Shown here piece by piece: positions 1-64,000 of a DNA stretch of 64,000 bases. This DNA is from Patescibacteria group bacterium. Its GTDB lineage: Bacteria; Patescibacteriota; Minisyncoccia; Phycocordibacterales; UBA12079. The notes under the pieces are model-generated. The model had not been told where the DNA came from, did no database searches, and saw only the letters and a list, made by a program, of their open reading frames with translations. The stretch covers positions 8,775-72,774 of the forward strand of contig JAHITU010000007.1 in assembly GCA_018817595.1 (NCBI GenBank). The letters run 5' to 3'. Made by a program: the position numbers and the translations under genes. Numbering within the stretch: position 1 is the first letter of the stretch; each line of letters begins with the position of its first letter.

Positions 1-164
1 CTGCATCAGTCATTTTCTTCCCCTAAAAAAAGATTTACATTATTTTTCTAAATAAAAGTATATCATTAAATATACAATATGTCAATAACAAGAGCTGAAT
101 CAATCTTTGAATTTTCCACTGACTTTATAGACTTTATGGACTTTTGACTTTATACTTATATCCA

Positions 165-2471
165 ATGTATCTAAAATCTTTAGAAATAGTCGGTTTTAAA
201 TCCTTTGGTAAAAAGGCAAATTTGGAATTCAATTCTGATGTCTCTGCTATTGTGGGACCTAATGGTTCAGGAAAATCAAATGTGGCTGAAGCTTTTCGTT
301 TTGTTTTAGGTGAGCAATCCATTAAATCCATGCGAGGAAAAAGAGGAGAAGACCTAATCTTTAACGGGTCTCAAACAATTCCTCGAGGTAACCGAGCCAG
401 TGTCAAAATAGTTTTTGATAATTCTAAGAGATTTTTGAATCTGGATTTTGATGAAGTAATTATAGAAAGACATGTTCATAGAGATGGAACTAATCAATAT
501 TTTATCAATCGCTCTTCTGTGCGATTAAAAGATGTTTCAGAATTATTGGCAGGGGCTAATATTGGTTCTTCAGGTCATCATATGATTTCACAAGGAGAAG
601 CCGACAGAATTTTGAATGTTAATCCTAAGGAAAGAAGAATGATGATTGAGGAAGCTTTGGGCTTGAAAATCTATCAATATAAAAGAATCGCCAGTGAAAA
701 GAAATTAGACAAGGTTAAAGAAAATATTGATTCTGTGCAGGCTCTGAGAAAAGAAAATGCCCCTCATTTGAAATTCCTGAAAAGACAAATTGGTAAAATG
801 GAAAAGACTTTGGAAATGAGAAAAGAGTTAGGCACCTTATATCGTGAATATTTTAAAAGAGAAAGTGCTTATTTAAAATATTGGAGTGATAAAATCACCA
901 ATGAAAAAAATCCATTAATCGAAAAATTAAAAGATTTAGAACATAGGTCTCAAGAAGCTAAAGCTATTTTGGAAAAATCCCGTGCTGAAGATAAAAGACC
1001 TTTTGAATTAACAGATTTAAAAAACCAGCTGAATTCTCTAAGGAGAGAAAAAGATCAATTTACTTTTAAATTAGGCAGGGTAGAGGGGGTAATTTATGCC
1101 TTAGAGAATAAACCTAAGAAAATAGAAGAGGTTGATAATACAAAGATTTCCTTAAATAAAATTAAAGAATTAGAGTCCGTCATAAACGACCAGATAGAAA
1201 TCGCTTCTAATTTAGAAGAAGTAAACCAAATTAAAGGTATTTTAAATAGAATCAAAGAATCTTTTACTCAATTTATAGTTAAACACTCAATGGCTCAACA
1301 TCCGCCAGCTGGCGGAGAGCTGTTGAATAACGAGATTGATGAAAACTCTAAAAAGATTGAAGAGTTGAAAAATGAAAAGAAGCAAATAGAAGATTCAATA
1401 AAAGAGATAGAAAATAAAGAAGACATTGTTTTAGGGAAATATAACACTCTTAAATCAGAAATAGAACAGGATAAAAACTCAAACCAAGAAGCAGAATTGG
1501 CTGTTTTAGAAATTATGGCTCACCAGACTGAAAGTCGTTCTCAACTAAACTCTCTAGAAATGAAAGAGATTCAAATTGTTTCAGCTCAAGAGAATTATAA
1601 AAAAGAAATGAACGAATCATATATTTTGGCGGGTAGAGATGCTGTGCAATTTAAGGATTTAGATTTACATAATTCTGCAGGAGTAGTTTTGAGCGAGGAA
1701 GAAATTCTGAAAGAAGATAGACAATATCAAAATGAGAGATTGAAAAAAATAGAAAGAATCAAAATTCTTATCGAGGACTCAGGAACTCTTTCTAGTGAAG
1801 ATGTGGTTAAAGAATATGAAGAAGCCTCAAAAAGAGATGAGCACTTATCTAATGAGATTGAAGATTTAGAGAAATCAGCCGAATCATTATTAACTTTGAT
1901 TGAAGAGTTAAAGAAAAAATTAGATATTGAATTCAGAAACGGTTTAGAAAAGATTAATGCTCAATTTAAAGAGTTCTTTATTTTAATGTTTGGAGGAGGA
2001 AGAGCTAATTTAGATTTAGTAAAGGAAAAAGTAACTAGAAAAAAGAAAGACGATTTGAATATGAGTGAGGAAGACTTGGTTAATGAAGTTGAAAACGCAG
2101 ATGGAGAAGACAATGAGATGGGGATTGAAGTAGATGTGTCCTTACCTAATAAAAAAGTAAAAGGTTTACAAATGTTATCAGGCGGGGAGAGGTCTTTGAC
2201 TTCAATTGCTTTGTTGTTTGCTATGTCTCAAGTCACTCCACCCCCCTTTATTATTCTTGATGAAACCGATGCTGCCTTAGATGAAGCCAACTCTAGAAAA
2301 TACGGAGATATGATTGAAAGACTTTCCTCTCATTCACAGTTAATTTTAATTACTCATAATCGAGAAACCATGGCGCGAGCTAATATACTATACGGAGTAA
2401 CCATGGGTTCTGACGGAATCTCAAAATTACTTTCTGTTGAATTTGCCGAAGCAGTAAAGGTAGCAAAATAA
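165..2471 (+). CDS. smc: SMC-like chromosome segregation ATPase (short form)
   Basis: N-terminal Walker A GPNGSGKSN, long coiled-coil middle, C-terminal ABC signature LSGGERSLTSIALLFA and Walker B ILDETDAALD. The ORF opens at 144 but the conserved MYLKSLEIxGFKSF start is at 165. Confidence 0.8.
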   Translation: MYLKSLEIVGFKSFGKKANLEFNSDVSAIVGPNGSGKSNVAEAFRFVLGEQSIKSMRGKRGEDLIFNGSQTIPRGNRASVKIVFDNSKRFLNLDFDEVIIERHVHRDGTNQYFINRSSVRLKDVSELLAGANIGSSGHHMISQGEADRILNVNPKERRMMIEEALGLKIYQYKRIASEKKLDKVKENIDSVQALRKENAPHLKFLKRQIGKMEKTLEMRKELGTLYREYFKRESAYLKYWSDKITNEKNPLIEKLKDLEHRSQEAKAILEKSRAEDKRPFELTDLKNQLNSLRREKDQFTFKLGRVEGVIYALENKPKKIEEVDNTKISLNKIKELESVINDQIEIASNLEEVNQIKGILNRIKESFTQFIVKHSMAQHPPAGGELLNNEIDENSKKIEELKNEKKQIEDSIKEIENKEDIVLGKYNTLKSEIEQDKNSNQEAELAVLEIMAHQTESRSQLNSLEMKEIQIVSAQENYKKEMNESYILAGRDAVQFKDLDLHNSAGVVLSEEEILKEDRQYQNERLKKIERIKILIEDSGTLSSEDVVKEYEEASKRDEHLSNEIEDLEKSAESLLTLIEELKKKLDIEFRNGLEKINAQFKEFFILMFGGGRANLDLVKEKVTRKKKDDLNMSEEDLVNEVENADGEDNEMGIEVDVSLPNKKVKGLQMLSGGERSLTSIALLFAMSQVTPPPFIILDETDAALDEANSRKYGDMIERLSSHSQLILITHNRETMARANILYGVTMGSDGISKLLSVEFAEAVKVAK

Positions 2472-2526
2472 TTTTCAAAAATTTATTTATTATTATTAAA
2501 TAATAATAAATAAAATAATCAATTAA

Positions 2527-2564
2527 ATTATATTATACGATTATATATAATCGTATAATATAAT
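2527..2564. promoter_or_regulatory. perfect palindrome ATTATATTATACGATTATATATAATCGTATAATATAAT upstream of the ArsR paralog; putative operator
   Basis: Dyad symmetry checked base by base. The 30-bp core recurs exactly at 2903-2932, downstream of the gene. Confidence 0.5.
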
Positions 2565-2598
2565 AAATAATAATTATTAAAATAATAAATAAATTAGT

Positions 2599-2892
2599 AT
2601 GAAATTTACAGGGAAACAAATAAAATTGCTAGAGCTTTTTTCAAAAGCTCTAGCAAACAAAAATAGAATTAAAATTTTAATTTTAATAAATGAAAAACCG
2701 AAACTAAATGTGGTGAGTATAGCTGATAATTTAAAAATGAATTATCAATCAGTAGCTGTTCACACTCAGAGATTAGAAAAGGTAGGTTTTATACATAAAA
2801 GATATAAAGGTTTGTTAATGGAACATATAATTACTGAAAGAGGAAAACATTTTTTGATTTCATTTCAAAAAGTTTTAAATCTAAAATCTTAA
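2599..2892 (+). CDS. ArsR/SmtB-family winged-HTH transcriptional regulator (paralog 1)
   Basis: 97 aa, HTH core like the second paralog at 28340-28633. Flanked by two copies of a perfect 30-bp palindrome. Confidence 0.7.
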   Translation: MKFTGKQIKLLELFSKALANKNRIKILILINEKPKLNVVSIADNLKMNYQSVAVHTQRLEKVGFIHKRYKGLLMEHIITERGKHFLISFQKVLNLKS

Positions 2893-2902
2893 CATAAGTA
2901 TT

Positions 2903-2932
2903 TATTATACGATTATATATAATCGTATAATA
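2903..2932. promoter_or_regulatory. second copy of the 30-bp palindrome TATTATACGATTATATATAATCGTATAATA
   Basis: Exact repeat of the core at 2531-2560. Confidence 0.5.
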
Positions 2933-3069
2933 GGTTTTTCAATAAATTTAAAAAACAAAGAAACAAATCTAATATTTTTTCAATTGTATTTATGGTTTTT
3001 TTATGATATTTTGAGGGTCAGGATGTTATTTAACTATTTTGAGTAAAAAACTTATAAAGGAGGTCAAGA

Positions 3070-3564
3070 ATGACCAATAACACATGTAGTGACGCAGGAA
3101 AAAAGGCAGGAGTGATTCGCGAGCTTTCAACTATAAATTCTCTGGATGAAAGAAGAACCAATATTCTTTTAGCTTTGATTAAGTATATCAAAGCCGGTTA
3201 TCCCATGGAAAATGGAAAAACATGGAAAAGGTTTTTTGGAAAGATCAGAGAGTGTTGGTTTTCTGAAAATCCTCTTAAAGTTTGGAAAAAACTTCTCACT
3301 AGCTCCAATTTCAAAAAATTGGATATCTGTGAAAGAAGACTTGTTCAGGAATCTTCACCTTTTGCTGATTGTTTCTTTATTTCTGTGGGGGATACTGTAG
3401 AGGGTTCAGCTCTAAGAGAAAATCTTCTCTGTTTTGCTGAACCTATTCTTGTTGAAGAAGTGAACGGTCACGGGAATAAACATTGCAATTTGAACGAATT
3501 GGTTTTTGTTGTTTCTGAAGATAATTTTGAAGGGAGTTTTTTAAATGTTACTCTTTTCATTTAA
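3070..3564 (+). CDS. hypothetical Cys-containing protein
   Basis: 164-aa ORF with strong RBS AAAGGAGGTCAAGAATG. No family recognised. Confidence 0.5.
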   Translation: MTNNTCSDAGKKAGVIRELSTINSLDERRTNILLALIKYIKAGYPMENGKTWKRFFGKIRECWFSENPLKVWKKLLTSSNFKKLDICERRLVQESSPFADCFFISVGDTVEGSALRENLLCFAEPILVEEVNGHGNKHCNLNELVFVVSEDNFEGSFLNVTLFI

Positions 3565-3575
3565 GTTTTTAGTCA

Positions 3576-3620
3576 AAAAGCACTGGTTACCGTTGTTACG
3601 GAACCAGTGCTTTTTATTTT
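3576..3620. terminator. bidirectional rho-independent terminator hairpin between the 3070 gene and rnr
   Basis: GCACTGGTTACCG...CGGAACCAGTGC stem followed by a T-run. Confidence 0.6.
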
Positions 3621-3626
3621 ATATTT

Positions 3627-5618
3627 TTATTCTGAAATCAATTCAAAATCGATTACTTGTTTGTCTAAATCAGTTTTGACTAATTTTACTCTAACCTTGT
3701 CTCCTAGGGTATGCTTTACCCTTGTTTTTTGTCCCACTAGGCGATAATGCTTAGTATCTAATTCATAGTAATCATCCTGAAGAGAACGAACACTAATCAT
3801 TCCTTCAGCTCCGTTTTCTGCTTGGACATACACACCCCATTTTGTAATTCCAGAAATAATTCCTTCGAATTCCTGACCAATTTTACTCGACATTAACTCT
3901 GTGAACTTATATTTCGTAGAAGCTCTTTCGGCTGTTACGGCTGCAATTTCTTGTTGAGTGGATTTGCTGGTTAATTCTTTGTATTTTTTAATAGAACGAG
4001 GAGAAAGATTTTTCCCTGCTAAATAATTTTTCATCAAACGATGCACCATCATATCAGGGTAACGACGAATAGGTGAAGTGAAGTGAGTATAATGTTTGAA
4101 TCCTAAACCAAAATGCCCAATATTTTGAGTCGAGTAAATTGCCTTTGCCATTGATTTAAGCATAGCCGTAGCAATCAAATCTTCTTCTGGCAAACCTTCA
4201 ATTTTCATTAATAAATCATTCAATTCTTTTGAAGAAACTTTATTATCTTTGATTTTTAAATTGAATCCAATAGTTTTTAGGAACTCTGACAATTCTTTCA
4301 ATTGTTCTGTTTTAGGTACATCGTGAATTCTATAAACAAAAGGTAATTGAATCTTCAGTTTTTCTTCTTGATGACTTATATATTGGGCTACTTCGCGATT
4401 AGCTAAAAGCATAAAGTCTTCAATTAACTCATTAGTATCCATCATTTGCTTTTCGTAAACATCAATAGCCTTTCCGGTTTTGTCCAAAATAAATTTGTAT
4501 TCGTTTGATCCAAAGGAAATAGAACCTTTTTCGGTTCTGTCAGCTCGGAGAATTAGAGCCAATTCATTCAAGGTATTTAATTCCTTATAGAATTCACCAG
4601 CTTTATTATCCAAGGTTTCTTGAGCATTTTTGTAGGTGAATCTTTTGTCAGAATGAATAATAGTTTCTCCAAACCATCTAGCTTTTACTTGTGCATTTTT
4701 ATCTATTATGAAAACAGCAGAATAAGTCAATTTGTCTTCATTAGGATTAAGAGAACATAGGTTATTAGAAAGCACTTCAGGAAGCATCGGAATCGTACGG
4801 TCTATTAGATAAACAGAGGTACATCTAACAGTAGCTTCACGGTCTATTGGGGAGTCAATAGGAACATAGTGGGTTACATCAGCGATATGAACTCCAATTT
4901 CATAATCCCCATTTTCTAATTCTTTGAACGATAAAGCATCATCAAAATCCTTGGCGTCATCAGGGTCGATAGTAAAAGTAATTCTGTCTCGCATATCCTT
5001 TCTCTTAGGAATTTCTTGAGCGAAGTCTTTTAGAGCTTGTTTGGATATAACTTCGGCTTCAGCTTCGACACCTTCTGGAAAATCAGGTTCAAAACCTTTT
5101 TCATAAAGAATAGCTTGCATTTCAGTTTCATTGTCACCCTTATGTCCGATTACTTTAATTATTTTTCCTTGAGGATTTTTCTTTGGGTCATTCCATTCAG
5201 ACATTTCAGCTACGATTTTTACATCATGGCTGGGGATTTCTCCATCACTAAGGTCTAGGTCTAAACGGGGGTAAAATTTAATATCATCGGCAACTAAAAA
5301 ATAACCTTCATTATCTTTTCCTAAGGTTCCTACAAATTTAGTTTTAACTCTGTTTAATATTTCAGTAACTTTGGCTATTTTAGTCCCTGCCTGCCGAGAG
5401 GCATGGTTTCCTCTTTTAGCTACTTTGATTTTTACTATATCTCCATTTAGAGCAGTATTCAAATCAAAGTCAGAAATTTCAAAATCTCCGTGTTCGGTTT
5501 TCAAGAAACCACGCTTTCTTGTGGTTACTATAATATTACCTTCATAAAATTCTTGCTCTTTATCTTGAGATTTTTTATGTTTCTTTTCATATGTCTTGTT
5601 TTTCTTCATACCCCACAT
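3627..5618 (-). CDS. rnr: ribonuclease R (RNB-domain 3'-5' exoribonuclease with C-terminal S1 domain)
   Basis: 663 aa. RNB catalytic core and a C-terminal S1-like segment GIISGITKWGVYVQ...GMISVRSL. Confidence 0.85.
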   Translation of the reverse strand: MWGMKKNKTYEKKHKKSQDKEQEFYEGNIIVTTRKRGFLKTEHGDFEISDFDLNTALNGDIVKIKVAKRGNHASRQAGTKIAKVTEILNRVKTKFVGTLGKDNEGYFLVADDIKFYPRLDLDLSDGEIPSHDVKIVAEMSEWNDPKKNPQGKIIKVIGHKGDNETEMQAILYEKGFEPDFPEGVEAEAEVISKQALKDFAQEIPKRKDMRDRITFTIDPDDAKDFDDALSFKELENGDYEIGVHIADVTHYVPIDSPIDREATVRCTSVYLIDRTIPMLPEVLSNNLCSLNPNEDKLTYSAVFIIDKNAQVKARWFGETIIHSDKRFTYKNAQETLDNKAGEFYKELNTLNELALILRADRTEKGSISFGSNEYKFILDKTGKAIDVYEKQMMDTNELIEDFMLLANREVAQYISHQEEKLKIQLPFVYRIHDVPKTEQLKELSEFLKTIGFNLKIKDNKVSSKELNDLLMKIEGLPEEDLIATAMLKSMAKAIYSTQNIGHFGLGFKHYTHFTSPIRRYPDMMVHRLMKNYLAGKNLSPRSIKKYKELTSKSTQQEIAAVTAERASTKYKFTELMSSKIGQEFEGIISGITKWGVYVQAENGAEGMISVRSLQDDYYELDTKHYRLVGQKTRVKHTLGDKVRVKLVKTDLDKQVIDFELISE

Positions 5619-5742
5619 TATATGATAAAACTTTAAAATTGTCGCCTCATCGGCGACCCGCCGATGAGGCGGGAAAGAAAATAAAAAATGATTATTACTT
5701 ACAAAGTTTTGTGGTAAAATATAAAAAAATTAAAAAATAGAT

Positions 5743-6174
5743 ATGAGTGATAATAAAAAAATTAAATTACAGGTTGGAGTAAAAATATTTTTAAAAAATA
5801 AAAATAATAAGTACTTAATTTTACATAGAAATATAGAAAAGTACCCTGATAACGATGGAAACTGGGATATAGTAGGAGGGAGGATTGATCGTGGTATTTC
5901 ACTTTTAGAAAATTTACAAAGAGAGGTAAAGGAAGAAACTCAATTAGATTTAGAAAATAATCCTCAACTTATAGGCGCTCAAGATATCTTACGAGTAAAA
6001 GGACTCCATGTAGTAAGACTAACTTATATTGCTAATATAGAAGGAGACCCCACTTTAAGTGATGAACATGATAGATTTAAATGGCTTTCCATTGAGGGTA
6101 TAAAAAAACTTATTGCTGAGAACAGAATGGATATTTATTCTAAAGAATTGATAGAAAAAGGGTTGTTAAAATAA
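5743..6174 (+). CDS. NUDIX hydrolase
   Basis: Nudix box GGRIDRGISLLENLQREVKEETQL. Confidence 0.75.
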   Translation: MSDNKKIKLQVGVKIFLKNKNNKYLILHRNIEKYPDNDGNWDIVGGRIDRGISLLENLQREVKEETQLDLENNPQLIGAQDILRVKGLHVVRLTYIANIEGDPTLSDEHDRFKWLSIEGIKKLIAENRMDIYSKELIEKGLLK

Positions 6175-6190
6175 TTTATATAATTTTATA

Positions 6191-6226
6191 AAAAACTATG
6201 GACGTACTACGTCCATAGTTTTTTAA
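6191..6226 (+). terminator. rho-independent terminator after the NUDIX gene
   Basis: AAAAAACTATGGACGTACTACGTCCATAGTTTTTT. Confidence 0.65.
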
Positions 6227-6299
6227 TTTAAAATCTAAAATTTAAAATTTATAATTCCGACTTTTTTAATAAAAAAAAGTCGGCTGTGGATAACTATGT

Positions 6300-6360
6300 T
6301 TGCTCAGTGGGACAGAGTGTTATAGAATATGCACCAGGTGGTAGAAAGTGGGAAGTTAGA
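6300..6360 (+). promoter_or_regulatory. putative MraZ operator (GTGGG-type direct repeats) upstream of mraZ
   Basis: GTGGGA ... GTGGTA -10 bp- GTGGGA direct repeats about 80-130 bp upstream of mraZ. Resembles known MraZ boxes. Confidence 0.35.
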
Positions 6361-6436
6361 AATAAAGAAAAACTTGCTTTAGCAAATTTTTACCTAAAAG
6401 CTAAGTTTACCTAACCTACTAACCCCCTAAAACATT

Positions 6437-6871
6437 ATGTTAATCGGAGAATATACACACACATTAGATCCAAAGAAGCGGGTATCATTACCGGCTAAAT
6501 TTCGAGCTGTTTTGGGAAAATCTATGGTGATTACTCGTGGTCTAGATCATTGTATTTATATTTATACTCAAAATGAATGGAAAAAAGTTTTAGAGCAACT
6601 TTCTAATCTATCAATGCTACAAGCGGATTCTCGTTCATTTAAAAGATTTATGATTTCAGGAGCTGAAGAAATTTCTGTTGATTCAGTAGGAAGAATATTA
6701 GTACCAGACTTTTTGAAAAATTATGCAAAATTGAAAACTAAAGTCGTTTTGGCAGGAGTGAATGATCACATTGAAGTTTGGGATGAAAAGACATGGAAGA
6801 TTTACAAAGAAAAGGTTGAAAATTCAGCAGATGTATTGGCAGAAAAATTAGGTGAGATAGGAATAATTTAA
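6437..6871 (+). CDS. mraZ: transcriptional regulator MraZ
   Basis: MLIGEYTHTLDPKKRVSLPAKFR start. Two MraZ domains. Confidence 0.85.
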   Translation: MLIGEYTHTLDPKKRVSLPAKFRAVLGKSMVITRGLDHCIYIYTQNEWKKVLEQLSNLSMLQADSRSFKRFMISGAEEISVDSVGRILVPDFLKNYAKLKTKVVLAGVNDHIEVWDEKTWKIYKEKVENSADVLAEKLGEIGII

Positions 6872-6874
6872 ATT

Positions 6875-7777
6875 ATGACTATTCACAAACCAGTTCTTTT
6901 AAAAGAAGTGATAGAAGGATTAGATATCCAAGTCGGTGATGTTGTTATAGATGGCACGGTTGGCGGCGGAGGATATCTTATAGGCATTTGTTCTCATTTA
7001 GGCAAAGGGGGAATTATGATTGGTTTGGACCAAGATAATTCAGCCCTAGAAAGAGTCAAAAAAAAACTTTCTTTTCAAAATATTGTTTGTAAAACACATT
7101 TAGTAAATGCAAACTTTAGGAATCTAGATTCTGTTTTAAAGGATTTAAATTTAGAGAAAGTAGATAAAGTTGTCTTTGATTTAGGAATTAGTTCAGATCA
7201 GTTAGATAACTCAGGTAGAGGTTTTTCCTTTCAAAAGGATGAACCATTGATAATGTCTTTGAAAAAAGATTTAACTGAAGACGATTTGACTGCCTCTGAG
7301 ATAGTAAATAATTGGGATGAAGATAATTTAGCTGACATTATTTTTGGCTACGGAGAAGAAAAGTTTTCTCGAAAAATTGCCAAAGAAATTTGTGAAGCTC
7401 GAAAAGAGAAAAAAATTGAGACTACTTTTGAGTTAGTTGAAATAATAGAGAGAGCAGTTCCCAAATGGTATTTATTTAAAAAAACCCATTTTGCTACCAA
7501 GACTTTTCAGGCATTAAGGATTACTGTAAACGACGAAATTGAATCTTTAAGAGAAGGTATGCAAAAAGCATATGACGCTTTAAATTCAGATGGAAGATTA
7601 GCAATAGTATCTTTTCATTCAAGAGAAGACCGAATTATTAAAAGGTTTTTTAGAGAAATGAAAAATGAGAAAAAAGGAATTTTAGTAAATAAAAAACCTA
7701 TCAGTCCAAGCCCAGAAGAGTTAAAGACAAATCCTCGTTCACGTTCTGCAAAATTAAGAATTATTCAAAAGATTTAA
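6875..7777 (+). CDS. rsmH: 16S rRNA (cytosine1402-N4)-methyltransferase RsmH
   Basis: HKPVLLKEV...DGTVGGGGY SAM motif, directly after mraZ. Confidence 0.9.
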   Translation: MTIHKPVLLKEVIEGLDIQVGDVVIDGTVGGGGYLIGICSHLGKGGIMIGLDQDNSALERVKKKLSFQNIVCKTHLVNANFRNLDSVLKDLNLEKVDKVVFDLGISSDQLDNSGRGFSFQKDEPLIMSLKKDLTEDDLTASEIVNNWDEDNLADIIFGYGEEKFSRKIAKEICEARKEKKIETTFELVEIIERAVPKWYLFKKTHFATKTFQALRITVNDEIESLREGMQKAYDALNSDGRLAIVSFHSREDRIIKRFFREMKNEKKGILVNKKPISPSPEELKTNPRSRSAKLRIIQKI

Positions 7778-7945
7778 GAATTAAGATTTAAGATTTAGGA
7801 ATTAAAAATAATGAAGAAAAATTTGCGACTAAAACATTTTAAAAAATGTTCGTCCAACCAAAACTGTGTTTTGGTTTAGGAAGCAAATTCTTCTTCAAAA
7901 AGCTAACACCTAATCCGCCAGCTGGCGGACTAAACAACTAATAAA

Positions 7946-8266
7946 ATGACAGAAGCAATAGTATTAAAAATAAATAATATAAATAAAAAGAAAATCTTTA
8001 TTTCTTTGATTTTTGCATTGGCTTTTTTCTCTTGTTCTTATATTTATTTGATTCTTCAAACAACAATGAACATAACTACATATCAAGACATTAAACAAGA
8101 AATAATAGAATTAGATTCACAAATCGGTGATCTTGAATTTGAATATATGTTCCTGAAAAAAAATATCAATTTAGAAATGGCTAAGACTTTGGGTTATGTC
8201 GAAGCTTCTAATATTAATTTCATAGATAAAGATATCGTAACTAATAAACTTTCTTTAAAAGACTAA
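7946..8266 (+). CDS. ftsL: FtsL-like small bitopic cell-division protein
   Basis: 106 aa, one TM then a coiled-coil. Sits between rsmH and ftsI. Confidence 0.5.
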   Translation: MTEAIVLKINNINKKKIFISLIFALAFFSCSYIYLILQTTMNITTYQDIKQEIIELDSQIGDLEFEYMFLKKNINLEMAKTLGYVEASNINFIDKDIVTNKLSLKD

Positions 8267-8278
8267 TATTGAATTTAA

Positions 8279-10012
8279 ATGAAAAAATCAAGTTTTTTAT
8301 TTAGAATAAAATTTTTGTATGCAGGTTTATTCCTGTTTTTCTTTATTTTAGTTGGTCAATTATATATGATTCAAATAGTTAAGGGTGATGAATATAGTGA
8401 AAAAGCCGACAATCAATATATTAAACCTCAGTATATTTTCAATCGAGGAAATATTTATTTTGAAGATAAAAATGGAAAAAGAATTTCTGCTGCTATGACT
8501 CGCTCAGGTTTCCAATTAACTATTAATCCTTCTTTGATTGAGGATGCAGAAGGCACCTTTAACAAATTATCTCAAATAATAGAAATAGACAAAGAAGACT
8601 TTATGTATCGAGCTGGGAAAAAAGATGATACTTATGAGGTAATAAAAAGACAAATTATAGACGATAAAATATCAAAACAAATAAAAGATTTAAAATTAAA
8701 AGGGGTTACTCTTGAATTAGATAAGTGGCGTTTCTACCCAGGAGATAAATTAGCTTCTCATGTTTTAGGTTTTGTTGGTTACAACGAAGATTCTCTTGAA
8801 GGAATTTATGGAGTGGAAAAATATTATAATTATATATTAAACAGAGAATCAAAAAATCTTTTTGTGAACTTTTTTGCAGAGATTTTTTTGAATGTGAATT
8901 CTGTTATTGATGGAGACGACTCAAAAAAAGAAGGAGATATTGTTTTAACTATAGAACCTACTGTGCAAGAATACTTAGAAACTACATTAGAAGACTTGGA
9001 AGAAAAATGGAGTACTGATTTGGCAGGTGGAATTATAATAGACCCCAATAACGGAGAAATAATCGCTATGGGTTTTTCTCCTTCTTTTGATCCAAATAAT
9101 TTTTCTAAAGCTAAAGATGGAGTGCTTTTTGGAAATCCTATGGTGGAATCTGTATATGAAATGGGTTCTATTATTAAAGCCTTGACCATGGCTATTGGTT
9201 TAGACACTGGTGTGGTTACTGCAGAGACCACCTACAATGACACTGGTTTTAAAACCTTGAATGGAAAGACTTTTTATAATTATGATGGAAAAGCCAGAGG
9301 GGTGGTTCCTATGCAAGAAGTTCTAAATCAGTCTTTGAATATTGGCGCAGCCTTTGTCGAAAACAAAATAGGAAATGAAAGATTTGCAAAATACCTTTTG
9401 GATTTAGGTATCGGGGAAGAAACGGGAATTGATTTACCTAATGAAACTTATGGTTTGGTTTCTAATTTAGAATCCACTCGAGATATTGAATATGCTACTG
9501 CGTCATTTGGACAAGGAATAGCTATGACTCCAATAGAGACAGTTAAAGCTTTATCAGCTTTGGCTAATGGAGGAGTCCTAATAACTCCGCATTTAGTTAA
9601 AGAAATAAAATATAGTGTTTTATCTTCTGATGAAATATCGTATGATGATAATGAAAGGATTTTTAAAGAAGAGACTTCTGATGAAATCAGTCGAATGTTA
9701 GTTCAGGTTGTGGATGAAGCATTGTTAGGAGGAACAGTAAAATCTGAAGATTATACTATCGCCGCTAAGACAGGAACCGCTCAGATGGCAAAGGAAGACG
9801 GAAGAGGGTATTATGATGATAAGTATCTACACAGTTTTTTCGGCTATTTCCCAGCTACTCGTCCTGAGTTTTTAACATTTTTATATGTTGTGGACCCAAA
9901 GAATGTAAATTATGCCTCTCATACTTTAACACAGCCCTTTATGGACATTTTTAAATTTTTAGTTAATTATTATGAAGTGGTACCCGACAGAGTCGGAGTC
10001 GAAAGTCTGTAA
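8279..10012 (+). CDS. ftsI: penicillin-binding protein 2/3 transpeptidase (FtsI-like)
   Basis: SXXK (SIIKAL), SFGQG and KTGTA motifs. N-terminal TM. Confidence 0.85.
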   Translation: MKKSSFLFRIKFLYAGLFLFFFILVGQLYMIQIVKGDEYSEKADNQYIKPQYIFNRGNIYFEDKNGKRISAAMTRSGFQLTINPSLIEDAEGTFNKLSQIIEIDKEDFMYRAGKKDDTYEVIKRQIIDDKISKQIKDLKLKGVTLELDKWRFYPGDKLASHVLGFVGYNEDSLEGIYGVEKYYNYILNRESKNLFVNFFAEIFLNVNSVIDGDDSKKEGDIVLTIEPTVQEYLETTLEDLEEKWSTDLAGGIIIDPNNGEIIAMGFSPSFDPNNFSKAKDGVLFGNPMVESVYEMGSIIKALTMAIGLDTGVVTAETTYNDTGFKTLNGKTFYNYDGKARGVVPMQEVLNQSLNIGAAFVENKIGNERFAKYLLDLGIGEETGIDLPNETYGLVSNLESTRDIEYATASFGQGIAMTPIETVKALSALANGGVLITPHLVKEIKYSVLSSDEISYDDNERIFKEETSDEISRMLVQVVDEALLGGTVKSEDYTIAAKTGTAQMAKEDGRGYYDDKYLHSFFGYFPATRPEFLTFLYVVDPKNVNYASHTLTQPFMDIFKFLVNYYEVVPDRVGVESL

Positions 10013-10040
10013 GGTCTATAAAGTCAAAAGTAACAAATTT

Positions 10041-10190
10041 TTACTTCGTAAAAATTCGTAGACGAAAAGCTAAAGCTTTTCGTCTTTGCGAGGAGTGTAG
10101 CGTAGCGAAATGACGAAGCAATCTCTTTACGTTCGTCTCTGCGAGGAGCGGAACGCAGTGGAGCGATGTGGCAGTCCAGAAATAATAAAT
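10041..10190. repeat. MITE-like repeat, tandem pair, with conserved termini CGTCTYTGCGAGGA ... GACGAAGCA(G/A)TC
   Basis: CGTCTTTGCGAGGA...GACGAAGCAATCTC, then CGTCTCTGCGAGGA...GGCAGTCCAGAAAT. Same termini as the copies at 13339, 26521, 41033 and 42575. Confidence 0.55.
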
Positions 10191-10388
10191 TTATTATAAA
10201 ATATGATAAAGTAATATATACAAAAAAATACAGCCCAGAATTCAATTGTTACATTGAATTCCGGACTGGTTGAAACTCAGGGTTCCTTCTAAAAATTCCT
10301 ATTTTGCAAAGAATTTCCGATCCATAAGATCTTTCAGAACACCCTAATCCTCTCGAGAACTAATATTATTTTAATATAAATAAACAAC

Positions 10389-11729
10389 TTGTCAAGTAAT
10401 ATCATGAAAAACATATTCAAAAAAATAATAGTTTCAATTCTTCAATTTGAAGCCAAATTAGTATTGAAGAAATATAAACCAAAGATTGTGGCTGTGACTG
10501 GTTCAGTAGGAAAGACCACTACCAAAGATGCAATTTACACAGTTTTAAATTCAGCTTTTTATGTTAGAAAATCTGAGAAATCTTTTAATAGTGAAATTGG
10601 TGTACCTCTAACTATTTTAGGTTGTGAAAATGCTTGGAGTAACCCTTTTCTTTGGGTTAAAAATATCTTTATAGGTTTAGGAGTTATTTTATTAAAAAAT
10701 CATTATCCAAAATGGTTAATTTTAGAAGTTGGTGCTGATGCTCCGGGAGACATAAAGAGGTCAGCTAAACTATTAAGACCAAACATTGTGGTTATGACTC
10801 AATTTGCTAAAGTCCCTGTTCATGTTGAATTTTTTAAATCCCCTCAAGATTTAATGGATGAAAAAAAGAAGTTAGCTAAATATATGAGAAGAAATGGAAT
10901 TTTAGTTTTTAATTATGATGATGAAGATATGGCTTCCATTAAAATTCCAACTGATGCCCAAAAAATATCTTTTGGTTACAAAGATGGAGCAGATATTCAA
11001 GGAATGAATGATGAAATATTATATAAGGATGGAGCTCCTGTAGGACAAATGTTTAGAGTCGAATATGCTGGAGCTTCAGCCCCTATGAAATTAAATGGTG
11101 TTATAGGAAAAGCTCATAGTTTTTCAGCCTTAGCAGCTATTGCTGTGGGAGCCTCACAAAATTTAAACGTCGCTCAGATTTCAGAAGCTTTAGCTAAAAA
11201 TTATAGAACTCAACCAGGAAGAATGAGAGTTCTAAAAGGAATAAAGAAAACTACATTAATCGATGATTCATATAATGCTTCTCCTATTGCTGTGCAAAAA
11301 GCTGTAGAAACTATGGGAATGCTAAGGGTTAAAGAAGAGGGGGTTGATCCTGAAGAACATCACGGTCGCAAAATAGTGGCTTTAGGTGATATGCTCGAGC
11401 TTGGAAAATTCTCAGCAGAAGAGCATAAAAAAATAGGGGAGTTAGTTGCTAAGAATGCAGATGTTTTAGTAGCTGTTGGTCTGCGAGCTCAACAACATAT
11501 TGTAGAAGGAGCTTTGATTGGTGGCATGAGTGAAAAAAATATTTTTTCATTTGAAAAATCAGATGAAGCTGGAAAATTTTTACAGAATGAAATTCACGAA
11601 AACGATATTGTTTTAATAAAAGGTTCTCAGTCAATTCGTATGGAAAAAATTACCGGAGAAATAATGGCAGAACCAGAAAAAAAGAGGGAATTGCTAGTGA
11701 GACAAGAAGCCGAATGGCTGCTGCGCTAA
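10389..11729 (+). CDS. murF: Mur ligase, UDP-MurNAc-pentapeptide synthetase (MurF-like, lacking the N-terminal domain)
   Basis: VAVTGSVGKTTTKD P-loop and C-terminal DDSYNASP motif. Confidence 0.75.
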   Translation: MSSNIMKNIFKKIIVSILQFEAKLVLKKYKPKIVAVTGSVGKTTTKDAIYTVLNSAFYVRKSEKSFNSEIGVPLTILGCENAWSNPFLWVKNIFIGLGVILLKNHYPKWLILEVGADAPGDIKRSAKLLRPNIVVMTQFAKVPVHVEFFKSPQDLMDEKKKLAKYMRRNGILVFNYDDEDMASIKIPTDAQKISFGYKDGADIQGMNDEILYKDGAPVGQMFRVEYAGASAPMKLNGVIGKAHSFSALAAIAVGASQNLNVAQISEALAKNYRTQPGRMRVLKGIKKTTLIDDSYNASPIAVQKAVETMGMLRVKEEGVDPEEHHGRKIVALGDMLELGKFSAEEHKKIGELVAKNADVLVAVGLRAQQHIVEGALIGGMSEKNIFSFEKSDEAGKFLQNEIHENDIVLIKGSQSIRMEKITGEIMAEPEKKRELLVRQEAEWLLR

Positions 11730-11961
11730 AAATGATTAGGGGTCGTTCCTCTTAATAAAGATAATTGTAATCTTTAGGCAAAAATTAAAAAGCTAAGATA
11801 ACCGAGGTGCGACCCCTAATTTAAATTTTAAATTATGAAGTCCGATTTCTGTCTGCCCCTGCGCGCCGGCAGGCGTGGGCATAGGCAGGGGTTGGGGTGT
11901 TCAAATGGCTAAAACCTTAATAATAAATAGCCCAACCGGTTGGGCTATTTAATTTACTTCA

Positions 11962-12001
11962 ATTTCTATTATAGTATTATGCATAATACTATAATAGAAA
12001 T
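11962..12001. repeat. perfect 40-bp AT-rich palindrome ...TTTCTATTATAGTATTATGCATAATACTATAATAGAAA...
   Basis: Dyad symmetry verified. Shares the TTATGCATAA core with the palindromes flanking the ArsR paralog at 28340. Confidence 0.5.
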
Positions 12002-12293
12002 AGAAATATAAAAACAAAAACCGCTCAAACAAAACTGAGCGGTTTTTGTTTGAGCGGGTTATCTTGTCACGATTATTTTTTTGCCGTGTATATGGTATAT
12101 TTCCTTATTTATTTTTCCACCACTTAGCCCTGTTCTGTGCTTTGTCTTTATAAATCCATCTTGTTGGGGTAAGTTTTCTTTCGGTACTTTATTTTTTTCT
12201 TCTTTTTTCGAATCCTTTTCCATTTTGAACCTCTTTTTTTATAGATTAACAACTATAATCAGTATATAATTTTTTATACTTTTGTAAAGTGAT

Positions 12294-13160
12294 TTAACCC
12301 CTAACCCTAATCTTTCCTAAAGATTGAGAAATTAATCCTTTGATTTCCATTGAGGATAGAAGAATATTTATTTGGCTAGTGGGTAAATTCAATTCTTGAA
12401 TTAACTCATCCCTCGTTTTAGGTTCACGGATATTTTCTAAGATAAGCTTTTCTTCTTTTGAGCAATCGTTAAACCTCATTTCTAATTGCTGAGAGGTGTC
12501 TAATAAATCAAAGCCCAAAACTTGGAGTAAGTCCTGACTAGAATTAATAGGAGTGGCTCCTTCGTTTAATAATCGATTAGAACCCTTGGAGTAAAGGGAA
12601 AAAACAGAATTAGGCACAGCGCAAAGTTCTCGATTATAATCCAATGCCAGACGAGCAGTAATTAAAGTGCCTGATTTTTCGGTGGCTTCAATAACCAAAG
12701 TGGCTTTAGCTAAGCCAGCCATAATTCTATTTCTTTGAGGAAAAGTCCACGGTGCCGCTCCTTGGTTTGGTTCGTATTCTGATAATAAAGTCCCTCCTGA
12801 TTTCAATATTTTTTCAGCCAAGGGTAGATTCGATTTTGGATAAAGAACTTTTCTATCCAACCCTGACCCAGGTACAGCCATAGTATTCAGTCTATTTTCT
12901 AGGGCCGAGTTATGAGCAATAGCATCAATGCCTAAAGCCAAACCAGAAACAATCGTAATATCGTAGCCTTTTAGCCCTGCAATTAATTTCTCACAAACTT
13001 CTTTTCCGTATTGAGAATATTTACGAGAACCCACCACAGTTAAAAAAACAGAATCCCAATTAGGTTTCATTCCAATATAATACAATTGCTCAGGAGCATC
13101 GTTCATTTCCAAAATATTCTCTGACCAATCTTCTTTTTTTAATTTTAATATTTCTTCCAC
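12294..13160 (-). CDS. dprA: DNA processing protein DprA (Smf)
   Basis: GSRKYSQYG...VSGLALGIDAIAH Rossmann-like DprA core. Confidence 0.85.
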   Translation of the reverse strand: MEEILKLKKEDWSENILEMNDAPEQLYYIGMKPNWDSVFLTVVGSRKYSQYGKEVCEKLIAGLKGYDITIVSGLALGIDAIAHNSALENRLNTMAVPGSGLDRKVLYPKSNLPLAEKILKSGGTLLSEYEPNQGAAPWTFPQRNRIMAGLAKATLVIEATEKSGTLITARLALDYNRELCAVPNSVFSLYSKGSNRLLNEGATPINSSQDLLQVLGFDLLDTSQQLEMRFNDCSKEEKLILENIREPKTRDELIQELNLPTSQINILLSSMEIKGLISQSLGKIRVRG

Positions 13161-13338
13161 TGAATATATTTTAACATATTATATCCCACCTCTTTTTATT
13201 TTATTTGTTGATAAATGCCATACTAGTCCAATCGATTGGAATATTCCAATCGATTGGACTATTTTTTTGTTTATTATTTTGTTTACTTTTTTAATTTTAA
13301 TATTTCTGCTAATATTATAGTAACGCACAACCTCATAA

Positions 13339-13417
13339 CGTCTCTGCGAGGAAGCCTGCACTATTTTTGAAAATTAGAATTTTCAAAAATAGTGCTGGGT
13401 GACGAAGCAGTCCAGAG
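13339..13417. repeat. MITE-like repeat CGTCTCTGCGAGGA-[hairpin]-GACGAAGCAGTCCAGAG
   Basis: Conserved termini. Internal 18-bp hairpin GCACTATTTTTGAAAATT/AATTTTCAAAAATAGTGC. Confidence 0.55.
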
Positions 13418-13633
13418 TTATAAGCAAGCGATTTTTAATGAAAATGTTTTTAAATTATAACAAAAGAATAAATTCAGCTTCAAAAAGCCCTAAACCTTTA
13501 AGCAAAAAGGTTTAGGGCTAATTCCAGACTCGGAAAATTGTTAATTAATAAGCCAACGGAAAAGAGTTTGAGAAATTTGCAAAGAAAATTTCTCCCTAAC
13601 AACCTAATTCCTAAAAGCTAACCTACTAAAAAA

Positions 13634-15223
13634 ATGTTAGATATAAAATTTATAAGAGATAATAAAGAAGCTGTGCAAATGGGTGCTAAGAAAAAGCACA
13701 TTGATTTTGATGTAGAAAGATTATTAAAAGTAGATGATGAAAGAAAAGGAGCAGTGGCTTCTGTGGAAAGACTTAGAACTGAACAAAATATAATTTCAGA
13801 CAGAGTAGCCAAAACAGAACAATTTGCTCAAAAGGAATTGTTGATTGAACAATCTCAAAAACTAAAAGCCGAATTACAAAAATCAGAAGAGGAATTGAAA
13901 GACATAATGAATCGTTGGAAATTATTGATGCTACAAGTGCCCAATATTCCAGATATGTCAGTGCCAGAAGGAGAGTCAGATGAAGAAAATCAAGAAATCA
14001 AAGCTTGGGGAGAAAAAACATCTTTTGATTTTGAAGCCAAAGACCATGTTCAAATTATGAATGATTTGGAAATGGTAGATTTTGAAAGAGGAACAAAGAT
14101 TCATGGATTCAGAGGTTATTATCTTATAGGAGACGGAGCCAGACTTTCTTGGGCTATTTGGAATTATGCCAATGACTTTTTTGGAGCCAAAGGTTTTGTT
14201 CCAATGATTCCTCCTGCTATTGTGCGAAAAGAAAATCTTTATGGAACAGGACATTTACCTAATGATGCTGATGATGTTTATCAAACTCAAGACGAAGACT
14301 ATTTAATTGGAACAGCTGAAATTCCAGTAACAGGTTTCCATTCAGGAGAAATTTTAAAGGATACAGATTTACCTAAAAAATATTTAGGATTTTCTCCTTG
14401 TTTTAGAAGAGAGGCTGGAAGCCACGGCAGAGACACCAAAGGACTTATCCGAGTAAATGAATTTTTTAAAGTAGAACAAGTTATTCTGTGTGAAGCCAGT
14501 CACGAAGAGTCAGTTAAATGGCATGAATGGATAAATAGAAATACAGAAGAATTTATTGAGTCTTTAGGGATTCCTTATCATACAGTGATTAACTGTGGAG
14601 GGGACCTAGGACAAGGTCAGGTTAAAAAATACGATGTTGAATTATGGGTTCCAGGAGAACAAAAATATCGAGAAATTTCTTCAGCTTCATATTTTCATGA
14701 TTTTCAAGCCAGAAGATTTAACATTCGCTATAAGAAAGGCGAGGAGAAGGCCAAGTATGTGCATACTCTGAATTGTACTGCTATACCAACTCCTAGAATT
14801 TTAGTTTCTTTAGTGGAAAACTTTCAACAAGCTGATGGCTCTGTAAAGATTCCAGAAGCTCTTCAAAAATATATGGGAGGAAGAGAAGTAATTAAAAAAG
14901 AAATTCTTGAAGATAAAAAAGAAAAAATCGAAGAAAAACCTGTGCTTGATAATGAAGATATTCAAACCACTCAGCCAAAAGTTGTCGAAGAAATAACTCA
15001 AGAACAAAAACCTTTTGTAGAAGAACCAATTCAAAGACAGAAACAAGTAGAAATTCAAGAAAATAATACTGAAGAAAAACCTGTGTTTGATAATGAAGAT
15101 ATTCAAACAACTGATTTTGTTCAACAAAATCCGTCTATTGAAGAAGTCGAACAAACTCCAAATATAGAATTACCAATTCAAGAGGAAAATAAACCAGAAG
15201 ACTCAGAACAACTAAGATATTAA
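13634..15223 (+). CDS. serS: seryl-tRNA synthetase with repetitive acidic C-terminal extension
   Basis: N-terminal coiled-coil arm and class II core. About 110 extra C-terminal residues carry the direct repeats EEKPVLDNEDIQTT / EEKPVFDNEDIQTT. Confidence 0.9.
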   Translation: MLDIKFIRDNKEAVQMGAKKKHIDFDVERLLKVDDERKGAVASVERLRTEQNIISDRVAKTEQFAQKELLIEQSQKLKAELQKSEEELKDIMNRWKLLMLQVPNIPDMSVPEGESDEENQEIKAWGEKTSFDFEAKDHVQIMNDLEMVDFERGTKIHGFRGYYLIGDGARLSWAIWNYANDFFGAKGFVPMIPPAIVRKENLYGTGHLPNDADDVYQTQDEDYLIGTAEIPVTGFHSGEILKDTDLPKKYLGFSPCFRREAGSHGRDTKGLIRVNEFFKVEQVILCEASHEESVKWHEWINRNTEEFIESLGIPYHTVINCGGDLGQGQVKKYDVELWVPGEQKYREISSASYFHDFQARRFNIRYKKGEEKAKYVHTLNCTAIPTPRILVSLVENFQQADGSVKIPEALQKYMGGREVIKKEILEDKKEKIEEKPVLDNEDIQTTQPKVVEEITQEQKPFVEEPIQRQKQVEIQENNTEEKPVFDNEDIQTTDFVQQNPSIEEVEQTPNIELPIQEENKPEDSEQLRY

Positions 15224-15310
15224 AATTAAAAACGGAGAGGTTGAACCTCTCCGTTTTTAATTTGGATTGAATCTAAACCTGAAGTCAGAATTTTTGTATA
15301 TGAGATCCGA

Positions 15311-15403
15311 CCCAGCACTTTGTTGCAATAGTATAAATATAGTTTATAAGAAATAAATATTATTTTTTAAATAAAAATAAGTAATTTAATTCAAAGTGCT
15401 GGG
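15311..15403. repeat. inverted-repeat element CCCAGCACTTTG-[AT-rich 69 bp]-CAAAGTGCTGGG
   Basis: 12-bp perfect inverted arms. Same arms at 18750-18950 and 41046-41139. Confidence 0.55.
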
Positions 15404-15520
15404 TCGTACCTCTAAATTATTGATAAGTTTAATCTAAATTTGAAATCTAACTCCGCTTAACGGTAGTCTTTACAGACTTTTGACTTTCGACTTTAGACTG
15501 GTTGATGCTATAATATTTTC

Positions 15521-16516
15521 ATGTTAAGAAAATTTAGATCAGAAGAAATTGCTAAAAAACATAAGAGAATTTTTTGGTTAAAATTCACCTTGTTTTGGAT
15601 TTTGTTGTTCGCTTTGGTTTATTCACTTTCCTATGCTTCTAAACAAGAAAAAATAAATATTCAGAATATAAATATAAACGGAAACAAAGTAATTCAAGAA
15701 GAAGAAATCCTAAAAATAGTAAACGAAAATTTAGAAGGTAATTATCTATGGTTGTTTCCTAAATCAAATATTTTTATCTACCCAAAATCTAAAATAAAAG
15801 AAGATTTATTAAATTCTTTTTTGAGGATAAAAGAATTAATGGTGACTTTTAATGATTTACAAAGCATAGATATAAATATAGAAGAAAGAACCCCCTTCGC
15901 CTTATATTGTGAAAAAAAAGACACTAACTTGGCAGTTGAACTGCCAAGTGAGGAATTAGAGCAAAATGATGAAATAAATAATGAAATTAATAATGAAATA
16001 GCTACTTCAACTAATTTCGCAACCAAGTTGCCAAATGATTCGGGTTTTGTCGATTTAGGAGAAATAAATGAAGAAGAATGTTATTTTATGGATAATGAAG
16101 CTTATATTTATGCAAAAGCAATGAGCTTTACCGATGATGTTTACTTTAAATATGAACAGGAATCATTAAAAACAAATAACTTGGGGGTAACACTCCCAAG
16201 TGATGGTAGAATATTAGGAAGAACTTATTTATCAGAATCTCCAGAAAGACATTTTGAAAAAATAAATTTATTTATTCGTTTTTTGAAGGATATTAATATC
16301 GATGTTTATAGATTGTTAGTAAAAGAAAACGGAGACTATGAACTAAGTTTTGATAATGGTTCGTTATTAATATTTGATGAAAAACAGGACTTTGATGTAT
16401 TATTAGAAAATCTCCAAGCCGTATTAATAGATCTTGGAGATTTAGAAGATAAAAAATTCGAATATATAGATTTAAGGTTTGATAATAAGGTACTCTATAA
16501 GTTTAAAGAGAAATGA
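15521..16516 (+). CDS. ftsQ: FtsQ/DivIB-like cell-division protein (POTRA)
   Basis: N-terminal TM, POTRA-like INIQNINIxGNKVIQEEEI segment, beta-rich C-terminus. Confidence 0.6.
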   Translation: MLRKFRSEEIAKKHKRIFWLKFTLFWILLFALVYSLSYASKQEKINIQNININGNKVIQEEEILKIVNENLEGNYLWLFPKSNIFIYPKSKIKEDLLNSFLRIKELMVTFNDLQSIDINIEERTPFALYCEKKDTNLAVELPSEELEQNDEINNEINNEIATSTNFATKLPNDSGFVDLGEINEEECYFMDNEAYIYAKAMSFTDDVYFKYEQESLKTNNLGVTLPSDGRILGRTYLSESPERHFEKINLFIRFLKDINIDVYRLLVKENGDYELSFDNGSLLIFDEKQDFDVLLENLQAVLIDLGDLEDKKFEYIDLRFDNKVLYKFKEK

Positions 16517-16606
16517 TTCTAAATTTAAAAACTTTGCCACCTCTTTATTTAAAAAGGTGACAAAGTTTTAACAAACGTTAGTGATATTTTATTCAATTTT
16601 TCGAGT

Positions 16607-16891
16607 TTAAAGTTTAAAATTCTCAAGACTTTTCGCGAACATAACTTCTTCTTGATTATTTTTACACCCCCAAATAACAATAGTTTCAGGATCTAGCCTT
16701 TTACAACAATGGCAAAATCCTTGTTGTTCACCTACAGGAGCTACCCCTAGAATTTTAAAATTTAATCCGTTTTTATGGGTTAAAATATCTCCACTTTTCA
16801 AACTAAATAATAGATTGGTTTCAAATTGTTTAAAGCACCCAGGAGAATTATCTATCTCAATTGATGTCCCAATTATTGTTGTTACATTCAT
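16607..16891 (-). CDS. small hypothetical protein (CxxC-containing)
   Basis: Start moved to the internal Met, which has an AAGGAG RBS. The longer ORF to 17065 overlaps dus and has no RBS. Confidence 0.45.
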   Translation of the reverse strand: MNVTTIIGTSIEIDNSPGCFKQFETNLLFSLKSGDILTHKNGLNFKILGVAPVGEQQGFCHCCKRLDPETIVIWGCKNNQEEVMFAKSLENFKL

Positions 16892-16941
16892 TTCACATCT
16901 CCTTATTATAAAAAGATTTTTATTGATACAAACTACTAAAA

Positions 16942-18102
16942 ATGATATTATCAAAAAATAATAAAATATGCAATATGTCAAATTTTTGGAAAAAAATAAA
17001 AGAAAACAAAAACTCCTCCTTCGCTGAAGCTTCGGCGAACAGGCCTTTTTTTGCATTGGCACCAATGTTGGATGTGACTGATTCGGCTTTTAGAGAAATA
17101 GTGGCTAAATATGGCAAACCAGATGTTTTGTGGACTGAGTTTGTTTCTTGTGATGGTATGTGTTCTGAGGGAAAAGAAAAATTAATGCACCTTTTGCATT
17201 ATACAGAAAAACAAAGACCGATTGTGGCTCAATTATTTGGGTCTAATCCAGAAAATTTTAAAAAAACTGCTCGCATTGTGGCTGAATTAGGATATGACGG
17301 AATTGATATAAATATGGGTTGTCCTCAAAAAACTATTCTTAAACAAGGAGCAGGGGCGTGTTTAATCTCCACTCCAGATTTAGCTCGAGAAATTATTAGA
17401 GCCACCAAGAAAGGAGCAGGGGATTTACCTGTGTCAGTCAAAACTAGAATTGGATATAAAGAAGACACATTAGAAGAATGGTTACCTGTAATTATAGAAG
17501 AAAAACCAGTGGCTATTACTGTTCATGGAAGGACTCAAAAAGAAATGTCTCAGGTGCCTGCTCGTTGGGATAGAATTAAAAAAGCAGTAGAAATGGCAAA
17601 AGGAACTGGGATTATAATGATTGGAAATGGAGATGTTAAATCTATTGAGGAGGGAATTGAGCGAGCCAAAGAATCAGGAGTGGACGGAGTAATGATTGGT
17701 CGCGGAATCTTCGGCAACCCATGGTTATTTAGTAGAAAATGCGGACAGGACGCTGATATATACAGAATTAACGCGGAAAAATTTGTAGGTACCGAGTACC
17801 TACAAATAGATAATGACTTGGACACCGGGTGTCCAAGTATTGAAGAAAAGTTAGGGGTTTTGATTGAACATATCGAATTGTATGAGAAATATTATGCTAA
17901 AGAATACAAAGAAGGGGATTGGGTCTTTAAGTCTTCTCGCTCTGATGGGCGAATAAAACCTTTTAATATGATGAAAAAACATATAGGAGCTTATGTAAAA
18001 GAATTCAAAGGAGCCAAAGAGCTAAGAATGGAATTAATGGAAACAGAAAGTGAAAAAGAAGCGGTAGATATTTTAAAAAAATATCTAAGATTTAAGATTT
18101 AA
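16942..18102 (+). CDS. dus: tRNA-dihydrouridine synthase
   Basis: ALAPMLDVTDSAFR FMN-binding TIM-barrel signature and catalytic Cys region. Confidence 0.85.
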   Translation: MILSKNNKICNMSNFWKKIKENKNSSFAEASANRPFFALAPMLDVTDSAFREIVAKYGKPDVLWTEFVSCDGMCSEGKEKLMHLLHYTEKQRPIVAQLFGSNPENFKKTARIVAELGYDGIDINMGCPQKTILKQGAGACLISTPDLAREIIRATKKGAGDLPVSVKTRIGYKEDTLEEWLPVIIEEKPVAITVHGRTQKEMSQVPARWDRIKKAVEMAKGTGIIMIGNGDVKSIEEGIERAKESGVDGVMIGRGIFGNPWLFSRKCGQDADIYRINAEKFVGTEYLQIDNDLDTGCPSIEEKLGVLIEHIELYEKYYAKEYKEGDWVFKSSRSDGRIKPFNMMKKHIGAYVKEFKGAKELRMELMETESEKEAVDILKKYLRFKI

Positions 18103-18345
18103 GAATTATGATTTAAGAACGAATTTTACTCTGCAAAATAAATGAAAAGCCTGCGGACAGCCTGCCCACTCCTGCCGGCGCGCAGGGGCGGACAGGCGAC
18201 TTGAGGTGTTGGATTTCAACAATTTGGGCTTGATTTTTGGAGTAATGTCAGATATTCTAATTTAAAGAATAGTTCTGTTTTTCAATGTAATTTTTTAATT
18301 ATGTTGAAAATGTAATTTAACCTAGTAAATTAGAGGAGAGTATTT

Positions 18346-18582
18346 ATGGTTGGTTTATGTTGCTCTGGTAAGAAAAGAGGTGATAAGGGTGAGGGTTTAG
18401 GTTCTCATCCAGTTAGGCTTGATAAAAGTGAGGGTCGTTTGGTTGTTCTAAAAAGTCCAAATGGAACTTACACAGAATTCTTCAACCCTGATATTGCAAA
18501 ACCTATAGCTCAAACAGAAAGAAGAAAGGGGCAAGTTGGTCCAAATAGAGGACGAAGGTCTTTAGACCATCTTCAGATTTAA
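18346..18582 (+). CDS. small hypothetical protein (78 aa, basic, CC motif)
   Basis: Strong RBS GAGGAGAGTATTTATGG. Followed by a terminator at 18593-18629. Confidence 0.45.
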   Translation: MVGLCCSGKKRGDKGEGLGSHPVRLDKSEGRLVVLKSPNGTYTEFFNPDIAKPIAQTERRKGQVGPNRGRRSLDHLQI

Positions 18583-18749
18583 GAATCAAACAAAAAGCCC
18601 GTCAGCTGTGGTTAAGCTGACGGGATTTTATTATGTTCTTTTATATCTATAAGCCGGATTCTGTTATCATCCGATCATTAAAAATGATTTAGGATAATAG
18701 ATAGTTATTTATCTGGATATATTGTCGCCAATATATCTCAAGCGGCACC

Positions 18750-18950
18750 CCCAGCACTTTGAGCATAAGCTCAAAAATTTTCAATTTACAATTTACAATT
18801 TTCAACCAATGAAATAATTTTCAATTTACAATGACGAATTTTGGCAGAGCCAAAATTCGTAAACATTGAACATTTAATCATTGAAAATTCATTGAGAATT
18901 GAAAATTGATTATTGGAAATTCTTTGTTTGCTTACAAACAAAGTGCTGGG
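18750..18950. repeat. inverted-repeat element CCCAGCACTTTG ... CAAAGTGCTGGG (201 bp) with internal TTTTCAATTTACAAT direct repeats
   Basis: Same 12-bp arms as at 15311 and 41046. Confidence 0.55.
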
Positions 18951-19058
18951 TACGGCCTTGCATTTGGGTAAGGATTTAGCCGTTTCAATCTTCAAGTTTC
19001 CATGAAGCTAATCCCGAAGGATTCTGATTTTCTTTCGATTGTCAGCGTCTCTGTTCGC

Positions 19059-19375
19059 ACCTCAGAAGCACCTCGCTATCGCTCGTTGCAGATTTAAGAA
19101 TATAGATTTAAGATTTAAGAGAAAAAATCACAAAGTGATTCTTCTGTTATCTTAATTCCTAATTCTTAAATCATAAATCTGTATCTCACGATAGTGAGAT
19201 GCTCCGACAGGTATTACCTGCTACCATTTTAACTAAGCACCTCGCTATCGCTCGTTGCAGATTTAAGAATATAGATTTAAGATTTAAGAGAAAAAATCAC
19301 AAAGTGATTTTTTATTTTCTTAATTCCTAATTCTTAAATCATAAATCTGTATCTCACGATAGTGAGATGCTTAAG
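19059..19375. repeat. tandem duplication (about 180-bp unit x2) in a 1-kb non-coding region
   Basis: AGCACCTCGCTATCGCTCGTTGCAGATTTAAGAATATAGATTTAAGATTTAAGAGAAAAAATCACAAAGTGATT...TCTCACGATAGTGAGATGCT occurs twice. Confidence 0.7.
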
Positions 19376-19546
19376 TAAATGTCCGGACTTTCCTCCAAAT
19401 TTTTATAAATAAAAACTCGGCAACTATCCGATATAAAAGAACATAATCACATTATACAATAAAATATAATATTTAGCAAAAGTTCATAAAAACTAAGTTG
19501 TGGATAATAAAATAACCATATATTCCAATATGTAGTATAATTGTTT

Positions 19547-19585
19547 AGGAAGTTAGGAAGTTAGGAAGTTAGGAAGTTAGGAATT
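19547..19585. repeat. microsatellite (AGGAAGTT)4
   Basis: Direct octamer repeats just upstream of ftsW. Confidence 0.8.
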
Positions 19586-19663
19586 AGTTAATTAGGAAAA
19601 AATTTACTTCGTAAATTTTTTAGCTAAAAACTAATAAGCTAACCCCTAATTAGCTAAACATTT

Positions 19664-20767
19664 ATGTCTAATAAAATAAAAACAGATAAAATATTCGCAT
19701 TTATAGTATTCCTACTGATTTCTTTTGGGTCTTTTTTATTCTTATCTGCTTCTATGGGTTTATTAGCAAAAGATAATGGAAATTTTCTTAATGTTTTTTT
19801 GAAACAAATTGGTTTTGGTCTAGGTGGGGGTTTAATTCTAATGTTTTTTTTGTCTAGATTAGATTATAGAAAATATAAAAAATATGCTTTTTATATTTTT
19901 CTCGGTTCTCTAATTATGTCCTGCCTAGTTTTTGTTCCAGGGATTGGTTTCGAACATGGAGGAGCGAAAAGATGGCTAGATATATTTGGTTTTTCTTTTC
20001 AACCTGCGGAATTATTAAAAATATCTTTTGTAGTATATTTTGCTGCTTTCTTATCTGCTTTTAAATCAAAATTGAATGATTGGAAGTATAGCATTTTACC
20101 TATTTTAATTTTATTATCTTTTGTTGCAGCTTTATCTTTTTTTCAACCAGATTACGGAACCTTAGTAATTATTATTATTACAGCCTTTGGAATGCTTTTG
20201 ACAGCTGAAGTTAATTTTAAACATCTAAGTATTATTATTGGTTCGGCAACATTGGCAGTTATCCCACTAGCTTTATATAAAACCTATATAATAGAAAGGT
20301 TATTAACTTTCCTAAGACCTGCTCAAGATGCTTTAGGGGCCTCTTATCAAATAAACCAATCATTAGTAGCTATTGGATCTGGAGGTTTTTGGGGAAAAGG
20401 TTTTGGTAAATCTGTTCAAAAGTTTGGGCTTTTACCAGAACCAATGGGTGATTCTATTTTCGCTGTGACTGCTGAGGAATGGGGTTTTGTAGGTTGTTTG
20501 TTTTTGATAACATTATTTTTATTGTTTGCAATAAGAGGTTTAAGGATTGCCACTCATTCAACAGATGTTTTTGGTAGACTATTAGCTATAGGTATTGTTA
20601 TACTAATAGTATCCCAGTCATTTATAAACATAGCCTCCATGTTAGGAATCTTCCCGATGATTGGAATGCCGTTAATTTTTGTTAGTCAGGGAGGAACGGC
20701 TTTGTTGTTTGCTTTGGCCGAGGTAGGTATTTTATTAAATATATCGAAATATAGTAAACAAAAATAA
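19664..20767 (+). CDS. ftsW: SEDS-family peptidoglycan polymerase FtsW/RodA
   Basis: 10-TM SEDS protein with conserved GGAKRWL and QPAELxK motifs. Confidence 0.85.
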   Translation: MSNKIKTDKIFAFIVFLLISFGSFLFLSASMGLLAKDNGNFLNVFLKQIGFGLGGGLILMFFLSRLDYRKYKKYAFYIFLGSLIMSCLVFVPGIGFEHGGAKRWLDIFGFSFQPAELLKISFVVYFAAFLSAFKSKLNDWKYSILPILILLSFVAALSFFQPDYGTLVIIIITAFGMLLTAEVNFKHLSIIIGSATLAVIPLALYKTYIIERLLTFLRPAQDALGASYQINQSLVAIGSGGFWGKGFGKSVQKFGLLPEPMGDSIFAVTAEEWGFVGCLFLITLFLLFAIRGLRIATHSTDVFGRLLAIGIVILIVSQSFINIASMLGIFPMIGMPLIFVSQGGTALLFALAEVGILLNISKYSKQK

Positions 20768-20875
20768 ACTTCGTTTATTTTTGAATTCGAAATTATAAAT
20801 TGTAGATTTTAAATTTTAAATTTTTCTAAACTTTAAACTTTAAAAACTTTACAAACTTTTAACTAATCTAATATT

Positions 20876-22012
20876 ATGAAAATTATATTAACAGGTGGAG
20901 ATAGCGGAGGACATTTTTATCCATTGATATCCGTTGCTCAAGAAATAAATAATATAGTAATTGAAAAGAAGTTACTAAAACCTAAAATGTATTTTCTTTC
21001 CAATAGTCCATACGATAAAAAAAAGCTTTTTGAAAACGGAATTGAATTCAGAAAAATTTCAGCAGGAAAGTTAAGAAGAAATTTTTCTATTTTAAATTTT
21101 TTTGGTTTGTTTAAAACAGCTTGGGGTTTTATTAAATCTCTTTTTATAGTTTTTAATATTTTTCCAGATATTATTTTTAGTAATGGAGGAAATGTGGCTT
21201 TTCCAGTATTACTCAGTGCTAAACTGTTAAAAATCCCAGTATTCATTCATATTTCTGATTCAGTCCCTGGAAGGACAAATAAATGGGCTTCCAGCTTCGC
21301 TAAAAGAATTTCTTTAGGTTTCCCTGACGCTATTGAATATTTAAAAGTAGATAAAAAGAAAGTGGCTTTATTAGGGAACCCTGTTCAAAAGGAATTAACC
21401 ATTCCTTTAAAAGAAGGAGCAGCTGAATTTTTACATTTAGAAAAAGATATACCAACTATTTTGGTTTTAGGTGGTTCAAGTGGGGCTATGACTATAAATG
21501 ATAATTTAATTGATATTCTCCCTAAATTAACTGAAAAATATCAAATTATTCATCAAACAGGTGTAAAACTATTTGAGGATGTTCAAGGACGAGCAAGAGT
21601 GGTCCTAGGTCAATCTGAAAATAAAGACCGTTACAGAGCTTTCCCGTATTTAGACACACTAGCTATGAGAATGTCAGCTGGTATTTCTGATTTGGTAATT
21701 TCTCGAGCAGGAGCCGGGTCTATTTCAGAGATATCTGTTTGGGGTAAACCAAGTATTATAATTCCTATTCCTAAAGAAGTTAGCGGTGATCAAAGAAAGA
21801 ATGCATTCGCTTATGCCCGAGCAGGAGCTTGTGTGGTTGTAGAACAAGAGAATTTAACTCCTCAATTATTTTTGGCAGAAATTAACCGTTTAATGGAAGA
21901 TAAAGAAAAAATGCAACAATTAAGTGAAAAAGCCAAAGCCTTTTCAGATACAGAAGCAGCAAATAAAATTGCCAATGAATTATTGGATGTAATAATTGAA
22001 CAAAATGAATAA
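20876..22012 (+). CDS. murG: undecaprenyldiphospho-MurNAc-pentapeptide beta-N-acetylglucosaminyltransferase MurG
   Basis: LTGGDSGGHFYPLISVAQE N-terminal signature. GT28 fold. Confidence 0.85.
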   Translation: MKIILTGGDSGGHFYPLISVAQEINNIVIEKKLLKPKMYFLSNSPYDKKKLFENGIEFRKISAGKLRRNFSILNFFGLFKTAWGFIKSLFIVFNIFPDIIFSNGGNVAFPVLLSAKLLKIPVFIHISDSVPGRTNKWASSFAKRISLGFPDAIEYLKVDKKKVALLGNPVQKELTIPLKEGAAEFLHLEKDIPTILVLGGSSGAMTINDNLIDILPKLTEKYQIIHQTGVKLFEDVQGRARVVLGQSENKDRYRAFPYLDTLAMRMSAGISDLVISRAGAGSISEISVWGKPSIIIPIPKEVSGDQRKNAFAYARAGACVVVEQENLTPQLFLAEINRLMEDKEKMQQLSEKAKAFSDTEAANKIANELLDVIIEQNE

Positions 22013-23363
22013 AGAAATAACAGAAAAAATAATAACACGATTACCTCCATCACCTACGGGTTTGTTTCATATCGGAACTGCTCGAACAGCTTTGTTTAAC
22101 TATCTTTTTGCTCGCCAGAACAATGGACAAATGCTTTTTCGTTTGGAAGATACAGATAAAGAAAGATCAAAAAAGGAATTTGAAGTAAATATTATTTCAG
22201 GATTAGAATGGTTGGGTCTAGATTATGATGGAGAAATCACAAAACAATCTGAAAGAACAGAAGTTTACAAAAAATATTTAGAAAAAATGATTGAAGGTGG
22301 GTTAGCGTATATTTCAGAAGAAGAAATAAAAAAAGAAGGTCAAAGAGGTTCTGTTATACGTTTTAAAAATCCAAATAAGGAGGTTATTTTTAAAGACTTA
22401 ATAAGAGGGGATGTAAAATTTGATACCACAGAATTAGGTGATTTTGTAATTGCTAAGTCTTTGGAAGAACCTCTTTACCATTTAACAGTGGTTGTGGATG
22501 ATTTTGAAGGTGAAATAACCCATGTTATTAGAGGAGAAGACCATATTTCAAACACTCCTCGACAAATTTTAATCCAAGAAGCTATCGGAGCAGAAAGACC
22601 TATCTATGCTCACCTGCCTTTGATATTGTCACCAGACAGATCAAAAATGTCTAAAAGACACGGAGCTACTTCCGTTGATGATTACAAGGAAAAGGGATAT
22701 TTGCCCGAGGCTATTATTAATTACTTGGCTTTAATGGGTTGGAATCCAGGAACAGAAGAAGAGATTTTTACTTTGAGTGAATTACTAGAAAAATTTGATA
22801 TCAAAAAAGTAAACAAAGGTGGAGCAATCTTTAACATCGAAAAATTGAATTGGATAAACAAAGAACATATCAAATTAATGCCAGAAGAGGACTTCAAAGA
22901 AAAAGTTTTGGAATTTTCTTCAGAAGAATTAAAAGAAAAATTTGTAAAATACCCTCGAGTTTTTGAAGAGATATTACCAATCATAAAAGAAAGAATTGAA
23001 AAATTTGAAGATGTCACAAAGATGTGTACTGATGGAGAATTTGATTATTATTTCTTTCAACCAGAATACGAGTTAGAAAAAATATTTTGGAAAGATGAAA
23101 ATGATCCATTCGTACTCCGACTACGAATGGAAAAAATTATAGAAATATTAAATTCCGTAGGAGAATTTACAGCTGAAAAAATTAAAGAAGCCCTTTGGGA
23201 TTATGCGACCGAAGAAGGAAGAGGTTCTGTATTATGGCCTTTGCGATACCTTTTGTCAGGCAGAGATAAATCTCCAGACCCTTTTACCTTGTCAGAAATT
23301 TTAGGAAAAGAAGAAACTATCAAAAGAATTAACTATGCTATTGAAAAAATTCAAAAATCTTAA
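21996..23363 (+). CDS. gltX: glutamyl-tRNA synthetase
   Basis: Class I HIGH-like PTGLFHIGTARTALFNY and KMSKRHG (KMSK) motifs. Confidence 0.9.
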   Translation: MNKMNKEITEKIITRLPPSPTGLFHIGTARTALFNYLFARQNNGQMLFRLEDTDKERSKKEFEVNIISGLEWLGLDYDGEITKQSERTEVYKKYLEKMIEGGLAYISEEEIKKEGQRGSVIRFKNPNKEVIFKDLIRGDVKFDTTELGDFVIAKSLEEPLYHLTVVVDDFEGEITHVIRGEDHISNTPRQILIQEAIGAERPIYAHLPLILSPDRSKMSKRHGATSVDDYKEKGYLPEAIINYLALMGWNPGTEEEIFTLSELLEKFDIKKVNKGGAIFNIEKLNWINKEHIKLMPEEDFKEKVLEFSSEELKEKFVKYPRVFEEILPIIKERIEKFEDVTKMCTDGEFDYYFFQPEYELEKIFWKDENDPFVLRLRMEKIIEILNSVGEFTAEKIKEALWDYATEEGRGSVLWPLRYLLSGRDKSPDPFTLSEILGKEETIKRINYAIEKIQKS

Positions 23364-24663
23364 AAAAACAACCTTTTGGAAATACTATGTCCAAATGGTT
23401 TGTGTGATTTTGTTTGTGGGATTAATTTTCCCTTATGGTTTTAGTAATGCTGCTGATATAGAAGAATTGAAATCTAAAATAACAGAAAAGTCTAACGAAA
23501 TGCAGAAACTAGAACAAGAAATTCAAAAATGGGAAGGTGAATTAGAAGTAGTCGGAAAAGAGAAAAAATCATTAAATAACGAAATCTATTATCTTGATAC
23601 CACTGAAAAAAAATTAAAAACAAATATTAATTTAACTAATAATCAAATTTATAGTACTAGTCTAAAGATTGAAAAGTTAGGTATAGAAATTGATGAAAAA
23701 GAAGATGGGATTGAAAAAAATTCCAAAGCCTTAGCCGAAGCAGTTCGTTCTATTCACGAACAGGAATCCTATACTATTTTAGAAACAGTTTTAAAAAATA
23801 AAACAATGTCAGATTTTTGGAATGACTTAGAAGGTTTGCAGAAAGTTCAGTCAGAAATTCAAATAAAAACCAACGAACTTAAAAAATTAAAAGAAGGATT
23901 AGAAACTGATAAAAAAAGTTCAGAAATTCAAAAAAATAATCTATCAAATTACAAAGTTGAGTTAGATGACAGAAAAGTGATAGTAGAAAACACAAAAGAA
24001 GTTAAAAATGAATTATTAGAAGATACTAAAAACAAGGAATCAAATTACCAAAAGATTTTAGCTGAAAAGTTAGCTTTGAAAAAAGCTTTCGAAGCCGAAT
24101 TGGCTCAGTACGAAGAGGCTTTAAGAATAGCTGTTGATCCTCAAAGTATTCCAAATGCCAATAATACTATTTTGGCTTGGCCTCTGGATTCTATCCGAAT
24201 TACTCAATATTTTGGGAATACTCCCTTTGCCACACAGAATCCACAGGTTTATGGTTCAGGAAGTCACAATGGAATTGATTTTGGAGCAAGTACAGGAACA
24301 AAATTAAAAACAGCTTTAAGTGGAATCGTTACAGCTACAGGAAACACCGATGCAGATTGCCCCGGAGCTTCATACGGTAAATGGGTTTTGATTAAACATA
24401 ATAATGGACTTTCAACTCTGTATGCTCATATGTCATTAATTAAAGTAAGTTCTGGGCAAACTGTAGTAACGGGGGATACTATTGGTTATACGGGAAATAC
24501 AGGCTATTCAACAGGACCTCATTTACATTTTACTGTTTATGCAACTCAAGGGGTGAGAGTTCAAAATTATAATTTTAGATCCTGTTCCGGAAAGTCTACA
24601 ACAATGCCTTTAGCTCCTAAAGAAGCTTATTTAAATCCACTTTCTTATCTACCTGAATACTAG
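23335..24663 (+). CDS. M23-family peptidase with N-terminal coiled-coil (EnvC-like murein hydrolase activator/endopeptidase)
   Basis: Signal anchor, long coiled-coil, C-terminal M23 motifs HNGIDFGA and GNTGYSTGPHLHF. Confidence 0.8.
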   Translation: MLLKKFKNLKKTTFWKYYVQMVCVILFVGLIFPYGFSNAADIEELKSKITEKSNEMQKLEQEIQKWEGELEVVGKEKKSLNNEIYYLDTTEKKLKTNINLTNNQIYSTSLKIEKLGIEIDEKEDGIEKNSKALAEAVRSIHEQESYTILETVLKNKTMSDFWNDLEGLQKVQSEIQIKTNELKKLKEGLETDKKSSEIQKNNLSNYKVELDDRKVIVENTKEVKNELLEDTKNKESNYQKILAEKLALKKAFEAELAQYEEALRIAVDPQSIPNANNTILAWPLDSIRITQYFGNTPFATQNPQVYGSGSHNGIDFGASTGTKLKTALSGIVTATGNTDADCPGASYGKWVLIKHNNGLSTLYAHMSLIKVSSGQTVVTGDTIGYTGNTGYSTGPHLHFTVYATQGVRVQNYNFRSCSGKSTTMPLAPKEAYLNPLSYLPEY

Positions 24664-24902
24664 TCTTTTGACTTTAAGGACTTTCGACCTTATACTTGTG
24701 CATATGTTCGATCAAAAAAATCAAAAAAGAATAAAAATCGTTTGGGCAATTTTAGGAATACTAGTAGCAGTCAGTATGGTTCTCGTTTATATACCATTCT
24801 AAATTTTAGATTTTAAATTTAAAAATTTACTTTGTAAATTTTTCCTAACACCTAAACCTGCCTGCTGGCAGGCAGGTAGCTAACACCTAACAACCTAATA
24901 AA

Positions 24903-25298
24903 GTGTCTTATCTAAATAATAAAAAGAAAAAAACTTACACAAAGCTTTATTCTTGGCTTATTATTTTTGTTTTGTTTGTAATCGTTTTATTTTTAACTAA
25001 AAATGTTTACGGAGTTTTGCAAGGGGAAAGAAAATCTCAGTTAAACAGAGAACAATCAGAAGCTATTCTTAGAGAATTGGAAGAAAAAAGAGATTCCATT
25101 TCTTCAGAGATAGAATATTTAAAAACTGAAAAAGGAGTGGAGACAGAATTAAGAGATAAATTTAGAATAGTAAAACAAGGTGAAGAAATGGCTGTTATTA
25201 TAAATCCTGAAAATGAAGATAAAGATTTATATATTAACGAAAAACAAGGTTTTTTTATCAAAATTAAAGATTTTTTTGGAGATTTAATCAAAAAGTAG
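24903..25298 (+). CDS. septum formation initiator family protein (FtsB/DivIC-like)
   Basis: N-terminal TM then a coiled-coil (LRELEEKRDSISSEIEYLKTEKG). Confidence 0.6.
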   Translation: MSYLNNKKKKTYTKLYSWLIIFVLFVIVLFLTKNVYGVLQGERKSQLNREQSEAILRELEEKRDSISSEIEYLKTEKGVETELRDKFRIVKQGEEMAVIINPENEDKDLYINEKQGFFIKIKDFFGDLIKK

Positions 25299-25463
25299 TA
25301 GAATAGTACAATGAGTCGAAAGTCTATAAAGCCTGCCTGCCGGCAGGCAGGTCCGTAAAGTCAAAAGTTATGAATTTTACTTTGTAAAATTCATTTTTGT
25401 CTGACGGCAAGTAATGGTTATAAAAAATTTTTTATATTAATAATTTAATAAAATATAAATAGT

Positions 25464-25697
25464 ATGACAAAAGTAAAAATGTATTCAACTCCAACTTGTG
25501 GTTATTGTAATATGGCCAAAGATTTTCTTGAAGAAAAAGGAGTAGAAGTAGAAGTTTTTGATGTCTCAGTTGATGAAGACAAAAGAAAAGAATTAGTTGA
25601 TAAAAGTGGTCAAATGGGAGTTCCTGTTTTGGAAATAGGAGATGAAATAGTTATCGGTTTTGATCAATCAAGAATTTCTCAACTTTTAAATCTTTAA
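25464..25697 (+). CDS. glutaredoxin-like protein (NrdH/Grx family)
   Basis: CGYC active site near the N-terminus, about 77 aa. Confidence 0.7.
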   Translation: MTKVKMYSTPTCGYCNMAKDFLEEKGVEVEVFDVSVDEDKRKELVDKSGQMGVPVLEIGDEIVIGFDQSRISQLLNL

Positions 25698-25701
25698 AAT
25701 A

Positions 25702-25733
25702 AAAAATACAGACACCCGGTGTCTGTATTTTTT
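25702..25733 (+). terminator. terminator hairpin ATACAGACACCCGGTGTCTGTAT + T-run
   Basis: Palindrome whose core GACACCCGGTGTC also occurs in the 59-61 kb leaders and inside dus. Confidence 0.6.
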
Positions 25734-25736
25734 AAT

Positions 25737-25840
25737 GCCCTTGTAGTTCAATGGATAGTCGCCTCATCGGCGACCCGCCGAAGAGGCGGGAACAAGACTT
25801 CTTTGAATTCATAATTTAAAGTATCTTCTTACTAAAATTT
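25737..25840 (+). repeat. partial 5' copy of tRNA-Arg (nt 1-22) fused to a GC-rich hairpin and a copy of nt 23-31, immediately upstream of the intact tRNA
   Basis: GCCCTTGTAGTTCAATGGATAG equals the first 22 nt of the tRNA at 25841. The hairpin CGCCTCATCGGCG ACC CGCCGAAGAGGCG also occurs at 5641-5675. Confidence 0.6.
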
Positions 25841-25912
25841 GCCCTTGTAGTTCAATGGATAGAACAAGACACTCCTAACGTCTAGATCTAGGTTCGATTC
25901 CTGGCAAGGGCA
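25841..25912 (+). tRNA. tRNA-Arg (anticodon CCT)
   Basis: Cloverleaf folded by hand: acceptor GCCCTTG/CAAGGGC, D-stem GTTC/GAAC, anticodon loop CTCCTAA, T-loop TTCGATT, no encoded CCA. Confidence 0.85.
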
Positions 25913-26116
25913 CAAAAGGAGAAATCAGTAGCGATCTAGCTACTGATTTTTCTTTTCTTTTGTAGGTCTTGCCAGGAATCGAAAGACGGAGGCGCGAAGC
26001 CAATTTGTGAGCTTGCGAACAAATTGAAGCCGAGTTCGGGTCGAAGGTTCTTATTAAAATTTGAGCTTACGAAAAATTTTAATTAGAAACCTGTGACCGA
26101 TTCCTGGCAAGGGCAC
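25913..26116 (+). ncRNA. conserved structured element trailing tRNA-Arg; ends in a direct copy of the tRNA 3' end and holds an inverted copy internally
   Basis: Terminator hairpin, inverted CTTGCCAGGAATCG, conserved CGAAAGACGGAGGCGCGAAGCC...GCCGAGTTCGGGTCGAAG...TTTGAGC...GAAAAA...AATTAG core, then GACCGATTCCTGGCAAGGGCAC. The same architecture follows the Phe, Glu and Gln tRNAs. Confidence 0.6.
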
Positions 26117-26189
26117 TGTAAACAATTATTAAATCAAGATATACACAAATTTTATACTATCAAATGTTCTAATATGCTAAAATTTAAGT

Positions 26190-26504
26190 ATGGATTTAGA
26201 AGACAAAAAAATAATAAGAGAAAATCTTGAGATAGCTAAAGAAAATCAACAGATGATTAAAAAGATGCGTCGTAGCATGTTTTTAAGCAGTCTAACTCGA
26301 GTAATTTATTGGGTTATTATTATAGGGGCCTCTTTTGGAGCTTATTATTTTTTCCAACCTTATTTAGATATGGCAAAAGATACTTATGGACAAATTCAAA
26401 GTGGAGCCGAAGTGGTTACTGGTGGAGTGACAACTACTACTCAAAACACCACTCAAGCCGTTACATCTTTTTTAGATTTTTTTAAAGATTTAGCTGATTT
26501 TTAA
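26190..26504 (+). CDS. hypothetical small membrane protein
   Basis: 104 aa with a central TM segment. No family recognised. Confidence 0.5.
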   Translation: MDLEDKKIIRENLEIAKENQQMIKKMRRSMFLSSLTRVIYWVIIIGASFGAYYFFQPYLDMAKDTYGQIQSGAEVVTGGVTTTTQNTTQAVTSFLDFFKDLADF

Positions 26505-26520
26505 GAATTAATTCTATTTC

Positions 26521-26640
26521 CGTCTCTGCGACTCAGCACTTTGAATTTTATTACTTACCTTCTTATTATAAATAAATGTTTATTTACATAAACTTTGTTT
26601 ACATTGTTTTAACAAAGTGATGGGGAAGCAGTCCAGAGAA
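26521..26640. repeat. MITE-like repeat CGTCTCTGCGAC-TCAGCACTTTG ... CAAAGTGATGGGG-AAGCAGTCCAGAG
   Basis: Same termini as 13339 and 41033. Abuts the tRNA-Phe trailing element. Confidence 0.55.
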
Positions 26641-26645
26641 TTTAA

Positions 26646-26936
26646 AAAACAGCTAAAAAGCTGTTTTTTATTTTGTGCTGAGGGGCGGGCTCGGTCACGA
26701 ATCACTAAGTCTTTTATTTCGCCCTGCCTACCCCTGCGCGCCGGCAGGCGTGGACAGGCGTGGGCAGGCAGGTTCGCTCATAAAAAACAAAGTGTTCTCA
26801 ACCCCGTCTCGGCTTTTTCTTTTGCTTCGCTCCAGAAAATAGACCTGTGACTTTCGAGCCCGCACGAAAGCAAAGAAGTTTGCTTTCTCCTTCATCCCAA
26901 AATAAAAAAACAGCTAAAAAGCTGTTTTTTATTTTG
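26646..26936 (-). ncRNA. tRNA-Phe trailing structured element (minus strand) carrying an extra GC-rich repeat insert
   Basis: On the minus strand it reads tRNA, terminator, conserved core (GCCGAGACGGGGTTGAGAACACTTTG...ACTTAGTGATTCGTGACCGAGCCCGCCCCTCAGCACA), then a second copy of the terminator hairpin. It contains the GCCCCTGCGCGCCGGCAGG-type GC-rich block. Confidence 0.6.
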
Positions 26937-27009
26937 TGCTGAGGGGCGGGCTCGAACCGCCGACCCTTCGCTCTTCAGGCGAATGCTCTACCAACTGAGC
27001 TACCTCAGC
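26937..27009 (-). tRNA. tRNA-Phe (anticodon GAA)
   Basis: The reverse complement folds as GCTGAGG TA GCTC AGTTGGTA GAGC A TTCGC CTGAAGA GCGAA ... TTCGAGC ... CCTCAGC A. Confidence 0.9.
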
Positions 27010-27232
27010 ATATTTTATTTTTCTACCTACTGAGCCTGTCTGCCGGTGAGACAGGCAACCTCAGCATATTGATATTTATATATCATACCTTATTTATAGA
27101 TTTTTTCAATAATATTTACAAAAATTACATTTGCAAAAAATTTGAAAAAGTTATATTCTAAAAACTAGAAAATAACTTGTAAATTTACATAGACCAAATA
27201 ATCAGATTCTTAGAATTTGAGAGGAGGTTGTT

Positions 27233-27784
27233 ATGTCTAAAAATAATAGGAATGGATTCTATGGATTATGTCCAGCCTGTATGTCTCGTGGCATTTTTAC
27301 TATCAATAAATTAGTTAAGCAACCTATTTTTCCTCCAAAATTTTACGGAAAAAATAAACCTTTTTTGTTTGTTTGCACAAGGTGTGCTAAAGAATTAAAT
27401 TTAATTTTAAACGAAAAGAAAAATAATGTTAAACATACTTATGATTTAACTAAAAAATTTGTTCGGGGAGGACTTTTTAATATTCCTTGGCTAAAGGGTA
27501 AAAATAGCAAGGGGAGAATAGGAAATATTTGTTCTCGATGTTTTAACGCAGGAATAATTCAAAAACACCATGTTCTTCCAATGGAACATTTTGGAAACAA
27601 TCAGTTTGTTTTATATATAGACAAAGATTGTCACGAATTAATTACTAGGGTAATAAATTCAATAGGAAAAATATCAGAAGAACAATATTTTGAACTGCAT
27701 AGAATATTTTTAATTGAAAAATCAGAAAAAGTTCTTTTTGAAACTGCTTCTAGAATGGAAAGAGAGAATTCTATTGCTGCTTAA
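27233..27784 (+). CDS. zinc-ribbon + HNH-like nuclease domain protein
   Basis: CPAC...CTRC zinc ribbon at the N-terminus. C-terminal CSRCFNAGIIQKHHVLPMEHFGNNQFVLYIDKDCH resembles the HNH CxxC...HH...N...CH motif. Strong RBS GAGAGGAGG. Confidence 0.5.
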   Translation: MSKNNRNGFYGLCPACMSRGIFTINKLVKQPIFPPKFYGKNKPFLFVCTRCAKELNLILNEKKNNVKHTYDLTKKFVRGGLFNIPWLKGKNSKGRIGNICSRCFNAGIIQKHHVLPMEHFGNNQFVLYIDKDCHELITRVINSIGKISEEQYFELHRIFLIEKSEKVLFETASRMERENSIAA

Positions 27785-28263
27785 ATTAACTCTTCAACAA
27801 CCTTTTTAACCAAAGCGCCGTCGACGTCTTCGCCGGTGCTTTTTATTTGTCCTAGTATTGCCCCGATTAAAATTCCCGCTCCTGCCTTGCCGGCAGGCAG
27901 GTTAGTTGCATCTTCTATACCTAATTCTGCTTTTTTAGCAATAGCTATTTCTCTTATTTTTTCTTCACTCATCATTTCAGGTAGGTATTTTTCTAGAATT
28001 TCTAGTTCTGCTTTTTCACTCGCCACTAAATCTTCTCGACCACCTTTTCCATATTGTTCAATAGAATCTTTTCTTTGCTTAACAGCCTTTTTAATTACAT
28101 TTAAAGCGTCTTTATCTTCAATAGGTTCTTGAGGTTTCTTACCTAAAGATATTAATTCATTAGTAAAACCAGCGATAAGACTTTTTAAAACCATTAATCT
28201 AACCTCTTCACGATTTTTCATGGCTTCTTTTAACTCCTCTCTTATTTTTTCTTGTATTTTCAT
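27781..28263 (-). CDS. yqeY: GatB/YqeY domain protein
   Basis: 160 aa with the YqeY-like helical fold (MKNREEVRLMVLKSL...). Confidence 0.75.
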   Translation of the reverse strand: MKIQEKIREELKEAMKNREEVRLMVLKSLIAGFTNELISLGKKPQEPIEDKDALNVIKKAVKQRKDSIEQYGKGGREDLVASEKAELEILEKYLPEMMSEEKIREIAIAKKAELGIEDATNLPAGKAGAGILIGAILGQIKSTGEDVDGALVKKVVEELI

Positions 28264-28294
28264 TTTTATTTAATAATTAATTTTAATAATATCA

Positions 28295-28322
28295 ATTATG
28301 TTATTATGCATAATAACATAAT
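28295..28322. promoter_or_regulatory. perfect 28-bp palindrome ATTATGTTATTATGCATAATAACATAAT (downstream side of ArsR paralog 2)
   Basis: Exact second copy at 28672-28699, inside the 48-bp near-perfect palindrome 28662-28709. Confidence 0.5.
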
Positions 28323-28339
28323 ACTTTTATTCTTATAAT

Positions 28340-28633
28340 TTATTCTTTTAAATTTAAAATTTTTTCAAAAGAAAGTAAAAAGTGTATACCTTTTTTTGTA
28401 ATTATATGCTCCACAGCAAGTCCATTATATCTTTTATATATAAGACCAACTTTTTCTAATCTTTGAATATGAACAGCTCCTGTTGAGTAATTTATTTTTA
28501 AAATATTTAGAATTTCTTCGACATTTAATTTAGGTTTTTGATTAATAAGAATTAAAATTCTTATTCTTGTTTTGTTGGCAGTAGCTTTTGAAAATAACTC
28601 CAATAATTTTATTTGTTTCCCTGTGAAATTCAT
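28340..28633 (-). CDS. ArsR/SmtB-family winged-HTH transcriptional regulator (paralog 2)
   Basis: 97 aa, paralog of the 2599-2892 product. Divergent from the P-type ATPase gene. Confidence 0.7.
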   Translation of the reverse strand: MNFTGKQIKLLELFSKATANKTRIRILILINQKPKLNVEEILNILKINYSTGAVHIQRLEKVGLIYKRYNGLAVEHIITKKGIHFLLSFEKILNLKE

Positions 28634-28661
28634 ATTTTATTGTAAATTAATTTGTAATAAA

Positions 28662-28709
28662 AATATTAACAATTATGTTATTATGCATAATAACATAATA
28701 GTTAATATT
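28662..28709. promoter_or_regulatory. 48-bp near-perfect palindrome in the divergent ArsR/P-type ATPase intergenic region; putative operator
   Basis: AATATTAAC-A-ATTATGTTATTATGCATAATAACATAAT-A-GTTAATATT with one central-arm mismatch. Confidence 0.5.
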
Positions 28710-28797
28710 ATAAAAACTTTTAAACAACTTCCACAGAAACATTTTGAGATATATGTTAAAATTATATTAATTTAACAAATCAACTATTATTTGAAGT

Positions 28798-31416
28798 ATG
28801 ATAAATTCACAACAAATTTGGTATGGTCTTAATCAAAAGGATTTAGAAGAAAAACTAGATTCTGATATGGATAATGGATTATCAAATGAGCAGGTTTTTG
28901 AAAACCGCAGGAAATACGGTAAGAATGTTTTGTCCAAAAAAACTGAAATAGGTATTTTAAGAAAAATATTTAACAGTTTAAAAAGTCCTCTTAATCTTAT
29001 TTTAATAATTGCGGGGGCCACAGCTTTCTTTTTAGGTTCTACTGTGGATGCCTCTGTTGTATTTTTTGCTGTAATTATAAATGTGGTTGTAGGAATAATA
29101 CAGGAAGACAAGGCGGATAAAGCTTTTGAAAAATTAAATGTAGCTCAACATAAAAGTGCTACTGTAATCAGAGAAGGAAAACAAAAAGTTATTTCTGCCA
29201 AAGATTTAGTTCTTGGAGATTTAGTTATTCTCAGGGCTGGAATGTATATTCCCGCTGATATCCGTTTAATAGAAGATAAAGATCTCTTAGCTAACGAATC
29301 AGTTTTGACTGGAGAATGGATGGGTGTTATCAAAAAATCAGATATTTTAGAAGACAAGGATTTACCTTTAACTAGTCAAACTAATATGTTGTGGATGGGA
29401 ACTGTAGTTTCTGCTGGTTACGGAAAAGGTTTGGTTGTTAAAATTGGTAAAGATACTGAATTGGGGAAAATTTCAAAATCACTTTCTGATTATGAAAGGA
29501 TTACGCCGATGAAAAGAAAAATGGATAGACTGGTTCGCTTTTTGATGATAACTGTTTTGTCTGCTACGGCTGTGATTTTTATCCTAGGGGTTGCTAAAGG
29601 GGAGTCTTATGTTGATATGCTTCTTATTGCTATCGCTGTTGCAATTGCAGTTATACCTGAAGGTTTACCTATTGCTACCACTTCTGTTTTAGCAGTAGGA
29701 ATGAAAGAAATATTAAAAAAAGGAGGTTTGGTGAAAAATCTTTTAGCTTCAGAGACACTAGGAAATGTTTCTGTTATTTTAACTGATAAGACTGGAACTA
29801 TTACAGAAGCCAAGATGAAATTAGCTGAGGTTATAACCTTAACAAACTCTAAAGAAGATAATCACGAAGCCTTAAAAAAAGGGGTATTGAGTTCAGATGC
29901 TTTTGTTGAAGTAGGAAGAAAATCAGAAGTCATTGTACAAGGACGCCCCTTAGAGAAAGCCATAGTTTCAGCAGGTTTAGAAGCAGGAATTTCTCAAAGT
30001 GAACTAGAAACAGAAAATAAAAGACTAGATTTATTATTATTTTCTTCAAAAAATGGATATGCAATTTCCTTAAATAAACTTGAGGGAGATAAACGCAGGG
30101 AATACATTGGGGGACGTCCAGAAAGGATTTTAGAAAAGTCTAAATATATTTTTGAAAATGGAAATAAAAGAGAAATCACTGAAAAAGATAAAAAGTATTT
30201 TTTACAAATTTTAACTGAAAAAACTGATTTAGGTATGAGATTAACAGCTCAAGCTTATAGAGATGTCAAAAAAGATAAAATACTTGATGAATCTCTAGAA
30301 AATTTAGTCTTTGTGGCTTTATTTGCTTTTGATGATCCTGTTAGAAAAGGGGTAAAGGAATCTATTGAAACTACTAAAAAGTTAGGAGTGAGAACTATTA
30401 TGTTAACAGGGGATTATGCAGGAACTGCTAGAAATATTGCTGAGGAAGTTGGTATTATAGAAAAGGGAGGAAGGGTATTAAGAGGAGAGGATATTGATAA
30501 AATGAATGATGAAGAATTAGAAGAAGTATTAAAAGAAGTAAATGCTTTTGCTCGAATGGATCCTAGTCAAAAATTGCGAATTTCTAAGAAATTAAAAGCT
30601 ATGGGAGAAATCATTGCTATGACTGGGGACGGAATAAATGATGCTCCTGCTCTAAGAAATGCTGATGTGGGTATGGCCGTGGAATCAGGCACAGAAGTAG
30701 CTAAGGAATCGGCTGATTTGATTCTCTTAGATAATTCTTTTTCGGTTATAGTCTTTGCAGTAGAGGAAGGTAGAAGAATTATTGATAATTTGAAAAAAAT
30801 TACTGCTTATCTTTTATCCACTTCTTTTTCAGAAGTTTTCATTGTAGCCGGTTCTTTGTTTTTTGGTTTACCTTTACCTATTTTAGCTTCTCAAATTTTG
30901 TGGATAAATATTATTGAAGAAGGTTTTATGAATTTTGCCTTTGTCTTTGAACCAAAAGAGGTTTATTTAAAAAGTAAAAAAGACAGAACTCATAATGTTG
31001 AAATCTTAACCCCTCGTTTGAGAAATATGATAACAATGATTGCAGTGATTACAGGTTCATTTTTGATAGTTTTCTATTATATTTTGATAAAATTAGAATT
31101 ACCTATGGATGAAATTCGCACTATTATGTTTGTAGCTCTTTCTATTGATTCTTTGTTTTTTGCCCTTTCTCTTAAATCATTACATAAGCCTATTTGGAAG
31201 ATAAATATTTTTTCAAATAAATATTTGATAATTTCTTGGGTTTTGAGCTTGTCTCTTATTTTAGCAGGTATCTATGTGCCTTTCTTGCAATTTATTTTGC
31301 ATACAGTCCCATTAAATATTTTTGACTTTTGGATTATGATTTTACTCGGAATTTTCAACCTAGCATTAATTGAAGGAGCTAAATATATATTTTTTGAGAA
31401 AGGAAATAACTCATAA
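28798..31416 (+). CDS. P-type cation-transporting ATPase (P2-type, Ca2+/Mg2+-like)
   Basis: Phosphorylation site DKTGTITE, hinge MTGDGINDAPAL, N-terminal cation-ATPase domain, 10 TM helices. Confidence 0.85.
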   Translation: MINSQQIWYGLNQKDLEEKLDSDMDNGLSNEQVFENRRKYGKNVLSKKTEIGILRKIFNSLKSPLNLILIIAGATAFFLGSTVDASVVFFAVIINVVVGIIQEDKADKAFEKLNVAQHKSATVIREGKQKVISAKDLVLGDLVILRAGMYIPADIRLIEDKDLLANESVLTGEWMGVIKKSDILEDKDLPLTSQTNMLWMGTVVSAGYGKGLVVKIGKDTELGKISKSLSDYERITPMKRKMDRLVRFLMITVLSATAVIFILGVAKGESYVDMLLIAIAVAIAVIPEGLPIATTSVLAVGMKEILKKGGLVKNLLASETLGNVSVILTDKTGTITEAKMKLAEVITLTNSKEDNHEALKKGVLSSDAFVEVGRKSEVIVQGRPLEKAIVSAGLEAGISQSELETENKRLDLLLFSSKNGYAISLNKLEGDKRREYIGGRPERILEKSKYIFENGNKREITEKDKKYFLQILTEKTDLGMRLTAQAYRDVKKDKILDESLENLVFVALFAFDDPVRKGVKESIETTKKLGVRTIMLTGDYAGTARNIAEEVGIIEKGGRVLRGEDIDKMNDEELEEVLKEVNAFARMDPSQKLRISKKLKAMGEIIAMTGDGINDAPALRNADVGMAVESGTEVAKESADLILLDNSFSVIVFAVEEGRRIIDNLKKITAYLLSTSFSEVFIVAGSLFFGLPLPILASQILWINIIEEGFMNFAFVFEPKEVYLKSKKDRTHNVEILTPRLRNMITMIAVITGSFLIVFYYILIKLELPMDEIRTIMFVALSIDSLFFALSLKSLHKPIWKINIFSNKYLIISWVLSLSLILAGIYVPFLQFILHTVPLNIFDFWIMILLGIFNLALIEGAKYIFFEKGNNS

Positions 31417-31497
31417 AAATTTAAAAGAGCATTTAACCTATTGGTTAAATGCTCTTTTGCAAATATATTTTTTTCAACATCAGCTCAGCTCCGCAAT

Positions 31498-32478
31498 TTA
31501 GTCTTTATCTTCAGGTTTCCAACCGTCCATTTCTTGGATCCTTTCGGTTTGTGCCTTTAAGGATTTCAAAGCTTCTTCCATCGTAGTCATCAATTCTGTG
31601 AATGTCGTTTTTTGGCTATGAAGAGATTCAGCTGTTTCGTTCTCAATAAATTTGATTTCAGTACCAAGACTTTTACAGATACGAATGACAGCTCTCATGG
31701 TTTGTTCTGTCGATGAAAGTTGTCTTTTCTGACCGCCTCTTCTAGAACGTCTTTTAATTCCGTGTTTTTCAGCAGCGGCTGTGAAAATTCTATTTAGAAA
31801 ATTTGGATGAAGCTTAATTGTTTCAGCCTTTTTTCCTAATTCCTCGGCTTTATCTTTACGGACTTCTAACCACAGATCATACATCATATCTTGATGATTT
31901 TCTTTAAAAGCAGCAATCATTAGAGCGATTCCATTATCAAGTTCCTCTGTTATAACCTTTTTTCTTAGAGATTCTTTTAGACGTAAAAGTTTAAGAGTAT
32001 TGCTTACAAACCCTTGGCTAAAACCAGAAACTTCTGCTACTTCGGATTGGTTTAAATTATAATCTTTCATTAATTGTTCAAAACCAATTGCAATTTCCAT
32101 TAAGGACATATCTGTCCTTTGTGTATTTGCTATAAAGCTTCTTTTATATACTTCTTTGTCTTCCATTTGGGGTTTGATAAGGCAAGAAATTTTAGTAAAG
32201 TTGTTTATCTTTGCTCCTCTAAAACGACATTCTCCATCAATAATCAGAACAAAACCATCACGTACGGTTACATTAATAGGAATTTCAACATCCCCTGCAT
32301 CCTTCATAGAATTTGCTTTCTTTTGCAGTTCACTTAACTTGAATTCTTTTCGGGGTTGCTCAGAGTTCCTTTTAATTAACCGAATTGGTATTTCAACAAC
32401 CATCCCTGGTTTGAGAGAATCTAAAAATTTCTGATCTTCTCTTCTCTGTTTTTCTGTATTTATTGCCACGACATTCAT
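31498..32478 (-). CDS. ParB/Spo0J-like nuclease-domain + HTH protein (no adjacent ParA)
   Basis: ParB N-domain (IRLIKRNSEQPRK ... DGECRFRGA) and HTH (SQSEVAEVSGFSQGFVSN). Start set at the internal Met with a GGAG RBS. Confidence 0.7.
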   Translation of the reverse strand: MNVVAINTEKQRREDQKFLDSLKPGMVVEIPIRLIKRNSEQPRKEFKLSELQKKANSMKDAGDVEIPINVTVRDGFVLIIDGECRFRGAKINNFTKISCLIKPQMEDKEVYKRSFIANTQRTDMSLMEIAIGFEQLMKDYNLNQSEVAEVSGFSQGFVSNTLKLLRLKESLRKKVITEELDNGIALMIAAFKENHQDMMYDLWLEVRKDKAEELGKKAETIKLHPNFLNRIFTAAAEKHGIKRRSRRGGQKRQLSSTEQTMRAVIRICKSLGTEIKFIENETAESLHSQKTTFTELMTTMEEALKSLKAQTERIQEMDGWKPEDKD

Positions 32479-32611
32479 TTTTATCTCCTTTAAATTCGTT
32501 AAAAATATATTTATCAAAATTACTTCCAAAAGTAATTATTACTCACTTTCTACCTTAGATAATAGTTTAAATATTTTTATTGTCAATTAATTTTTATGGT
32601 ATAATGGTTTT

Positions 32612-33721
32612 ATGAATACAACACTTATATATGTTTTTATTATTGTCTTTTTAGTTTTAGTAAACGGAGTTTTCCTGTGGTTTATTTATAATCTTGTAAA
32701 AAAAGGACAGGAAGATAAAAATGAAGGGCAAAACGAAAATGCTTTTTCGCTTTTACAAAACCAAATGAACGAATTGAATAAAACTCTTGATTCAAAGATA
32801 GGGGAGTCTTCAAAATTGATGAGCGAATCAGTTAAAACTCAGTTTGGGGAATCTCAAAGATTGATGAATGACATAGCAAATAATTCACAAAAAATTATCA
32901 AAGATGTAACCGAGAAAATGACAGAAATTAAAGAAACCAATAAACAAGTTTTTGGAATGACTGAACAGCTTCAGAATTTGGAAAAAGTTTTAAAAAATCA
33001 AAAACAAAGAGGAAGTTTAGGGGAAGCTGGTTTAGATTTAATTTTAAGTAATATTCTTCCTCCTACTGCTTATCAAATGCAATATTCTTTTGCAGATGGA
33101 GATATCGTAGACGCCGTAATACACACAAAGGACGGCATTATTCCTGTAGATGCAAAATTTTCTTTAGATAATTATAATCGAGTAGTTAATGAGGATGATG
33201 AAAATAGAAAATTAATTTTAGAAAAAGAATTTACCAATGATTTAAAAAAGAGGATTGATGAGACTTCAAAATATATAAAAATAAAAGAAGGAACTTTGCC
33301 TTTTGCTATTATGTATATTCCAGCCGAAGCTATTTACTATGACTTATTAGTGAATGAGGTAGGTTCTATAAAAATAAATACAAAGTCTCTTATTGAATAC
33401 GCCTATAGAGATAGAAAAGTAATTATCGTTTCCCCTACAACTTTTGTGGCTTATTTAAATACAATTTTGCAAGGGTTCAAGGCTTTTAAAGTTGAAGAAT
33501 CAGCTAAAGAAATAATTAAAAATGTAGAAAAATTACAGGCTCATATTAAAGCTTACGATTCTTACCATACAAAATTAGGAGCTTCCTTGGCGACTACAGT
33601 AAATCACTTTAATACTTCTCGTAAAGAATTAGGAAAGATAGATAAAGATGTTTATAGAATTACAGGGGATTCTGCTGAAATTGAGCCTTTATTGATAGAA
33701 AAGCCTGATAAGGAAGAGTAA
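32612..33721 (+). CDS. rmuC: DNA recombination protein RmuC
   Basis: N-terminal TM, coiled-coil, C-terminal RmuC nuclease-like domain. Confidence 0.8.
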   Translation: MNTTLIYVFIIVFLVLVNGVFLWFIYNLVKKGQEDKNEGQNENAFSLLQNQMNELNKTLDSKIGESSKLMSESVKTQFGESQRLMNDIANNSQKIIKDVTEKMTEIKETNKQVFGMTEQLQNLEKVLKNQKQRGSLGEAGLDLILSNILPPTAYQMQYSFADGDIVDAVIHTKDGIIPVDAKFSLDNYNRVVNEDDENRKLILEKEFTNDLKKRIDETSKYIKIKEGTLPFAIMYIPAEAIYYDLLVNEVGSIKINTKSLIEYAYRDRKVIIVSPTTFVAYLNTILQGFKAFKVEESAKEIIKNVEKLQAHIKAYDSYHTKLGASLATTVNHFNTSRKELGKIDKDVYRITGDSAEIEPLLIEKPDKEE

Positions 33722-33825
33722 AACGCGGACTAAATGCGGATTAAACGCAAAATTAATACAGAAAAGATTTAAATAAAAACCACCCCTTGTCATTGTAAGT
33801 AATACAACGACAAGGGGTTTTTGGT

Positions 33826-34185
33826 TTAGGCAGCTACGGGAACTTTCACTTTTTCATTTTCTTTGGCTGGTTTCCCACAGCCCAGAAGATAGGAAAAAGA
33901 AGAGTAGTTTTCCCAAAGGATTGATTTTCCTTCTCTGGCCTCTTCAATCAAGTTTGAAATAACAAACTCAACTGTTTCCAGAGAGATTTTGGAAAAGTTT
34001 GCTTCTGTGATTCTTACCAGATCGGCAGTTCCACCAAATTGAACTAATACTAATTCAGAAGCTCTTTTGTTGGAATAGACTCCCAACAAAAACGGTAATT
34101 TCGTCAATCCGATCTTGACGAAATCTGTCTTTGCTTTTTTCCAGAAGTCTTTCTCTTCCTTTACTGTCATTTTTGTGAATTTCAT
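33826..34185 (-). CDS. hypothetical protein
   Basis: 119-aa ORF with an RBS. No family recognised. Confidence 0.45.
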   Translation of the reverse strand: MKFTKMTVKEEKDFWKKAKTDFVKIGLTKLPFLLGVYSNKRASELVLVQFGGTADLVRITEANFSKISLETVEFVISNLIEEAREGKSILWENYSSFSYLLGCGKPAKENEKVKVPVAA

Positions 34186-34422
34186 CTTTCACCTCCTAGT
34201 TTAAGTTACAATTTTTTACTGTTAAAATTATACAATAGCAATTATAAATATGCAAGTTTTTTAAATTTGACTAAATCTACCATAAGAATATAATTAAACA
34301 AAGGTTTTATTATTAATAATAAATAGAATATAAAGTATGGAAAGTGAAAAAAATATAAAAATTGAAAAATAATTTTTATCTTTATGGACTTTCGACTTTA
34401 TAGACTTTTGACTAATATACAT

Positions 34423-34743
34423 ATGGATAAAAAAATAAAAGAAAATAAAATAATTCCTTTAGCTGATAGAGTTTTAATTCGTCCTCTTACAGAAAAGGAA
34501 ATGGAGAAAAAAAGTAATTTTGGTATTATAATCCCAGATACTATTGATAAAGAAAAAACTCGTGATCAAGGAGTAGTCGTAGCCGTAGGAGAAGGTAAAT
34601 ATAGTGATGGAAAATTAATCAAAATGAATGTAAAAATAGGAGACAAGGTTCTATTTTCAAAATATGCCTATGATGAAGTAAAAATAAACGAAGAAGATTT
34701 TTTTATATTAAAAGAAGAAAACATCTTAGCGATTATAAATTAG
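34423..34743 (+). CDS. groES: co-chaperonin GroES
   Basis: IPLADRVLIRPL...GEGKYSDGKL motif. Start set at MDKKIKE. Confidence 0.9.
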   Translation: MDKKIKENKIIPLADRVLIRPLTEKEMEKKSNFGIIIPDTIDKEKTRDQGVVVAVGEGKYSDGKLIKMNVKIGDKVLFSKYAYDEVKINEEDFFILKEENILAIIN

Positions 34744-34898
34744 AAAGTTGAAATTTGAGGTCCGATCTCTGAATTAAAATAATAATGATCTTTAGTAATT
34801 TGCTTGGTTTTACCAGTGCTGAGATCGTACCTCTAAATTATTTTAATGAAGCAACCCAGAAAAAATTATAAGCTAAAAAATAACTAAACTATAACTAT

Positions 34899-36542
34899 AT
34901 GAGTAAAATAATTAAATTTAATTCAGAAGCTCGTGAGGCTTTAAAAGCGGGAATTGACAAAGTAGCTGATGCCGTAAAAACTACTATTGGACCAAGAGGT
35001 AAAAATGTTGTTTTAGAAAGAAGTTATGGCGCTCCTACAATTACTAATGACGGAGTAACCATTGCTAAAGACATTGTTTTAAAAGACAAGTTCGAAAACA
35101 TGGGGGCTGATATTCTTAAAGAAGTAGCTTCAAAGACTAACGATTTGGCAGGTGACGGAACAACTACTTCTATGGTTATTGCTCAAGCCATAATTGAAGA
35201 AGGAATGAAAAAAACAACCATGGGTGTAAATGCTATGGGTATTAAAGCTGGAATTGAAAAAGCAACAGAGGAAGTTGTTAAGGAATTAAAGTTAATGGCA
35301 AAGCCTATAAATAATAAAAAAGAAATTCAACAAGTAGCAACTATTTCGGCTGAGTCAGAAGAAATTGGAAAAATTATTGCAGATACTATTGAGAAAGTAG
35401 GAAAAGACGGAGTGGTAACAGTAGAAGAATCTCAATCATTTGGAGTTGAATCAGAAGTGGTTAAAGGGATGGAATTCAATAATGGATACATTTCTCCATA
35501 TATGATTACTAACACAGAAAGAATGGAATCAGAATTTAATGATACTCCTATTTTGCTAGTAGACAAAAAGATTTCAACTATTAAAGAAATTTTACCAGTT
35601 TTAGAAAAATTAGCAGAGACAGGAAAAAAAGATTTAGTGATTATTGCAGAGGATGTGGACGGAGAAGCTTTAGCTACTTTTGTAGTGAATAAAATAAGAG
35701 GTGCATTTAATATTTTAGCTATTAAAGCCCCAGGCTTCGGAAATAATAAGAGTGAAATAATGGAGGACATCGCTGTTATGGTTGGTGCCAAAGTTGTTTC
35801 AGAAAAGACTGGAATGAAATTAGAGAATACAGAATTAGATGTTTTAGGTAAAGCTAATAAAGTATTATCTACCAAAGACCGAACAATTATTGTTGATGGA
35901 AAAGGTAAAAAGTCTCAAATAGAAAACAGGGTAGCTTCTTTGAAAGGACAATTTAATTCAACTAAATCAAAATTTGATAAAGAAAAATTACAAGAAAGAA
36001 TTGCAAAATTAACTGGAGGAATTGCTGTTATCAAAGTAGGTGCATCAACCGAAACAGAAATGAAGTATCTAAAATTAAAAATAGAAGATGCCGTTAATGC
36101 TACAAAAGCTGCTATTGAAGAAGGGATTATAATCGGTGGGGGATCAGCTTTGGTAAAGATTGCTCAAAAACTAGAAGGAAAAGTAATCAAATCAACTTTG
36201 AAGAACTTTGAATCAGAATTTAAAGTAGGTTTTGATATTTTAATCAAAGCATTAGAGGCTCCTTTGCGACAAATCGCCATTAATTCAGGAAAAGATGATG
36301 GATCAGTAATTGTGGATAAAGTTAAAAATATAAAAGGGAATGGTGGTTATGATGCATCTAGTGATATGATAATTGATGATATGTTTAAGGCTGGAATTTT
36401 GGACCCTGTAAAAGTAGCACGAAGTGGAATCCAGAATGCAGCTTCCTCAGCTGGAATTCTTTTAACTACAGAAGTGGCTATTGCCGATGAACCAAAAGAC
36501 GAATCAGAATTACAGCATGGACACGGAGGAGGAATGAATTAA
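34899..36542 (+). CDS. groEL: chaperonin GroEL
   Basis: Full-length Hsp60 with the AAVEEGIVPGGG-like motif and a C-terminal GGM tail. Confidence 0.95.
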
Positions 36543-36764
36543 ATGAGTCAAAAGTCCATAAAGTCTGTAAAGTCAAAAGTCACGAATTTTTACTTTGTAA
36601 AAATTTGTCTTTACGAGAAGATAAAATTTAATATTTAAAAAAAAGCTCAATAGAGCCAAAATAAATAGCCCATCCTGTTGGGCTATTTATTTCTTGCCTT
36701 TAAATAATTTTCGGCTATACTCAAAATAGCTGTTTAAATTTTATTTTAAAAAAAGGAGAGAATC

Positions 36765-37181
36765 ATGAAAAGTCTAATGTGGGAGATTTTAACTGAAGGT
36801 AAAGTAGATCTTTTTAAAGATGACTTTTACATTGGCCATGTTCTTCTTGGTGAAATGTTGTTGAAGGACATCTTGGCTTTAGACAAAGAATTAAAGGTGG
36901 ACGCCAGGTGCCATTTAATTGGCTGGCTAAATGAGATGTATTTTCGTGCCCAGCAGGTTTGTGCCAAAGAAGCTCTTGTTGGGAAGTGGATTTCACTTGA
37001 TAAAGCTTTTAAAAAGGAAGAATTAGGTTTTTCACATTCTAACTCGATGCGATTTTTCCCCGTTGCAACCCTCAAGGTTATTCATTCTGATAACCCAGAA
37101 GGTTTTTTGTTAAAAATTATCGATATGGATGGTAAATTTTTATCCATCGATACAAACACAACAATAAAAATCGCTCCATAA
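36765..37181 (+). CDS. hypothetical protein
   Basis: 138-aa ORF, RBS AAAGGAGAG, followed by a terminator hairpin at 37193-37232. Confidence 0.5.
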   Translation: MKSLMWEILTEGKVDLFKDDFYIGHVLLGEMLLKDILALDKELKVDARCHLIGWLNEMYFRAQQVCAKEALVGKWISLDKAFKKEELGFSHSNSMRFFPVATLKVIHSDNPEGFLLKIIDMDGKFLSIDTNTTIKIAP

Positions 37182-37288
37182 GGTTAAGGTCAAACAGGTT
37201 GGTGTATCTATAAGCACCAATCTGTTTTTTATTTTGTTTTACACAGTTTTTAATATATAAAAATCAGATAATAATGTATAATTGGTAA

Positions 37289-38044
37289 ATGTCGGGTAAA
37301 GAAAACTACAATGTAGTCACCGAGGTTTTTTCAGGACCTCTGGATTTACTTTTGCACTTGATTGAAAGCAAAAAAATGCACATTAGTGATATTTCATTGT
37401 CTAAAATAGCCGATGATTATATAAACTATTTGGACAAATTAGAGAAATTTTCTTTAAAATCTTCGGCCGATTTTATTTTAACAGCTTCAGTTTTAATGTT
37501 GATAAAATCAAAATCATTACTTCCAGAGTTAGATTTAACCTCTGAAGAAGAACAATCCATAGAGGAGTTAGAAGACCGATTAAAAGAGTATCAAAAAATA
37601 AAGAAATTAAGTGGAAATATTGAAAATATTTTTGGCAAAAGAATTGTTTTTTCTCGTCAGATAAATAGAAGAAAAGAAATTATATTTTCTCCTGACGAAA
37701 ATATAAAAAAAGAGAATTTGCTGTTTTTAATAAAAGATGTTATAAAACAAGTTCCTAAAAAAATTATATCTCCTAAAGCTGTTGTTGATAAGATAATTTC
37801 TTTAGAAGAAGTAATAGAAAACTTAAGTCAAAGGATACAGACTTCTTTGAAAATGAGTTTCAAAGAATACTCTGGATTAAATTCAAACACAAGTTTTTCT
37901 AGAGAAAAAAAAGTAAATATTGTTGTTAGTTTTCTCGCTATGCTTGAATTAGTTAAACAAGGAGTAATTAATGTTAAACAGGATAGTCAATTTGGGGATA
38001 TTGATATGGATACTCAAAAATTAAATACACCGAATTATATATAA
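37289..38044 (+). CDS. scpA: segregation and condensation protein A
   Basis: FSGPLDLLLHLIESKKMHISDISLSKI kleisin N-terminal signature. Confidence 0.8.
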   Translation: MSGKENYNVVTEVFSGPLDLLLHLIESKKMHISDISLSKIADDYINYLDKLEKFSLKSSADFILTASVLMLIKSKSLLPELDLTSEEEQSIEELEDRLKEYQKIKKLSGNIENIFGKRIVFSRQINRRKEIIFSPDENIKKENLLFLIKDVIKQVPKKIISPKAVVDKIISLEEVIENLSQRIQTSLKMSFKEYSGLNSNTSFSREKKVNIVVSFLAMLELVKQGVINVKQDSQFGDIDMDTQKLNTPNYI

Positions 38045-38188
38045 ACAAGTCAAAAGTCCATAAAGTCAAGAAAGTCCATAAAGTCAAAAAATTTGCAAAT
38101 GAATTTTTCACTTTCGATTTTCGACTTCTGCTGACAAGCAGATCTGACTTTTGAATTTAAGGACTTTACAGACTTTCAACTAATCGTA

Positions 38189-38743
38189 ATGTTAACACTT
38201 GAAGCAAAAATAGAAGCAATTTTATTCTATACAGGGGAACCTGTCTTAAAAACAAAATTGTCTAAAATACTTGAAAAAGATTTGGATGAAATTGAAGAAT
38301 CTTTAAATAGACTAAGAATCCTGTTAGAAGAAAGAGGGGTTGTTTTAATTATGAACGATGATTCAGCTTCCTTAGGGACCTCGCCAGAAGTTTCTGATAT
38401 AATAGAATCAATTAGTAAAGAAGAAATAAACAAAGATTTAGGAAAGGCTTCTCTTGAAACATTATCTATAGTACTATATAAGGGGCCTATTACTAGGGCA
38501 AAAATTGATTATATAAGAGGTGTTAACTCTAATTTTATTTTAAGAAATTTACATATTCGAGGTTTGATAGAAAAAGTTGAAAACCCTAATGATTCAAGAA
38601 GTTATCTTTATAAAGCTTCAATAGACTTACTATCATTTTTAGGACTATCTAGAATTGAAGACTTGCCTGAATATGGTGAAGTTAAAAAAGAAATAGAAAT
38701 TATTAATAACAAAGAGGAAGATGTTTTTCCTGAAAATAATTAA
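38189..38743 (+). CDS. scpB: segregation and condensation protein B
   Basis: EAILFYTGEPV tandem winged-helix ScpB signature. Confidence 0.8.
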   Translation: MLTLEAKIEAILFYTGEPVLKTKLSKILEKDLDEIEESLNRLRILLEERGVVLIMNDDSASLGTSPEVSDIIESISKEEINKDLGKASLETLSIVLYKGPITRAKIDYIRGVNSNFILRNLHIRGLIEKVENPNDSRSYLYKASIDLLSFLGLSRIEDLPEYGEVKKEIEIINNKEEDVFPENN

Positions 38744-38856
38744 TAAATAGCAAGTAGATAGTAGATAATAGTGGGTGGTAAAGTTTTTGCTCTGCAAAAA
38801 ATTATAAAAATCACATTCTACCTTTCACCTTCTATATACTAAATAACTAAATAATC

Positions 38857-39834
38857 ATGGATGAAGAAAAAGAATTTAAATTTACAAAAAAACAATTAAT
38901 TTTAGCTTTAGGGGTAGCTTTGGTTGCTGGTTGTTTTTTCCTGGCTGTCCAAGCTGTTTTGTATTTTAACTTGCAATATGAAAAATCTCTTATAGAGAAA
39001 AGGGATTTAACTGAAATGAGAGGAGCTATCAAGGAGGATGTTTTTAAAAATTTATCTTTGTCAGCTAGAGCTTACTTAGTTTGGGATACAAAAAGCCAAA
39101 AGATAATTACCTCAAAAAATGAAGAAATGCAATTACCTTTAGCTTCCTTAACTAAATTAATGACTGCATATATTGTTTTTAATGACATAAAAAACAATTC
39201 AACCTTAACCATTCAAAATAATAATTTAGAAAAAGAAGGGGATAATGGCCTTCTTTTAGGAGAACAGTGGAATTTATTAGATATGATTGATTTTGTTTTG
39301 ATGTCTTCGTCTAACGATGGAGCGAGTGCCTTAGCCTCAATGGTATCTTCTATCAAAGGAAAAGCCCCTGAAGACTTTATTCAAGAAATGAATAACAAAG
39401 CAAGAGAATTGGGGATGACCCAGTCTTTTTTTCTAAATGAATCTGGTTTGGATTTAAATGAAACTATGAGTGGAGCCTATGGTTCAGTTAAGGATACTGT
39501 AATTTTAATGGAAAATATTTTAAAAGATAATAAAAATTTATTAGAAGCCAGCACTCAAAAAGAACAAGAAATGACTTCAGATACCTTAACTCATAAAGCG
39601 GTAAACACAAATATAATAATTGATAAGTTACCAGGAGTGATTGCTTCAAAAACAGGCTACACAGATTTAGCAGGAGGAAATTTAATTATGGCCTTTGATA
39701 TAGGAATTGGGCATAATATAATTATCTCTGTTTTAGGGTCAACAAAAGAGGAGAGATTCAGTGATTTGGAAAAATTATTTTGGGCAAGTGTAGAAGATCA
39801 ATATCAAAATTATGAATTAGGTATTAAAAATTAA
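38857..39834 (+). CDS. dacA: D-alanyl-D-alanine carboxypeptidase (S11, PBP5/6-like)
   Basis: SLTK (SXXK), SSND (SXN) and KTGYT (KTG) motifs. N-terminal TM anchor. Confidence 0.8.
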   Translation: MDEEKEFKFTKKQLILALGVALVAGCFFLAVQAVLYFNLQYEKSLIEKRDLTEMRGAIKEDVFKNLSLSARAYLVWDTKSQKIITSKNEEMQLPLASLTKLMTAYIVFNDIKNNSTLTIQNNNLEKEGDNGLLLGEQWNLLDMIDFVLMSSSNDGASALASMVSSIKGKAPEDFIQEMNNKARELGMTQSFFLNESGLDLNETMSGAYGSVKDTVILMENILKDNKNLLEASTQKEQEMTSDTLTHKAVNTNIIIDKLPGVIASKTGYTDLAGGNLIMAFDIGIGHNIIISVLGSTKEERFSDLEKLFWASVEDQYQNYELGIKN

Positions 39835-39905
39835 ACAAGTCTGTTAATCATCAAAATCAAAAAACTTTTGACTTTCGACTTTAAAGACTTTAGACTAGTT
39901 ACATT

Positions 39906-40961
39906 ATGTTATTAGATGTAGTAAAAATATTTGTGCCATGGACAGTTTCTTTCTTTATTGGCTTAGCTATTGCTCCTGCCTTAACCCACTACTTATACAA
40001 GCACAAAATGTGGAAAAAGACTTCTGGTAAACAAAAAGGCTTAGGTGGTGGAGGAACTCCTATTTTCAACAAATTACATAAAGAAAAAGACACAGGAACT
40101 CCTAGAATGGGGGGTATTGTTATTTGGATGAGTGTTTTGATTACTATCTTTATATTTTGGTTAATTTCTTGGCTTTACCCAACAGATTTTACTCAAAAAA
40201 TGGACTTTATGAGTCGAGGTCAAACTTGGTTGCCGTTATTTACTTTGATAGCTGGCTCTCTTGTCGGTTTATTTGATGACATTTTAGTTGTTTCAGGAAA
40301 GGGTAAATATATAGCAGGAGGATTATCTCTAAAAGCAAGAATTTTAATTGTCCTATGGATAGGATTAATCGGAGCTTTTTGGTTTTATTTTAAATTAGAT
40401 GTAACCAGTGTACTTATTCCTTTTATTGGGGAATGGTACTTAGGATTATTCTTTATCCCATTTTTTATGTTGGTTATGTTAGCACTTTTTGCTAGTGGGG
40501 TAATAGATGGGATTGATGGTTTATCGGGAGGGGTAATGGGAACTATTTTTTCAGCTTATGCAGGGATAGCTTTTTTTCAAAATCAAATCGACTTGGCCGC
40601 TTTCTGTGCCGTTATAGTAGGAGGAATTTTGGCTTTCCTTTGGTTTAATATTCCACCTGCTCGGTTTTATATGTCAGAAACAGGTATCTTGGGATTAACT
40701 GTAACCTTAACAGTGGTGGCTTTCCTAACAGGACAGGTTTTAGTTTTGCCTATTATTGCATTCCCACTTTTTGCTACAGTTTTAGGAAACATTATCCAAG
40801 TTGCCTCTAAAAAAATCAGAGGTAAAAAAGTATTTTTAGTAGCCCCGATTCATCATCATTTTGAGGCTTTGGGATGGCCTAGTTATAAAGTAGTAATGCG
40901 TTATTGGGTAATCAGTATCATTTTCGCCATTATGGGAATGGTCATTGCTTTGATAGGTTAG
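39906..40961 (+). CDS. mraY: phospho-N-acetylmuramoyl-pentapeptide transferase MraY
   Basis: Polytopic membrane protein with the DD(x)(x)D-type and HHHFE-like (PIHHHFE) MraY motifs. Confidence 0.8.
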   Translation: MLLDVVKIFVPWTVSFFIGLAIAPALTHYLYKHKMWKKTSGKQKGLGGGGTPIFNKLHKEKDTGTPRMGGIVIWMSVLITIFIFWLISWLYPTDFTQKMDFMSRGQTWLPLFTLIAGSLVGLFDDILVVSGKGKYIAGGLSLKARILIVLWIGLIGAFWFYFKLDVTSVLIPFIGEWYLGLFFIPFFMLVMLALFASGVIDGIDGLSGGVMGTIFSAYAGIAFFQNQIDLAAFCAVIVGGILAFLWFNIPPARFYMSETGILGLTVTLTVVAFLTGQVLVLPIIAFPLFATVLGNIIQVASKKIRGKKVFLVAPIHHHFEALGWPSYKVVMRYWVISIIFAIMGMVIALIG

Positions 40962-41032
40962 CGAGTCGAAAGTCAAAAGTCCATAACCTGCCTGCCGGCA
41001 GGCAGGAGTCGAAAGTTAAAAAATTTTAATTT

Positions 41033-41153
41033 TTCGTCTTTGCGACCCAGCACTTTGTTATAATCATATAAATAAAATTTATTAAAAATAAATAATAATT
41101 GTAAGATAAAAAATAAGTAATTTTATTCAAAGTGCTGGGGAAGCAATCTAGAA
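41033..41153. repeat. MITE-like repeat CGTCTTTGCGAC-CCAGCACTTTG ... CAAAGTGCTGGGG-AAGCAATCTAGAAA
   Basis: Conserved termini and 12-bp inverted arms. Lies immediately upstream of the Bro-N gene. Confidence 0.55.
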
Positions 41154-41176
41154 AAAGTTTTGATAAAATTTCTATA

Positions 41177-42001
41177 ATGAAAACTAATAAAAAAAATTTA
41201 AAAAAAATAAAGCCAATAATTTTTCAAGAAAAAGAGGTTCGAAGAATTTGGGATGAGAAAAAAGAGGAGTGGTATTTTTCTGTTATTGATATTGTTTCAA
41301 TTCTTACTGAACAAATTGATTTTAAAAAAGCTAAAAGTTATTGGACAACTCTTAAAAAACGATTAAAAGATGAAGGAAGTCAGTTGGTCACAGATTGTGA
41401 CCAACTGAAATTAAAATCTGCCGATGGGAAATTTTATTTAACAGATGTAGCAGACACAAGAACTATTTTTAGATTAGTTCAATCAATTCCTAGTAAAAAA
41501 GCAGAACCTTTTAAGTTATGGTTGGCTAAAGTTGGAAATGAAAGAATAAATGAAATTTATGATCCTGAAATAGCTATTAATCGAGCAATTAAAACATATC
41601 AAAGAAAAGGTTATGACGAAAAATGGATAAACCAAAGATTAAAATCAATTGAAATTAGAAAAGAATTAACTGATGAATGGAATAAACGAGGAGTAACCAA
41701 AGATGTGGAATACGCTATTTTAACTAATGAGATTTTAAAATCTTGGAGTGAGATGAATACTCAAGAATATAAGAAATTTAAGGGTTTAAAGAAAGATTCT
41801 TTGAAAGATAATATGACTAATTTAGAATTAGTTTTAAATATGTTAGCAGAAACTTCTACTACAGAAATTAGTAAGACAGAAAAACCACAAAATTTTAATG
41901 AAAATAAAAAAGTAGCTAAAAAAGGAGGAACTATAGCAAAAAAAGCAAAAATTGAGCTAGAAAAGAAGTTAAAAAGAAAGATATTAAAAGGTAAAAATTA
42001 A
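41177..42001 (+). CDS. Bro-N/KilA-N domain protein (DinD-like, phage antirepressor-type)
   Basis: N-terminal F..KEVRRIWDEKKEEWYFSVIDIVSIL Bro-N signature and a lysine-rich C-terminus. ORF start trimmed out of the upstream repeat. Confidence 0.65.
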   Translation: MKTNKKNLKKIKPIIFQEKEVRRIWDEKKEEWYFSVIDIVSILTEQIDFKKAKSYWTTLKKRLKDEGSQLVTDCDQLKLKSADGKFYLTDVADTRTIFRLVQSIPSKKAEPFKLWLAKVGNERINEIYDPEIAINRAIKTYQRKGYDEKWINQRLKSIEIRKELTDEWNKRGVTKDVEYAILTNEILKSWSEMNTQEYKKFKGLKKDSLKDNMTNLELVLNMLAETSTTEISKTEKPQNFNENKKVAKKGGTIAKKAKIELEKKLKRKILKGKN

Positions 42002-42116
42002 TAAGTGAACAACCTGTGGAAAAAAGAAGATGTTATTGATTTGTTAGCTTGATATCTTTAAAAAAGATTTAAGAAAAAGAGATACAAAAATAAAAAACTT
42101 TGATATAATATTTATT

Positions 42117-42569
42117 ATGGATAAAGAAACAAAAATAAGAAAAGAAGAAAGAGATAATTTCACTATTGTTTTGGAGGGTCTTCGTTCTGATTTCAAAATG
42201 TTTGGAGAGGGTCTTAGTGGTGTTAATGAGAGTCTAGGTAATAAAATAAATGAAGTTAATGAAAATCTAAGTAATAAAATAAATGTAGTTAATGAAAACC
42301 TAAGTAATAGATTAGATCATGTTGCGAAAAAAGTAGACATGAATTTTGAAGAGATTGGAAATATTAAAACAGAATTAAATGAAATAAATAATCATTTAGA
42401 TACTATAGATGGTCGTCTTGATAATATTGAAAAAGAAGTAGTATCTATAAGAAAAGATTTTGATTTTGTGAAAAATGAATTAAATTTAAAAGTTGATATT
42501 GATTATATAAAAGGTATTGAAAAACGATTAGAAAAAGTTGAAAAGCATTTAGAATTAAAAACAGCATAA
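42117..42569 (+). CDS. hypothetical coiled-coil protein
   Basis: 150 aa. Heptad-like repeats NEVNENLSNKINVVNENLSN. Confidence 0.5.
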   Translation: MDKETKIRKEERDNFTIVLEGLRSDFKMFGEGLSGVNESLGNKINEVNENLSNKINVVNENLSNRLDHVAKKVDMNFEEIGNIKTELNEINNHLDTIDGRLDNIEKEVVSIRKDFDFVKNELNLKVDIDYIKGIEKRLEKVEKHLELKTA

Positions 42570-42574
42570 CCTTA

Positions 42575-42649
42575 CTGTCTTCGCGAGGAATAAGTATTTT
42601 TTTTAATTTTTTAAAAAATAAAAAATACTTCTGACGAAGCGAACTATAG
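42575..42649. repeat. MITE-like repeat variant GTCTTCGCGAGGAA ... GACGAAGCGAAC
   Basis: Same terminal motifs. Lies immediately downstream of the coiled-coil gene. Confidence 0.45.
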
Positions 42650-42821
42650 TTATAAGTTTCAAAAAATAGGAAAAACCCATCGGGTCACTAGTGAGCTGAT
42701 AGGTTTTTTAATCTTTATTGCAGTTTAAAGGTTTTTTGAACAAGTTATTCACATTTTATGCATTGGTAAAGACAGTCTAAAAAGTTTATAATATAAGCAT
42801 TATAAGTAACAAAAACAAAAA

Positions 42822-45212
42822 ATGGATACAACAATAAGTTTAAATAAAACTTCTTCTTTAAAGAAGATACCTTTTTTGATAGGGGTGGTTCTATCATTTC
42901 TTTTGCCAATTTTTATTATTCCAGCGAATACATATTCTTTTGTTTTAGGAAAAAATGTGATTTTATTTTCATCTGTAGCCTTGCTATTTTTGCTTTGGGT
43001 TATTGAAAGAATTAAAAGCAAGGATTTCTTTTTATCAAAAAATCTTTTGGTAATATCCGCTTACTTGGTGCCTATTTCTTATTTACTATCAGCACTTTTC
43101 TCTGGTTCAATAATGGCTGGGTTGATTGGTTATGGATTTGAAACTAGCACTTTTGTATTTATAGGTTCTCTATTTGTGCTTATGTTTCTTACAGCTAGAG
43201 CCTTCAACAATAAACAGAAAGTGTTATATTTATATACTGGATTAATTTTGTCTTCAGTGATAATGGCGATTGTTCATATCCTAAGATTATTCTTTGGTGC
43301 TGATTTTCTTTCTCTAGGTTTGTTTAATACAACTACCTCAAACTTAATTGGGTCATGGAATGAGTTTAGTTTATTCTTTGGTTTGATTGCCTTGATTTCA
43401 CTTATCGCTAATGAATACTTGGGTAGAGATAAAATGACCAAAATATTAAGTTCAATATTGTTGGTAATTTCATTATTATTTGTTTGGTTAGTTAATTTCA
43501 ATTTAGTTTGGATGTTTTTGATGTTAGCTTCTCTATTCTTGGTTATTTACAGTCTTTTCTTAAATAAAAGACAAGAGGACTCAGTGGATTACAGCAAACT
43601 GTATAAAACACCTGCACCATATGTTTTTGTTATAACTCTACTATTTGTATTCTTACAAGGAACAATAGGAGGAATCTTACCCTCTATGTTCGGAATTTCA
43701 AACTACGAGGTAAGACCTACTATTTCTAGTACATTTTCTATCGCTATATCTAGCTTAAAAACTGATCCTCTATTGGGGGTAGGCCCAACAAAATTTATTA
43801 ATCAGTGGGTAGCTTATAAACCTCAAGGAGTAAATAATACAGAATTCTGGAATACTGATTTTAATACAGGAGCTGGATTTATTTTAACTTCATTAACTAC
43901 AGTTGGTTTACTAGGATTTATCTCTTGGATGTTATTTATTATTTCTTTTATCTATTTAGGTTTCAGATTGTTGAAAAAATCTAGAAATAATCAGTTAGAC
44001 CATTTTGTGGCTTTATCTCTGTTCCTATCAGCTGTATATTTAATCATGTTCTTAGTTTTCTATATTCCAGGGATAGTAATTTTAGGTTTAACTTTCTTGA
44101 TTCTTGGGGTTCTATTATCTTTCTTGAAACAAGATAATTTAGTAAAAGTGAATAAAATTTCTTTACTACATTCAAAATCAAAGTCTATAGGGCTTGTTAC
44201 TACAATGATAATATTCATAGGAGTAAATGGTTTTGGAGGATATTTGTTCACTCAAAAAGTATTGGCTTCTGTTCAATTTAACGAGGGAGTTCTAGCTATC
44301 AATGTTGATAACGATTTTAACAAAGGTTATGAAAAGATAGTTGGAGCAGTAAATAAATACCCTACTGATTTTTATTACAGAAATTTGACCGATTTGAACT
44401 TGATGCAATTACAAAATGTGTTCAATCAAAAAGATGTTTCAGAAGAAGATTTACAAAAACAATTCCAAGATGTATTTTCTGCTACTGTAGGGTCAGCTCA
44501 AAGAGCATTGCAGTTGGATATGAATAATTACCAAAACTGGGTGAACATAGCTAAAGTTTACGGAGCTGTTGTTCCGTTGAAATTAGAAAATTCATACGAG
44601 AGTGCCTTGCAGGCTTATTCAGAAGCCATTAGATTAAATCCTTCTAACCCTTTGTTAGTTTTGAATTTAGCTAATCTAGAAATTGCTAATGAAGACCTAG
44701 AAAAAGCTCGAGAATACATTGGAATTTCAATTCAAATGAAAAATAATTATTCAGATGCTTATTATTTGTTGTCTCAAATAGAATTAAACGCAGGAGATAA
44801 AGAAAAGGCAATTCAAGTGATTGAAGCTTTGGCAAATGTTTCTCCTAATGACCCACAGGTATTCCTACAATTAGGAGCTTTCAATTATGAAGAAAAGGAT
44901 TATGAAAGAGCTCAAGCCTTTCTAGAAAGAGCTGTTATTTTGAATCCTTATTACTCAGATGCTAAATATTTACTAGCCTTAACATACGATGTTATGGGTG
45001 AAAAAGAAAAAGCCCTTGGTCAATTTAGTGACCTAAAAATCTTAAATCCTAATGATGAAAACATAGATGCTATTTTGAAAAATGTAGAAGAGGGAAGAGA
45101 CCCATTCTATGGTTTTGAACAACAGGCATCTGCACCAGCGCCTGCACCTGCTGAGGATGTAACAACAGAAGAAGACAACACAGAAGTACCCGAAGAAGTA
45201 GTTGAAGAATAA
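42822..45212 (+). CDS. polytopic membrane protein (O-antigen ligase/Wzy-like) with C-terminal TPR repeats
   Basis: About 12 TM helices, then TPR-like repeats (AYSEAIRLNPSN, ALANVSPNDPQ, LERAVILNPYYSDA) and an acidic tail. Confidence 0.65.
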   Translation: MDTTISLNKTSSLKKIPFLIGVVLSFLLPIFIIPANTYSFVLGKNVILFSSVALLFLLWVIERIKSKDFFLSKNLLVISAYLVPISYLLSALFSGSIMAGLIGYGFETSTFVFIGSLFVLMFLTARAFNNKQKVLYLYTGLILSSVIMAIVHILRLFFGADFLSLGLFNTTTSNLIGSWNEFSLFFGLIALISLIANEYLGRDKMTKILSSILLVISLLFVWLVNFNLVWMFLMLASLFLVIYSLFLNKRQEDSVDYSKLYKTPAPYVFVITLLFVFLQGTIGGILPSMFGISNYEVRPTISSTFSIAISSLKTDPLLGVGPTKFINQWVAYKPQGVNNTEFWNTDFNTGAGFILTSLTTVGLLGFISWMLFIISFIYLGFRLLKKSRNNQLDHFVALSLFLSAVYLIMFLVFYIPGIVILGLTFLILGVLLSFLKQDNLVKVNKISLLHSKSKSIGLVTTMIIFIGVNGFGGYLFTQKVLASVQFNEGVLAINVDNDFNKGYEKIVGAVNKYPTDFYYRNLTDLNLMQLQNVFNQKDVSEEDLQKQFQDVFSATVGSAQRALQLDMNNYQNWVNIAKVYGAVVPLKLENSYESALQAYSEAIRLNPSNPLLVLNLANLEIANEDLEKAREYIGISIQMKNNYSDAYYLLSQIELNAGDKEKAIQVIEALANVSPNDPQVFLQLGAFNYEEKDYERAQAFLERAVILNPYYSDAKYLLALTYDVMGEKEKALGQFSDLKILNPNDENIDAILKNVEEGRDPFYGFEQQASAPAPAPAEDVTTEEDNTEVPEEVVEE

Positions 45213-45232
45213 TCATTTTAATTTAAGAAAAG

Positions 45233-46867
45233 ATGATAAAAAGAGTTTTCAATTTTTTAGATAAAGATATAAGCGGTCTGCATAGGGCCGCTTATGTTTT
45301 GGGTTTTTCAGCCCTTTTATCTCAATTATTAGCTCTGTTAAGGGACAGGATATTAGCCCATACATTTGGAGCTGGGGAAGTTCTCGATATCTATTATTCA
45401 GCTTTTAGAATTCCTGATTTTATTTTTATCACAGTAGCTTCGATTGTTTCTGTTTCTGTTCTAATTCCATTTCTATCACAGGAGAAGAGTGAAGAAAAAG
45501 CCAAGAACTTTATGAATGAAGTTTTTTCGGTTTTCTTTTTTCTGGTTTTAATAATATCTGCTATTACTTTTCTTTTAGTTCCTAAAATAATCCCTTTTGT
45601 TTTCCGAGGTTTTTCTGCTGATGTTTTAGAGCAAGTTATTCTCTTAACCAAGATAATGTTAATGTCTCCAATTCTCTTAGGTTTATCAAATTTCTTTACT
45701 TCTGTTATTCAAACTCAAAAAAAATTCTTTGTTTATGCTCTTAGTCCTTTGCTTTATAACATAGGTATAATTATCGGAATCTTGTGGTTTTACCCTTTGT
45801 GGGGTATTTCTGGGCTTGCCTTTGGGGTTGTAACAGGAGCTTTTCTGCATTTAGTTATTCAATTACCCTCTATTTACAAACTTGGTTTTATTCCTAAATT
45901 CACTTTCAAGATTCACATTAATAAAATAAAGGATTTAATGGCTTTATCTTTGCCTCGAACTCTCGCTGTTTCTGCTAGTTCTTTGGCTATCTTGGTTTTG
46001 ATTTCTATTGCTACTTATATGCGACAAGGTTCCATTGCTATCTTTAACTTTTCTTATGCCTTGCAATCCGTTCCCTTAACTATTATTGGGGTTTCATATA
46101 CTACTGCTGCTTTTCCTATGTTGTCTAAAATATCTAAGGAAAAGAGGGTTGAATTTATGGATCAAATTAGTATAACGGCTCGACATATTTTGTTCTGGAC
46201 TATTCCAGCTCTAGTTTTATTTTTTATATTAAGAGCCCAAATAGTGCGAACTGTTTTAGGCTCAGGAGAATTCACTTGGGTAGATACTCGTTTAACCGCG
46301 GCTTGTTTAGCGATTTTTGCTTTGTCTATTCCGGCTCAATCCTTGATTTTGTTTTTTGTCAGGAGTTATTATGCCGCAGGAATAACCAAGAGACCTGTTT
46401 TGATAAATGTAATTTCTTCAGTTTTTATTATAATTTCAGTTTTTTTGTTCAAATGGATTTTCACAAGCTTACCCATTCTTTTAAATTTGTTTGGCTATCT
46501 ATTAAAGATTCAAGACATTTCAGATATTCAAGTGATTATTTTACCTTTAAGCTTTACTATTGCTACTATTATAAATTTATTTTTGTTATTCTTTTTTATT
46601 CAAAAAGATTTTCAGTATTCATTAAAAGACTTATCACAAACTATTATTCAAATTTCTATTGCTTCAATTTTAATGGGAATAATCGCTTATTTCTCTTTGA
46701 AGATTTGGGATAATGTTTTTGATATCCAAACCCTAATCGGAGTTTTCCTACAAGGACTATTCTCTGGACTAACAGGCATAATTGTTTGGTTGATTACTCT
46801 AAAGTTTTTAGATAACGAAGAAATCAACACTATTATCTATGCAGTAAAAGACAGGGTAGGGAAATAA
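45233..46867 (+). CDS. murJ: lipid II flippase MurJ (MviN)
   Basis: 14-TM MOP-family protein. N-terminal LRDRILAHTFGAGEVLDIYYSAFRIPDF signature. Confidence 0.8.
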   Translation: MIKRVFNFLDKDISGLHRAAYVLGFSALLSQLLALLRDRILAHTFGAGEVLDIYYSAFRIPDFIFITVASIVSVSVLIPFLSQEKSEEKAKNFMNEVFSVFFFLVLIISAITFLLVPKIIPFVFRGFSADVLEQVILLTKIMLMSPILLGLSNFFTSVIQTQKKFFVYALSPLLYNIGIIIGILWFYPLWGISGLAFGVVTGAFLHLVIQLPSIYKLGFIPKFTFKIHINKIKDLMALSLPRTLAVSASSLAILVLISIATYMRQGSIAIFNFSYALQSVPLTIIGVSYTTAAFPMLSKISKEKRVEFMDQISITARHILFWTIPALVLFFILRAQIVRTVLGSGEFTWVDTRLTAACLAIFALSIPAQSLILFFVRSYYAAGITKRPVLINVISSVFIIISVFLFKWIFTSLPILLNLFGYLLKIQDISDIQVIILPLSFTIATIINLFLLFFFIQKDFQYSLKDLSQTIIQISIASILMGIIAYFSLKIWDNVFDIQTLIGVFLQGLFSGLTGIIVWLITLKFLDNEEINTIIYAVKDRVGK

Positions 46868-46906
46868 ATTTTGCTTTTTTATTTCAAATTGATATAATCC
46901 GAGCTA

Positions 46907-47263
46907 ATTGGCTCTATCGTCTAACGGTTATTGGAATTAAAAGCAAATTTCTTTGCTTTTAATCCGGTTCTGAGCGATAGCGAAGAAATGACCGATGTTT
47001 ACGAGGTCATAGGATAAGCCTTCGTTGAAGGCGATGTCTTTGAAATATAGCAGACAATGTTAATTTAAAATATAATATATAGTAATGGCCTTATCGTCTA
47101 ATGGTTATTGGAATTAAAAGCAAATTTCTTTGCTTTTAATCCGGTTCTGAGCGATAGCGAAGAAATGACCGATGTTTACGAGGTCATAGGATAAGCCTTC
47201 GTTGAAGGCGATGTCTTTGAAATATAGTAGACAATGTTAATTTAAAATATAATATATAGTAAT
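46907..47263 (+). repeat. two tandem 181-bp units, each starting with a copy of tRNA-Glu nt 1-22, directly upstream of the intact tRNA-Glu
   Basis: Units at 46907-47087 and 47088-47263 are about 98% identical. Each holds GGC(T/C)(C/T)TATCGTCTAA(C/T)GGTTA plus inverted copies of tRNA segments (GAAGGCGATGTC is the reverse complement of tRNA GACATCGCCTTC). Confidence 0.7.
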
Positions 47264-47335
47264 GGCCTTATCGTCTAATGGTTAGGACATCGCCTTCTCA
47301 AGGCGGCAATCCGGGTTCGATTCCCGGTAAGGTCA
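47264..47335 (+). tRNA. tRNA-Glu (anticodon CTC)
   Basis: Acceptor GGCCTTA/TAAGGTC, D-stem GTCT/GGAC, anticodon loop TTCTCAA, T-loop TTCGATT. Confidence 0.85.
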
Positions 47336-47518
47336 CAAATCAAAAATAACAGTCTTTCTGACTGTTATTTTTTGATTCTAGTGAATCTCCTGTGGAGATA
47401 ATCGAAGGTCGGAAGAAAATCCGAGATTTTCTGAGACGGGGTCGAGAACACTTTGTAAAATTTGAGCAAAGCGAAAAATTTTACTTAGTGATTCGTGATC
47501 GATTCCCGGTAAGGTCAC
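47336..47518 (+). ncRNA. conserved structured element trailing tRNA-Glu; ends in a direct copy of the tRNA 3' end
   Basis: Terminator, CGAAGGTCGGAAGAAAATCC...GAGACGGGGTCGAGAACACTTTG...TTTGAGCAAAGCGAAAAA...ACTTAGTGATTCGTGATCGATTCCCGGTAAGGTCAC. Confidence 0.6.
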
Positions 47519-47811
47519 AAAAAACAAAAACCTACACTTTATCGACCGTCAATAAAGTGTAGGTTTTTGTTTTGTTTTGCAAAAAGTAGGGGTAGCACCC
47601 CTACTTTTTAAATTATAAGATATTGTTGAAAAACTTCATAATTTCTTTATTTTTTCTTTACTGAAACTTCATAATAAATATGTATAAATTTGTAATTAGT
47701 GTGTTCTTACAGAAATGAAAGGAGGTGATATACTATTCTTTTGAGAGTTATCTTAGTAAATATTTTTTCACTAAATTTAAACCTAAATTAAAAAAGACCT
47801 AGGAGGTCAAA

Positions 47812-48246
47812 ATGAAAACTAGAATTAGTTTGATAGTTGGAATTATCTTTTCACTATTGATGTTTGTTGGTGTGAGTTTTTTGCAAGCTGATGTTATTGC
47901 GGCTTATGATACCAATGTAGCCGTTCCTGGTTTAAGTTGGTTGGATCATACTTATGTATGTGTAGATAATTCTTCTAATTGTCGATCTTTTCCAAGTGGA
48001 AGTGCTACAACAGGTGGTTCTGTTGTGACAAGCGGATCTGCTACAGATTCCCAAGTATTAAATTCTTTATGTTATGCTGCGGGTAGTATGACTTATCTTG
48101 TTCAAGGAGTTTGTCATCAACACTCAAACCGTATGTTGTATCCTATTAATAAAGAGTTGGATTCTTCAGTTAATGGATACAGTACTAGTCGTTGGTTATA
48201 TGGTACTTACGGGACAAATTTTTGGTCAATTTACTGTAATTATTGA
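47812..48246 (+). CDS. secreted Cys-rich small protein (signal peptide)
   Basis: Strong RBS AGGAGGTCAAAATG, N-terminal signal peptide, 6 Cys, Gly/Ser/Thr-rich, higher GC than its neighbours. Confidence 0.6.
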   Translation: MKTRISLIVGIIFSLLMFVGVSFLQADVIAAYDTNVAVPGLSWLDHTYVCVDNSSNCRSFPSGSATTGGSVVTSGSATDSQVLNSLCYAAGSMTYLVQGVCHQHSNRMLYPINKELDSSVNGYSTSRWLYGTYGTNFWSIYCNY

Positions 48247-48281
48247 TATCTTCTAACTTATAATTTATAGGAAAAGAGAAA

Positions 48282-48851
48282 ATGTTTAAAATAAATCAAA
48301 TAGTATTTTTTTCAACAATGTTGTTTGTTATTCTTTTTGGTGGTGTTGCATTTGCTCAAAATCAACAATTAGAAATAAGAGATGGTGAGCTTTATCTTTT
48401 AGAAGGTTTAAAAGAAGATTCCAATATTGTTTTCAGAAGACAATATTACAGAGAACAAACAAGAAGTATTTATGAAAATAAAGAGTTGTTTGAGGATAAA
48501 GAACTTCTTCTTGTTAAAGATTTTAGTTTTGCTATAGATGAAGCTCTGGGAGTTGATTTTCCTACAAAAAAGAAAGAGCTTCTTCAGAAATATCAATACA
48601 ATATGTTAAAACAGAAAACTTCCTTTGATAAACTTTACGAAAACGGTTTATTAGATGAAAAGTTATATTTAAGATTTGTTTCTGATATTTTTGAACAAAG
48701 TTTACATGAATCAGCTTATGTTTTAAATGATGAGGAATTTTTCTTGTTATTTTGTATTAACAAAAATCAAATAGACGGACTTTTTTATGGAATTGCGAAT
48801 ATAGGGCGTCTTGATCATGAAAAGCTTGTTAATGATGAAAGAAAAAAATAA
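48282..48851 (+). CDS. secreted hypothetical protein
   Basis: Signal peptide and an RBS. Followed by a terminator at 48888-48910. Confidence 0.55.
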   Translation: MFKINQIVFFSTMLFVILFGGVAFAQNQQLEIRDGELYLLEGLKEDSNIVFRRQYYREQTRSIYENKELFEDKELLLVKDFSFAIDEALGVDFPTKKKELLQKYQYNMLKQKTSFDKLYENGLLDEKLYLRFVSDIFEQSLHESAYVLNDEEFFLLFCINKNQIDGLFYGIANIGRLDHEKLVNDERKK

Positions 48852-48907
48852 AATAAACATTTAATAAATTATTTTTTAACCTCTAGTGTTTGTAACACTA
48901 GAGGTTT

Positions 48908-49273
48908 TTAATCATTTGTAGAAAAACTTAATATAAAGCTCCCAATTATTATGAAAATTAAAGGTATTGTAATCATGACTATACCTATAGGAGATTTTGT
49001 AAATAAAAATAATATATTTTCTATACGAACATTCATAACAATTAAAGCGGATAATCCTGAAAAGATAAATATTTTACCGGCGAGACGAGGACTGTTTTTG
49101 ATAAAAAATAGTGCAATTATTGAAAAAAGTGAAATTATTAAAAATAATATTCCTGTGATAAATTCCTTTGTTTGAACACCCCCAGAAAAAGCATAATAAA
49201 ATAAGCTTTGGAGTGAGAAAATTAAAACACTAAGAATCCCAAATATATATATTAAAAATTTTTTATTTTTCAT
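48908..49273 (-). CDS. small 4-TM membrane protein
   Basis: 121 aa. Four hydrophobic helices. Confidence 0.55.
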   Translation of the reverse strand: MKNKKFLIYIFGILSVLIFSLQSLFYYAFSGGVQTKEFITGILFLIISLFSIIALFFIKNSPRLAGKIFIFSGLSALIVMNVRIENILFLFTKSPIGIVMITIPLIFIIIGSFILSFSTND

Positions 49274-49334
49274 CTAAATAAATTATAACACACATATAAA
49301 ATAGTTAAATATAATTATGGTATAATAAAATTTA

Positions 49335-50690
49335 ATGAAAAAGAGAATAATCATTTTAATATTTGCTATTATAATCCTATTTATTTCTTGGAATATGATA
49401 AGCAGAAATAGTGGTGTTAATTATATTGTTCAAAGTGAACAAATAAAATCATTAAATTGGAATAATGTCGTTCCAGATATAACAGAACCAGTATTTGAAG
49501 AAAGAGAGTTTTTAATAAAACCAGAAGAATATATTGAAATAACACTTTGTGGTAAAAAAGTAGAAGCTGAAAACGTTGTTTTTGGTGGTTTTAGTTTTAC
49601 TAAAGCTTTTGAGAGAATTGTTAAAGAAAATGTTGAGGCCAGTTTTTGTGGAAATGAAGGTAATTTGAATCTTGATTTTTATGATAGAGTTCTTGGTGTT
49701 ATAGTCAAAGAACAGAGATGGAATCAAATAGAAAATAATATTGATTATATTCCTGAAAAATACGGACCAACTAATATGTATGTTATGTCTTTATATTCTA
49801 AGTCTGACAAAAATCAATTGAGTGATTCTTTTAGTCGAACTAGTTTTGTTTATAAATTTGATTTTAATAAAAAAGAGGTTTTATTACAAATGGCTATTGA
49901 TGGAAGTTTCCGCAAAGTAGGTTTGATTAAAGAAAGTGATTTTAATGATTCATTAAAATCACTTTCAGTAGTTGATGAATTAAAAATTCGTTTCAAAAAT
50001 ATTGATAAAACATCAGATATTCAATCAGACCAATCAATTATTTGGTGGAATGATGAGAATGGTTATAATCTTAATTTTCCAGCCAATGAATCATTTTTTG
50101 TAGCAAAAGAAGAAAAGAATCATATTGACCAATCGCTTATTGCCTATGAATATTTTTATAAGGAATTGGCTTTAGTTAAACAAGTATTTACAAACAGAGG
50201 TTTTATTTTAAATAAAAACAATTCTTCTGATGATTTTACAGATAATCGTTTTTATGATTACATTCAAGCCTATGAAAGAGGAAATGAATTATGTGTTGTG
50301 TTGGTTAATTTAGATTGTACTTCATATAGAAGTGGTAATTATGACAAAGCTTGTCATTTAGTTTTGTCTTGTGGAAATTCTTTAGAGGAAGCCCAAATAG
50401 AACAAATCCCTCTTTTAAACGCCTTAGATTATAAAAATAGAAATAATATTGCTATGATTAGAAACCAATTAGGTGATTTTTATGAAGTAATTGTAAGTGG
50501 ACGGCGAGGGGGTTCAACAGCTATTATGAAAAAAGAAGGTGAGAATTACAGAGTTTTATATATAAGCCAAGAAGATCCATTTTGTAGTCTAATAGAAGAA
50601 GAAAATATACCCAATGAAGTTTTAAAAGCATTTGAAATAAATGGTTGTTTTGGTGATAATGGAAGTAATTATAAAAGATTTAATGAGTAG
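49335..50690 (+). CDS. large secreted/membrane-anchored hypothetical protein
   Basis: 451 aa, N-terminal signal anchor, several Cys. Confidence 0.55.
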   Translation: MKKRIIILIFAIIILFISWNMISRNSGVNYIVQSEQIKSLNWNNVVPDITEPVFEEREFLIKPEEYIEITLCGKKVEAENVVFGGFSFTKAFERIVKENVEASFCGNEGNLNLDFYDRVLGVIVKEQRWNQIENNIDYIPEKYGPTNMYVMSLYSKSDKNQLSDSFSRTSFVYKFDFNKKEVLLQMAIDGSFRKVGLIKESDFNDSLKSLSVVDELKIRFKNIDKTSDIQSDQSIIWWNDENGYNLNFPANESFFVAKEEKNHIDQSLIAYEYFYKELALVKQVFTNRGFILNKNNSSDDFTDNRFYDYIQAYERGNELCVVLVNLDCTSYRSGNYDKACHLVLSCGNSLEEAQIEQIPLLNALDYKNRNNIAMIRNQLGDFYEVIVSGRRGGSTAIMKKEGENYRVLYISQEDPFCSLIEEENIPNEVLKAFEINGCFGDNGSNYKRFNE

Positions 50691-50698
50691 AGAATAAA

Positions 50699-51025
50699 AT
50701 GAATTATTTAACTTTAATTGTCGTTGGAATAGCAGGGGTTATTGTAGGGTCTTATTTTGGAATGCAGAAAGGGAATGGTGGAAAGAAAAATATACTTTCA
50801 AAACAAGCTGAAGCTAAGATCGAGAACAAACAAAAAATTTTAGAATTTTTAAAAAATAACGAAAACCTGCCTGCCGGTGAGGCAGGAATCACTAACAATA
50901 ATGTTGAGGAATTATGTTCTGTTTCCAATGCCACAGCAGAAAGATATTTAGATGAGTTGGAAAGGGAAGAAAAATTAGTTCAACATGGTAAAATAGGGAC
51001 AGGTGTATTTTATACGTTAAAATAA
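50699..51025 (+). CDS. TM-anchored winged-helix DNA-binding protein
   Basis: N-terminal TM. C-terminal wHTH (ATAERYLDELEREEKLVQHGKIGTGVFYTL). Contains the in-frame GC-rich palindrome CCTGCCTGCCGGTGAGGCAGG. Confidence 0.5.
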   Translation: MNYLTLIVVGIAGVIVGSYFGMQKGNGGKKNILSKQAEAKIENKQKILEFLKNNENLPAGEAGITNNNVEELCSVSNATAERYLDELEREEKLVQHGKIGTGVFYTLK

Positions 51026-51112
51026 GAACACTTTAATCAATTAACTCAACGAGTTGAGTTAATTAAAAAGGGAAGGATAACTTAAAATATATTAAAAATG
51101 TTAAAATAAAAT

Positions 51113-51748
51113 ATGTTAGTTTTTATTGATGAATCCGGAGATCCAGGATTAAAAATGAATAGCGGTTCAAGTCGGTTTTTTACTATTGCTTTGGTAGTAT
51201 TTGAAGATTATGATGAGGCTACTAATTGTGATAGAAGAATTGAATTATTAAAGAAAGAATTAAGTTGGAGTGATAATTCAGAATTTCATTTTAAGAAAAA
51301 CTCTTTAAGAGTTAGGGATTCGTTTTTTAAAGCTGTTATGCCTTATAATTTTTTCTATTATGGTATTGTCATAAACAAAGATCCTAACAAACTTTATGGA
51401 GAAGGTTTCAAGAATAAATCTTCTTTTTATAAATATGCATGTAGTCTTGTTTTTGAGAATGCAAAAGATAAATTAAGTAAATCAATTGTTGTTATAGATA
51501 AAAATGGAAATAATGAATTTCGTAATCAATTAGCTAAATATTTAAGAAGAAAGATGAACATTGATAAAAAGAAGATTAGAAAAGTTAAGATGCAGAAATC
51601 TGAATCCAACAATTTGTTACAGTTGGTTGATTATGTTGCTGGGGCAATAAATAGATCTATTGTTAACTCAAGAAAAGATTCTCAGGTTTTTAGAAAAATG
51701 CTTAGTCGTAAAGAAATGTATGTTCAAGTGTGGCCAAAAAAAGAATAA
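51113..51748 (+). CDS. DUF3800 family protein
   Basis: N-terminal MLVFIDESGD and C-terminal LQLVDYVAGAI motifs, both characteristic of DUF3800. Confidence 0.65.
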   Translation: MLVFIDESGDPGLKMNSGSSRFFTIALVVFEDYDEATNCDRRIELLKKELSWSDNSEFHFKKNSLRVRDSFFKAVMPYNFFYYGIVINKDPNKLYGEGFKNKSSFYKYACSLVFENAKDKLSKSIVVIDKNGNNEFRNQLAKYLRRKMNIDKKKIRKVKMQKSESNNLLQLVDYVAGAINRSIVNSRKDSQVFRKMLSRKEMYVQVWPKKE

Positions 51749-51954
51749 AAGAAAACCACCGAACCTATCCTTGCGGAACGCAGTGATAAACACTACAGTT
51801 TGGTTCGGTGGCACTTCCTTAATTGAAACTATAACATTTTATATCAAAAAATCAAGTAAACTGTGGATAACTAAAACATTGTAAATAAAATTTAAATTAG
51901 CTCTAAAAGAGCAGAACGGCTCAACGACTTGAGCTATTTAAAATAAATGAAAAT

Positions 51955-52632
51955 ATGAAAAAAATATACTTAAAAATAATATTATGTTTGTTTATTTTTA
52001 TACCTTCTTTTTCTTTAATATCCGCTTCAAGCTTGAATGATTTTGACTTATTTTTAAGTAAAAAAATATATAATGACTGTAAAGACCAAAAAATCAATTT
52101 AAGATCTAATTCTACTTTAGGTATTTTATTAGTGGAATATTTTAATATAGAAAAGATAACACCTGATTTAGAATTTATTTCTATAGAACCTAAACAAACA
52201 AATATAAACACAGTAATAGAATGGATATCTAGATATAAACCTTATGCAACTTATATTAATTACCCCGAAAATCCACAATTATATGAAGGTCTTAATAAAT
52301 TAGGGTATAAATCAACACAGGGTAAAGAGTTTTCTTTTTATTCTGATGGGCTTAATATTTTTAATTGTGGAGGTAAAAATATGGATATTAATGGAACTCA
52401 ATATTTTTGGGATAAAGAACTTATTGAATTACCTAAGATAGAAAATTATTACGATAATAACTATACATTATTTGGTTTAAATATTATTCAAAATGGTGGA
52501 ATTACAATATTTGGAATTACTATTTTATCTTTTAGTATTGTGGGAGGTCTAACCTTTTTATCTATCGGATCACTACTTATTCCTTTTATTAGAAAAAAAT
52601 TTATAGTGATAATAAAACGAAAGGTAAATTAA
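51955..52632 (+). CDS. secreted protein with C-terminal TM anchor
   Basis: Signal peptide and a C-terminal hydrophobic anchor plus KKFIVIIKRK stop-transfer. Confidence 0.5.
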   Translation: MKKIYLKIILCLFIFIPSFSLISASSLNDFDLFLSKKIYNDCKDQKINLRSNSTLGILLVEYFNIEKITPDLEFISIEPKQTNINTVIEWISRYKPYATYINYPENPQLYEGLNKLGYKSTQGKEFSFYSDGLNIFNCGGKNMDINGTQYFWDKELIELPKIENYYDNNYTLFGLNIIQNGGITIFGITILSFSIVGGLTFLSIGSLLIPFIRKKFIVIIKRKVN

Positions 52633-52662
52633 AATAAAAATATAACACCTCAACGACTTGAG

Positions 52663-52875
52663 GTGTTAAAAATAACACAAATAACCCCAAAATCAGATGA
52701 AATTCGAGGAAGTGAGGGAAAATATTTTGAGTTTTTAAAAAGAGGTACGACTTCGGAATTGGTAAAACTAAACAAATTACTAAAGATTGCTGGTATACAC
52801 GTTAAGAAGTCGGACCTCGAAAACTTAAATATTTTCCAGAGGGCTGACGAAGAAGTTCGTTGGTTTTTAGATTAG
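52663..52875 (+). CDS. small hypothetical protein; a degenerate paralogous fragment follows at 52881-52960
   Basis: 70 aa. Downstream fragment ...SKLSEVRGGKKKYLE resembles ...KSDEIRGSEGKYFE. Confidence 0.4.
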   Translation: MLKITQITPKSDEIRGSEGKYFEFLKRGTTSELVKLNKLLKIAGIHVKKSDLENLNIFQRADEEVRWFLD

Positions 52876-53000
52876 GTTGTAAATAACTCAAAATTAAGTG
52901 AAGTTCGAGGAGGTAAGAAAAAATACCTTGAGTCGTATCGGGCATACGACGAAAGGTATTTTTTTGAAACCGACAATGAAATTCCTTAATTTTGGGTTAT

Positions 53001-56000
53001 TTACTTAAGTTCTTTTATTTTTTCGGCTAATAAAGATGTCTCATCATTCCTCTTCGAAATCTTCCCCTTAATCATCACACATTTTTCTTGTTCTAATAGT
53101 TCGGCGAATTCTTCATAGACTTTAGGGAAAACTACCACTTCTAATGACCCACTGAAATCAGACAGTCTCACAAAAGCCATTTTATCTTGTTTTTTCTTGG
53201 TTAAAATTACTTTGCATTCCTCAACTATACCTGCCACCACTGTGGTTACACCCTCTAGCATTTCCTTTTTAACTTTAGATAAATTACTTCGGCTCTTAGA
53301 AAGTTGTTGAGAGAATTTGTCTAAGGGGTGTCCTGAAATATACAAACCTAATAATTCTTTTTCCCAATTTAATTTTTCTTCCATAGTGGCTGATTCTGTT
53401 TTTTCAAGAGTGATTTCTGTCACACTGGTATCTGCTCCGAATAAGGAATCCTGTCCTTGAGGTTTAGAAGCAAAGTCTTTGGAGTATTGTAATAATTCAT
53501 ACATATTGTGAATTATTTGTTTTCTTTCACCCAGTTTATCCATCGCTCCGCACATAGTTAAGGCTTCAAGAGATCTTTTGTTCATATTTTTACCTTGCAC
53601 CCTCTCTAACAAATCTACCAAGGATTTGAATTTTCCGTTTTCTTTTCTTTCGGCAATTATTTCGTTAGCAATTCCTTCACCAAAGTTCTTTATTGTTTGC
53701 AGTCCAAAACGAATGGCTTCATTTCCAGATTCTCCTTTTACAATAGTAAAGTCAGTAAAGGACTCATTGATATCAGGCGGAAGCACCTCGATTTTCAAGC
53801 GTTTACATTCTGTAATTATTTCAGAAACTTTATCCACATCACCCGAATCCGCCATCAATAAGGCAGTCATATATTCAATAGGGAAGTTAGCCTTCATATA
53901 TGAAGTTTCGTAAGCTACTCGTCCATAGCTGGCTGAATGAGCTTTGTTGAATCCGTAGGCAGCGAAAGTTTCAATAGTCTCCCATAGCTTTTGTACAGTT
54001 TTTTGTTCGATACCATGATTAAGACAACCTTTAAAGAATTTTTCTTTTTCCTGTTGCATCATCTCTGGGATTTTCTTTCCCATCGCTTTTCGAAATTTGT
54101 CGGCTTCAGCCCAAGTATAACCAGCAAGGTTCACAGCAATAAGCATGACATCGTCTTGATAGATAATAATTCCATAGGTTGGTTTTAAAATAGCTTCAAG
54201 TTCAGGATGCAGATAGGTTACTTTAGAAGGGTTTTCCTTTCTCTCAATATAGTCAGGAATAAAAGCCATAGGTCCTGGGCGATATAAAGCTACCATCGCC
54301 ATGATGTCCCAAATATCTTTGGGTTTTAATTCCTTTAGATACTGAGTCATTCCTTGTCCGTTCAATTGGAAGGTCCCCAATGTTTCACCTCTGGCTAGCA
54401 TTTCGTAGGTTTTCTTATCTTGTAAATCAATATTATCAAAATCTACATCTATATTATGTATTTTTTTAACTAGCTTAGCTGCATTGGCTAAAATAGAAAG
54501 ATTCTTAATTCCCAAGATATCGAATTTAGGTAGATTAACCACCCCGTCACGATTACCTGTGTACATATCGTACTGAGTAATAATTTTTCCGTCTTTATCG
54601 ACTTGAATAGGGGTGTAATCATCAACTCGAGAAGGGGAGATAAGTACCCCTGCGGCATGGGTAGAAATATGACGGGCACAACCTTCAATTTTTTGAGCAT
54701 ACTTAATTATCTCTTGAACATCTTTATCTGATTTATGTAATTCTTGCAGGTCTTTTTCCATTTCTAAAGCCCGAGCGATTGTCATAGGAAAACCTTGGGA
54801 ACCCATCGGAATTAATTTGGCGATTTTATCTCCAAGGTCATAAGGGAAACCTAAAGCCCGAGTTACATCTCGCACAGAACCTCGAGCCGCCATAGTTCCA
54901 AAAGTCCCGATTTGAGCGACTGCTTTTTTACCGTATTTTTGTCGCATATAATCAATCACATCATCCCGACGAATATCGGCGATATCAACATCGATATCAG
55001 GGATTCCGGGGCGCCCAGGGTTCATAAATCGTTCAAAAGGAAGTTTTAATTCAAGAGGGTTAACCTTAGTAATAAAGTTTAAATAGGAAACTAGAGAACC
55101 AGCAGCTGAACCCCTAGTATTGGTAAAAATACCCACAGAACGAGAGTGATTAATTAAATCAGAAACAATTAAGAAATATGAAGAATACCCCTTGTCTTTA
55201 ATAATTTTTAATTCATATTCAATTCTATCCAAAACCTCTTTTGATTCTGGTAATCCTCTTTTAGAAATTCCTTCAAAAGTCTTTTTTCTTAAGTAGGAAT
55301 TGTAATTTTCTCCATCAGGAATATTTATATCAGGGAAATACCAAGAATCAATATCTAGTTCGACATTACATTTATCTACTATTTTAGAAATATTCTCTAA
55401 GGCTTCGGGAGTGTCTTTAAAATATTTATTAGCAGTTTCTTGATCAATAAAAGAAAAATCTTCTTCGTCATTTCTGTATTTTGAGTTAGAGGACTGGATA
55501 GACATTAAAATGTCTCGAGCTTTTTTATCGTCAGCATGCATATAGTAAACATCTTGGCAGGCTACCAATTCTAAATTCTCGTCCTTGGAAAAATCAATGA
55601 CTTTCTTTTTTAATTCTGTTTGACCTTCAATTTCTGGATGATGCACAATTTCCATATAGAAATTAGGGAAGGTTTTTCTGTACCAGTCTGTGCTTTCTTT
55701 GGCTTTTTCAACATCACCGTATTGCAGGGCTTTGAGGGCCTCTCCTCCAAATTGAGGCATTATACAAATTAGACCTTCTTTAAATTTTTCCATTAATTCT
55801 CGGTCTATTCTCGGTCGGTAATAAAAACCGTCAAGATATGACTTACTGACTAATTTAATTAGATTTTTGTAACCTTGCTCATTTTTGGCCAAAAGGATTA
55901 AACGGTTGGAACGATTGTCGATTCCAGGTCTTTTGTCATGTCGGGTTTTTAAAGCTACATAAAAGTCTACTCCTAAAATAGGTTTGATTTCTTGTTTGTG

Positions 56001-56165
56001 GCATTCTTGGTAAAACTCAATAGTCCCATACATATTCCCATTATCAGTAATGGCTAAAGCAGGCATATTATATTTTTTTGCTTGGGAAACCAATTCCTTT
56101 ATTTTGGGTAGTGCATTTAAAAGACTATAGTGACTGTGAGTGTGTAAATGAGAAAATTGTTTCAT
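53001..56165 (-). CDS. dnaE: DNA polymerase III alpha subunit
   Basis: PHP domain start MKQFSHLHTHSHYSLL, polymerase core, C-terminal OB fold. Start set at the second Met. Confidence 0.9.
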   Translation of the reverse strand: MKQFSHLHTHSHYSLLNALPKIKELVSQAKKYNMPALAITDNGNMYGTIEFYQECHKQEIKPILGVDFYVALKTRHDKRPGIDNRSNRLILLAKNEQGYKNLIKLVSKSYLDGFYYRPRIDRELMEKFKEGLICIMPQFGGEALKALQYGDVEKAKESTDWYRKTFPNFYMEIVHHPEIEGQTELKKKVIDFSKDENLELVACQDVYYMHADDKKARDILMSIQSSNSKYRNDEEDFSFIDQETANKYFKDTPEALENISKIVDKCNVELDIDSWYFPDINIPDGENYNSYLRKKTFEGISKRGLPESKEVLDRIEYELKIIKDKGYSSYFLIVSDLINHSRSVGIFTNTRGSAAGSLVSYLNFITKVNPLELKLPFERFMNPGRPGIPDIDVDIADIRRDDVIDYMRQKYGKKAVAQIGTFGTMAARGSVRDVTRALGFPYDLGDKIAKLIPMGSQGFPMTIARALEMEKDLQELHKSDKDVQEIIKYAQKIEGCARHISTHAAGVLISPSRVDDYTPIQVDKDGKIITQYDMYTGNRDGVVNLPKFDILGIKNLSILANAAKLVKKIHNIDVDFDNIDLQDKKTYEMLARGETLGTFQLNGQGMTQYLKELKPKDIWDIMAMVALYRPGPMAFIPDYIERKENPSKVTYLHPELEAILKPTYGIIIYQDDVMLIAVNLAGYTWAEADKFRKAMGKKIPEMMQQEKEKFFKGCLNHGIEQKTVQKLWETIETFAAYGFNKAHSASYGRVAYETSYMKANFPIEYMTALLMADSGDVDKVSEIITECKRLKIEVLPPDINESFTDFTIVKGESGNEAIRFGLQTIKNFGEGIANEIIAERKENGKFKSLVDLLERVQGKNMNKRSLEALTMCGAMDKLGERKQIIHNMYELLQYSKDFASKPQGQDSLFGADTSVTEITLEKTESATMEEKLNWEKELLGLYISGHPLDKFSQQLSKSRSNLSKVKKEMLEGVTTVVAGIVEECKVILTKKKQDKMAFVRLSDFSGSLEVVVFPKVYEEFAELLEQEKCVMIKGKISKRNDETSLLAEKIKELK

Positions 56166-56310
56166 ATCACTATTATATATCATTGATACAAAAAGTAGAA
56201 ATTTGATAAATGTTTATAAGATTAAAGAATAATAAGGCTCAAAAAACTTCATAATTTCTTTATCTTTTCTTTATTAAAAATTTATATGTAATTTATTAAA
56301 ATATAAGCAT

Positions 56311-56871
56311 ATGAAAAAACCTTTATTAATAATTCTTTTAGGTCCTGTCAGTGTAGGGAAAACTACTATTGGAGAAAAGGTATCTAAGGAATTAAATTTA
56401 CCCTTTATTAACAAGGATTCATTAAAGGAAGTGATTTTTGATACTAATGGGTGGAGGGATAAAGAATATTCTAGAGAAATTGGAAATACTGCTTATTCTA
56501 TTTTATATCATTTTACTAATTGTCTTTTGGGAAACTCCTCTGCTGTTATAGTAGAGGCTAATTTCTTACCTAAATATGCCAACAACAAATTAAACAATTT
56601 AATAAAAAAATATAATGCACATGCTATTCAATTAAATTGTTGGGCTCAAGAAGGTGTTTTAATAAAAAGATTTAAAGAGAGAAATAAATTAGGTTATAGA
56701 CATCCGGGACATTGTGAAGATTTTATTTTTAATGATATAAAAGATTCCTTGAATAGAGGAAGGGTTGAGAGTTTAGATATCGAGGGAGAGGTCTTAAATA
56801 TAGAAACAACTGATTTAAATAAAATTAATTATACAGATTTGATAAATCATATAAGTTCAAGAATTTATTAG
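56311..56871 (+). CDS. P-loop NTPase/kinase-like protein
   Basis: Walker A LLGPVSVGKTTIG. Small nucleotide-kinase fold. Confidence 0.55.
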   Translation: MKKPLLIILLGPVSVGKTTIGEKVSKELNLPFINKDSLKEVIFDTNGWRDKEYSREIGNTAYSILYHFTNCLLGNSSAVIVEANFLPKYANNKLNNLIKKYNAHAIQLNCWAQEGVLIKRFKERNKLGYRHPGHCEDFIFNDIKDSLNRGRVESLDIEGEVLNIETTDLNKINYTDLINHISSRIY

Positions 56872-56926
56872 AATCTTCACTAAAAACATTGCATTTTTTT
56901 TGAAATAGTCTATAATTCTAACCTAT

Positions 56927-57226
56927 ATGTCATCAAGAATGAGAATAACAAGTGGTAAAGCACGAACTCGTCGCTCTCACCACGGAATAGACGCTCCTAG
57001 ATTATCCACATGTGTAAAATGTGGTTCATTTCATTTGCGTCATAGAATGTGTGATACTTGTGGAACTTATAAAGATCGACAAGTTATCGATATTAATGCT
57101 AAAATAGAGAAGAAGAATGAAAGAAGAGTTGCTAAAATGAAATCTTTAGGTATTGACCCTAATGCTAAAGATAAAAAAGAAGCACCTCTAGATGTTAAGA
57201 AATTGTCTGAAAAGAAGAAAAAATAG
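56927..57226 (+). CDS. rpmF: ribosomal protein bL32 with Lys-rich C-terminal extension
   Basis: RRSHHG...C..CG..H..H..C..CG.Y zinc-ribbon L32 signature. Confidence 0.7.
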   Translation: MSSRMRITSGKARTRRSHHGIDAPRLSTCVKCGSFHLRHRMCDTCGTYKDRQVIDINAKIEKKNERRVAKMKSLGIDPNAKDKKEAPLDVKKLSEKKKK

Positions 57227-57317
57227 ACTTATTTATTAAAATATTAATAGGACACCTCCCGCATAGCTTTTTATGGATGAATGACTGCTATTTTGGAGGT
57301 GTTTTTAATTTTAAATT

Positions 57318-58235
57318 ATGTTAGATAGACATTTATTGAGATCAATAGCTTTACAGTCCCTTTTCGAATGGGATATTAGAAAGGATGAAAAAGAAAAAGA
57401 GGATATACAGGACATCCTTAGGAAAAATCTAAAAGATTTTGCTCAAACTGAAAATATTCCTCCTTTTATTGAAAAAATTATATCTTGTGTTTTTGAGAAA
57501 TTACAAGACGTAGATAATATTATTCAACAAGCTGCTCCTCAGTGGCCTATTGATAAAATTCCGGTAGTGGATAGAAATATTTTAAGAATTGGAATCTGTG
57601 AACTTTTGTTTTCTGATAGAGGAGAAGTTCCGCCCAAGGTCGCAATTAATGAAGCTATCGAATTAGCCAAAGCTTTTGGTGGGGAAAATAGTAGCAAATT
57701 TATTAGTGGAGTGATGGGGACTATTTATAAAGAATTAGGAGAACCTCAAAAACACGAGACTAGTGAATCCAGAAAGAAACAAATTGATACTGAAAATTTA
57801 CCATCCCATTATCTAGCTGGAGTAATGATTTATGCTAAGAATGAAGACCATTATGAAGTAATGATGGCTCACAATATTTTTGGTTACTGGACTTTATTAA
57901 AAGGGAAGGACGAAGAAGGGATGACTGCCAAAGAGAACATTATTACAAAAACAAAAAGAAAAACTGGTTTAGATATTAAACTTCAAGATAAAATTGGTGG
58001 AAATGAATATATTGCCTTTCATACAGAAAACGGACATATCAAGAAAAAATTAGATTATTATTTAGCTGAAACGGAATATCAAGAATTACATTTAGAGGAG
58101 GATTCAAAAGAAAAGAAAGGAATAGATGAGATTAAATGGTTTAAATTAGATGAAGTAGAAAAGCTAGAATTATATGATGATATGAAAGAAGTTATAAAAG
58201 AAGGGATTAAGGTCTTGAAAGTTAAAAAAGATTAA
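57318..58235 (+). CDS. nusB: NusB-like antitermination factor fused to a C-terminal domain of about 170 aa
   Basis: The N-terminal 135 aa match NusB (LRSIALQSLFEWD...DRNILRIGICELLF). The C-terminal half is an extra domain, possibly Nudix-like. Confidence 0.65.
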   Translation: MLDRHLLRSIALQSLFEWDIRKDEKEKEDIQDILRKNLKDFAQTENIPPFIEKIISCVFEKLQDVDNIIQQAAPQWPIDKIPVVDRNILRIGICELLFSDRGEVPPKVAINEAIELAKAFGGENSSKFISGVMGTIYKELGEPQKHETSESRKKQIDTENLPSHYLAGVMIYAKNEDHYEVMMAHNIFGYWTLLKGKDEEGMTAKENIITKTKRKTGLDIKLQDKIGGNEYIAFHTENGHIKKKLDYYLAETEYQELHLEEDSKEKKGIDEIKWFKLDEVEKLELYDDMKEVIKEGIKVLKVKKD

Positions 58236-58273
58236 GGCTTTACTTTTCCAAACTTAAACTATAAACTAACAAA

Positions 58274-58966
58274 ATGCCTGATTACGAAAAATTTGCCGAA
58301 AAAATAAATATCAAATTTAATAATATTAAATTACTACAAACTGCCTTTACTCACAGGTCTTATTTAAATGAGCATAAAGGAAAAGACTTAGAACATAACG
58401 AGAGATTTGAATTCTTAGGAGATGCAGTTTTAGAATTAGTTACAACTTATCATTTATTTGAAAAGTTTCCAGATGAAAAAGAAGGAGTCTTAACTTCTTA
58501 TCGTTCAGCTATAGTGAACACCACTTCTTTATTGAGAGTAGCCGAGGAATTAGGAGTAAATGATTATTTGTTATTATCAAAAGGGGAAGCAAAAGATACA
58601 GGAAGAGCTAGAAATTTTATTGTGGCAAATGTTATCGAAGCAATTATAGGAGCTATTTATATAGACCAAGGTTACGATTCCGCAGCTAAATTTATTGATA
58701 CATATTTCTTGTCTATTACTGATGATGTAGTAGAGAATTCATTATGGCAAGATGCCAAGAGTCATTTCCAAGAAAAAGCCCAAGAATTTGAAAAAGCGAC
58801 ACCAAGTTACGAAACAATAGAAGAAGTTGGACCTGATCATGATAAAAAATTCAAAGTAGGGGTATTCATTAGAAATAAACTTATCGCAGAGGGAAGTGGA
58901 GTTTCTAAACAAGAAGCCGAACAAATCGCAGCTAAGAATGCTTTAGAAGCGAAACAATGGCAGTAA
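58274..58966 (+). CDS. rnc: ribonuclease III
   Basis: RNase III signature ERFEFLGDAVLEL and a C-terminal dsRBD. Confidence 0.9.
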   Translation: MPDYEKFAEKINIKFNNIKLLQTAFTHRSYLNEHKGKDLEHNERFEFLGDAVLELVTTYHLFEKFPDEKEGVLTSYRSAIVNTTSLLRVAEELGVNDYLLLSKGEAKDTGRARNFIVANVIEAIIGAIYIDQGYDSAAKFIDTYFLSITDDVVENSLWQDAKSHFQEKAQEFEKATPSYETIEEVGPDHDKKFKVGVFIRNKLIAEGSGVSKQEAEQIAAKNALEAKQWQ

Positions 58967-58980
58967 AATAATTAAATAAA

Positions 58981-59010
58981 AAACTACAAGCAAAAAGCTT
59001 GTAGTTTTTT
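58981..59010 (+). terminator. rho-independent terminator after rnc
   Basis: AAACTACAAGCAAAAAGCTTGTAGTTTTTT. Confidence 0.7.
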
Positions 59011-59220
59011 ATTTAATTATTTTAGTATTAAGTATTATGTAGTAAGTATTATGGAGGCCCGACTCCTGCTTATGGCAGGTTCAGGAAAATATTTTTCATC
59101 GTATGCTCGATACGACTCAAAATATTTTCCTGCTCTTCCTCGAACTGTATTCAATTTTGGGATTATTTAAAAAATTAAGCAATTAACTTTAAGGTCGGCA
59201 TTACCGACCTTTTTAAATTA

Positions 59221-59638
59221 TTCATTACAGCGCTCCAAGCGCTGTAATCATGTCGCAAAATTACTTGGACACCCGGTGTCCAAGTGGTTTTAATTTCTAG
59301 AAATTCTGATTGCGTCAAAATTAATCACAGTTCGCTAAAGGTGAACCATCTCTTTGAGCCTGTCCGTCTCAGATGTGGTGATAGCGAAACTATAACTATA
59401 GATGGTTACAAAATCAATCCAGAATCCATTCAACGAAGCAAGTCAGAAAATAATTTAAACTATTCCAATTGATTGGAATAGTTAAAAAATATCGCAAAAT
59501 TACTTGGACACCCGGTGTCCAATGATTCTAATTTTTAGAAATATTGATTTTTCTTGCTAATTCCTTAAATTTAATGTATAAAATCAACAGAAGTTTGGAT
59601 GAAAATTGAATAAATATTAAATAAAAAGGGGAGTAAAG
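59221..59638 (+). promoter_or_regulatory. conserved ~420-bp leader module, copy 1 (structured, with two palindromic operator-like sites overlapping promoter-like hexamers)
   Basis: Hairpin TTACAGCGCTCCAAGCGCTGTAA. ACTTGGACACCCGGTGTCCAAGT at 59263-59285 and 59502-59522. TTGGAC-17-TTTAAT geometry. Nearly identical to 60645-61106. Confidence 0.6.
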
Positions 59639-60592
59639 ATGAAAGCTTTAAAACCGAAAAGTTCAGAATTGTTTGTAGATTCTGTTAAAAGTAAAAAGGA
59701 ATGGATTATGAAAATAATTCTCTTTATTTTGGGAATTTTTATTTTGTTCTGTCTTTGGTGTGTCGGAACTGAGGCTGTGGCTGGAATAACCCAGCAAGAA
59801 ATAACCAATGACGGGGTAAACTCAGGAATGGGCGAAATCCCACAGATTTATAAAAAGGATGGAAAATTCTTTATTCATAAATCTCCAGCGGATATGGTTG
59901 TTGATGAGGCTCCAAAAGAATGGGGGATTTCGTCAGAAGATCAAGAGTCATTGGCTCTTGGTAAAAAGAGTTTTGTCTCTGTTTCTTCAAAGAAAATTGA
60001 ATTTATTTTTTGGGGAAAGTGGATCCCTGAAACCTTGACCGTTATTTACAAAAAAATAGTTAGAATTGAGGATGGAAAATTTTTTCTTTATCATCTTGAT
60101 CCTGTTATGGAACCTAAAATCCAATTTGTACTTCTAACCCTATCCTTCTTTGTCTTTAGTTGTGGTCTGGTTAATGGAAGATTTGCAGGTGTAAATAATG
60201 GTGGATTCTTATGGATTCCTCTTTTTTTATTAGGTCCTATAATTGTGTTGTTAATTATTTTCCTAATTCCATTAATTAATAAAATAATTTTAGAATTCGA
60301 AATTATTTTATTAGCAATTATTTTTTGTTTTATTTTATTATATTACTTATTCCATAAAAACAAAAAAAAAATAGTAACAACTAATGTAATTTCAATTTCA
60401 ATAATCATAATAATAATTGCAGTTTCATTTTTTTCTTGCAATTATTTACAGAATTTTTACTATTTTTTCCTTTTATATTTTCTTTCATATTTTATTTCTT
60501 TTTTCTTTACTCGAAGAAAAGAAGTAAAAGAAAAGAGGAAAGACATGAATTTTTCAAGAATAAGTGGAGTAGGGGGTTCTAAAAAAAATTAA
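59639..60592 (+). CDS. hypothetical polytopic membrane protein (paralog A)
   Basis: N-terminal signal anchor, soluble domain of about 110 aa, several TM helices. Paralog of the 61107-61877 product. Confidence 0.6.
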   Translation: MKALKPKSSELFVDSVKSKKEWIMKIILFILGIFILFCLWCVGTEAVAGITQQEITNDGVNSGMGEIPQIYKKDGKFFIHKSPADMVVDEAPKEWGISSEDQESLALGKKSFVSVSSKKIEFIFWGKWIPETLTVIYKKIVRIEDGKFFLYHLDPVMEPKIQFVLLTLSFFVFSCGLVNGRFAGVNNGGFLWIPLFLLGPIIVLLIIFLIPLINKIILEFEIILLAIIFCFILLYYLFHKNKKKIVTTNVISISIIIIIIAVSFFSCNYLQNFYYFFLLYFLSYFISFFFTRRKEVKEKRKDMNFSRISGVGGSKKN

Positions 60593-60644
60593 TCAGTGAA
60601 TACAACCCCAACCGGTGAGCCTTGTGCCCACCGGTTGTTTTATT

Positions 60645-61106
60645 TATTACAGCACTCCGAGCGCTGTAATCATGTCGCAAAATTACTTGGACACCCGGTG
60701 TCCAAGTGGTTTTAATTTATAGAAATTCTGATTTCGTCAAAATTAATCACAGTTCGCTAAAGGTGAACCATCTCTTTGAGCCTGTCCGTCTCAGATGTGG
60801 TGATAGCGAAACTATAACTATAGATGGTTACAAAATCAATCCAGAATCTATTCGTCTTTGAGAGGTGAATGGATTTTTGGTTTTTGTAAAAACCAAAAAT
60901 CCATTCAACGAGGCAAGTCAGAAAATAATTTAAACTATTCCAATTGATTGGAATAGTTAAAAAATGTCACAAAATTACTTGGACACCCGGTGTCCAATGA
61001 TTCTAATTTTTAGAAATTTAATATTTCTTGCTAATTCCATAAATTTAATGTATAAAATCAACAGAAGTTTGGATGAAAATTGAATAAATAATTTATAAAA
61101 AGGGGA
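60645..61106 (+). promoter_or_regulatory. conserved leader module, copy 2 (with a 52-bp hairpin insertion at about 60849-60906)
   Basis: >95% identical to 59221-59638. Palindromes at 60685-60707 and 60977-60997. Extra perfect inverted repeat GAATGGATTTTTGGTTTTTGTAAAAACCAAAAATCCATTC. Confidence 0.6.
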
Positions 61107-61877
61107 TTGAAGATGAAAACTTTAAAGTTTAAGGGCTCGGATTTGTTCGTGGATTCCATGAGAAACAACAAAAAAGTTTTGATAAAAACCTTTTTGATCA
61201 TACTGGGCTTGTTTATTTTATTTTGTATTTGTTGTGCTATTTGTGAAGCAAATGAGCAAGTATCGAATTTAAATCAGCAGGGGATTTTCTCTTCTGAAAT
61301 CTCTGAGGTTAAAAATGTTTTTAAAACAAGGACGGGGTGGGTAGTGTATAATGATTACCCTGACCAGGTTTTCATAGACCCTTTGGCCGATTGGGATTAT
61401 ATGAGAATTGATCCTAATTATCATAAAGAATTAAAAAAGGTAATCTTAGGCCAAGAAAGTTGTTATTCTGCCACTAAATTAAAAAGATATGTTGTTTTCT
61501 GGGGAAAATTAGTTCCGGAAGTGAGGAGTAAAACCATTTATCGAAAAATTTTTGTAAGGGATGGACAATGGGGTATTGTTGAATCTAATCCTTTTCACAG
61601 TAATGAAACCAATGCTTTCTTTTTATTGGTTCCTTTATTTGTGATTTTATTGGGAATTGTAACATGGATTTTTTTTAAGGATGACAGTCGAATAGGATTA
61701 TCGTTTTTTATATTGATAATTTCAGCTATGTCATATATTTTTAGTTTAGATTATTGGATGAACAGTTTATATTTTTTAATTTTTATTTCTTTGGGATTTT
61801 TCTTAGGCCTTCTGAACGAAAAGAAAAATAAAAAACCTTATTCAAAAACAGGCTCAACTCAAAGTGCTGAGTTGTAG
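61107..61877 (+). CDS. hypothetical polytopic membrane protein (paralog B)
   Basis: Same architecture as paralog A. The sequences are strongly diverged, unlike their leaders. Confidence 0.6.
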   Translation: MKMKTLKFKGSDLFVDSMRNNKKVLIKTFLIILGLFILFCICCAICEANEQVSNLNQQGIFSSEISEVKNVFKTRTGWVVYNDYPDQVFIDPLADWDYMRIDPNYHKELKKVILGQESCYSATKLKRYVVFWGKLVPEVRSKTIYRKIFVRDGQWGIVESNPFHSNETNAFFLLVPLFVILLGIVTWIFFKDDSRIGLSFFILIISAMSYIFSLDYWMNSLYFLIFISLGFFLGLLNEKKNKKPYSKTGSTQSAEL

Positions 61878-61920
61878 TTGAAAACACAAACCCCAACCGG
61901 TGAGCCTTGTGCCCACCGGT

Positions 61921-61990
61921 TGTTTTATTTATTACAGCACTCCGAGCGCTGTAATCATGTCGCAAAATCACTTGGGAATCCAATTTCCAA
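61921..61990 (+). promoter_or_regulatory. partial third copy of the leader 5' module upstream of dnaX
   Basis: ATTACAGCACTCCGAGCGCTGTAATCATGTCGCAAAAT + CACTTGGGAATCCAATTTCCAAGTG, a variant palindrome with the same arms. Followed by a TATAAT-like -10. Confidence 0.5.
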
Positions 61991-62046
61991 GTGGATTTAT
62001 TTTTGTAAAAATTACCTAATCTATTATTTTTTGATATAATATTTCC

Positions 62047-63084
62047 ATGGATAAAAATAACTTAGTTTTATATAGAAAATACCGTCCTTCAAAATTCTCT
62101 GAGGTTTTAGGACAAGATCATATTGTGGATACATTACAAAAAGCTATTTCCTTAGGGAATATTGCCCACGCTTATTTGTTTTCTGGTACTCGAGGAACTG
62201 GCAAAACTTCTATTGCTAGACTTTTGGCTCAAGAAATAAAATGCTCAGCCAACGATTTAAATGAAATTGATGCTGCTTCCAATCGTGGAATTGATGATAT
62301 TCGGGAACTGCGAGAAGCTGTGACAGTTTTGCCTTTTGAATCTCCCTACAAAGTTTATATTATCGACGAAGTTCATATGCTTACCAAAGAGGCTTTCAAT
62401 GCTCTTTTGAAAACATTAGAAGAACCACCTAAACATGTTGTTTTTGTTTTGGCGACAACTGAGTTAGAGAAAATCCCTGATACAATTATGTCCCGTTGCC
62501 AGACCTTTAATTTTAAAAAACCTTCTCTAGAAATTCTTAAAAAAGCCATCCTAGATATTTGTAAAAAGGAAAAACTTGAATTAGAAAATGGAGCCGAGGA
62601 TTTGATTGCTTTACTAGGTGATGGTTCTTTTAGAGATACTTTAGGAATTTTACAAAAAGTAATTTCAGCTTCTAAGGATTCAAAAATATCTACCAAAGAA
62701 GTAGAAAAAATTACAGGAGCTCCAAAAGGGGAGTTGGTAAATGATTTTATTTCAGCTATTTCAGAAAAGGATTTAGATAGGGGATTAAAGGCTGTGCAAC
62801 AAGCCAGTGAAGACTCTATTGATGCCCAATTGTTCTTAAAATTGATTTTACACAAGCTTAGAGCGATTCTGTTGGTAAGATTTGCCAAAGATATGTTAAA
62901 GACTGTAAGGGATGATTTTTCAGAAATAGATTTTGAATTTATACAGGAATTAGCCAATCGTAATGATTCAAACCTAAACTCTAAAACACTGGTTTCACTA
63001 ATTGAATCCTCTTCTTTAATTAAACAATCTTATATTTCTCAATTACCATTAGAATTGGCATTGATGGAATTGATTGAAAATTAA
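62047..63084 (+). CDS. dnaX: DNA polymerase III gamma/tau subunit (short form)
   Basis: YRPSKFSEVLGQDHIV...AYLFSGTRGTGKTSIARLLA clamp-loader AAA+ signature. Confidence 0.85.
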   Translation: MDKNNLVLYRKYRPSKFSEVLGQDHIVDTLQKAISLGNIAHAYLFSGTRGTGKTSIARLLAQEIKCSANDLNEIDAASNRGIDDIRELREAVTVLPFESPYKVYIIDEVHMLTKEAFNALLKTLEEPPKHVVFVLATTELEKIPDTIMSRCQTFNFKKPSLEILKKAILDICKKEKLELENGAEDLIALLGDGSFRDTLGILQKVISASKDSKISTKEVEKITGAPKGELVNDFISAISEKDLDRGLKAVQQASEDSIDAQLFLKLILHKLRAILLVRFAKDMLKTVRDDFSEIDFEFIQELANRNDSNLNSKTLVSLIESSSLIKQSYISQLPLELALMELIEN

Positions 63085-63136
63085 TTTAGTTGAAAAAAAA
63101 CTAAAAAAAGGTAGAATGTATGTCAACGCATTAATT

Positions 63137-63207
63137 TGCCGGATCGTCTAATGGTAGGACACTGGTTTTTGGTACCAGCGATCGGGGTTCGAGTCCCTGT
63201 CCGGCAA
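63137..63207 (+). tRNA. tRNA-Gln (anticodon TTG)
   Basis: Acceptor TGCCGGA/TCCGGCA, D-stem GTCT/GGAC, anticodon stem CTGGT/ACCAG with loop TTTTGGT, T-loop TTCGAGT. Confidence 0.8.
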
Positions 63208-63612
63208 CTATAAAAATAAAGACACTAGAATGAATATTCTAGTGTCTTTATTTTTATTTGTCCGGCAGGGGCTCGAAAGACGAAGGCTGCGAAGCCAGTT
63301 TTTCGAAGAAAAACTGTAGCCGAGTCGGGGTCGCGAGTACTTATTATTTTTGAGTGCGAAGCACGAAAAAAATAATTAGTAACTCGTGACCGAGTCCCTG
63401 TCCGGCAACATATAAAATATAGACCCTAAAGCACTAGCTTTAGGGTCTATATTTTATTTGTCGGACAGGGACTTGAAACGAGCGAAATATATTTTTCTGA
63501 AGCGTTAGCGGAAGAAAAATTTGAGTGAGCAGGGTCGCGAGTTCTTAATAGAATTGAGTCCGTAGGACGAAAATTATATTTAGAACTGGAGACCGAGTCC
63601 CTGTAAAACAAC
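63208..63612 (+). ncRNA. two tandem copies of the tRNA-trailing structured element, each ending in a copy of the tRNA-Gln 3' end
   Basis: Copy 1 runs to about 63409 (…AATTAGTAACTCGTGACCGAGTCCCTGTCCGGCAAC). Copy 2 runs to about 63612 (…GAGACCGAGTCCCTGTAAAACAAC). Each has a terminator hairpin and an inverted TGTCCGGCAGGGGCTCG / TGTCGGACAGGGACTTG. Confidence 0.6.
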
Positions 63613-63846
63613 ATGATTAAATAACCCTAAAGCACTAGCTTTAGGGTCTATATTTAATATCCATCTACTATCACAGGTTCGAACCTGTGTGATGTTTAAT
63701 ATGGTTGGGTAGGGAATAGGTTTTGAAAACTAGTTAGTTAAAGAGAAATTATTGCATTAAATTTTAAAATGCGTTGCTATTTTTTTAGTAAGAGTGTATT
63801 TTATTAATAGATAGTTCGTTCAAATAAATCACTTAAGAGGTGTCCT

Positions 63847-64000
63847 ATGTTAAAAAATAAAGTTTTGTGTCGTTGGGAACCTTCTTTGAAAAAAATTCTT
63901 TTTTCATTTAATGGTTCTCTTAGAGCAATAGAAATGAGCGATATTATAGAATCTGGTTTAGAAAACTTTTTTTTAGTTAATAAAGATAAGCGTTTTGATA
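63847..64000 (+). CDS. partial ORF running off the window end (hypothetical)
   Basis: RBS AAGAGGTG 6 nt upstream of the ATG. Only 51 codons visible. Confidence 0.3.
   Translation, partial: MLKNKVLCRWEPSLKKILFSFNGSLRAIEMSDIIESGLENFFLVNKDKRFD

Follow-up and report, generated by a model that had tools for sequence, protein, structure and literature searches.

The gap between rnc and dnaX in an uncultured Patescibacteria genome holds, in tandem, two highly dissimilar versions of a fast-evolving membrane-protein gene, each preceded by a block of ~420 bp that is 96-97% identical between the two copies when a 53-nt insertion in copy 2 is set aside. The near-identical upstream DNA probably stems from recent recombination between flanking hairpin repeats, and the cargo genes from old divergent alleles. 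All positions refer to the window, the whole stretch of 64 kb that was analyzed (74 kb of the genome was available in all), which comes from a metagenomic contig of MEGAHIT k141 type. Recombination history alone can produce a leader that seems better conserved than its cargo, and without relatives for comparison such a pattern is easily taken for a regulatory RNA or an integron.

Divergence of genes and flanks

The first gene, ORF1 (G1), lies at 59639..60592 on the + strand and encodes a protein of 317 aa with a predicted layout of an N-terminal TM helix, a beta-rich domain of ~90-100 aa, and then five TM helices; an identical protein sequence is present in a second sample, SRR6514274. Its paralog, ORF2 (G2), lies at 61113..61877 (+) and encodes 254 aa. 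An initial reading made from the sequence alone (the sequence-only reading) had placed ORF2 at 61107-61877; its end is right, but homology (MKTLKFK...) favors the ATG at 61113 over the TTG at 61107. The two proteins share 31% amino-acid identity over 188 aa (BLASTP). G2 is the most divergent member of the family, at 20-28% identity to other members, and the G1-G2 identity of 27% is lower than the 37-40% between G1 and the genes of other species. Of the 77 alignment columns with identical amino acids, only 39 also have the same codon, and just 7 of 17 fourfold sites agree. The gene bodies are anciently diverged, with saturation at synonymous sites, which agrees with the strong divergence first ascribed to the ORFs behind the leaders and rules out a recent duplication combined with positive selection. 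A simple recent duplication, in which the genes would be as conserved as the leaders, is likewise contradicted by these codon and fourfold-site counts beside flanks of 96-97% identity.

No Pfam family was found for ORF1, 5.8 billion proteins contained only three homologs of the cargo family, and protein searches recovered no full-length G2-like gene elsewhere; an AlphaFold model of the cargo protein (mean pLDDT 53.8) was too poor for a fold search. The cargo is a lineage-restricted, very fast-evolving gene for a multi-pass membrane protein, with a family confined to a handful of uncultured genomes, and its product may be surface-exposed and subject to diversifying selection. These observations mark the rnc-dnaX gap as a recombination-prone site with a hypervariable membrane protein, in a lineage that is uncultured and probably host-attached; membrane proteins that vary in this way are candidate mediators of interactions with the host or with phages.

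The flanks differ far less than the genes. Positions 59218-59431 match 60640-60853 at 97%, and 59416-59542 match 60891-61017 at 95%; alignment over 59221-59638 gives 401 matches, 16 mismatches, and 56 gap columns (96.2% of aligned bases, or 16 differences between copies in 417 aligned bases), bearing out the near-identical ~420-bp leader pair that had been reported. Between the two units, identity is 95-100% from 59225 to ~59610, drops gradually to 55% across approximately the first 80 nt of the ORF, runs at ~40% along the gene, and is back to 100% from 60604. From there, a block of 80 nt made up of the terminator, the first hairpin, and ATCATGTCGCAAAAT is 100% identical at 60604-60683 and 61889-61968, and the partial third copy that had been noticed before dnaX is thus real. 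Flanks at ~97% identity beside genes with saturated synonymous sites indicate that concerted evolution or recombination has been at work. Of the two explanations originally offered, a functional non-coding module or concerted evolution, the latter is sustained, with flanks far younger than the genes; a selected leader is not.

The same present-day picture could result from an ancient tandem pair that arose in situ, if gene conversion homogenized the flanks, not the bodies, with tracts stopping where ORF homology decays. Consistent with this are the identity gradient over the first ~80 nt of the ORFs, with no sharp edge, the ancient synonymous divergence of the genes, and the complete identity of the terminator-hairpin block in its two copies. 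We regard such a history as possible though rather unlikely. It is disfavored only by parsimony, in that two relatives described below, L004 and L020, have exactly one copy each. The distal part of the leader is missing from both and must therefore be younger than the G1/G2 split, and the junction between the units is a hybrid that fits one crossover.

The junction between the units

Repeat unit 1 (59218-60644) opens with hairpin H (59224..59248, +; ATTACAGCGCT-CCA-AGCGCTGTAAT), followed by a module, D-a (59252..59300, +), that consists of the A-tract TCGCAAAAT, the 23-nt hairpin ACTTGGACACCCGGTGTCCAAGT (59263-59285), and a T-rich tail. In unit 2, H and D-a lie at 60646..60722 (+) and form a recombinant junction, as read from the variant pattern in the alignment. 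The partial third copy, H plus D3, lies at 61931..62005 (+), with a variant hairpin, ACTTGGGAATCCAATTTCCAAGT, at 61970-61992 and a T-rich tail. Although a hairpin had been described in each leader, only the copy-1 H is perfect; in copies 2 and 3, H has two substitutions, one of which produces an A.C mismatch within the stem. Unit 2 thus shares both H variants (A at 60654, G at 60659) with the dnaX-side copy. Up to GCAAAAT, copy 2 is identical to copy 3; from 60684 on it is of copy-1 type. Because its start is of dnaX-side type on the left and copy-1 type on the right, the exchange point falls within the shared 24 nt AGCGCTGTAATCATGTCGCAAAAT, and the hybrid fits an unequal crossover inside this stretch. 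The hallmarks of tandem duplication are present, namely, direct repeats around the unit and a novel junction that is a hybrid of both.

The rnc-dnaX gap is a variable site in this clade (Patescibacteria, Paceibacteria-like), where a cassette gene with its own promoter and terminator may be present. Under the recombination history that we favor, the ancestor of this locus would have had a single cassette with the same two-hairpin module on either side (H plus A-tract, 23-nt hairpin, and T-tract), resembling a bidirectional terminator or insulator. Unequal homologous recombination between the two flanking modules would have generated the two-cassette array, the start of unit 2 being the dnaX-side module (left) joined to the unit-1 module (right). 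The bodies of G1 and G2 would be old divergent alleles from a recombining pool, one of which may have entered by crossover with the DNA of another strain or by later replacement of one copy via the conserved flanks. The “leader” itself is a lineage-specific patchwork of dispersed hairpin repeats, mostly upstream of the real promoter, and the flanks would owe their ~97% identity to youth rather than to constraint. We infer this pathway from the arrangement of repeats and variants seen today.

It is highly unlikely that the array is an assembly artefact, with two strain alleles of a single-cassette locus joined by the metagenome assembler via shared repeats. The provenance of the sequence as a MEGAHIT k141 metagenome contig is compatible with such an error, as is the Logan contig from the second sample, which is only 1 kb long and ends at both repeat edges. 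However, neither the longest stretch of exact identity between the units (~107 nt) nor the 80-nt terminator-H-D block reaches k = 141, so that a path through terminator-H-D-a needs real junction-spanning k-mers, and the junction is a specific hybrid rather than a plain copy of either flank.

Promoters and terminators

The promoter of ORF1 (59554..59582, +) was read directly and has a phylogenetic footprint: the -35 element TTGCTA (59554-59559) and the -10 element TATAAA (59577-59582) are separated by a 17-nt spacer, and both hexamers and their spacing are kept in L004 and L020, in which the spacer sequence differs. A Shine-Dalgarno sequence, AAGGGGAG, follows at 59626-59633 (+). ORF2 has a promoter of the same TTGCTA-17-TATAAA architecture at 61028..61056 (+). 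The intrinsic terminator of ORF1 (60604..60641, +) has its stem at 60609-60637, followed by TTGTTTT, and is identical to that of ORF2 (61889..61926, +). Each cassette does close with the same terminator, as had been proposed: the stem CAACCGGTGAGCCTTGTGCCCACCGGTTG has exactly two occurrences (60609-60637 and 61894-61922), where none is expected. The terminator is also kept in L004, L020, and two further relatives, L024 and L025, with compensatory changes in the stem. On the downstream side, the dnaX promoter (62012..62049, +; -35 TTACCT at 62012-62017, TGATATAAT, -10 at 62035-62040) is conserved in L004, L020, and L025, and the dnaX mRNA, with its start codon at 62047 (+), is probably leaderless. 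A hairpin lies 5' of the dnaX promoter in L004, L025, L020, and L022, with compensatory changes, and is missing where rnc abuts dnaX.

Composition of the upstream block

Module D-a is a direct repeat of a second module, D-b (59491..59550, +), which comprises another A-tract and a truncated hairpin (59504-59522) and is ~89% identical to D-a over 62 nt; the 5' part of D-a equals the module upstream of dnaX. The operator-like palindrome said to occur twice in each leader is present, but the second instance is truncated (TTGGACACCCGGTGTCCAA, then TG), and the spacing of the two is 239 or 292 bp. The promoter-like pairs reported as TTGGAC-17-TTTAAT are actually TTGGAC-18-TTTAAT and TTGGAC-17-TCTAAT. 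Other parts of the block are a central spacer (59301..59457, +), which has no counterpart in any relative, no Rfam match, and no significant fold, and the hairpin AACTATTCCAATTGATTGGAATAGTT (59458..59483, +), a member of a dispersed CCAATyrATTGG palindrome family that is also found at 13228/13246 of the window, at 20252 in L016, and at 11341 in L022. Copy 2 alone has an insertion of 53 nt (60854..60906, +), previously described as a 52-bp perfect hairpin at 60867-60906. The hairpin itself spans 60866-60907 with a perfect stem of 20 bp, the right arm of which reuses pre-existing flank sequence; the insertion contains TTCGTCTTTGAGAGG, which agrees at 14 of 15 positions with a repeat core found dispersed across the clade.

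With its A-tract, hairpin, and T-tract, D-a looks like a bidirectional terminator. A terminator consensus scan picks out 61968-61994 (+ strand) as well as 59522-59504 and 60997-60979 (- strand), and together with this anatomy the scan suggests a terminator or insulator role for the D hairpins; the terminator-like anatomy fits the intergenic hairpin copies. A 74-codon frame in the central spacer is without a ribosome-binding site and is interrupted by the copy-2 insertion, and Pfam searches with the leader reading frames found nothing. This frame was rejected as coding sequence, its sole HMMER match being a 6821-aa repeat protein with an E-value (6.5e-12) judged to be inflated by repeats, in that it sums seven weak stretches of ~10/30 identity each.

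A cis-regulatory leader under purifying selection, whether a structured RNA or riboswitch or an operator pair for a DNA-looping repressor, was considered as an explanation for the near-identical blocks in front of both paralogs. Each of the two palindromes, which are 239 or 292 bp apart, lies upstream of promoter-like hexamers, and the whole leader folds far better than shuffled sequences (z = -6.7). That fold signal stems from the palindromes, however, and the central 172 nt fold no better than shuffles (z = -1.0). Rfam searches of the whole window at gathering scores returned only tRNAs and one DUF3800-IX RNA, all outside the leader, and between 58900 and 62100 matches at E up to 10 were noise. 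The distal 330 bp of the leader lie upstream of the conserved promoter and are missing from every relative fetched, including the closest, L004; copy 2 tolerates a 53-nt insertion; and the palindrome also occurs in dus and has relatives in ftsQ-like, truB, and argS genes. On this evidence the leader is extremely unlikely to be a functional module held by selection.

Dispersed hairpin families

The palindrome of the leader is not leader-specific, in that it recurs at 17816-17838 within dus. It belongs to a hairpin family, ACTTGG-N11-CCAAGT, with members at 15927, 16179, and 17816 in the window, at 882 and 19802 in L016, and at 9934 in L022. Inner stems covary: the stem of the 23-nt hairpins is conserved in its lower 6 bp and covaries freely in its upper 4 bp. 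The ftsQ-like, truB, and argS genes contain members that differ in the upper stem, and in all four genes (ftsQ-like, dus, truB, argS) the hairpins are in frame, in one reading frame throughout. Those at 15927 and 16179 occupy segments of the ftsQ-like gene that are missing from its orthologs in L022 and L026, and at least one intragenic hairpin is a clean insertion of 8-9 codons relative to orthologs. The window contains 82 perfect hairpins with stems of at least 9 bp, compared with ~7 in shuffles. A family that is dispersed, has covarying stems, and extends into coding genes does not fit a private operator, the role suggested for this palindrome at the outset.

The 6-mers ACTTGG and CCAAGT are not enriched outside hairpins, and a reading as DNA-uptake sequences was rejected. 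Searches with the pattern CGCAAAAT-N-ACTTGG-N11-CCAAGT returned three stretches from 185,579 species genomes and eight from JGI metagenomes, mostly chance matches in GC-rich contigs; two of them, L006 (Patescibacteria) and L013, contain real hairpins, with a shared flank that the pattern itself required and that is not independent evidence. We give very little credence to the idea that the A-tract-hairpin modules (ACTTGG-N11-CCAAGT and variants) might be structure-specific recombination or insertion sites of an unrecognized hairpin-targeting system of Patescibacteria that captures cassettes between rnc and dnaX and seeds 23-nt in-frame insertions within housekeeping genes. The dispersed 23-nt family does offer a concrete, if small, starting point for understanding how such repeats propagate and are maintained in reduced genomes.

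The rnc-dnaX site in related genomes

The comparison of cassette number among relatives that the sequence-only reading had called for shows that the gap is either empty or contains a single gene, which may be homologous or unrelated. One homologous gene is present in L004 (DnaX 94% identical) and in L020 (DnaX 86%), and at least one in L024 (DnaX 89%) and L025 (DnaX 88%), both on truncated contigs. L022 and L023 have an unrelated 136-aa ORF in the gap, and L016-19 and L026/27 have no gene between rnc and dnaX. L022 has two 136-aa ORFs around dnaX, but the two are unrelated, and a parallel duplication there was rejected. The array studied here, L004, and L020 have the promoter TTGCTA-17-TATAAA and the Shine-Dalgarno sequence in common. 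The L004 gene is mosaic in structure. Around 61110-61150 its 5' end matches G2 at ~92%, over 59820-59880 it matches G1 at 92-98%, and the C-terminal half has L020 as its closest counterpart (45% amino-acid identity). A gene composed of both paralog types points to exchange among divergent alleles.

Variable content at one site also raises the question of an integron-like, site-specific cassette system, with the A-tract-hairpin modules as structure-specific recombination sites. In integrons, a tyrosine-recombinase gene, intI, lies next to the array together with attI and the Pc promoter, and the cassettes are promoterless, each ending in attC, an imperfect palindrome with RYYYAAC...GTTRRRY cores. 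The rnc-dnaX site resembles such arrays in its serial genes, in hairpin separators that keep their structure while varying in sequence, and in its zero, one, or two cassettes, including unrelated cargo in L022; a hairpin lies 5' of dnaX wherever a cassette is present, and GCAAAAT flanks the L004 cassette on both sides and is single in the empty site of L016. In contrast to integrons, no intI, attI, or attC cores were seen, each cassette has its own promoter and terminator, and homologous recombination accounts for the junction. Precomputed Pfam listings for the called genes (~9.6-65 kb of the contig) and further ORF scans revealed no integrase or other recombinase domain, and the genes of the 64 kb covered in this way included no transposase or HUH enzyme. 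The boundary hairpins are perfect palindromes of 23-25 nt in which, on reading the sequence, we saw no attC-like R/L boxes or RYYYAAC...GTTRRRY cores. Hairpins of the same kind also sit within essential genes, and the GCAAAAT duplication is only 7 nt long, lies in AT-rich DNA, and is missing in L020, L022, and L025. Searches of leader DNA against phage and plasmid records (blastn, distant mode) and of two patterns against viral contigs gave nothing relevant. The integron-type cassettes proposed initially are thus exceedingly improbable.

Comparison with known systems

The closest known process is segmental tandem duplication by unequal crossing-over between flanking direct repeats, combined with conversion or allelic replacement at hypervariable surface-protein loci. 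The array shares with it the direct repeats around the unit, the hybrid junction, a copy number that varies among relatives, and young homogeneous flanks around old mosaic interiors. It differs in that short terminator-like modules of two hairpins take the place of IS elements or rRNA operons as flanking repeats, and in its cargo family, which is of no known function and restricted to a few uncultured genomes.

Among repeat families, REP elements are dispersed palindromic hairpins of 20-40 bp tagged with GTAG/CGTC, mostly 3' of genes and occasionally intragenic, that are possibly active as RNA hairpins or terminators (PMC3733652). The 23-nt hairpins resemble them in size, dispersal, and location, and possibly in activity, but are conserved only in the lower 6 bp of their stem; the flanks of 13 aligned instances have no GTAG/CGTC tag, and no RAYT gene was found in the 64 kb (of 74 kb available). 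Rickettsia palindromic elements (RPEs), palindromic repeats of ~150 bp, are inserted in frame into protein-coding genes (PMC10969869), as the 23-nt hairpins are in ftsQ-like, dus, truB, and argS. In-frame repeated palindromes that are absent from orthologs characterize the hairpin family, not the whole leader; unlike RPEs, the hairpins are, at 23 nt, too short to encode a domain, and their hosts are Patescibacteria.

Template-switch mutations create and maintain perfect hairpins (PMC8794818). On their own they fail to explain a lower stem common to unrelated sites, and part of the copy-2 insertion matches the dispersed repeat core rather than nearby sequence. Two features are shared: the insertion adds the reverse complement of adjacent pre-existing sequence, which yields the perfect 20-bp hairpin, and stems are kept perfect by compensatory double changes.

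Near-identical flanks around two diverged genes

The two tandem membrane-protein genes are carried on a 74-kb MEGAHIT contig of an uncultured Patescibacteria bacterium (ENA ERZ27247128, k141_50138; G+C 31%), in a core chromosomal neighbourhood with the order dnaE, rpmF, nusB, rnc, both ORFs, dnaX, and tRNA-Gln. ORF1 (G1; 59639-60592, annotated by NCBI as hypothetical protein KKH36_01595) and ORF2 (G2; 61113-61877, start placed by homology) share 31% identity over 188 aligned amino acids. The near-identical repeat before each ORF, noticed in the sequence-only reading, is real: 59218-59431 matches 60640-60853 at 97% identity and 59416-59542 matches 60891-61017 at 95%. Over 59221-59638, this ~420-bp "leader" aligns with 401 matches, 16 mismatches, and 56 gap columns, nearly all of which are due to a single 53-nt insertion in copy 2. 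The common terminator and the partial third copy before dnaX were likewise confirmed, as the terminator stem occurs exactly twice and an 80-nt block comprising the terminator, the first leader hairpin (H), and ATCATGTCGCAAAAT recurs at 100% identity at 60604-60683 and at 61889-61968, the second of these sites being the third copy. The exact repeats, of 107 nt and of 80 nt or less, fall under the assembler k of 141, which argues against the tandem array being an assembly chimera.

In a sliding-window comparison of the two repeat units, identity stays at 95-100% until ~59610, drops to 55% across approximately the first 80 nt of the ORF, runs at ~40% within the coding body, and is again 100% at the terminator. 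Among 77 aligned columns having the same amino acid, 39 have identical codons, and 7/17 fourfold-degenerate sites match. Together, these comparisons indicate ancient divergence of the gene bodies between young flanks, which rules out a simple, recent duplication event whether or not positive selection acted on it. The earlier suggestion of concerted evolution was thus partly right, in that young, near-identical flanks surround old genes; its functional-leader, operator, and integron components were not supported. For the last of these, the 64-kb window yielded no integrase, transposase, or HUH enzyme, and nothing relevant matched in phage, plasmid, or viral collections.

Occupancy of the site in relatives

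Comparison of cassette number used syntenic loci of relatives fetched via DnaX homologs (percentages in this paragraph are DnaX identities). L004 (94%) and L020/L021 (86%) each carry a single homologous membrane gene between rnc and dnaX, and L024 (89%) and L025 (88%) carry at least one, on truncated contigs. In L022/L023 (84%) the gap is occupied by an unrelated Cys-rich ORF of 136 aa, and in L016-L019 (86%) and L026/L027 (84% and 83%) it is empty. Two gene copies occur only in this genome among the loci compared; the search for further copies in this genome covered 74 kb. The membrane-gene family is tiny (three proteins in a 5.8-billion-protein database), and no Pfam family was found for it. 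In a low-confidence structural model (pLDDT 53.8), one TM helix at the N-terminus appears to be followed by a beta-rich domain of ~90-100 residues and then by another five TM helices. Surface exposure and diversifying selection would be plausible.

Origin of the two-gene array

Hairpin H and the adjoining D module (A-tract, 23-nt hairpin, and T-rich tail) occur at three places: ahead of unit 1, at the junction of the two units, and upstream of dnaX. The copy 2 module equals the dnaX-side copy through H, with two variants in common versus copy 1, and on to GCAAAAT; from there on it follows copy 1, with the hairpin ACACC...GGTGT as part of the match. Such a hybrid is the product expected of unequal crossover between modules flanking a single cassette. 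We infer that a cassette with an H-D module on both sides would have undergone exchange inside the shared 24 nt, yielding two cassettes and the hybrid middle module, and that the genes would be divergent alleles drawn from a recombining pool.

Old in-situ paralogs with gene conversion limited to the flanks are a possible alternative. Against this, L004 and L020 each have a single gene copy, G1 is less similar to G2 (27%) than to the genes of other species (37-40%), and the gene of L004 has a mosaic structure, with a 5' end ~92% identical to G2, a stretch corresponding to 59820-59880 that is 92-98% identical to G1, and a C-terminal half closest to L020. These observations point instead to recombination within a set of divergent alleles, by which the two-cassette array was probably made at a variable site in a hairpin-rich genome.

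Most of the "leader" lies upstream of the promoter

None of the relatives fetched has a counterpart to the leader's distal 330 bp (59221-59550); different, unrelated hairpin repeats occupy its place in L004 and L020. Downstream of it, a promoter (TTGCTA-17 nt-TATAAA; 59554-59582 for ORF1 and 61028-61056 for ORF2) is common to L004 and L020, its hexamers kept and its spacer varying, as is the Shine-Dalgarno sequence. This absence, combined with the conserved promoter, argues that most of the "leader" is not transcribed. The leader has no match in Rfam, and although the block as a whole scores strongly for folding (z = -6.7), this signal is attributable to its palindromes, since the central 172 nt gives only z = -1.0; a functional leader is therefore unsupported. 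A coding frame through the leader was rejected, its sole database match being repeat-inflated.

The terminator is common to L004, L020, L024, and L025, with compensatory stem changes (CCAACCGGTGAG.. / CCAGCCGGTGAAC..). Several relatives with the homologous gene also have a hairpin immediately upstream of the dnaX promoter; among the hairpins at this position in five genomes, 97.8% of cells pair, with both-side changes at 6/9 pairs. The dnaX promoter itself (TTACCT-17-TATAAT with an upstream TG; region 62012-62049) ends 6 nt before the ATG at 62047, an arrangement that is the same in L004, L020, and L025, and from which dnaX appears to be leaderless.

Dispersed hairpin families

The palindrome proposed as an operator belongs to a dispersed 23-nt family, ACTTGG-N4-loop3-N4'-CCAAGT, whose members also lie inside coding genes, leaving the operator reading unsupported. 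Copies occur inside an ftsQ-like ORF (15927-15949 and 16179-16201), dus (17816-17838), truB (L016 882-904), and argS (L016 19802-19824), all in the frame xAC TTG G.. ... CCA AGT, and upstream of dnaX in L022 (at 9934). The copy at 16179 is a clean insertion of 8-9 codons relative to orthologs, and the dus hairpin is retained at the orthologous site as ACTTAG...CTAAGT, a double compensatory change, in L022 (20263-20285) and L026 (19328-19350). In 13 aligned instances, 96.9% of cells pair, and 3-5 pair types are seen at each of the four inner pairs, positions that the search pattern left free. The intragenic copies are reminiscent of REP or RPE elements, from which they differ in their much smaller length and in having no tag, and no mobilising enzyme is known for them. 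Hairpin 6-mers, taken singly, are not enriched, so an uptake signal was rejected. D modules located between genes, with an A-tract on the 5' side and a T-tract on the 3' side, score as terminator-like on one of the two strands; they may be terminators or insulators. The dus gene (16942-18102) is longer than its orthologs in L022, L023, and L026 by segments of 10, 27, and 14 aa; within the one of 27 aa, another perfect hairpin (17781-17807) lies immediately upstream of the ACTTGG one.

The leader palindrome CCAATTGATTGG is part of a second dispersed family. A third, with core TTCGTCTTTGCGAGG..ACGAAGCAATC, recurs in several of the clade's genomes at intergenic positions unrelated to one another (10036-10160, 41033-41047, and 60851-60865; L016 377-391); the copy-2-specific insertion contains a partial copy of it (14/15 core match), and two copies flank the L004 cassette (2813-2827 and 3990-4004). 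Perfect hairpins with stems of at least 9 bp number 82 in the window versus ~7 in shuffles, 69 of them in the 28% outside the ORFs considered. GC-rich perfect palindromes CCTGCCTGCCGGCAGGCAGG recur at 24856-24877, 25332-25351, and 40987-41006 despite the 31% G+C of the genome, with related pieces at 18150-18200 and 63258-63290. Identical perfect palindromes also occur as pairs a few hundred base pairs apart (28295-28322/28672-28699, 2527-2564/2903-2932, and 46936-46963/47113-47140), one pair spaced 377 bp beside a small MarR/HTH-type gene and another just upstream of tRNA-Glu; these may be operators or additional local duplications.

Other elements in the window

Directly upstream of leader copy 1 is a repeated element (59040-59216, +) with the conserved core ...AAAATATTTTCC..CTTCCTCGAA..ATTTTGGGrTTATT followed by a terminator hairpin (59191-59211) and T-run. 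Further copies lie downstream of dnaE (52877-52975 and 52679-52732, both -), including in a relative (L016 3231-3286), and the long stem shows compensatory changes between copies. The element includes a CU-rich stretch resembling an anti-Shine-Dalgarno sequence, has no match in Rfam, and is a candidate small RNA. After tRNA-Gln, two tandem ~200 bp units (63137-63660) each combine a long perfect hairpin with two copies of the tRNA 3' end, the inverted one first and after it the direct one (63381-63411 and 63584-63614); a similar unit follows tRNA-Gln in L022 (about 11050-11330), and these may be integration (att) remnants or a conserved structured element. Finally, an Rfam DUF3800-IX RNA motif (51751-51812, -; 47.2 bits versus a gathering score of 36.8) adjoins a DUF3800 protein gene (51113-51748).

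Follow-up and report, generated by a model that had tools for sequence, protein, structure and literature searches.

The palindromic dyad that recurs in the 64-kb stretch of Patescibacteria DNA analysed here (hereafter the window) is probably, at a rough probability of 0.68, the canonical member of a family of hairpin palindromes that are the cognate repeats of a Patescibacteria clade of IS200-like Y1/HUH transposases related to RAYT. The family follows the formula (A)C-TTGG-N5-N-N5'-CCAA-G(T), and the dyad itself is probably recognised by a protein. The genomes of Patescibacteria (CPR) are very small and streamlined and are generally thought to be repeat-poor. Repeat and enzyme together are best filed as a REP/RAYT-type system ('REPtron') of these bacteria that departs from the known kinds.

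The dyad, TTGGACACC-S-GGTGTCCAA (as a single-stranded hairpin sequence ACTTGGACACCNGGTGTCCAAGT), occurs in five exact copies in the window against an expectation of 0.01, computed with two mismatches allowed, and five copies were reached in none of 100 shuffles; the recurrence pointed out in an earlier sequence-only reading is thus above chance. Four copies are split over two leaders and one lies in-frame within the dihydrouridine synthase gene (dus). The exact 19-mer TTGGACACCNGGTGTCCAA has C as its centre base in the leaders (59265-59283, 59504-59522, 60687-60705 and 60979-60997) and G in dus (17818-17836). With their AC/GT extension the leader copies span 59263-59285 (PalA of leader 1, ACTTGGACACCCGGTGTCCAAGT), 59502-59522 (PalB of leader 1, ACTTGGACACCCGGTGTCCAA), 60685-60707 (PalA of leader 2) and 60977-60997 (PalB of leader 2), precisely where that reading had placed them, and the extended form ACTTGG...CCAAGT is found in three of the four leader copies and in the dus copy. 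The arms of PalA in leader 1 extend further, over 59257-59291 (AAAATTAC...GTGGTTTT), and as a DNA hairpin this copy has a folding energy of -11 kcal/mol (z -4.9); the 5' flank of PalB in leader 1, TCGCAAAATTAC, is identical to that of PalA. The copy in dus (17816-17838, ACTTGGACACCGGGTGTCCAAGT) reads D-L-D-T-G-C-P-S and belongs to a genuine Dus ORF (16942/16975-18102; Pfam Dus, E 6e-66), so that the DTGCPS coding assigned to it earlier was correct, as part of L-D-T-G-C-P-S.

The looser pattern TTGG-N11-CCAA is found at 11 sites in the window, where 0.58 are expected, with at least three of the five inner pairs complementary in 10 of the 11. Four of these members, at 15929, 16181, 23376 and 61972, had escaped the first inspection. 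The one at 15929 is a perfect variant (ACTTGGCAGTTGAACTGCCAAGT, 15927-15949), read in-frame as N-L-A-V-E-L-P-S in an FtsQ-type POTRA gene (15521-16516), and the same gene carries a decayed variant (ACTTGGGGGTAACACTCCCAAGT, 16179-16201), read in-frame as N-L-G-V-T-L-P-S. The third, TTGGAAATACTATGTCCAA (23376-23394), retains 8 of 9 pairs and falls in the N-terminus of an M23 peptidase gene (23335-24663), and the fourth, the decayed ACTTGGGAATCCAATTTCCAAGT (61970-61992; flank GTCGCAAAATCAC), lies about 65 nt 5' of the putative dnaX transcription start. A stem at 25711-25727 had also been ascribed to the dyad, as a terminator built on its core. The hairpin there (ACAGACACCCGGTGTCTGT, 25708-25726, plus strand) is indeed an intrinsic terminator by its GC-rich stem, T run and position at the 3' end of a gene, and has a 13-nt core (GACACCCGGTGTC) in common with the dyad, but it is without the TTGG/CCAA ends and is a relative through the core only; it may be a diverged family member, and no ortholog of it was found in the fetched relatives.

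Outside the window, the exact 19-mer was found at 62 other public loci, comprising 18 from a genome collection (one genome per species, 596 Gb) and 44 from metagenomes. Sixteen of the 18 genome loci are labelled as Patescibacteria or as one of its candidate phyla (Taylor-, Vogel- and Saccharibacteria, Paceibacterota). As about nine matches to 18 specified bases are expected by chance in 596 Gb, lone matches, such as the one in Mucilaginibacter, may be fortuitous; chance cannot account for the concentration in Patescibacteria or for the multi-copy loci. In the MAG CAYIMH01, 16 copies are spread over 10 contigs, and the metagenome loci range in GC content from 25 to 62%. A viral origin of the palindrome was considered and rejected, with zero matches to the 19-mer in viral contigs. 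The DNA around the 19-mer is unrelated from locus to locus, and the bases directly flanking it are usually complementary to each other in a lineage-dependent manner (ac..gt, tg..ca, aaat..attt, caaaac..gttttg). Among 76 non-redundant copies, 42 (55%) are inside stop-free stretches of at least 150 codons, compared to 71% for random positions in the same loci. The in-frame copies use all three reading frames, giving LDTxCPS, GHxVSK and WTPGVQ, and their Pfam-verified host ORFs include TsaD (twice), ArgRS, IleRS, UvrA, enolase, the NAD-ligase LigA, PGI, a cysteine desulfurase and a GT4 glycosyltransferase; the enolase copy falls in the interdomain linker. The dus copy, previously suggested to titrate a shared regulator, is therefore no one-off site but one of many in-frame copies. 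In the literature, no paper was found that contains the palindrome sequence, and none that ties RAYT, IS200 or palindromic repeats to Patescibacteria.

The gene that accompanies the palindrome encodes a transposase. A regulator of TetR or XRE type had been expected to co-vary with the dyad; a partner protein does co-vary with it across genomes, but it is a Y1/HUH transposase. In two loci (L010 and L017) the gene surrounded by copies encodes a protein with a Pfam Y1_Tnp (IS200-like) domain (E 4e-9 and 6e-7), and of the 62 loci retrieved solely through the palindrome, 8 contain homologs with 37–65% identity, mostly adjoining a canonical copy. Members of the family are annotated as 'transposase', with the JGI label 'REP element-mobilizing transposase RayT', and the named matches stem from many Patescibacteria lineages; a Y1 profile at E ≤ 1e-30 collected about 1,200 clusters (50% identity). 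The proteins are about 215–230 aa long with conserved HUH motif and catalytic tyrosine. The Y1 protein scored 22–24 bits against the NCBIfam RayT equivalog (cut-off 80), and no link to the solved RayT/TnpA structures in the PDB was obtained by phmmer or profile. A fold search with its AlphaFold model (pLDDT 85.5) returned as the best PDB match 4er8, E. coli RayT with a REP hairpin (E 3.5e-5), followed by the IS608 and ISDra2 TnpA structures. Each fetched locus carries one Y1 gene. The gene order UvrD-Y1-ksgA is common to L010 and L071, which as two distant lineages suggest a resident Y1 gene; contexts differ at the other loci. At L073 the Y1 gene sits between dprA and serS, and the corresponding spacer of the window (13161-13633, beside dprA) has no Y1 gene; neither a Y1 gene nor a remnant of one was found anywhere in the 64 kb by tblastn and HMM, a weak point of the REP/RAYT reading for the window, whose contig spans only 74 kb.

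In 11 related loci the Y1 gene itself is decorated with the palindrome or a lineage-specific variant of it, at four fixed positions. The first is located about 25–35 nt 5' of the Y1 ATG, the second in-frame about 180–230 nt into the gene and ahead of the HUH motif, the third in-frame directly after the catalytic tyrosine (Y-V/I-N-L-N ... L-G-x-x-x-S-K), and the fourth at the stop codon. All four positions (or more) are occupied in at least six of the 11 loci, those listed being L010, L028, L030, L033, L070, L072 and L073, and two to three positions in L007, L017, L071 and L075. Palindromes flank the gene on both sides, 5' of the ATG and at the stop or beyond it, in L010, L017, L028, L030, L033, L070, L072 and L073, and at least the upstream copy is present in L007 and L071. 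The variant depends on the lineage and differs little within a locus: L010, L017, L028 and L030 carry the canonical form, L033 has TTGGGTCCCCGAGACCCAA three times and the canonical form once, four copies of TTGGAAACTWAGTTTCCAA occur in L072 and four of TTGGGAGYTSAACTCCCAA in L073, and TTGGACACGNAGTGTCCAA is found in L007, TTGGGAGCTTAGCTCCCAA in L070 and GTGGAAGCCSGGCTTCCAC in L071, where another copy lies in the adjoining ksgA.

The same pattern is visible at the protein level. The heptad following the catalytic tyrosine is present in 91 of 114 close Y1 family members, and in 54 of 56 distinct heptads the third and fifth codons could be each other's reverse complement (shuffle mean 32 ± 3.2, maximum 44). 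The two internal heptads are the same within one protein and different from protein to protein; the proteins with a matching heptad belong to MAGs other than that of the window. Among wider representatives (50% identity) the heptad was found in only 20 of 102, which shows that the in-frame hairpins mark a clade and not the whole superfamily, and 16 of these 20 are compatible with pairing (8.2 ± 1.8 expected). The confidence of the Y1 model is low precisely at the two encoded peptides, which are likely to form loops. In 8 of 10 loci the upstream copy contributes a -35-like TGGACA, which is followed after 16–17 nt by TAnnAT, with the end of this hexamer 6–7 nt short of the ATG; the geometry suggests a leaderless, self-regulated promoter. 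Beyond the Y1 gene, few copies were found within ±10 kb at four Y1 loci, which counts against a REP/RAYT reading.

The age of the dispersed copies can be judged from orthologous sites. At the dus codons that encode the canonical palindrome in the window, five relatives at 70–85% identity carry other palindromes: ACACGGGCACCGAGTGCCCGTGT in L074 and ACTTGGACGTCGCACGTCCAAGT in L066 (both perfect, 10+3+10), TTGGAAACTGGGTTTCCAA in L068 (8/9 pairs), and TTGGGCTCCGAGTGCCCAA in L067 and GTGGAGATAGCATCCCCAC in L065 (7/9 pairs each). The site is thus old, which adds to the case against a one-off titration site; the segment is absent from more distant Dus proteins, and the dus copy is best explained as an in-frame hairpin resident in a linker that tolerates loops. 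The FtsQ-type site at 15927 has a perfect ortholog in L074, TTGGCAACCGGGTTGCCAA, differing from the window by three compensated pairs, the second segment of the same gene (16181 in the window) is shared by the window, L066 and L074 and is missing from L065 and L068, and the M23 site at 23376 corresponds to a perfect ACTTGGAAACCCGGTTTCCAAGTGG in L065. At the dus, FtsQ-type and M23 sites alike, dyad symmetry has been preserved via compensatory changes. Across 17 position-defined sites, 87% of the cells pair and double changes occur in 8 of 11 pairs; double-change cells number 31 against 11 ± 2.6, with none of 500 shuffles as high. This covariation fits a hairpin or a dimer site alike.

Sites within one genome also resemble each other. 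The palindrome TTGGGAATCSGATTCCCAA is found at two unrelated sites of the closest relative, 5' of dnaX and inside the FtsQ-type gene, and the centre base is uniform within a genome: all 16 copies of CAYIMH01 have W, and all five of the window and all seven of Ga0180007 have S. Since identical copies occupy unrelated sites of one genome, drift alone is insufficient and copying or conversion between sites must occur; we infer that Y1 is its agent. Quasi-palindrome template switching could maintain the symmetry of a site without selection. The orthologous sites are old and stable, and no insertion polymorphism was seen between near-identical strains; both observations count against the REP/RAYT reading, and resident structures fit the former better than recent insertions do. 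A possible, though clearly less probable, account is that the hairpins are more than leftovers of transposition and form a resident, actively maintained system in which a domesticated HUH enzyme keeps perfect 19–23 nt hairpins at fixed sites by excising and replacing them or by converting them, where the fixed sites would include codons of essential genes and of the enzyme's own gene. If true, the resident convertible hairpin would be the smallest known mobile or convertible DNA cassette, and the system could have a genome-wide role in these minimal cells, for instance by marking places for single-strand nicks in replication or recombination, or in a global, autoregulated control of transcription.

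Known REP/RAYT systems ('REPtrons'), including E. coli RayT-REP and the Pseudomonas REPIN-RAYT systems (PMC3116915, PMC5581495, PMC3733652), resemble the present one in that short hairpin palindromes flank a Y1/HUH transposase gene, in the closest fold being that of RayT with REP, and in having lineage-own repeat variants, dispersed copies and compensatory stem changes. Dispersal is far above chance in the window (5 in 64 kb against 0.01) and in CAYIMH01 (16 on 10 contigs), and sparse around the four Y1 loci. In the known systems RAYT genes occur as single copies and are passed on vertically (PMC5581495). REPs have also been recorded within genes, many of these being genes for DNA replication and repair (PMC3733652). 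The departures are several. REP hairpins bear an unpaired GTAG (or CGTC) tag at one end (PMC3733652), which is absent from the listed Patescibacteria copies, whose flanks NAC...GTN are mutually complementary; the palindromes here are perfect with a one-base centre, whereas REP stems are imperfect; about half of the copies are intragenic, whereas classical REPs are predominantly extragenic; two copies lie in-frame at conserved positions inside the transposase ORF; and one 19-mer is common to distant Patescibacteria lineages. Unlike in REPIN systems, no obvious short-spacer doublets were seen, and the Y1 protein is longer (about 215–230 aa) and too divergent for a sequence match to solved RayT.

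Two other kinds of element invite comparison. Elements of the IS200/IS605 group (IS608 and ISDra2 TnpA) share the Y1/HUH fold, the Pfam Y1_Tnp domain and hairpins at both ends of the gene, in a unit of about 0.75 kb, but their left and right hairpins are distinct and imperfect, whereas here an identical perfect palindrome is found at both ends, and multiple identical copies of the whole unit, as in IS200/IS605, were not seen across the fetched loci. Rickettsia palindromic elements (RPEs) are similar in that palindromic DNA is tolerated in-frame in loops and linkers of essential genes. RPEs are about 100–150 bp long and add 30–50 residues; the elements here are 19–23 bp, add about 7–8 residues and have a linked transposase.

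Under the REP/RAYT-type reading, by analogy with E. coli RayT and REP, the Y1 enzyme would recognise the repeat as a single-stranded DNA hairpin and would nick and rejoin it, and in this way hairpins would be spread or overwritten. The enzyme would also autoregulate its leaderless transcript by binding the copy in its own promoter. The leader copies of the window are parts of a young or homogenised 325-nt block 5' of two putative ORFan membrane-gene promoters, where they may have a secondary function in termination, in insulation or as weak promoters. A lineage-wide hairpin/Y1 system would explain the odd inserts of 7–8 residues (LDTxCPS, GHxVSK, WTPGVQ) in essential CPR proteins, and the hairpins offer strain-typing markers. 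Because the enzyme's own ORF carries its recognition hairpins, the system is a simple test case for the co-evolution of HUH enzyme and hairpin; since many Y1 genes are located on 1–3 kb contigs, it is also a possible cause of assembly breaks.

The leaders belong to the interval between rnc and dnaX, which holds two ORFan membrane-protein genes (59639-60592 and 61107-61877) with a mutual identity of 31%. The membrane protein has a single homolog in the database, which led to a syntenic contig of the closest relative (L069, GCA_018902735.1) encoding rnc, one membrane gene and dnaX. The leader block covers 325 nt in copy 1 (59218-59542, plus strand), and copy 2 (60640-61017, plus strand) has a 52-nt hairpin insertion at about 60854-60905; the order within the block is hairpin H1, PalA, about 220 nt, hairpin H2, PalB and about 20 nt, with H1 at 59224-59248 and H2 at 59458-59483 in copy 1. 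As the two copies are 95–97% identical and identity falls to 76% further downstream, the block must be much younger than the gene duplication or is being homogenised. The PalA and PalB units are direct repeats of each other of about 60 nt with the flank TCGCAAAATTAC, and a third, decayed unit with the same flank sits 5' of dnaX. In L069 the PalA/PalB block is absent, and the unit upstream of dnaX is a perfect palindrome of different sequence, CACTTGGGAATCCGATTCCCAAGTG.

That the hairpins are host elements kept by selection for their structure in RNA or DNA (as terminators, stabilisers of mRNA, or sites of pausing or processing), which Y1 merely shares, is rather unlikely. Dyad symmetry has long been maintained at orthologous sites, as such selection would have it, although template switching at quasi-palindromes could keep the symmetry without any. 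Also in its favour, the leader copies read on the minus strand run on into GTAATTTTG, PalB was called terminator-like, on the minus strand only, and the hairpin at 25708 is a clean terminator with the dyad core. Strong fold z-scores of the PalA–PalB segment are mainly due to pairing of PalA with PalB, and Rfam at gathering and E-value thresholds returned only noise for the leaders and nothing credible. REPs, too, are known to function as RNA elements (PMC3733652). Copies lying in-frame in the middle of essential ORFs, however, cannot be terminators, one exact 19-mer across genomes of 25–62% GC is not demanded by structure alone, and the four-copy arrangement at the Y1 gene and the uniformity within a genome point to a sequence-specific partner.

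Less probable still is an operator, in which the dyad would be the double-stranded site of a dimeric transcription factor controlling the two membrane genes and dnaX, with the in-gene copies incidental or titrating. The dyad is perfectly symmetric, and a dimer on double-stranded DNA would also give covariation between half-sites; in addition, relative to the putative starts of dnaX and membrane gene 1 the copies are placed at about -65 to -77, and the leader copies are followed by -10-like hexamers 16–17 nt past TGGACA, a weaker promoter geometry (TGGACA-17-TTTAAT and TGGACA-16-TCTAAT). A standard sigma-70 scan nevertheless found no promoter overlapping the dyads. A promoter-like element, TTGCTA-17 nt-TATAAA preceded by TG (59554-59582, plus strand, for membrane gene 1; second copy at 61028-61056), was read from the sequence 3' of PalB, and this element and the 5' UTR are kept in L069 despite the absence of the palindrome block, which suggests that it is the promoter. 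Part of the operator reading is borne out, since the dyad is probably recognised by a protein and overlaps promoter-like hexamers at the Y1 gene (8 of 10 loci), but in the leaders the conserved promoter-like element is 3' of the dyads. At Y1 genes, where the dyad takes in the -35-like hexamer and spacer of a promoter-like site, there is a likeness to repressor operators and to the autoregulated transposase promoters of IS ends; the promoter-like element of the window, 3' of the dyads, and the absence of a regulator gene beside the leaders set the window apart from both. Moreover, 55% of the copies are intragenic, in essential genes, and the sole gene that co-occurs with the repeat is the Y1 transposase. 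Such dyads in CPR leaders should hence not be annotated as operators. The leader copies may nonetheless have a local role as bidirectional hairpin/T-run elements or as weak promoters with Y1-type geometry.

A DNA uptake signal, by which the competence machinery that Patescibacteria rely on would tell self DNA apart, is very improbable: the palindrome is lineage-wide, with genic copies in all frames and sometimes copies in terminators, like uptake sequences, and dprA is a neighbour of Y1 in L073 and, in the window, of the spacer that has no Y1, but the palindrome is sparse (5 copies in the 64 kb and hardly any near four Y1 loci), its variants differ among close relatives, and its strong positional link is to a transposase gene and not to competence genes.

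Some further features of the leader block were noted. A small ORF (59284-59472) between its palindromes had no family match and no ribosome-binding site, and is truncated differently in copy 2. A Y1 remnant between PalA and PalB was considered and rejected, as no match was obtained by tblastn or with an HMM of 120 sequences run against the six-frame translation. The leader block, the segment between its palindromes and a 26-aa insertion in dus had no further copies in any fetched locus. The spacing of PalA and PalB, 239 nt, resembles the 225 nt separating the first two copies in the Y1 gene.

A second conserved palindromic repeat, CCTGCCTGCCGGCAGGCAGG, is present in 3–4 copies in the window where none would be expected (25331–25352, 40986–41007 and, with one mismatch, 24858–24875), and exact copies were also found in four comparison loci from other organisms (L024, L034, L068 and L070), one of which is labelled Campbellbacteria. 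Short non-coding stretches of the window (11730–11821, 26521–26645 and 47083–47529) share 85–91% identity with two metagenome contigs, L034 (at three places) and L024, despite the organisms being otherwise diverged.

Further structured elements were observed. The motif CGTCTYTGCGAGG...GACGAAGCARTCC, enclosing a variable hairpin, recurs intergenically both in the window (13340–13415 and 60850–60920) and in the closest relative, L069 (2815–2845 and 3975–4070), and looks like another small structured repeat. Dyads of CCAATYGATTGG lie within hairpin H2 of the two near-identical leaders preceding the membrane genes (59458–59483 and 60933–60958) and are also found, doubled, in the dprA-serS spacer (13225–13262). 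Tandem repeats of approximately 200 nt lie within 63137–63660, starting inside the 3' part of a tRNA located at 63137–63207, and each unit comprises the tRNA 3' end and a hairpin (repeat families D5–D8, I1 and I5).

The dihydrouridine synthase (Dus) of the window carries a 26-residue insertion, RKCGQDADIYRINAEKFVGTEYLQIDN, encoded at 17730–17810 directly 5' of the in-frame copy of the main palindrome (the TTGG-N11-CCAA dyad). The insertion is missing from all 15 aligned relatives, and no further copy was found when the fetched loci were searched. It holds a hairpin of its own, TTTGTAGGTACCGAGTACCTACAAA, with the ends GTAG...CTAC. The seryl-tRNA synthetase (13634–15223) is 529 residues long, compared to 421–473 in relatives, and probably contains extra in-frame insertions.

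The gene for the IS200/RAYT-like Y1 transposase, the partner of the main palindrome in related loci, is found in the same order (UvrD-helicase, Y1, ksgA) in L010 and L071. As this order is common to lineages whose Y1 proteins are only ~50% identical, it hints at vertical inheritance of the gene. An Rfam match to the DUF3800-IX RNA, exceeding its gathering score, was located on the reverse strand at 51751–51812, directly downstream of a gene named DUF3800 in the annotation of L063.

Follow-up and report, generated by a model that had tools for sequence, protein, structure and literature searches.

Structured cassettes in tandem behind tRNA-Gln in a Patescibacteria contig: a candidate family of non-autonomous elements at tRNA-like 3' ends

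The tRNA-Gln gene of the 64-kb window (the whole stretch of DNA that was analysed) is followed by two consecutive copies of one module, which raises the question of what this element is and how the same tRNA 3' end came to carry it twice. The sequence-only reading of this DNA had described a tandem pair, each copy rebuilding the tRNA 3' end and bearing its own inverted arm, and had proposed either site-specific integration into the element's own att site or slipped duplication. Both modules are present, and the array is laid out as follows.

63137-63208, plus strand: tRNA-Gln(UUG), called by ARAGORN; Rfam tRNA, 61.3 bits
63190-63208: segment T, the last 19 nt of tRNA-Gln, CGAGTCCCTGTCCGGCAAC, from T-loop C56 to the discriminator plus C; repeat families D1 and D4, recurring downstream
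63209-63409: unit 1 behind tRNA-Gln, 201 nt
63210-63257, plus strand: hairpin A of unit 1, terminator-like, with a perfect 22-bp stem and A-rich and T-rich flanks; inverted repeat I4, 100% complementary
63258-63277, plus strand: arm 1, TTGTCCGGCAGGGGCTCGAA, antisense to tRNA positions 54-73 by direct sequence reading
63278-63393, plus strand: core 1, lineage A, ending in GTGACCGA; CM R1 match 63266-63402, 102.5 bits
63391-63409, plus strand: tail 1, CGAGTCCCTGTCCGGCAAC, exact 19-nt copy of the tRNA-Gln 3' end; repeat families D1 and D4
63410-63612: unit 2 behind tRNA-Gln, 203 nt
63410-63457, plus strand: hairpin B of unit 2, containing CCCTAAAGCACTAGCTTTAGGG; inverted repeat I2, 25 nt, 96% complementary
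63458-63477, plus strand: arm 2, TTGTCGGACAGGGACTTGAA; inverted repeats I5 and I7, and the fold
63478-63596, plus strand: core 2, lineage B, degenerate, ending in GAGACCGA; CM R1 match 63466-63605, 56 bits
63594-63612, plus strand: tail 2, CGAGTCCCTGTaaaaCAAC, a decayed copy of the tRNA-Gln 3' end; repeat family D1, 81% identical
63624-63658, plus strand: hairpin B', 97% identical to hairpin B, closing the array; repeat family D5 and terminator scan
63672-63689, strand not applicable: perfect T-arm-like palindrome CACAGGTTCGAACCTGTG; terminator scan and count of TTCGAA palindromes

Each arm (63258-63277 and 63458-63477) is complementary to the tRNA 3'-end copy before it, as the sequence-only reading had it. 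The claim that both copies restore the tRNA 3' end holds for unit 1, where the 19 nt are exact, and fails for unit 2, where the tail reads GTCCCTGTaaaaCAAC. The CCCTAAAGCACTAGCTTTAGGG hairpin, which had been assigned to both units, is confined to unit 2 (the hairpin proper spans 63423-63457) and to the extra copy at 63624-63658, and the hairpin of unit 1 is unrelated to it. That extra copy and the palindrome downstream had been correctly seen; TTCGAA-centred palindromes of the CACAGGTTCGAACCTGTG type occur only 4 times in 903 kb, and this one may be an arm-tail relic without a core. In a consensus scan for terminators, hairpin B' (63624-63647) and the palindrome are called, and the AT-rich stems of hairpins A and B are not.

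Read as plus-strand RNA, arm 1 pairs with tRNA-Gln with three G.U pairs and one mismatch, and in the minimum-free-energy fold it is joined to 63188-63207 by way of hairpin A. Arm 2 pairs with tail 1 at 20 of 20 positions (18 Watson-Crick, 2 G.U) versus just 81% pairing with its own tail. The thermodynamic fold of the whole array forms these tRNA-end:arm helices (z = -16.8). Core 1 consists of the junction AAAG, a 3-bp helix P2 with an extension, GGG, and a long irregular hairpin P3/P4 that bears ACUUAG/CUUAGU-like boxes; in core 2 several pairs are broken or non-canonical in the CM R1 alignment. The direct-repeat families of the array are spaced 201-204 nt apart and include D1 (GATCGGGGTTCGAGTCCCTGTCCGGCAACTA / AACTCGTGACCGAGTCCCTGTCCGGCAACAT / AACTGGAGACCGAGTCCCTGTAAAACAACAT), D2 (a 52-nt core block, 79% identical between the units), and D3 (the arms, 85% identical); among the inverted pairs, I5 covers 16 nt at 94% and I3 covers 26 nt at 85%.

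One account of such an array is that a single inert spacer unit was duplicated recently, by slippage or unequal crossing-over, at the tRNA-Gln locus alone. The head-to-tail arrangement with its 201-203-nt period would suit this account, and plain tandem copies with 100% identity do exist at another locus, L012. The two units here are only 72% identical overall, however, and Tandem Repeats Finder reports no array for them. Unit 1 is nearer to units of L123 and L127 (76-78%) than to unit 2, and the nearest relative of unit 2 is the single unit of L129 (80%), so that the closest relatives of both (78% and 80%) lie in other genomes. A recent duplication is thus hardly tenable for this pair, and slipped duplication as previously proposed falls with it.

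Comparison of the locus among relatives had been suggested as the check on copy-number variation, and at orthologous loci, recognized by a dnaX/holB-like gene and tRNA-Gln, it reveals 0, 1, or 2 units. None is found in L222, L251/L229, and L163; one is found in L129, L124, and L202, and two in the window, L127, and L123. L222 and L202 match exactly in tRNA and hairpin and differ in the unit, which L202 alone carries. Three unit lineages occupy this one site, as A+B in the window, A+C in L127, the reverse order C+A in L123, B alone in L129, and C alone in L124. The earlier suggestion that the element behaves as a unit is borne out, since both copy number and composition differ among relatives. 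Its proposal of site-specific integration into an own att site is unproven. The differences in copy number and order could reflect an old multi-unit array that underwent unequal homologous recombination and differential loss; recombination of this kind, acting on the repeated copies of the tRNA end, could give rise to such arrays. A metagenome scan with the tRNA-Gln 3' end found units in 8 of the 100 loci searched with the model; its chief value lay in locating empty orthologous sites.

The module is not confined to tRNA-Gln. The window contains exactly five units, all of them behind its four tRNAs, and every tRNA has at least one. The three sister units are the following.

25914-26116, plus strand: unit behind tRNA-Arg(CCU) (25841-25913); CM match 25972-26109, 105.3 bits
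26640-26935, minus strand: unit behind tRNA-Phe (26936-27009, minus strand); CM match 26682-26864, 88.6 bits
47337-47518, plus strand: unit behind tRNA-Glu(CUC) (47264-47336); CM match 47395-47511, 95.8 bits

The tRNA-Arg(CCU) unit has the hairpin, the arm, and the core, and its copy of the tRNA 3' end is exact. In the tRNA-Phe unit a conserved hairpin interrupts the arm, P4 is enlarged by a GC-rich insert of 54 nt, and the tRNA 3' end is duplicated together with the terminator hairpin over about 51 nt; in the tRNA-Glu(CUC) unit a small hairpin replaces part of the arm. A displaced direct repeat of the tRNA 3' end is found at all three.

A general plan can be drawn from these units and their relatives. 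A terminator-like hairpin is followed by an antisense arm, a core of about 110 nt that ends in GTGAYCGA, and a direct copy of the tRNA 3' end. The arm repeats, in inverted Watson-Crick form, the final ~20 nt of the tRNA that precedes it (T-loop through discriminator), and the tail starts at the same CGA as T-loop positions 56-58; in the window units the junction departs from the T-loop at the two bases before CGA and at no other. Membership was defined by the model CM R1 (125 positions, 37 pairs) together with location at a tRNA-like 3' end, the antisense arm, and the GTGAYCGA junction, and units 1 and 2 show all of these. Against this model unit 1 has 102.5 bits (E = 2.8e-22) and unit 2 has 56 bits (E = 3.2e-11), matches that are partly by construction since the seed of 41 members includes both units; the tRNA-Phe unit is absent from the seed and still reaches 88.6 bits.

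In a scan of a genome collection, at least 117 loci match the strict core pattern. The records are all titled Patescibacteria, a group within Patescibacteria, or unclassified bacterium, and the named ones belong mostly to Parcubacteria/Paceibacteria groups. A tRNA of any type lies less than 600 nt upstream in 91 of 121 pattern hits. Several "orphan" units sit behind tmRNA genes or behind tRNA 3' ends that ARAGORN does not call and that may belong to intron-containing genes, and one follows the terminator of rpsI rather than a tRNA. Among the 174 tRNAs in the fetched loci, 99 bear one to three units. A strong hairpin lies directly downstream of 94% of unit-bearing tRNAs versus 57% of unit-less ones, and of only 1 of the 14 unit-less tRNAs that have another tRNA within 150 nt. 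Degenerate units (22-60 bits) are common. No description of such a cassette was found in the literature, where the nearest report is that of tRNA group I introns in Patescibacteria (PMC13011429), and the family is apparently undescribed. That the family is phylum-wide, is tied to tRNA and tmRNA genes, and has an RNA core that covaries had escaped the sequence-only reading.

The covariation in the core is strong. In the core alignments 91-92% of cells are paired as against 31-42% in slid controls, double changes affect 25 of 37 pairs (A2) and 31 of 37 pairs (A4), and the observed covariation values are reached by none of 500 shuffles. The middle pair of P2, for instance, varies among AU, CG, GC, and UA. 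One G.U pair, kept in 111 of 112 sequences, favours the plus strand, and there are invariant unpaired nucleotides. Strong covariation and the invariant G.U pair together indicate that the core is a plus-strand RNA structure, with a predicted, conserved three-helix fold; K-turn and hammerhead readings of its junctions were set aside on inspection, the consensus sequences being a misfit. Core identity by tRNA type or genome (0.64, 0.66, and 0.62) carries almost no clustering signal. Cores within one genome are slightly more alike than others (0.666 versus 0.624, a difference reached by 2 of 2000 permutations), an excess that includes 80-85% identity between units at different tRNAs. Since neither genome nor tRNA groups the cores clearly, recent jumps from tRNA to tRNA are not demonstrated.

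The flanks follow a different rule from the core, being matched to the local target. Over 15 nt, 30 of 78 tails are identical to the tRNA end, and the remaining tails decay to random sequence. In many high-scoring modules with a decayed tail the arm complements the upstream tRNA at 7 of 7 positions versus 0-3 of 7 for the tail. This tracking of the upstream tRNA by the arm while the downstream 3'-end copy decays was also missed by the sequence-only reading. Of 36 cases in which a pair of the tRNA itself is not Watson-Crick, 27 have an arm complementary to the 3' strand, which excludes a mini-tRNA copy whose arm is made of tRNA 5' strands. Among arm:tRNA positions G.U pairs outnumber A.C (25 versus 12). 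The matching extends beyond tRNA, as the arm of the rpsI-terminator module is a 10/10 complement of the last rpsI codons. In the youngest-looking units the tRNA end is duplicated together with the hairpin. About 40% of units have a conserved hairpin of 24-26 nt within the target-matched arm, an arrangement that simple fold-back copying of the target cannot produce. Two further roles for the arm are ruled out: it lacks a complement to CCA, as a primer-binding site would require, and units behind tRNA-Ala lack the G3.U70 pair of an aminoacylatable minihelix (the arm has A3).

The reading that we prefer, and to which we assign roughly an even chance, is that these units make up a new family of structured, non-autonomous cassettes, which enter tRNA-like 3' ends next to terminator hairpins by insertion or recombination. 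A cassette would be inserted, or recombined in, at a tRNA-like 3' end with its terminator hairpin, and its arm and tail would be made from, or matched to, the local target, with the consequence that the tRNA gene stays intact and a new target copy lies behind the cassette. Further cassettes could then land on either target copy, and recombination between copies would delete, duplicate, or reorder units. The tRNA-Gln array, lineage A followed by lineage B, would represent two separate events with no recent duplication. In read-through RNA the arm would zip onto the tRNA 3' end through the hairpin to give a helix of about 45 bp, and this helix would set the conserved core beside the T-loop. The core may be an RNA needed for processing or spread of the cassette with a putative trans-acting enzyme. 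A version that we regard as quite doubtful goes further and makes the core itself a catalytic or RNA-guided machine which, docked by the arm, would perform or direct strand exchange at the T-loop CGA, leading to cassette insertion or a swap of the tRNA 3' end; such a protein-poor mobile RNA/DNA element, programmed by base pairing, would write its own guide from its target.

A host function is the main alternative, and we consider it possible but rather unlikely. The unit would be a functional 3' trailer of tRNA and tmRNA transcripts, a cis-acting RNA whose arm would pair with the tRNA 3' end in read-through transcripts and whose core would recruit or perform a processing step, for example cleavage close to the T-loop or 3' end, removal of the read-through RNA, or an entry site of RNase III or RNase P type. 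Arrays would arise only by local duplication and by unequal crossing-over at the repeated tRNA-end copies. The strongly covarying core with its invariant unpaired nucleotides would suit such an RNA, as would arm complementarity that is kept while tails decay, with its excess of G.U over A.C, and the tRNA-end:arm helices of the array fold; the unpaired nucleotides and the tRNA-tracking arms fit a host role no less than they fit the cassette reading. The family occurs in very small genomes, units follow roughly half of the tRNAs at the fetched loci as well as tmRNA genes, the identical copies of L012 establish that plain tandem duplication occurs, and an RNase III gene is present in the window. 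Against a host trailer, the units are dispensable, since orthologous tRNA-Gln genes have none or a 22-bit wreck, and the same locus holds three lineages in close relatives. A strong terminator-like hairpin separates the tRNA from the unit, one unit belongs to an mRNA terminator, that of rpsI, and a tailored arm would be needed for each tRNA by a mechanism that this account does not offer.

No enzyme for such an insertion was found. Among the Pfam-annotated called genes of the 64-kb window there is no integrase, recombinase, transposase, reverse transcriptase, or TnpB-like ORF, and the Pfam annotations across the window are of housekeeping genes only. Units 1 and 2 contain no called genes and no ORFs of at least 100 aa. 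The ORF lists of seven long tRNA-to-module gaps, inspected as lists rather than by domain scan, include no recombinase or obvious transposase. No unit was found on viral contigs, the sole match being a chance one inside a high-GC coding region. In the window and 11 loci, only tRNA, tmRNA, DUF3800-IX, and LOOT pass the Rfam gathering thresholds; at E <= 10 the five units give only sub-threshold matches, which are hairpin noise of miRNA and sRNA type apart from a single IS605-orfB-I alignment that did not recur. ARAGORN and the models RF00005 and RF00023 call no tRNA, tmRNA, or pseudogene on any unit, only the four bona fide tRNAs. A MITE is not indicated, as no repeat pairs the two ends of a unit; the long inverted repeats join the arm to a flanking tRNA-end copy or lie within hairpins or the core, and the target duplication measures 19 to about 51 nt.

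An intact tRNA with a displaced 3' direct repeat, here 63190-63208 and 63391-63409, is the hallmark of a tDNA island (Islander, PMC4383910), although no integrase lies inside the element. The units might accordingly be scars, that is, internally deleted remains of islands or prophages that integrated at the T-loop with a replacement 3' end. Islands do use such sites: in L078, tRNA-Ser and the unit are parted by 6 kb of inserted DNA that encodes a large serine recombinase, and the junction motif ATARGTTCG is common to L078, L108, and L012. That island, however, sits between the tRNA and an already complete unit, and the unit is therefore not part of it. Random deletions would not leave a shared 110-nt covarying core over at least 117 loci in many assemblies, a tRNA-tracking antisense arm is not expected of a scar, and the viral contigs searched are without units, all of which makes this origin highly improbable.

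An intron-like element in the T-loop, self- or enzyme-spliced between tRNA position 58 and the downstream copy, with the upstream 3' end and terminator as later additions, is an idea to which we give very little credence. A transcript with an intact tail could fold as a cloverleaf with a T-loop insertion of about 200 nt, and tRNA group I introns are abundant in Patescibacteria (PMC13011429), where they lie at positions 35/36. A complete tRNA is nevertheless found upstream in every well-resolved case, no tRNA was found with the tail as its sole 3' end (L108, L078, and L012 lack the tRNA 5' part), and tails decay. There is no Intron_gpI match at gathering or E-value thresholds and no group II match in Rfam, and the unit borders read TTCGA/G and GACCGA/G (slash at the border), without the U / omega-G signature of group I introns.

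Elements of the IS200/IS605 type, their protein-less derivatives (PATEs), and TnpB omega-RNAs depend on hairpins, insert at short motifs, and combine a scaffold with sequence identical to the right flank. The cassettes resemble them in their hairpins, a short adjacent motif, and an RNA scaffold followed by a flank-identical tail. RNA-guided homing of this kind would treat the core as a guide scaffold and the tail as a 16-nt 3' guide identical to the tRNA end, and a nuclease with its gene elsewhere would cleave unoccupied tRNA sites and so favour cassette copying; the T-loop GGTTCGA would be the adjacent target motif, which the unit's own GTGAYCGA lacks. A scaffold followed by a flank-identical 3' guide is the logic of the omega-RNA, and junction and T-loop differ only in the two bases that precede CGA. 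Unit 2 also aligns over the full length of IS605-orfB-I (RF03065), with 14.3 bits against a gathering threshold of 94.2 and E = 1.7, a match that is not significant and is missing in unit 1 and in the Arg, Phe, and Glu units. The window has no tnpB-like gene adjacent to a unit or elsewhere and no tnpA, and none is apparent in the ORF lists of the seven gaps. The guide-like tail is unconserved, having decayed in many high-scoring units that retain the antisense arm, the target is duplicated in both direct and inverted form, unlike that of IS200/IS605 elements, and cutting an essential tRNA gene would be hazardous. Guided homing consequently seems very unlikely.

The preferred reading of inserted or recombined cassettes can be placed beside several other known systems. 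Class C (IIC) group II introns are structured RNAs that settle just 3' of intrinsic terminators and find their targets partly by base pairing. The cassettes are likewise structured, stand behind terminator-like hairpins, and pair with their target; their core, however, has about 110 nt and three helices without the six-domain fold or an intron-encoded protein, and there is no evidence of splicing. Nakagawa et al. report no group II introns in Patescibacteria (PMC13011429). With tDNA islands and prophages (Islander, PMC4383910) the cassettes have in common tRNA and tmRNA targets, a border at the T-loop or 3' end, a regenerated gene with the 3' fragment at the far end, and successive insertions that give tandem arrays. 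They differ in being non-coding, about 200 nt long, and without an integrase, in combining a covarying RNA core with an antisense target copy, and in that a single family of cores is found behind all tRNA types, the flanks being fitted to each type; a true island inserts between tRNA and unit, as in L078.

Integron attC cassettes form arrays parted by long imperfect palindromes and are gained, lost, and reshuffled at a fixed chromosomal site. Arrays with palindromes and turnover at a fixed site are found here as well. The palindrome of the tRNA-linked cassettes derives from the tRNA 3' end, however, and differs for each tRNA; there are no GTTRRRY/RYYYAAC boxes (no GTTRRRY box is shared across about 40 units examined by eye) and no intI in the window, and what they carry as "cargo" is no ORF but a conserved RNA. 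The tRNA-like 3' modules that tRNA enzymes process, such as mascRNA/MALAT1, viral tRNA-like structures, and tmRNA (PMC8457004), offer a further likeness, as arm and tail can form a 12-bp mimic of the acceptor/T-stem with a discriminator base, and this predicted helix might serve RNase P, 3' trimming, or CCA addition as a substrate. Unlike these modules, the cassettes have their T-loop nucleotides paired and the core in place of the loop, and the units behind tRNA-Ala have A3 instead of the G3.U70 identity pair. As tails decay, the mimic is not maintained.

If the preferred reading is true, an abundant group of uncultivated bacteria carries an apparently undescribed structured RNA cassette behind about half of the sampled tRNAs and behind tmRNA genes. 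This would add a new class to the conserved RNA folds of bacteria, one with a built-in antisense arm, and because this arm changes with the target, the RNA would be a candidate ribozyme or guide scaffold. Occupation of tRNA 3' ends without an integrase would also bear on landing sites and on the tolerance of repeats in tiny genomes. CM R1 provides a handle for a census, for transcriptome mapping, and for biochemistry. Repeated tRNA ends and hairpins can mimic island att sites and break short-read assemblies, as in L002, which ends inside hairpin B.

The tRNA-Gln gene of the window, which belongs to a metagenome contig (ENA ERZ27247128 k141_50138) and carries housekeeping genes at 31% GC, is followed by two copies of a ~200-nt non-coding unit composed of a hairpin, an antisense arm, a core, and a tail resembling the tRNA 3′ end. 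Unit 2 has the same layout as unit 1 (hairpin B, arm 2, core, and tail).

Elements of the array behind tRNA-Gln (window positions)
63137-63208: tRNA-Gln(UUG)
63210-63257: hairpin A of unit 1, perfect 22-bp stem
63258-63277: arm 1, TTGTCCGGCAGGGGCTCGAA, inverse complement of tRNA positions 54-73
~115 nt: core of unit 1, ending with GTGACCGA at 63393
63391-63409: tail 1, exact 19-nt copy of the tRNA-Gln end
63458-63477: arm 2 of unit 2
Core of unit 2, ending with GAGACCGA at 63596
Tail 2 of unit 2, GTCCCTGTaaaaCAAC, decayed copy of the tRNA end
63624-63658: hairpin B′, 97% identical to hairpin B
63672-63689: perfect 18-nt palindrome CACAGGTTCGAACCTGTG, just 3′ of the array

The coordinates and strings of the sequence-only reading are correct except for the hairpin quoted for unit 1, which differs from the actual one; its claim that both copies reconstitute the tRNA end holds exactly over 19 nt for unit 1, but unit 2 regenerates the end only in part. 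The palindrome CACAGGTTCGAACCTGTG looks like an arm joined to a tail without a core. TTCGAA is the centre of only four palindromes in 903 kb, of which the three besides this one are ordinary terminators. The Logan contig L002 ends within hairpin B, where a 32-nt stretch is found again in hairpin B′; we infer an assembly break at this repeat, which is uninformative on copy number.

Contigs of relatives were fetched through homologues (84-94% identity) of the upstream dnaX/holB-like protein and then scanned, and their units were aligned; L202, L222, L251/L229, and L163 are syntenic loci from a metagenome scan. The units fall into three lineages. Lineage A comprises unit 1 of the window, unit 1 of L127, and the distal unit of L123, which are 76-78% identical; lineage B pairs unit 2 of the window with the unit of L129 (80%); and lineage C joins the proximal unit of L123 with unit 2 of L127 and the unit of L124 (84-87%). 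Units of different lineages are 60-72% identical.

Units behind tRNA-Gln in the window and in relatives
Window: A then B
L127: A then C
L123 (closest relative; upstream protein 94% identical): C then A
L129: B only
L124: C only, a wreck scoring 22 bits
L202: one A-like unit
L222, L251/L229, L163: no unit

Copy number, the comparison proposed earlier as a check, thus varies among relatives, with 0, 1, or 2 units of three lineages in differing order. The tRNA of the unit-less locus L163 is identical to the window tRNA-Gln at 69/71 positions, and L222 and L202 have identical tRNAs and identical hairpins, the L202 unit starting directly after the hairpin T tract. Slipped duplication, the other origin proposed for the tandem, is contradicted by the 72% identity of the two window units, by the closer kin that each has elsewhere, and by Tandem Repeats Finder, which detected no array in the window. 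Arm and tRNA have changed in step within lineage A: tRNA CCCTG/TCCGGCA goes with an arm containing CCGGCAGGGG in the window, and tRNA CCTAG/TCTGGCA with an arm containing CAGATAGGA in L127. The older tRNA sequence is preserved in old tails, for example in L127 tail 2 (CCCTG).

A unit stands behind each of the four tRNAs of the window (Arg, Phe, Glu, and Gln), and the core regular expression matched five units in the 64 kb and nothing besides; none of the five has a significant Rfam match (searched to E ≤ 10). In a one-genome-per-species collection, at least 117 stretches matched the pattern GGGTYG-N6-CTT-N25-50-TTAG-N6-GTGAYCGA. The titles of the matches listed all denote Patescibacteria, a group within Patescibacteria, or an unclassified bacterium, and the named groups among them are Yonath-, Kaiser-, Nomura-, Campbell-, Taylor-, Zambryski-, and Lloydbacteria, Paceibacteria, and Minisyncoccia. 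A search of viral contigs found no unit. A same-strand ARAGORN tRNA of any isoacceptor lies within 600 nt upstream in 91 of the 121 matches listed; many of the others come after a tmRNA gene or after a tRNA 3′ end without an ARAGORN call, possibly that of an intron-containing gene, or are close to where the locus ends. With R1, a covariance model of the family (125 positions, 37 pairs), 1-3 units were found at 99/174 tRNAs in the fetched loci, an occupancy biased upward because loci were picked for having at least one unit. A strong hairpin occurs within the next 45 nt in 94% of unit-bearing versus 57% of unit-less tRNAs, and in 1/14 of the unit-less tRNAs with another tRNA within 150 nt downstream. 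The units stand at the end of tRNA transcription units. Three tandem cassettes follow a tmRNA gene in L056 (3040-3918; Rfam, 119 bits) and two follow another in L017 (1204-1967; Rfam, 92 bits); the family therefore appears to target tRNA-like 3′ ends generally and not tRNAs only.

The core is confidently predicted to be a structured RNA of the plus strand. The structure tested was hand-drawn and consists of P1 (arm:tail), a 3-bp P2 with an extension, and a long irregular hairpin P3/P4.

Support for the core structure in alignments A2 (41 sequences) and A4 (113 sequences, model-fitted)
Cells paired: A2 91%; A4 92%
Pairs changed on both sides: A2 25/37; A4 31/37
Covariation score, observed vs shuffled mean: A2 0.45 vs 0.15; A4 0.50 vs 0.16
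Shuffles reaching the observed value: A2 0/500; A4 0/500
Cells paired in slid controls: A2 31-40%; A4 31-42%

AU, CG, GC, and UA are all seen as the middle pair of P2, and one G.U pair of P3 is kept in 111/112 sequences, where the opposite strand would give an A.C mismatch. The unpaired stretches CGAAAG, GAG, GGGG, ACUUAG/CUUAGU, and GUGAYCGA are nearly invariant, a conservation inflated by letters fixed in the regular expression and by the fitting of A4 to the model, neither of which creates double substitutions.

The flanks of the units, judged by comparison with neighbouring sequence, appear to derive from the local target. Of 78 units, 30 have a tail that matches the end of the tRNA perfectly over 15 nt and 35 have one with no more than a single mismatch, the remaining tails having decayed to random level. 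Tail identity typically ends 16-19 nt past CGA, just beyond the tRNA end, and in the youngest-looking units it continues through the terminator hairpin (window Phe, ~51 nt; L004; L020). Where the tail has decayed, complementarity of the arm to the upstream tRNA is kept: in seven loci (L030, L042, L052, L074, L090, L112, and L115; cores of 82-117 bits) the acceptor part of the arm pairs 7/7 with the tRNA versus 0-3/7 with its own tail. At non-Watson-Crick positions of the tRNA stem, the arm complements the 3′ strand in 27/36 cases and is 5′-strand-like in 7/36, and in tRNA-Ala units it has A opposite U70 in place of G3; therefore, the arm is an inverse copy of the 3′ end. The former count rules out a remnant of a duplicated tRNA, and the tRNA-Ala arms rule out an aminoacylatable mimic. 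Arm:tRNA positions 59-65 are 85% Watson-Crick, with 25 G.U versus 12 A.C in an anchor-based count unselected for pairing, an excess that hints weakly at constraint at the RNA level. In the minimum-free-energy fold of the whole array every arm is paired with the preceding tRNA-end copy (z = -16.8).

About 40% of the units, including L005, L008, L014, L039, L042, L047, L049, L063, others, and window Phe (26865-26893, minus strand), contain an optional conserved hairpin of 24-26 nt, with a 9-bp covarying stem, a CUGC loop, and closing AGC...GCG, placed exactly between the acceptor-stem and T-stem complements of the arm. This hairpin argues against simple fold-back copying of the target and suggests a bipartite, tRNA-shaped recognition helix. 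In L026 (5270-5440), a unit stands behind the terminator of rpsI (ribosomal protein S9) in an 8-kb locus without a tRNA. Its arm GCGTTTTGAC is a 10/10 complement of the last rpsI codons, and arms are therefore either made from the sequence ahead of the hairpin, whatever it is, or adapted to it. The L026 site GGTCAAAA is similar to the T-loop GGTTCGAA. The tRNA genes ending at window positions 25913, 26936, 47336, and 63208, like most in the fetched loci, lack an encoded CCA; in nearly all of them the discriminator is directly followed by a C and then by A-rich sequence, and cassette tails copy the C.

Repeated placement at a regenerated tRNA end, as proposed earlier, is consistent with loci that have 0, 1, or 2 units, with three lineages whose order is reversed in L123, with distal tails that decay, with the units behind tmRNA and rpsI, and with the similarity of cores within genomes. 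This similarity is 0.666 versus 0.624 between genomes, a slight but significant excess (reached by 2/2000 permutations) that includes 80-85% identity of units behind different tRNAs. We therefore favour the reading that the units are a non-autonomous cassette family whose target is the combination of a terminator hairpin and a tRNA-like 3′ end. Each event would leave the tRNA intact plus a new copy of the target. The strongest competing reading is that the units are a cis-acting RNA of the host and that their arrays change by unequal crossing-over only; most of the patterns could be obtained from an ancestral multi-unit array with differential loss, and identical tandem copies are known in L012, but the units are dispensable at orthologous tRNAs, one lineage is replaced by another at the same locus, and a copy stands behind rpsI. 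Three further readings, as an omega-RNA-like guide, an island scar, and a T-loop intron, were each rejected on a defining criterion.

The window genes include neither a recombinase nor a transposase nor a reverse transcriptase, and none is apparent in the ORF lists, taken without a domain scan, of seven module-flanking gaps. True islands use these sites too, but between tRNA and unit: in L078 (119-6323) a 6-kb insert with a large serine recombinase parts tRNA-Ser from its orphaned cassette. The left junction ATARGTTCG is common to orphan cassettes of L078, L108 (1840-2172), and L012 (640-1130, minus strand), which are from different genomes, and L078 and L108 share ~120 nt of homologous non-coding sequence ahead of it. 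The cassette resembles tDNA-integrating elements in regenerating the tRNA end, yet lacks the defining features of tDNA islands, MITEs, IS200/IS605 derivatives, integron cassettes, and introns; we therefore take it to be a new kind of element and have moderate confidence in the proposed mechanism. No description of it was found in the part of the literature covered, which includes a main-text term search of the 224-motif paper (PMC5737381), and the nearest published work deals with group I introns that interrupt Patescibacteria tRNAs at positions 35/36 (PMC13011429).

Other repeats and RNAs occur in the window and the fetched loci. CCTGCCTGCCGGCAGGCAGG, a perfect palindrome of 20 bp that is rich in GC, is dispersed along with longer variants in this 31% GC genome and in other Paceibacteria, and some copies lie within the cores and tails of cassettes; it resembles a second mini-element of REP-like type.

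Copies of CCTGCCTGCCGGCAGGCAGG or its variants
Window: 24857, 25332, 27889, 40987, 50866, 11865, 18171
Window 26715-26775: inside P4 of the tRNA-Phe unit
L029: 5213
L063: 5298, 6462
L103: 3689, 5501

At window 27030-27066 (minus strand), the tRNA-Phe 5′ acceptor strand GCTGAGGT recurs ~50 nt upstream of the gene, and this repeat flanks a GC-rich hairpin, GCCTGTCTCACCGGCAGACAGGC. A DUF3800-IX RNA (51751-51812, minus strand) scores 47 bits in Rfam, which exceeds the gathering score, and is found immediately downstream of the gene for a DUF3800 protein (51113-51748), on the opposite strand. A direct repeat of ~500 nt (59218-59714 and 60640-61188; 78-97% identical) spans the upstream regions and 5′ ends of the adjacent ORFs 59639-60592 and 61107-61877 and looks like a tandem gene duplication with its leader included. 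A LOOT RNA (Rfam, 64.5 bits) is present at 3852-3985 of L012, a Patescibacteria contig with two 100% identical tandem cassettes.
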